Shown here piece by piece: positions 1-12,745 of a stretch of 12,745 nt of DNA. This DNA is from Pedosphaera sp. (GTDB lineage: Bacteria; Verrucomicrobiota; Verrucomicrobiia; Limisphaerales; SIBH01). Under the pieces are notes generated by a model. It worked only from the letters and a program-made list of their open reading frames with translations. It had not been told where the DNA came from and made no database searches. The translations under genes and the position numbers were made by a program. The stretch is taken from NCBI GenBank assembly GCA_031414955.1, contig JANOQV010000052.1:1-12745 (forward strand), read 5' to 3'. Position 1 is the stretch's first letter; each line of letters starts with the position of its first letter.

Positions 1-1
1 C

Positions 2-3000
2 ACGAATCAACTCATGGCCGCGATGAGCGAATACGATCCGGGCGTGCGCTGGTGGGCCGCGACCACGCTGGGCACGAACACCAACACCAGTGTGTCCGCC
101 CTGATCAACCTGGCCAGTCACACCAATTCGCGCGTGCGCGAAGCGGCATGTCAGGCCTTGGGCGTGATGAAGAACACCAACGCGCTCGCCGTGCTGGGCC
201 TGCGGTTGACCGACACGAATATCTGGGTCCGCTCCAAGGCCGCCAAAGCCCTGAAGAACATCGGCACGCCGGCGCTTCCACAACTGACCAACATGCTGAC
301 GGCGTTCATCACCAACGCCACGGATCCGCAGGTGATCGTGTGGGAGGATCCGATCCAGATCGCGAACGGCTACCTGGCCGATGCGCTGTTCAACACGCTC
401 GGCTCCTCCACGATCGGCGCGAACACGAACCTGCTTTATCCGGCGGTGCGCGCCGGCTTGAGCCAGCCGGACGGCATGGCGCTGGGCTACCTTTCGAGCT
501 TCCTGCAAAACCGTCTGACCCTGACGCACGTTCAGGTGTTGGCACCGAGCATCGTCGCCGCCATCGCGGAGCGGTCGCCGGCGGATCGGATGTTCAGCGA
601 CGGCATCCGCTTCGCCGGCCTGAAGACGCTCGGGAAGTACAAGATCGAGGAGGGCATTCCGCTGGCGCTGATGGTGAAGGAGCAAACCTGGCATGGCGAC
701 GACTGGGCACCGTTCGATCAGTTGCAGAACAACTATCGCGGCGCGGCCAGGGATGCGCTGCCCACGCTCTACGCGTGGCAGGCACACATTCCACAGTTCG
801 CAGCTGATGGTTCGATTGGCGGCTGTTGTCCGGATCGGCTGATCAACATTTCGAACAAGATTGCGTCGGCCATCGCGGCGATCGTCAACGATCCGGCGCC
901 GCCCACGCTGGTTAATTTCAAGAAGCTGTCCGCCGTCAACACCAGCCCGTCCGTGGTTGCTTTGCCGGCGACCAGCACTCTGCTCAGCACGACGGCGTCC
1001 GATCTGGACGGCGGCGTGTTGAACTATTCCTGGAGCAAGCTGAGCGGCGCGGGGAACGTGGTGTTCACTCCGAACGGCACCGCCAACTCCAACGTTGTGG
1101 CCTCGTTCGACACTCCCGGCTCCTATGTATTGCGACTGGCGGCTGTCGATGGCTCGATCCTGAACAGCAACATCTGGATCACCTACAACCTCGGCTATTT
1201 CGATTTTCAGACCTACACCAACGTGATCGGCGCGGTTTACACCAACGTGACCGTCACCGTCAGCGCGCCGACCAATCGCGCCCCGGTCCCTCAGAACCAG
1301 AGCCTCACGACTACGCTCAACACCGCCGTGCCCATCACGCTCGCCGCCACCGATCCCAATGGCGATGCGGTGACATTCATCGTTGGGACGACGCCGGCGA
1401 ACGGCACGCTCTCCGGCGCAGCGCCAAACCTGGTTTACGCGCCGGCTCCCGGTTACACGGGCCTCGACAGCTTCACCTTCACGGCCAATGACGGGCAGGC
1501 GGAATCCAGCGGCGCCACGGTGACCATCGATGTCGGAGCAGCCGGCAACCGCAGGCCCGTGGCGGCGAATCAGTCCGTGACGACTGCCGAAGACACCGCC
1601 AGGGCGATCACACTGAGCGGAACAGATGCCGACGGAACTCCGCTCACATTCACTATCGTGAGTCCACCCATCAACGGCACGCTCTTGGGCGCGCCGCCGA
1701 ACGTGACCTATTTGCCGGCCACGAATTTTCCGTCCGGGAATTTCCCTGGCTCGGACAGCTTCACCTTCGTCGTGAGTGACGCCTCGCTGACCAGCGCGGT
1801 CGCGACGGTGAGCATCACGGTGACGCCGGCGAATGATCCCCCGGTGGCCATCCCGCAGAGCGTGAACCTCGCTGCGAACACAGCACAATCCATCACGCTG
1901 GCTGGATTCGATGCCGAGGGTTACTCGCTTCTCTACACCAACGCGAGCAACCCCGCGCACGGCACGTTGTCCGGCACCGCGCCCAACTTGATTTACCGGT
2001 TGGCGACAAACTTCCACGGCGCGGACAGCTTCACGTTCCGGGTCACGGACAGCGAAGGGGCGGTGTCGTCGGTCGCGACCGTCAGCATCACGGTGAGCAA
2101 CGATCCGCCGGTGGCCCATGCGCTCTTCCTCGAAGTGCCGCCGAATAGCACCAACGCCATCACGTTGACCGGTCGCGACAACACCGGCGATGCGCTGACG
2201 TTCACCGTGCTCTCCCAGCCAGCCAGCGGACTTCTGTCGGGCACGGCGCCGAATCTGACTTACCGGCCGACGACGGATTTCACCGGCGCGGACAGCTTCA
2301 CTTTCAAAGTGAGTGACGGCGTGTGGGACGCCACCAACAACGTCACCATCACCGTGGTGCAGTGGCAAAGCCGGACCAACATCGCGGCCGGTTTCTGGGG
2401 GGTCTCGGCGAGTTGGGCGGGTGGAACGCATCCCGCGTTCGGAGGTGGAGCCGACTACCTGATCGTGTTCAGCACGAACGTCTATTCCGGCAGCAGCACG
2501 AACGATATCGCCGGGCCGTTCCAATTGAACCGGCTGATCTTCGGCAGCAACCTTCCCGCAATGAACATTTTCAGCAACGCGTTCGCGTTCACCAATCACG
2601 AGGTCACGCAGCCGCTGGTGATCCAAGGCGGCCCCAATGCGCACGCTTTCAGCAATGCGGTGACGCTCGCCGCCAGCACGACGTTCGGCGGCAAAGGCGC
2701 GGGCAAGATCACGCTGGGCGGCGTGGTCAGTGGCACGGGTGCCTTGATCAAGACGAACTCCGGCACGCTGACGCTCTCGGCGGTGAACATTTACTCCGGC
2801 GGCACCATCGTCAGCGCCGGCACGCTCAATCCGCACGGCAATGGTTCCGGGGCGTCTCGGACTGTTTTCGGCACTGGTGTGGTCTCGATGGCGAACGGCA
2901 CGATTCTCAAGGCGACGGACGTTTCGGGTCAGCCGGTGAGAATCCCCAACGCCTTCAACCTGAGCGGCGGCACCGTCAGCGTGCCCATCCCGTTCGGCGG

Positions 3001-4216
3001 CGGCACGGACCTGCGGCTCGACGGACCGATCGCGGGGCCTGGCGGCTTCACCGTCAGCGGCGGCACGCGCGGGCTTTCTCTCTACGGGACGAACACGTTC
3101 AGCGGCGGTGTGACGATCAGCGACGGCAATCGGGTGGTGATTAATAACGTCAATGCGCTGGGTCTCGGGCCGCTGAAATTGGGCAACGCCTCGGGCGGTT
3201 CCTTGCACACCGGCGCGAATCTGTCTGGGGGTCAGTTGAGCAACGCGATCAATCTCGCCGTCGGCGCGGTGCTGACCGTGGACACCGGCTCCGGCAGTTT
3301 GAACCTCGCGGGCAACATCACGAACACCGGCGGGTTGACCAAGAACGGCAACAATACCCTCACGCTCTCCGGCACGAACAGCTACACCGGCGCCACCGCC
3401 GTCCGGGTCGGGGTGCTGGCTTGCGCGCGAGCGGATGCCTTGGGCGTCGGCGCGCTGAGCATCAGCAATGGCGCGACCCTCAACTTGAATTTCACCGGCA
3501 CGCGGCGGGTGGCTTCGCTGAACCTCGGCGGCACGAACATGCCCAACGGCTCCTACGGCTCTGCGAGTTCCCCGGCGAACACGAAGGACAATCATTTCAC
3601 CGGCACCGGCACGGTCACGGTGGGCCCGCCTCCGGGTCTCATCAACTCAGCCGCCACCAGCATCGCCAGCACTTCGGCGGCGCTCCACGCCACGCTGGAA
3701 GGCAACGGCGCCATCTTCCACGTCCATGCCTATTGGAACACGATGAACGCCGGAACCAACGCCGCGCTCTGGACCAACTCGGCTTACCTCGGCGCGTGGA
3801 CCAACGTCGCCGCGACGAATCTCAGTTTCACCGCGACAGGTTTAACTCCAGGCAAGACCTACTACTTCACCTTCCGCGCCACCAACGCGACGAGCAGCCT
3901 GTGGGCGGACAACGTGGAGAGTTTCACGACGCTGGCGCCGCCCGTGCCGCCCACGCCGGTGCTGCCAGGCAGCGCGATAACTTTCTCCAGCGGCATCCCT
4001 GGCTTCAACTTCACGACGGTGGCGGGCTTCAAGTTTCGCGTCGTCTTCAAGACCACGCTGTCGGATGCTTCGTGGCTGCCCGTCATCGCGCCGCCGAATT
4101 TCCAGGCGCCCGATGGATGGAGTGCGACCTCGACCGGAGCGCCCCTGTCCTTCAGCGATGCTGGCGCAGCCGGCCAACCCCAGCGCTTCTACCGCATCGA
4201 AGCGGCGAATCCGTAG
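2..4216 (+). CDS. Large secreted/surface multidomain protein, 5'-partial: HEAT repeats, PKD/Ig-like domain, 4 cadherin/Big_9-like repeats, autotransporter-associated beta-strand (PATR) region, FN3-like domain, verrucomicrobial-type C-terminal RFYR tail
   Basis: The frame is open from base 2 (T-N-Q-L before the ATG at 14), so the true start is probably upstream. Motifs seen: HEAT-like VREAACQALG and VRSKAAKAL; PKD-like YSWSKLSG...FDTPGSYVLRL; four NxxPVA...G(L/A/S)DSFTF repeats; GALIKTNSGTLTL and GGLTKNGNNTLTLSGTNSYTG; FN3-like GLTPGKTYYFTFRATN; ends QRFYRIEAANP-TAG. From memory, the HEAT region resembles that of DUF6288-family proteins (unverified). Confidence 0.9.
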   Translation, partial: TNQLMAAMSEYDPGVRWWAATTLGTNTNTSVSALINLASHTNSRVREAACQALGVMKNTNALAVLGLRLTDTNIWVRSKAAKALKNIGTPALPQLTNMLTAFITNATDPQVIVWEDPIQIANGYLADALFNTLGSSTIGANTNLLYPAVRAGLSQPDGMALGYLSSFLQNRLTLTHVQVLAPSIVAAIAERSPADRMFSDGIRFAGLKTLGKYKIEEGIPLALMVKEQTWHGDDWAPFDQLQNNYRGAARDALPTLYAWQAHIPQFAADGSIGGCCPDRLINISNKIASAIAAIVNDPAPPTLVNFKKLSAVNTSPSVVALPATSTLLSTTASDLDGGVLNYSWSKLSGAGNVVFTPNGTANSNVVASFDTPGSYVLRLAAVDGSILNSNIWITYNLGYFDFQTYTNVIGAVYTNVTVTVSAPTNRAPVPQNQSLTTTLNTAVPITLAATDPNGDAVTFIVGTTPANGTLSGAAPNLVYAPAPGYTGLDSFTFTANDGQAESSGATVTIDVGAAGNRRPVAANQSVTTAEDTARAITLSGTDADGTPLTFTIVSPPINGTLLGAPPNVTYLPATNFPSGNFPGSDSFTFVVSDASLTSAVATVSITVTPANDPPVAIPQSVNLAANTAQSITLAGFDAEGYSLLYTNASNPAHGTLSGTAPNLIYRLATNFHGADSFTFRVTDSEGAVSSVATVSITVSNDPPVAHALFLEVPPNSTNAITLTGRDNTGDALTFTVLSQPASGLLSGTAPNLTYRPTTDFTGADSFTFKVSDGVWDATNNVTITVVQWQSRTNIAAGFWGVSASWAGGTHPAFGGGADYLIVFSTNVYSGSSTNDIAGPFQLNRLIFGSNLPAMNIFSNAFAFTNHEVTQPLVIQGGPNAHAFSNAVTLAASTTFGGKGAGKITLGGVVSGTGALIKTNSGTLTLSAVNIYSGGTIVSAGTLNPHGNGSGASRTVFGTGVVSMANGTILKATDVSGQPVRIPNAFNLSGGTVSVPIPFGGGTDLRLDGPIAGPGGFTVSGGTRGLSLYGTNTFSGGVTISDGNRVVINNVNALGLGPLKLGNASGGSLHTGANLSGGQLSNAINLAVGAVLTVDTGSGSLNLAGNITNTGGLTKNGNNTLTLSGTNSYTGATAVRVGVLACARADALGVGALSISNGATLNLNFTGTRRVASLNLGGTNMPNGSYGSASSPANTKDNHFTGTGTVTVGPPPGLINSAATSIASTSAALHATLEGNGAIFHVHAYWNTMNAGTNAALWTNSAYLGAWTNVAATNLSFTATGLTPGKTYYFTFRATNATSSLWADNVESFTTLAPPVPPTPVLPGSAITFSSGIPGFNFTTVAGFKFRVVFKTTLSDASWLPVIAPPNFQAPDGWSATSTGAPLSFSDAGAAGQPQRFYRIEAANP
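1274..2360 (+). repeat. Four tandem ~90-aa cadherin-like/Big_9 (tandem-95) Ig repeats within the CDS
   Basis: Units start at 1274 (NRAPV), 1547 (NRRPV), 1832 (NDPPV) and 2099 (NDPPV). Each has a G(T/L)LxGxxPN motif and a DSFTF motif. Confidence 0.85.
2738..3380 (+). repeat. Paralogous PATR module, copy 1 (copy 2 at ~10292-10934)
   Basis: GTLNPHGNGSGAS...SGQPVRI...PFGGGTDL.LDG..AGPGGF..SGGTR...NTFSGGVTI.DGN...NLAG.ITNTG.LTKNG.NTLTLSG occurs in both large genes. The offset is 7554 bp at both anchors checked (2828/10382 and 3338/10892). Confidence 0.9.
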
Positions 4217-4219
4217 CCA

Positions 4220-4324
4220 ATGAAATCATCGGACTCCTTCACTCCCCTGCGCTGGCTTTTACTCCTCGTGAAGCTGCCCGTGGCGACAAATGGTGCGCGG
4301 CTTTACCGGCGGCAAGCGTCCTGA
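4220..4324 (+). pseudogene. 34-aa remnant ORF: signal-peptide start joined to a C-terminal sorting-type tail (collapsed secreted-protein gene)
   Basis: ATG lies 3 nt after the upstream TAG. Translation is MKSSDSFTPLRWLLLLV|KLPVATNGARLYRRQAS*. The first half looks like the n/h-region of a Sec signal. The second half resembles the TN..RFYR tail type that ends the upstream gene (QRFYRIEAANP). Confidence 0.5.
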
Positions 4325-4362
4325 GTTGCCAGGGCGAACGCGTCTTGGCTCCTCAATTCGTC

Positions 4363-4391
4363 TGTAACCTCACGACTCTCCCGTGGAGTAT
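4363..4391 (+). promoter_or_regulatory. Putative ECF-type (autoregulatory) promoter TGTAAC-N17-GAGTAT
   Basis: An AAC-containing -35-like hexamer lies at 4363-4368, ~40 nt upstream of the ECF sigma ATG (4403). ECF sigma genes are commonly autoregulated from such promoters. The -10 assignment is a guess. Confidence 0.35.
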
Positions 4392-4402
4392 GTGGGTGAT
4401 CC

Positions 4403-4679
4403 ATGCCGTCATCCGAACAGACAACGCCGCCGCCGGACGCGTTTATTCGCGCGTTGTCGGAATGTCAGTCTGCGCTGCGGGGGTATTGCCAGGCGTCGCT
4501 CGGGCATGGCGAGGCGGCGAAGGAGGCGTGGCAGCGGACCAATGTGGTGCTGTGGCGCAAGGCCAACGACTGGAACGTGAAAACGCCGTTCCTGCGCTGG
4601 GCGCTCGCGGTCGCGCGCTTTGAAGTGCGCGCCACCTTGCGCGACCTGGCGCGGGAGCGATTGGTCTTCGACTCGGATG
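4403..4679 (+). pseudogene. ECF sigma-70 factor, N-terminal region 2 only (Planctomycete/Verrucomicrobia type); region 4 lost
   Basis: DAFIRALSECQSALRGYCQASLG...AKEAWQRTNVVLWRKANDW...FLRWALAVARFEV....RDLARERLVFDSD is a typical ECF region 2 plus the 'R.R..F' linker. Similarity stops after DSD and no region-4 HTH follows. Confidence 0.85.
4648..4665 (+). repeat. 18-bp exact direct repeat GGCGCGGGAGCGATTGGT (second copy at 9228-9245)
   Basis: Exact match read directly from the sequence. Both copies encode ARERLV, in unrelated proteins. Confidence 0.85.
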
Positions 4680-4740
4680 GACGAACGTCGCCTTTGACCT
4701 CATCAACGAGCCGGACGCTTTCGGCATCGCTTGGCATCCG
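4678..4740 (+). pseudogene. Short clan GH-A (GH5-like) glycoside hydrolase fragment with the acid/base NEP motif
   Basis: In a different frame from the sigma, 4678-4740 reads WTNVAFDLINEPDAFGIAWHP with host-like codons. F(D/E)LxNEP is the GH5 catalytic signature. It is only ~20 codons long, so chance is possible. Confidence 0.5.
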
Positions 4741-4760
4741 CCGCGCGTTCTGTGTATTCT
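4731..4760 (+). promoter_or_regulatory. Putative sigma70 promoter for the operon: TTGGCA-N18-TATTCT
   Basis: -35 TTGGCA at 4731-4736 (5/6 match to TTGACA) and -10 TATTCT at 4755-4760 (4/6 match to TATAAT), ending 14 nt before the ATG at 4775. Confidence 0.45.
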
Positions 4761-4774
4761 GGACTCGCCGTCCA

Positions 4775-5914
4775 ATGAAACGAAACTTAACAATCACGAA
4801 GCCCATTCGGGGTCCACGAGTTCATGCCGCCCCAGCGCGTTGGAAGGAGTCCTGCGCCCACAGCGAGTGCTCTCTGCATCAGCTTTCGCCGTACATTGGC
4901 AAAATTAAGAGCAGCATTGCGGCAGAGCTGGTTGACGAGTTCTCTCGCGCCGGCGAGTTGGTCGTTGACCCTTTCGCGGGTGCGGGGACAATTCCTTTGG
5001 AAGCCGCCTTGCGCGGACGACGTTCACTCGGTGCAGATGTCAGTGCTTATGCGCGGATACTATCCCAAGCGAAGCTGTCACCGCCGGTGTCTCTCGAGAA
5101 GGCCCTAATTTCCGCGGAAAAGGCACTGGCGCAGTCACGGCAATTGCCGCAACCTGACCTTCGTAGAGTTCCAGCTTGGGTTCGGCGATTCTTCCATCCC
5201 GACACACTTCGGGAGGCGTTGCGATTTGCAGAAGTCACGCGTGGGCCCGGCAACGAGTTCCTCATGGCCTGTTTCTTGGGCATCTTGCATCATCAACGGC
5301 CGGGGTTTTTGTCCTATCCTTCCAGTCACCTTGTTCCCTACTTGCGAGACAAGAAGTATCCCCGAAGCGACTTCCCAGAAATGTACACGTACCGGGAATT
5401 GCGCTCACGGTTACTGGCCAAAGTTCGTCGGAGTTTCAAGCGAGCGGTCACGCCTCCGGTCTCTCGGGTGAAGTTCATCCAAACAGCGGTGGAAGAGTTG
5501 CGGATGCCAAAGTCCTTCGACGCCCTCATCACGAGCCCCCCGTACATGAACGCTCTGGATTACGGGAGAGACAACCGACTGCGACTCTGGTTCATTGAGC
5601 CAAGTCTTGCCACGAACTCGGACAGCGATGTCATGAAACGTCGGGCAGCGTTCGTGAGTGCCATCAACAGTCTGGCTGGAAAGGTCGAGACTGGATTGCG
5701 TTCAAAGGGCTATTGCGTATTCGTTGTTGGCGAGGAGTTCAACCGCAGCTTCAGCGCTCATCCTGCGGAAGCCGTCATCGGCATAATGGCCACCAAGGCG
5801 CCGTCGCTAAAACTCCTGAAGATTCTGGCTGACAAAATTCCAGATGTGCGCCGAACTCGTCGGGAGTGTAAGGGCGTCAAGACGGAACATGTTCTCGTGT
5901 TCCAGCGGAACTGA
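4775..5914 (+). CDS. Amino-DNA methyltransferase, alpha-class motif order, probably N4-cytosine (379 aa)
   Basis: LHQLSPYIGK (motif X-like), motif I VVDPFAGAGT at ~4967, then a long variable region, then motif IV LITSPPY at 5531 and GYCVFVVG. SPPY is typical of m4C enzymes. The start was moved from 4403 to ATG 4775 because the upstream in-frame part is sigma-factor sequence. Confidence 0.88.
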   Translation: MKRNLTITKPIRGPRVHAAPARWKESCAHSECSLHQLSPYIGKIKSSIAAELVDEFSRAGELVVDPFAGAGTIPLEAALRGRRSLGADVSAYARILSQAKLSPPVSLEKALISAEKALAQSRQLPQPDLRRVPAWVRRFFHPDTLREALRFAEVTRGPGNEFLMACFLGILHHQRPGFLSYPSSHLVPYLRDKKYPRSDFPEMYTYRELRSRLLAKVRRSFKRAVTPPVSRVKFIQTAVEELRMPKSFDALITSPPYMNALDYGRDNRLRLWFIEPSLATNSDSDVMKRRAAFVSAINSLAGKVETGLRSKGYCVFVVGEEFNRSFSAHPAEAVIGIMATKAPSLKLLKILADKIPDVRRTRRECKGVKTEHVLVFQRN

Positions 5915-5915
5915 C

Positions 5916-8369
5916 ATGCGAGCGAATCTCCCAGACAAGAGTTTCTTTCCTGGAAAGCCAGTGCCGACGAGACCCGACGTTAAGATTGTCGCACTCGTCG
6001 ATAGTGGTTTCGACGGGCATCTCTATCGCGCGCATTCGGCGCAACTAGGACGCGACCTTGCCTGCAAGGTGATTCCGAGCGCCAATTTGCACGTTGGATC
6101 TGGCGGCGAAGAGACATGGAAAGCGGAGGTATTGAAAGCGGACCTGCTCCGCAATCCAGCGGTGGTGAAGTTCGAGGACATCAGAGCGTGGAAAGATGAC
6201 GCGGCTGGAATCGACTGTGTAGTGCTCGTTTCGGAGTTTGTCGAAGGCCCCAACTTACGCAAGTTCATCGCCGACCATCCGCAGGAACTCACCGTTCCGT
6301 TCATTGTTCAGTTCCTTGGAACGATGTTGGAGCTGTTTCACGAGATGAAACAACGCAACGTCACCCACGGCGACCTCCATTCTGGCAACATCCTCGTCGA
6401 AGACCGTTCCGCTTACGCGCTGATGTCACCGACATTTGCGTTCCGAGTGACAGACTTTGGTGTAGCCGAGGCGACAAGTGAGCCGCGATTTAAGGAGGAC
6501 TTTCTGCAACTGGCCGACATCCTCGCTCAACTGCTGCGCGGGGTGGACTATCAGGCGTGGGGGCCGAAGGAGAAATTTGTCTTCAACGTGCTCAGGAACG
6601 ATTTCCTTGGTCGCCATCTTGTCGAGACAGACCCTACTCGCGACCCACTGGCGAAACAGCCTGAGAAGCTCTTTCGGCGGCTCCAAGAATTGGACGCTGA
6701 GTTTGAGAATGCCGCGGCTCAGGAGTCCGCTCGGCTGCTGACGCCGTTTGATTTTCTCAGTTGCGAGCAAATTGGTGACGCCCCGTCACTGTTGAAAGCG
6801 CTCTACTCGGACCGGTTCCTTGGTCTTCAAGAAATCGAAAGCCGCAACAATATCGTCGTCACAGGCCCTCGCGGGTGCGGCAAGAGCACGGTGTTCAGGA
6901 GCCTGAGTTTGCGGCAGAAAATGCGAACGGGCGAGGCAACCGCAGAAAAAGTAAATTACTTGGGAGTTTACTATCGGTGCGATGACTTGTACTTCGCCTT
7001 CCCTCGATACAATCTTCCGGCCCGCCCAGAAGCGCTCGACATCCCGCTTCACTTCATCACTTCGACTTTGCTCGCTGAGCTGCTTGATTCGCTAGAGGTT
7101 TGGGCGAAGCAGCACGCCCGCGCGGACTTTGTCCGGCTCGAATCCAGGGCTGCGCAGGCTGTGTGGGATGTGCTCGGCCTCCCGCCGCCACATGAACCCG
7201 GAGCAGATACTCTCAAATCCATTGCGGCAGAGCTCCAAAATCAGCGACGCAAGGCCGTCGATCGGCAAAGATTTGCTAGTGACTTGAAGCGAGCGGTTGG
7301 AAGGTGCTTCGGGGCAGAGGTGCTTCAGCGCGTATGTGAAGCGTTGGTCGGGACTTTCTCGTTTCTCCGCGACCGGCCGTTCTACTTCTTCATCGACGAC
7401 TACTCGGCGCCCAAGGTCACGAAAGAACTTCAATCCAACCTCAACCGGCTGTTCATGCAGCGGACATCGGTTTGCTTCTTCAAGCTCTCGACCGAGAGTC
7501 CGGTTTCCTTTGTCAAAAGTGACGTTGACCAAAAAATCTACGTCGAGAATAGGGAATACATCCTCCAAAATCTCGGCCTGATTTACCTGCATGCGGAACC
7601 AGAACCCAAACTTGCATTCGTCCAAGATATATTCCGGCGTCGCCTTTCAGAAACGTCAGGTGGGTACCCGGTAAAAGAGTTGGACGAGCTCATCGGGAGC
7701 AATCCCAGCCAGAACAATAATCAGGAAGCCCGTCAGATTCGTGCGGGCGAAAAACCTTCACTGTGGGGTAAGGAAACTCTGTGCAAGCTGTGCAGCGGCG
7801 ATATTCACTACCTCATCAGTCTGGTCGGGGACATGGTGAAATTGGCCGGTGGCCCGACGGAGCTTGCCAAATCGGAAGCGGTGCCGCGCGTATCTCAACG
7901 CCTACAAACACAGGCGATGCGCGAAGCCGCCGGAAAATTCCTCAAAAACCTACGAGGCGTACCAAAGTGCGGCGATAAGCTGGTAGCAATTGTTGAGGCG
8001 TTCGGCAATGTAGCCCACTCACACCTGAAACACGCTGATTCCCAGAACGAGAATGGCACTCCCCCGAAGCAAGCCACGCGCATTGAGCCTTACGAGCCCC
8101 TTTCGCTGTCTGACGAAGCGCAAAGCCTCTATGACGAATTGCTGCGCTACTCAGTTTTCATCGAGGATTTCCGAGGCAAAAGCCGGCGTGGAAAAGTTGT
8201 ACCCCGGCTCTTCATGCGACGATTCCTGATTCCACATTTCAACCTTACGTTTAGCACCCGTGACTCCATCGAACTCGAACCGCGTGACTTCGAGCAGTTT
8301 TTGACCGAGCCAACTCGGTTCGAGGAGAGATTCCGTCTGAAGACGCACCAACAAAAATTTGAATTGTAA
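5916..8369 (+). CDS. Protein-kinase-like domain fused to a P-loop ATPase (ORC/Cdc6- or STAND-like) with a probable C-terminal winged helix (817 aa)
   Basis: Kinase motifs: DSGFDGHLY Gly-loop, LACKVIP, WKAEV, LVSEFVEG, HGDLHSGNILV (6366) and TDFG (6453). ATPase motifs: Walker A VVTGPRGCGKST (6864), Walker B FYFFIDDY (~7380) and SGDIHYLISL. The ATG follows the methyltransferase stop as TGA-C-ATG. Confidence 0.88.
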   Translation: MRANLPDKSFFPGKPVPTRPDVKIVALVDSGFDGHLYRAHSAQLGRDLACKVIPSANLHVGSGGEETWKAEVLKADLLRNPAVVKFEDIRAWKDDAAGIDCVVLVSEFVEGPNLRKFIADHPQELTVPFIVQFLGTMLELFHEMKQRNVTHGDLHSGNILVEDRSAYALMSPTFAFRVTDFGVAEATSEPRFKEDFLQLADILAQLLRGVDYQAWGPKEKFVFNVLRNDFLGRHLVETDPTRDPLAKQPEKLFRRLQELDAEFENAAAQESARLLTPFDFLSCEQIGDAPSLLKALYSDRFLGLQEIESRNNIVVTGPRGCGKSTVFRSLSLRQKMRTGEATAEKVNYLGVYYRCDDLYFAFPRYNLPARPEALDIPLHFITSTLLAELLDSLEVWAKQHARADFVRLESRAAQAVWDVLGLPPPHEPGADTLKSIAAELQNQRRKAVDRQRFASDLKRAVGRCFGAEVLQRVCEALVGTFSFLRDRPFYFFIDDYSAPKVTKELQSNLNRLFMQRTSVCFFKLSTESPVSFVKSDVDQKIYVENREYILQNLGLIYLHAEPEPKLAFVQDIFRRRLSETSGGYPVKELDELIGSNPSQNNNQEARQIRAGEKPSLWGKETLCKLCSGDIHYLISLVGDMVKLAGGPTELAKSEAVPRVSQRLQTQAMREAAGKFLKNLRGVPKCGDKLVAIVEAFGNVAHSHLKHADSQNENGTPPKQATRIEPYEPLSLSDEAQSLYDELLRYSVFIEDFRGKSRRGKVVPRLFMRRFLIPHFNLTFSTRDSIELEPRDFEQFLTEPTRFEERFRLKTHQQKFEL

Positions 8370-8379
8370 AACTCACCCG

Positions 8380-9426
8380 ATGTCGCGCGTCGAAACTCCA
8401 GATGAAAAGTTGGCGAAGCTGGTCAAGCCCAGCTTGCAAACCGTACCGTCACTAGAATTGGAGTCAGAAGACTGCATTGTCATCTGCGCCGGATTCGAGG
8501 ACAGAGCGATGGCAATGCTCCAGTCGATGGTCGCGGTGAGGAGCCGAGGGCGAGTGCTACTCGTGGACTACCGGCCATATGTTGGCGAAAACAGAGTTGA
8601 GGAGTTTCGTTCACTTTGCCGCCAAGGCGGTTTGGCGCTGACAGAACTGGCGTACGACCGGCAGAGGCCAGCGGGATTTGGGATGGAACTGCTTCAAAGC
8701 ATCGCTGGAGTGCATGGGCGTGTTTTCGTTGATGTCTCCGCGATGTCCCGCCTGCTAATCGTACAAGCCCTTGTTGCCATTGGCAGCCGGCCTGATGGAT
8801 TTTCGAACTGCTGCATCGCCTATGCCGAAGCCACTGACTACCCTCCAAGCCGAGCTGAAGCCGAAGCTGTATTGGCAAGATCGGACGGAGACCCGACCTT
8901 TTCGGTACACTTCCTTTCCTCCGGGATATTCGACGTGACCGTGGTCCCGGAATTGTCATCGACTGCAATGACAGCAGGTCAGATGCGTCTTGTTGTGTTC
9001 CCTTCGCTCGATGCCGACCAACTGACCTCGCTACGTGCAGAACTCCAGCCTTCACGCTACACGTTTGTCGAAGGAATCCCGCCAAGTCCGCAGAACCGGT
9101 GGCGACCCGGCCTCATCTCCAAATTGAATCATCTGTCCGAAATGCAGGAAGCCGAGCGGTTCACAACGAGCACCCTCGACTATGCCGAGACTTTGGATTG
9201 CTTGGTCAGCCTTTACTCGAAACATGCGGCGCGGGAGCGATTGGTGATTTCGCCGACCGGGAGCAAAATGCAGACAGTAGCGGTCGGATTGTTTCGGGCT
9301 TTCGTTCGCGATGTTCAGTTAGTCTATCCAACACCAAGAGACTTCCATTCACCAGCACACTACACCCACGGGATTGGGCCGTTGCATGTGCTCCCGCTGG
9401 ATGCGTTGCATCCCTCCATCGAGTAG
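8380..9426 (+). CDS. Uncharacterised 348-aa protein, predicted tandem Rossmann-like (CARF-like) domains; third gene of the operon
   Basis: ATG lies 10 nt after the kinase-ATPase stop and codon style matches the two upstream genes. The halves have parallel layouts: IVICAGFEDRA...VFVDVSAMSR...IAYAEATDY and LVVFPSLDADQ...LVISPTGSKMQ...LVYPTPRDF. These echo the CARF strand-(D/N)x(T/S)GGxK-helix-strand-Y pattern. The CDS call is strong; the fold is inference. Confidence 0.75.
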   Translation: MSRVETPDEKLAKLVKPSLQTVPSLELESEDCIVICAGFEDRAMAMLQSMVAVRSRGRVLLVDYRPYVGENRVEEFRSLCRQGGLALTELAYDRQRPAGFGMELLQSIAGVHGRVFVDVSAMSRLLIVQALVAIGSRPDGFSNCCIAYAEATDYPPSRAEAEAVLARSDGDPTFSVHFLSSGIFDVTVVPELSSTAMTAGQMRLVVFPSLDADQLTSLRAELQPSRYTFVEGIPPSPQNRWRPGLISKLNHLSEMQEAERFTTSTLDYAETLDCLVSLYSKHAARERLVISPTGSKMQTVAVGLFRAFVRDVQLVYPTPRDFHSPAHYTHGIGPLHVLPLDALHPSIE

Positions 9427-9740
9427 CTGGCGACCGTCTGGCGCAACCCGACCAACCTCGGCGCGGCGGAACCGCCCGACGGCATCGCTCTCTCCGGCTT
9501 CGACTTCACCTTTGATCGCTTGAGCGTGGCGCACTGGGTCAGCGCGTTCGGCTCGCCGGGATTGAACTTCGACGAATTCCGCCTCGGCACGAACTGGGCG
9601 AGTGTGACGCCGCCCGGCGGCGACGGCGACACGCGGATGGTGTTCGACTTCGACGACGGCACCTACCAGGGCTGGACGCAGGTGATGACCAATGCCGACT
9701 ACTCGCCGCAGGCCTTCGTGGTCGCGGCCGGCGCGGATGC
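9427..9740 (+). pseudogene. Internal fragment of a host-type secreted protein, lacking its start and natural end
   Basis: Reads LATVWRNPTNLGAAEPPDGIALSGFDFTFDRLSV...NFDEFRLGTNWASVTPPGG..MVFDFDDGTYQGWTQV.. with high GC3. The 'W.NP...FDE.R.GT.W..V' pattern is typical of verrucomicrobial extracellular beta-sandwich domains. Coding style degrades after ~9740 and the frame closes at 9849. Confidence 0.7.
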
Positions 9741-9806
9741 AGCCTGCAAGCGCCAAGAGCATGTTTGCTCTGTGCGAAATGGCTGCGTTGCGGCTGACGT
9801 TCAAAG

Positions 9807-9858
9807 TCGACTTGGGTGGTCTTCTATGACAGAATTCACGTTTCTGTAATCAGAAACG
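9807..9858 (+). promoter_or_regulatory. Putative promoter (TCGACT-N17-CAGAAT with extended TG) plus overlapping inverted-repeat operator
   Basis: -35 at 9807-9812, TG at 9827-9828 and -10 at 9830-9835. A perfect inverted repeat CGTTTCTG-TAAT-CAGAAACG spans 9839-9858, ending 10 nt before ATG 9869. Confidence 0.5.
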
Positions 9859-9868
9859 AAAACCGTCA

Positions 9869-12745
9869 ATGAACTCGCCATACTCCACTACTCACATACT
9901 TCGGCTGCTGCTCGTCGCCGCGCTCGCGCTGAATGCTTCGGCGCAGTCCACCTGGACAAACTCCGCGGGCGGCAACTGGTCGGTGGCGGCTAATTGGACG
10001 GGTGGCGTTCCCGTGTCGGGCGGCGCAACGATTCTGAATTTCACGGCGGCAGGCGCCTACAGCGTCACCAACGACCTGCCGGGCGTCTTCCAGCTCAATC
10101 AGATTAATTTCGCCGGACCCACGCTGAGTCTTCGCGGGAACAATCTTCAACTGACCGGCAGCAATTCGCAGATGAATCAGAACGGCGCGGGTCCGGTGAC
10201 GAATTACCTCAGCATCGAGCTGGCCACGAACGTCACGCTTGGCGGAGCGGGTGGCGGCACGATGACGTTCGCGGGCGTGCTCACCGGGTCGGGCAACCTG
10301 ACCAAGACCAACGGCGGGACGCTGACGATTCCGGTCGCGCACAGCCACAGCGGCGGGACGATTATCCTCAACGGCACACTGAATCCGCATGGCAACGGCT
10401 CCGGCGCTTCGCTGAATTTTTTCGGCACGGGCACGCTGACGATGACCAACGGCGTCACGCTCCGCCCGACGGATGCCTCGGGTCAGCCGGTGAGAATTTC
10501 CACGGCCATTGCGTTGAGCGGCGGCACGGTGAACGTGCCCGTTCCGTTCGGTGGCGGCACGGACCTCTGGCTCGACGGCGTGGTGGCGGGGCCGGGCGGA
10601 TTCTCCATCAGCGGCGGCACGCGCTGGCTGGCGCTTTTCGGCAACAACACCTTCAGCGGCGGCGTGACGATCAACGATGGCAACCAGGTCCGGATTAACA
10701 CGGTGAACGGTTTGGGCGCCGGGCCACTGCGATTGGGCAACTCCTCCGGCGGCTCGTTGAATCCTCTCGCCAATCTCTCCGCCGGTCTCGTGACCAACGT
10801 CATCAATCTGGCTGCGGGCGGAACGCTGTTCGTGGACACGGGCGGCGGCAGCGTGAACCTCGCCGGCAGCATCACGAACACTGGCGCGCTGACCAAGAAC
10901 GGCGGCAACACGCTGACTCTCTCCGGCGTGAACACGCACAGCAGCAACACCACGGTCAACGCCGGCTCGCTCACGTTGAGCAACCGCCTGGCGTTGCAGA
11001 ACAGCACGCTCGTTTTCGGCGGAGGCTCCATCGCCTTCGGCGGAACGCTGACGCCGTTCACCTTCGGCGGACTTTCCGGCAGCACGGCGTTGCCGCTGGT
11101 CAACGCGGTCGGAGCGCCGGTCGTGCTGACCGTCGGCAACAACAGCAGCACTTACAGCGGCGAGTTCAGCGGCGCAGGCGGGTTTACCAAGAGCGGCGCA
11201 GGCACGCTGACGCTCTCGGTCGCGAGCACCTTCAGCGGCGTCACCACGGTCGCGGGCGGCATCTTGCGACTGACCACCGCCGCGGCGCTCGGCACGAACA
11301 CGGACGTGGTGCTGAACAGCGGCAGCGGGACGCTCGACCTCGCGTTCACCGGCACCAATCTGGTCAATGCGCTCTTCATCAACGGGACGCGGCAGCCGGT
11401 CGGCGACTACGGCGCGAACGGTTCCACGCTCACCGGCGGCGGCTATCTGCGCGTGGCGACGGCGACGCCGAGTTCGCGGAAGGACATTCTCACCTTCACC
11501 TTTCCGACGTTCGGCGCGGCGACGCTGGCCGGGACGAACATCACGCTCACCGTTCCCTACAACACTCCGGTGACGAGCCTCGCGCCGACGTTCACGCTCT
11601 CGCTGCTGGCGACGGCAAGTCCGGTTTCGGGCACCGCGCGGGATTTCACGGCGCCGCAGATTTACACCGTCACGGCTGAGGACGCCTCGACGCGGGATTT
11701 TCGCGTGACGGTCATCGTGACTCCGGCGAGCGCGGCGAAGGACATCCTCACCTTCACCTTCCCGTCGTACGGCGCGGCCACGATTGCCGGCACGAACATC
11801 ACCATGACCGTCCCCTACGGCACCGCGGTGACGAACCTCGCGCCGACTTTCACGGTCTCGCCCGCCGCGTCGGCGAGTCCGGTTTCGGGAACAACGCGGG
11901 ACTTCACCGCGCCGCAGATTTACACCGTCACGGCCGAGAATGGCTCCACCAAGGACTTCCGCGTCACGGTCAACATCACGCCCATCAGCTCGGCGAAGGA
12001 CATCCTGACGTTCGACTTCGGCGCGCTGGGACCGGCGGCGATTGCCGGGACGAACATCACCATCACGGTGGGATTGAACGTGGGGCTGACGAACCTCGCG
12101 CCGACTTTCACGGTGTCGCCGTTCGCCAGCGGCAATCCGGCGTCCGGAACCACGAACGACTTCACGACGCCGCAGATTTACACGGTCACGGCGGAGAACA
12201 GTTCGACCAGAGACTTTCGCGTCACGGTCAACATCACGCCCATCAGTTCGGCGAAGGACATCCTCACGTTCGACTTCGGCGCGCTGGGGCCGGCGACGAT
12301 TGCCGGGACAAACATCACCATCACGGTGGGATTGAACGTGGGGCTGACGAACCTCGCGCCGACTTTCACGGTGTCGCCGTTCGCCACCGGCAATCCGCCG
12401 TCGGGAGCCACGAACAACTTCACCACTCCGCGGACGTACGCAGTGACCGCGCAGGACGGCTCGACGAAGAGCTACCTCGTCACGGTGCAGACTTATCTCG
12501 CGTGGCAGTATTCCGGCTCGTTCCACATCATCACCACACCGGAAGGCGCGAACCTGACCGGCTCGGTTTCGGAAACAAATTTCCCGCTGCTCGTGCGGCT
12601 CAATGCGAGCTTCTTCAACTTCAGCCAGGCGAAGGCTGGCGGCGCGGACCTTCGTTTCACCACCAGCGCGGGCGCGACGCTTGCCTACCAGATTGAGGAA
12701 TGGGGCGCCGCGAACGGAACGGCCAGCGTCTGGGTGCGCGTGCCG
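9869..12745 (+). CDS. Large secreted protein, 3'-partial: signal peptide, PATR repeats, four DUF5018-like Ig repeats, start of a DUF2341-like domain
   Basis: Absent from the ORF track because there is no stop in the window. Starts MNSPYSTTHILRLLLVAALALNASA|QSTWTNSAGGNWS (A-x-A cleavage site). Contains GNLTKTNGGTLTI, GALTKNGGNTLTLSG, GGFTKSGAGTLTLS and 4x KDILTF...APTFT.S...F(T)..P..Y.VTA. Ends NFPLLVRLNASFFNFSQAKAGGADLRFT...LAYQIEEW...ASVWVRVP. Confidence 0.9.
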   Translation, partial: MNSPYSTTHILRLLLVAALALNASAQSTWTNSAGGNWSVAANWTGGVPVSGGATILNFTAAGAYSVTNDLPGVFQLNQINFAGPTLSLRGNNLQLTGSNSQMNQNGAGPVTNYLSIELATNVTLGGAGGGTMTFAGVLTGSGNLTKTNGGTLTIPVAHSHSGGTIILNGTLNPHGNGSGASLNFFGTGTLTMTNGVTLRPTDASGQPVRISTAIALSGGTVNVPVPFGGGTDLWLDGVVAGPGGFSISGGTRWLALFGNNTFSGGVTINDGNQVRINTVNGLGAGPLRLGNSSGGSLNPLANLSAGLVTNVINLAAGGTLFVDTGGGSVNLAGSITNTGALTKNGGNTLTLSGVNTHSSNTTVNAGSLTLSNRLALQNSTLVFGGGSIAFGGTLTPFTFGGLSGSTALPLVNAVGAPVVLTVGNNSSTYSGEFSGAGGFTKSGAGTLTLSVASTFSGVTTVAGGILRLTTAAALGTNTDVVLNSGSGTLDLAFTGTNLVNALFINGTRQPVGDYGANGSTLTGGGYLRVATATPSSRKDILTFTFPTFGAATLAGTNITLTVPYNTPVTSLAPTFTLSLLATASPVSGTARDFTAPQIYTVTAEDASTRDFRVTVIVTPASAAKDILTFTFPSYGAATIAGTNITMTVPYGTAVTNLAPTFTVSPAASASPVSGTTRDFTAPQIYTVTAENGSTKDFRVTVNITPISSAKDILTFDFGALGPAAIAGTNITITVGLNVGLTNLAPTFTVSPFASGNPASGTTNDFTTPQIYTVTAENSSTRDFRVTVNITPISSAKDILTFDFGALGPATIAGTNITITVGLNVGLTNLAPTFTVSPFATGNPPSGATNNFTTPRTYAVTAQDGSTKSYLVTVQTYLAWQYSGSFHIITTPEGANLTGSVSETNFPLLVRLNASFFNFSQAKAGGADLRFTTSAGATLAYQIEEWGAANGTASVWVRVP
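10292..10934 (+). repeat. Paralogous PATR module, copy 2 (copy 1 at ~2738-3380)
   Basis: Collinear with copy 1 at a 7554-bp offset, with many synonymous and conservative substitutions. Confidence 0.9.
11471..12490 (+). repeat. Four tandem 258-bp (86-aa) coding repeats
   Basis: The anchor AAGGACAT(T/C)CT occurs at 11480, 11738, 11996 and 12254, an exact period of 258. Units 3 and 4 are near-identical; units 1 and 2 resemble each other. Confidence 0.95.

Follow-up and report, generated by a model that had tools for sequence, protein, structure and literature searches.

What is the function of three genes that lie packed together inside a broken gene of a verrucomicrobial genome, and that encode a predicted DNA methylase, a kinase-ATPase and a tandem CARF protein? 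They are found in a stretch of 12,745 nucleotides from Pedosphaera sp. (contig JANOQV010000052.1), the whole of which we call the window, and a first-pass annotation had proposed that they form an undescribed defence or conflict operon. Our results point to a real, widespread and uncharacterised defence candidate, a variant of methylation-linked immunity, and this cassette is probably an anti-virus system that has no recognisable nuclease.

The three genes lie on the forward strand: the methyltransferase (gene 1, 4775-5914, 379 aa), the kinase-ATPase (gene 2, 5916-8369, 817 aa), which follows after a single nucleotide, and the tandem CARF gene (gene 3, 8380-9426, 348 aa), which follows after a gap of 10 nt. 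The open reading frames confirm the tight, co-oriented coupling first described, and the start methionine of gene 3 is the same one that its homologues use in the alignment. The foreign codon usage that had been noticed also holds, since both GC and GC3 are below host values: the cassette has a GC content of 0.555 against a genome mean of 0.623 (standard deviation 0.019 in 2760 windows of 4.65 kb, with a GC this low in 0.36% of them), and a GC3 of 0.61-0.63 in its genes versus 0.83-0.86 in the flanking ones. Host-level GC resumes from about position 9500.

Both edges of the insert fall in interrupted genes. At the left junction it cuts an ECF sigma factor gene, whose 5' half is preserved at 4403..4680 on the forward strand, with a GC3 of 0.83 and matches to NCBIfam TIGR02989, a Rhodopirellula/Verrucomicrobium sigma family (5.3e-17, residues 13-92, profile positions 2-81 of 158), and to Pfam Sigma70_r2 (1.4e-5). 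About half of the sigma gene is missing, because its homologues in relatives have 175-217 aa. At the right junction, a 140-aa open frame without a start of its own (9427..9849, forward strand) represents the end of a gene that the insert truncates; it has no family match in Pfam or NCBIfam, and its weak matches (38-39% identity over 43-63 residues) fall inside frames of 885 and 1837 aa in one genome of the same genus. Logan contigs from two runs each span both junctions, one covering 4319-10062 with no difference and the other 4319-9963 with one, but they do not count as independent support because both runs may be source samples. Among the sequencing runs listed as containing the sequence, none is an RNA run. 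The window contains no integrase, transposase, tRNA or Rfam family, and the ends of the cassette have no conserved DNA in common with other loci. Among 30 relatives the flanks had no DNA match and protein fragments gave paralogue-level matches only, so that neither an empty insertion site nor an orthologous, uninterrupted sigma locus was recovered. The neighbours of the cassette here are giant surface-repeat proteins and the broken sigma locus, and there is no defence island in the window.

The cassette is nonetheless much more than a local accident. We fetched 60 loci, 47 of which were assessable, and the same ordered trio is present in 37 of these 47, spread over many phyla, so that the gene order is kept among homologues; three further loci carry the trio with one member broken or cut. 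The genes abut or overlap across loci, and the three vary together in their identity to the window proteins (Spearman 0.83-0.90, n=37, with the caveat that related loci are not independent). The hosts include Verrucomicrobiota, Binatia, Acidobacteriota, Chloroflexota, Nitrospirota, Myxococcota and Desulfobacterota-type lineages, as well as Gamma- and Betaproteobacteria, Spirochaetia, Oscillospiraceae and one contig labelled archaeon. Cassette proteins in different phyla share 50-70% identity, and it is at this level that the cassette has been transferred between phyla. Closer to home, cassette DNA was found in one of 11 genomes of the same genus and in none of 19 others of the order, that is, in 2 of 12 genomes of the genus when its own is included. 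The three genes are horizontally acquired. Decayed copies exist too, four of them remnants (L022, L048, L049 and L054) and another one split by an IS element (L026), and among 2.9 million viral contigs a single locus was found, bearing the full trio.

The cassette often lies near defence genes: a defence or mobile-element gene is among the two nearest ORFs per side in 25 of 40 loci, a raw count with no background rate, which becomes 21 of 40 with defence-type or mobile neighbours when helicase-only loci are dropped. The neighbours are of many types: restriction-modification, BREX (PglW, PglX), Druantia, AIPR, GmrSD, toxin-antitoxin and mobile elements. This company weighs on two readings in which defence plays no necessary part. 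In the first, the cassette would be a housekeeping regulator, epigenetic or of replication, that takes no part in conflict, its ORC-like ATPase and methylase controlling replication or the cell cycle via phosphorylation. The family to which the ATPase belongs and the presence of a solitary methylase with no nuclease would fit such a role, but a cassette of such sporadic occurrence in its genus, of foreign composition, exchanged between phyla, frequently flanked by defence genes and found in decayed copies is a most improbable housekeeping device. In the second, it would be a selfish addiction module: the methylase would protect the genome, and the kinase-ATPase would kill or arrest any cell in which the mark disappears once the cassette has been lost; the cassette could then persist and spread like a restriction-modification 'selfish gene', phage action not being required. 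A compact and self-contained cassette with a sporadic, horizontal distribution, remnants and an IS-split copy elsewhere, and a copy in the window that stands alone inside a disrupted gene with other defence genes absent, is what one would expect of it. Yet the cassette is frequently found among bona fide defence genes, and if nothing but loss of the mark were the trigger, the presence of a CARF sensor would be difficult to account for. We consider addiction unlikely as the explanation, bearing in mind that addiction and defence are not mutually exclusive, because restriction-modification systems do both.

If the cassette is a defence system, its first gene would be the enzyme that marks self. 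Gene 1 (4775..5914, forward strand) encodes an amino-methyltransferase in which motif I precedes motif IV, with a long insert between them. Both the SAM motif I (FxGxG) and the catalytic motif IV ((D/N/S)PP(Y/F)) of N6-adenine and N4-cytosine DNA methyltransferases are present, as D65-T72 (DPFAGAGT) and S254-Y257 (SPPY), and both are invariant or nearly so in a 27-row alignment. The insert between them, ILHHQRPGFLSYPSSHLVPYLR, is mostly invariant in the 27 sequences, the remainder being strongly conserved. The protein matches the PADLOC profile MTase_II (PDLC03325, 3.6e-23), the PHROG 'DNA methyltransferase' family (6.4e-19) and N6_N4_Mtase (30.5 bits for a cut-off of 26.7, in the motif I region only, residues 49-91), and its profile retrieves DNA N4-cytosine (1.6e-7) and N6-adenine methylases from the PDB and, weakly, tRNA m2G methylases. 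These matches cover mainly the SAM-binding motif, and from sequence we regard gene 1 as a predicted DNA methylase.

A methylase acting on RNA or protein (tRNA or rRNA m2G, or glutamine) would turn the module into a stress or translation-control circuit, with kinase and methylase modifying the translation apparatus. In favour of this, the best Pfam match of gene 1 is UPF0020, an RlmKL-like family (39.2 bits, cut-off 22.3), NCBIfam gives weak matches to Trm14, TIGR01177 and HemK, all far under their cut-offs, and the profile search brings up structures of Trm14 and Trm-G10. However, the stronger matches are the DNA methylases listed above, longer relatives of gene 1 are fused to DUF1156 or have Eco57I-type methylase domains, and the genes that replace it are DNA modifiers or candidates for such a role, which together make a translation circuit quite unlikely. 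Four assessable loci show this replacement: the kinase-ATPase and CARF genes are there without this methylase, and a DruA/Mom-like gene or, in one case (L025), a different N6_N4 methylase stands in for it. Gene 1 can therefore be viewed as a swappable DNA modifier, and the replacement gives indirect support to DNA as its substrate and to a role in marking self. Another relative, with 49% identity, is fused to a SIR2 domain (P0124).

The second gene would provide the response. Residues 1-270 of its product (5916..6725, forward strand) make up a Hanks-type Ser/Thr protein kinase domain that is complete and is predicted to be the output of the system, with the kinase fold, the catalytic lysine (K51), the HxD...N loop (H151-G-D153 and N158) and the DFG motif (D180-F-G182) all intact. 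Residues 300-817 (6813..8369, forward strand) comprise an ORC/Cdc6-like AAA+ ATPase, a helical stretch and, at the C-terminus, a basic alpha/beta domain. The ATPase matches Pfam PF24389, ORC-CDC6-like (1.1e-42, 147 bits for a cut-off of 27, best stretch 300-606), and the C-terminal fragment of the IS-split homologue in L026 matches positions 403-571 of 571 of the same family. Its Walker A motif is TGPRGCGKS (316-324, G317-P-R319-G-C-G-K323) and its Walker B is D494-D495; K323, D494-D495 and also R319, an arginine inside the P-loop, are invariant in 30 sequences. The catalytic motifs of the cassette proteins had been called intact, and most key residues are in fact invariant or nearly so in the 27- and 30-row alignments. 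The initial comparison with STAND-type ATPases, by contrast, does not hold for gene 2: against the 147 bits obtained with PF24389, nSTAND3 gives 13.3 bits for a cut-off of 27.2, and with no TPR or other repeat family in the protein we reject STAND/Avs membership. In the last part of the protein (residues 715-817) the elements run strand-helix-strand-strand and include a basic hairpin (RGKSRRGK), and from this secondary-structure order the domain is possibly a winged helix. Fold searches with the whole gene 2 model brought up nothing but kinases, and an atlas fold search with residues 700-817 gave low scores, of at most 0.78.

No nuclease family in Pfam, NCBIfam or PADLOC matches any of the three proteins, in agreement with what the sequence had suggested from the start. 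Restriction enzymes often escape profile searches.

The third protein, initially described as a CARF-like Rossmann pair, is indeed a tandem CARF by predicted fold. Two lobes (about residues 28-170, 8461-8889, and about 201-343, 8980-9408) are joined by an invariant linker (residues 171-200, 8890-8979), all on the forward strand, and the Rossmann-like model resembles solved CARF domains, the nearest being those that bind cA4, cA5 and cA6 (Can1, Card1, Csa3, Can2, Csm6 and Cam1). The CARF signature has been described as [DN]X[ST]XXX[RK] right after strand 4 plus a polar residue after strand 1 (in the account of the domain in Makarova 2014). Lobe 1 has it in full, as D118-V-S120-A-M-S-R124 following strand 115-118, and an alignment of 24 sequences shows no variation at D118, S120 or R124. 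In lobe 2 the signature is partial (S291-P-T293-G-S-K296, and S209 after strand 201-206). Among PADLOC profiles, for which a curated cut-off is not given, 'CARF6--CARF_CARF_CARF' (PDLC01917) matches gene 3 at 4.6e-16 over residues 30-343 and profile positions 15-305 of 308, and seven more CARF6 profiles match with lower scores. Gene 3 has no matching Pfam sequence family and no relative by sequence among solved structures. Its family counts 555 relatives at E <= 0.001, with 54-64% identity for the best 119, and those listed come from many phyla and are all annotated as 'hypothetical' or unnamed. No fused long forms of gene 3 were found, which is weak evidence because the search relies on shared words.

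We propose that gene 3 senses a ligand and regulates the ATPase as a subunit of it. In a co-fold, the linker of gene 3 is placed on the ATP face of the gene 2 ATPase with an ipSAE of 0.71 (0.71, 0.71 and 0.68 in the runs), the best control reaching 0.24; this score is the model's own confidence and no measurement. In the calibration, 116 of 157 solved complexes attained this mark, as did 2 of 215 mismatched pairs, counts that hold only roughly here because the co-fold used alignments of our own. The runs have at least 93% of contacts in common, the pLDDT of the partner is at least 83, and the predicted interface includes R319 of the P-loop, D495 of Walker B and the invariant CARF stretch 182-202. 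Docking of the CARF protein on the ATP face is thus supported by a co-fold, which would fit the adaptor role that the first-pass annotation had imagined for it. The published family in which kinase, AAA+ and CARF are fused, and the fused profile that matches both gene 2 and gene 3, point the same way.

A CARF protein naturally raises the suspicion of a classical effector acting downstream of a cyclic-oligonucleotide synthase encoded elsewhere, by type III CRISPR or CBASS, with the kinase-ATPase as a cOA-activated effector. The fold of gene 3 and the signature of its first lobe point in this direction. Also, three of five closed chromosomes with the cassette carry a candidate synthase, namely a SMODS gene (G033), a full Csm1 (G034) and a weak Cas10-like frame (G035), so that supply of the ligand in trans is possible in some hosts. 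But where present these genes are megabases away from the cassette, there are no cas or cyclase genes among the 144 nearest flanking ORFs, and neither SMODS nor Csm1 nor Cmr2 was matched in the Pedosphaera genome itself (95.9% complete) or in the other two closed chromosomes (G031 and G032). The constant partner of the CARF is a DNA modifier and no cyclase. We find a classical effector very unlikely in general, and for this host, with no Cas10 or CD-NTase found in its genome, we reject a role as CRISPR accessory. Unlike Can1 (PDB 6sce) and the other sensors that carry a tandem CARF or SAVED in a single chain, gene 3 has no fused nuclease or effector and no link to CRISPR or CBASS, its predicted partner being an AAA+ ATPase.

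The claim that the operon is undescribed has to be qualified. The combination of kinase, AAA+ and CARF is on record: Makarova 2014 (PMC4012209), in its passage on the subject, describes proteins in which a Zn ribbon, a Ser-Thr-Tyr kinase, an AAA+ with an arginine in the P-loop, CARF and wHTH are fused, and PADLOC-DB has the corresponding CARF6 profiles. As far as that passage goes, kinase, AAA+ with the arginine inside the P-loop (GPRGCGKS) and CARF are common to both. With the fused profile 'CARF6--CARF_STK_AAA' (PDLC01925), gene 2 gives 2.2e-21, or 1.5e-9 when its ATPase part is taken by itself, and gene 3 gives 1.9e-9; for the ATPase part no other PADLOC match extends beyond the P-loop. Compared with the family as that passage presents it, the cassette splits the module, there a single polypeptide, into two genes, doubles the CARF and has neither Zn ribbon nor wHTH after the CARF: gene 2 lacks an N-terminal Zn ribbon, retained in one distant relative (L059), and gene 3 ends with CARF lobe 2. 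The cassette is also tied to a methylase gene, on which the passage is silent. It is this link with a methylase, together with any test of function, that we did not find in the literature: no paper was found that names or tests the trio, and no published experiment for any of its members. The 2025 CRISPR classification paper has no mention of 'CARF6', 'kinase', 'CARF_m' or 'ORC', and the cassette is not described in the relevant portions of the BREX-diversity and CoCoNuT papers.

In logic there is a likeness to type 2 BREX, or Pgl, whose components in the relevant section of PMC12839542 are the methylase PglX, the kinase PglW, the ORC/Cdc6-clade ATPase PglY/BrxC, and PglZ; judging from that section, both bring together a methylase, a protein kinase and an ATPase of the ORC/Cdc6 clade, and in both a gene for a classical restriction endonuclease is absent. 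The cassette is not a member, since PglZ, BrxC and PglX are unmatched by the three proteins in Pfam, NCBIfam and PADLOC, and the PADLOC matches to BREX are at the level of the kinase domain and the P-loop only, those of the P-loop being to BrxL. Here a CARF protein stands in the place of PglZ, and 4.7 kb contrast with a BREX size of well over 10 kb. In one locus (L009), PglW-like and PglX-like genes adjoin the cassette, which is a unit of its own. More generally, profile searches show no PglZ, BrxC, Drm helicase or TPR array, so the absence of the hallmarks of BREX, DISARM and Avs was correctly perceived. MADS, the methylation-associated defence system, whose gene composition is judged here by profile names, is likewise a methylation-linked defence with a protein kinase, and PADLOC gives weak, domain-level matches, to mad6 in the kinase domain (3.4e-15) and to mad2 in motif I of the methylase (3.9e-6). 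We reject membership, as the NCBIfam profile NF047741 (MAD6) scores 22.2 bits for a cut-off of 460 and the window has no other mad gene. PD-T4-6 resembles the cassette in having a Hanks-type kinase as presumed output, and its profiles match the kinase domain up to 6.3e-14. Stk2 is a single-gene defence kinase, and both are stand-alone kinases lacking AAA+, CARF and methylase, whereas the cassette kinase has all three partners.

What mechanism could unite these parts? The reading that we favour, to which we give somewhat better than an even chance, is that of a self-contained, mobile immune unit that uses an epigenetic mark to tell self from foreign and protein phosphorylation instead of DNA cutting. 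Gene 1 would methylate host DNA at a motif of its own, and DNA would be read by the ORC/Cdc6-like half of gene 2, basic C-terminal domain included. Unmarked incoming DNA could then change the nucleotide or oligomeric state of gene 2 and switch on its N-terminal kinase, which would phosphorylate host or phage proteins and halt the infection, through abortive infection or a replication block. Gene 3, by its predicted fold a Can1-like tandem CARF that has a single, composite pocket for the ligand, would dock through its inter-lobe linker on the ATP-binding face, as in the co-fold, and may gate the activity or assembly of the ATPase on a nucleotide-type ligand that does not come from Cas10 or a CD-NTase. 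A broader formulation, which we put forward tentatively, would see here a nuclease-free innate immunity in which a swappable modifier (methylase or DruA) sets the mark, an ORC-like ATPase reads it and phosphorylation answers. The tandem CARF on the ATP site would be a second checkpoint, sensing a nucleotide signal made without Cas10 or CD-NTase, whose source might be the kinase-fold or AAA+ domain of the cassette, or the phage directly.

If the cassette defends, it would bring three novelties. Self-marking by methylation would be joined to phosphorylation by a kinase, no nuclease being involved, in a compact 4.7-kb counterpart to the still poorly understood logic of Pgl/BREX. CARF would gain a role outside the cyclic-oligoadenylate signalling of CRISPR or CBASS. 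There would also be a hint at the job of Druantia DruA, because DruA replaces the methylase in a distant branch: in three loci (L058, L059 and L060), the kinase-ATPase and a CARF with 24-27% identity to gene 3 are paired with DruA (PF14236, 4.9e-26 to 4.1e-85), directly upstream on the same strand in L058 and L060 and beside the module in L059. The window, in contrast, has the methylase and no DruA, and the only hint of DNA modification by DruA is a weak Mom-family match in L058 (1.1e-5, below cut-off). Finally, a promoter-like site (TTGGCA-18-TATTCT, 9/12 matches) is found on the forward strand at 4731..4760, 15 nt upstream of the methylase start. It is a weak lead from a consensus match; the region 4200-9900 has 3 such sites versus 1.3 +/- 1.1 in shuffles.

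The cassette of methylase, kinase-ATPase and CARF genes is real, intact, mobile and widespread, and part of it has already been catalogued. It lies on a complete contig (C52, 12,745 bases) of a 313-contig MAG that is 95.9% complete and 5.84% contaminated, and comprises gene 1, the methylase (4775-5914, 379 aa), gene 2, the kinase-ATPase (5916-8369, 817 aa), and gene 3, the CARF protein (8380-9426, 348 aa). The first-pass annotation described three co-oriented, tightly spaced genes of foreign codon usage, and both points are borne out: the located ORFs are all on the + strand with gaps of 1 nt (genes 1 and 2) and 10 nt (genes 2 and 3), and their GC3 is 0.61-0.63 versus 0.83-0.86 in the flanking genes. 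The GC content of the cassette is likewise low (0.555 versus 0.623 for the genome); among 2760 windows of 4.65 kb, just 0.36% go down that far. On both sides the cassette is flanked by genes for giant surface-repeat proteins with HEAT, Big_9, cadherin-like and PATR domains.

A scan using one genome per species found relatives of gene 3 at 60 loci, 47 of which are assessable because they include at least 3.6 kb upstream, the other 13 being too short on that side. In 37 of the 47 the methylase, kinase-ATPase and CARF genes are co-oriented and arranged as in the window, so that the proposed three-gene order is indeed conserved. In these 37 loci, identity to the window's proteins co-varies across the three genes (Spearman 0.83-0.90), a figure that is descriptive only since the loci are related. 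Three further loci hold the trio with one cut or broken member, owing to an IS4/5 transposase (L026), a short ATPase match (L021) or the contig end (L047), and another three (L022, L049, L054) hold remnants. This methylase is absent from the last four loci, and a Pfam search finds another DNA modifier adjoining the module in every one of them: DruA immediately upstream on the same strand in L058 and L060, DruA just downstream in L059, and a standard N6_N4 methylase in place of the gene 1 type in L025. Gene 1 is thus replaceable by another presumed DNA modifier, and this replacement is the best indirect evidence that DNA marking would be the job of gene 1.

The hosts of the cassette span many phyla and include one contig labelled as an archaeon. 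Cassette DNA was found in one of 11 other genomes of the window's genus, whereas 19 genomes from elsewhere in the order yielded none. A search of 2.9 million viral contigs returned a single one with a relative, which carries the full trio as well. In L026 (Gammaproteobacteria) the DDE transposase of the IS4/5 family (6360-7190) lies within the ATPase gene, and the downstream ATPase fragment still matches PF24389 positions 403-571. A sub-branch formed by L056, L057 and L078 has a methylase 40-55% identical to gene 1 together with a kinase, ATPase and CARF protein of 23-33% identity; judging from this gap, the modifier and the sensor-effector pair either evolve at unlike rates or have been re-assorted.

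By its motifs, gene 1 is an amino-methyltransferase in which motif I (DPFAGAGT, 65-72) precedes motif IV (SPPY, 254-257). The long insert between the two motifs (ILHHQRPGFLSYPSSHLVPYLR) is mostly invariant among 27 sequences, and the stretch directly after SPPY (MNALDYGRDNRLRLWF) is largely so. Its matches are mostly DNA methylases (PADLOC MTase_II, 3.6e-23; PHROG, 6.4e-19; DNA N4-cytosine and N6-adenine methylases in the PDB) and span mainly the SAM-binding region; tRNA m2G enzymes match weakly. Two related proteins have other architectures. The first, P0124 (665 aa), a single sequence, begins with a SIR2_2 domain (PF13289) and continues as a methylase that shares 49% identity with gene 1 and keeps every signature motif, which suggests that the family may also pair with a SIR2-type effector. 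In the second, P0123 (717 aa), the methylase runs directly into the kinase-ATPase, the stop being absent; because its end ceases to resemble the family at Walker A, a frameshift or misassembly is more probable than a true fusion.

Gene 2 consists of two halves, and the first reading's comparison of its ATPase with the STAND type does not hold: the STAND match reaches 13.3 bits, under the cut-off of 27.2, and residues 300-817 instead match Pfam PF24389 (ORC-CDC6-like) with 147 bits, where the cut-off is 27. The Walker A motif is TGPRGCGKS, which places an Arg within the P-loop; DD494-495 make up Walker B. The last ~110 residues form a small alpha/beta domain that includes a hairpin of basic character. 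This domain may be the winged helix that ORC/Cdc6 proteins usually have, and it might also conceal a nuclease.

Profile searches of Pfam and NCBIfam found no family for gene 3, which does match the PADLOC profiles named CARF6. Its AF2 model (pLDDT 82, pTM 0.88) is bilobed, each lobe being Rossmann-like. Ranking by Foldseek alone put tandem universal-stress proteins at the top, yet with a TM of only 0.25, the best TM in that search being that of Can1 (0.49). In lobe 1, D118-x-S120-x-x-x-R124 agrees with the CARF signature as given in Makarova et al. (2014; PMC4012209).

When the ATPase half of gene 2 (residues 290-817) was co-folded with gene 3, the pair cleared the tool's threshold, with ipSAE of 0.71, 0.71 and 0.68 versus 0.24 for the best control; solved complexes clear it in 116 of 157 cases and mismatched pairs in 2 of 215, counts that apply only roughly here given the custom alignments. 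The runs have at least 93% of contacts in common, with a partner pLDDT of at least 83, and sequence searches returned no solved complex similar to this pair. The predicted interface involves, on the CARF side, the invariant inter-lobe linker 182-202 (disordered in the monomer model) and residues 213-223, and, on the ATPase side, R319 of the P-loop, the conserved stretch 352-364 and D495 of Walker B. From this model we infer that the CARF protein would occupy the ATPase face normally taken by the neighbouring AAA+ protomer. Of the known makers of CARF ligands, no SMODS, Csm1 or Cmr2 was found in the host genome, and none turned up in two of five closed chromosomes bearing the cassette; of the remaining three, one has Csm1, one SMODS and one a weak Cas10-like frame, always distant from the cassette.

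We lean slightly towards a mechanism in which the methylase would mark self DNA, the ORC-like ATPase would detect unmarked DNA and, under CARF control, activate the kinase, and phosphorylation by the kinase would halt infection. The CARF protein, seated on the ATPase, could gate ATP turnover or assembly in response to a ligand. The steps of this scheme beyond the fold assignments are what we infer.

The cassette is a candidate variant form of methylation-linked defence, catalogued in part. Its nearest functional logic is that of type 2 BREX/Pgl, with a methylase, a kinase and an ORC/Cdc6-clade ATPase; unlike that system, it matches no BREX protein family and lacks PglZ, in line with the first reading, which had noted the missing BREX hallmark partners. 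With MADS it shares matches at the domain level only. The claim that the trio is undescribed stands in so far as a literature search, whose coverage left the 2020 CARF classification outside, found no paper on methylase, kinase-ATPase and CARF together, but not for its kinase-AAA+-CARF part, which appears in Makarova et al. (2014) as a fused family and has corresponding profiles in PADLOC-DB. For that family the authors propose no more than a kinase-mediated signalling role. Compared with the fused proteins as presented there, the cassette in the window divides the module between separate genes, doubles the CARF, is linked to a methylase and lacks the Zn ribbon and wHTH.

The expected proximity to defence genes is found across loci but not in the window, whose own flanks have no defence neighbours. 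Among 144 ORFs sampled at 40 loci (the two nearest on each side), 25 loci have at least one neighbour with a defence- or mobility-type domain, a count uncorrected for the background rate, and 21 do when four loci with a SNF2 or DEAD helicase alone are removed. The kinds counted are restriction-modification, type 2 BREX (PglW-like and PglX-like genes in L009), Druantia, AIPR, GmrSD, YhcG, toxin-antitoxin pairs and recombinases. In five loci (L034, L051, L011, L018, L053) the cassette is bordered on one or both sides by N6_N4 methylases of very large size, by ResIII, UvrD or SNF2 helicases, or by a DUF1156 protein, and it looks as if it fills a cargo slot within other restriction-like operons. 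In two Myxococcota loci a gene for the thymidylate synthase ThyX (Pfam Thy1; L028:3308-4240 and L033:826-2256) immediately precedes the methylase in the same orientation, and in L028 it is itself preceded by a DruA-domain protein.

Upstream of the cassette, positions 4403-4680 encode the N-terminal ~92 residues of a sigma factor of the ECF type, from the Rhodopirellula/Verrucomicrobium family. Its homologues in relatives have 175-217 aa, so the 3' half of the window's gene is missing. Downstream lies an open frame without a start codon (9427-9849), whose only resemblance is to the interior of frames of very large size in a single relative. Taken together, the lost 3' half and the startless frame indicate that the cassette took the place of part of the sigma locus. 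In each of two runs, which may be source samples of the assembly, a single Logan contig bridges both junctions (4319-10062 with 0 differences, 4319-9963 with 1), and a second study's run contains 151-base cassette pieces with at most 1 difference.

An exact 18-nt direct repeat, GGCGCGGGAGCGATTGGT, occurs at 4648-4665, within the sigma remnant and with its end no more than about 15 nt from the left junction, and at 9228-9245, within the CARF gene and 181 nt upstream of its stop; none of 200 shuffles yielded such a match. Both copies are in frame and code for ARERLV by identical codons, including CGA and TTG, which do not end in G or C though the host sigma gene has a GC3 of 0.83. A simple integration or deletion model for the repeat is incompatible with the flanking sequence. 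The flanks themselves (14-4216 and 9869-12745) encode giant secreted or surface proteins with HEAT, Big_9, cadherin-like, PATR (autotransporter-type) and DUF5018 repeats; near-identical PATR segments are common to both, and contigs from the sequencing runs fragment in both flanks, where many variants occur.
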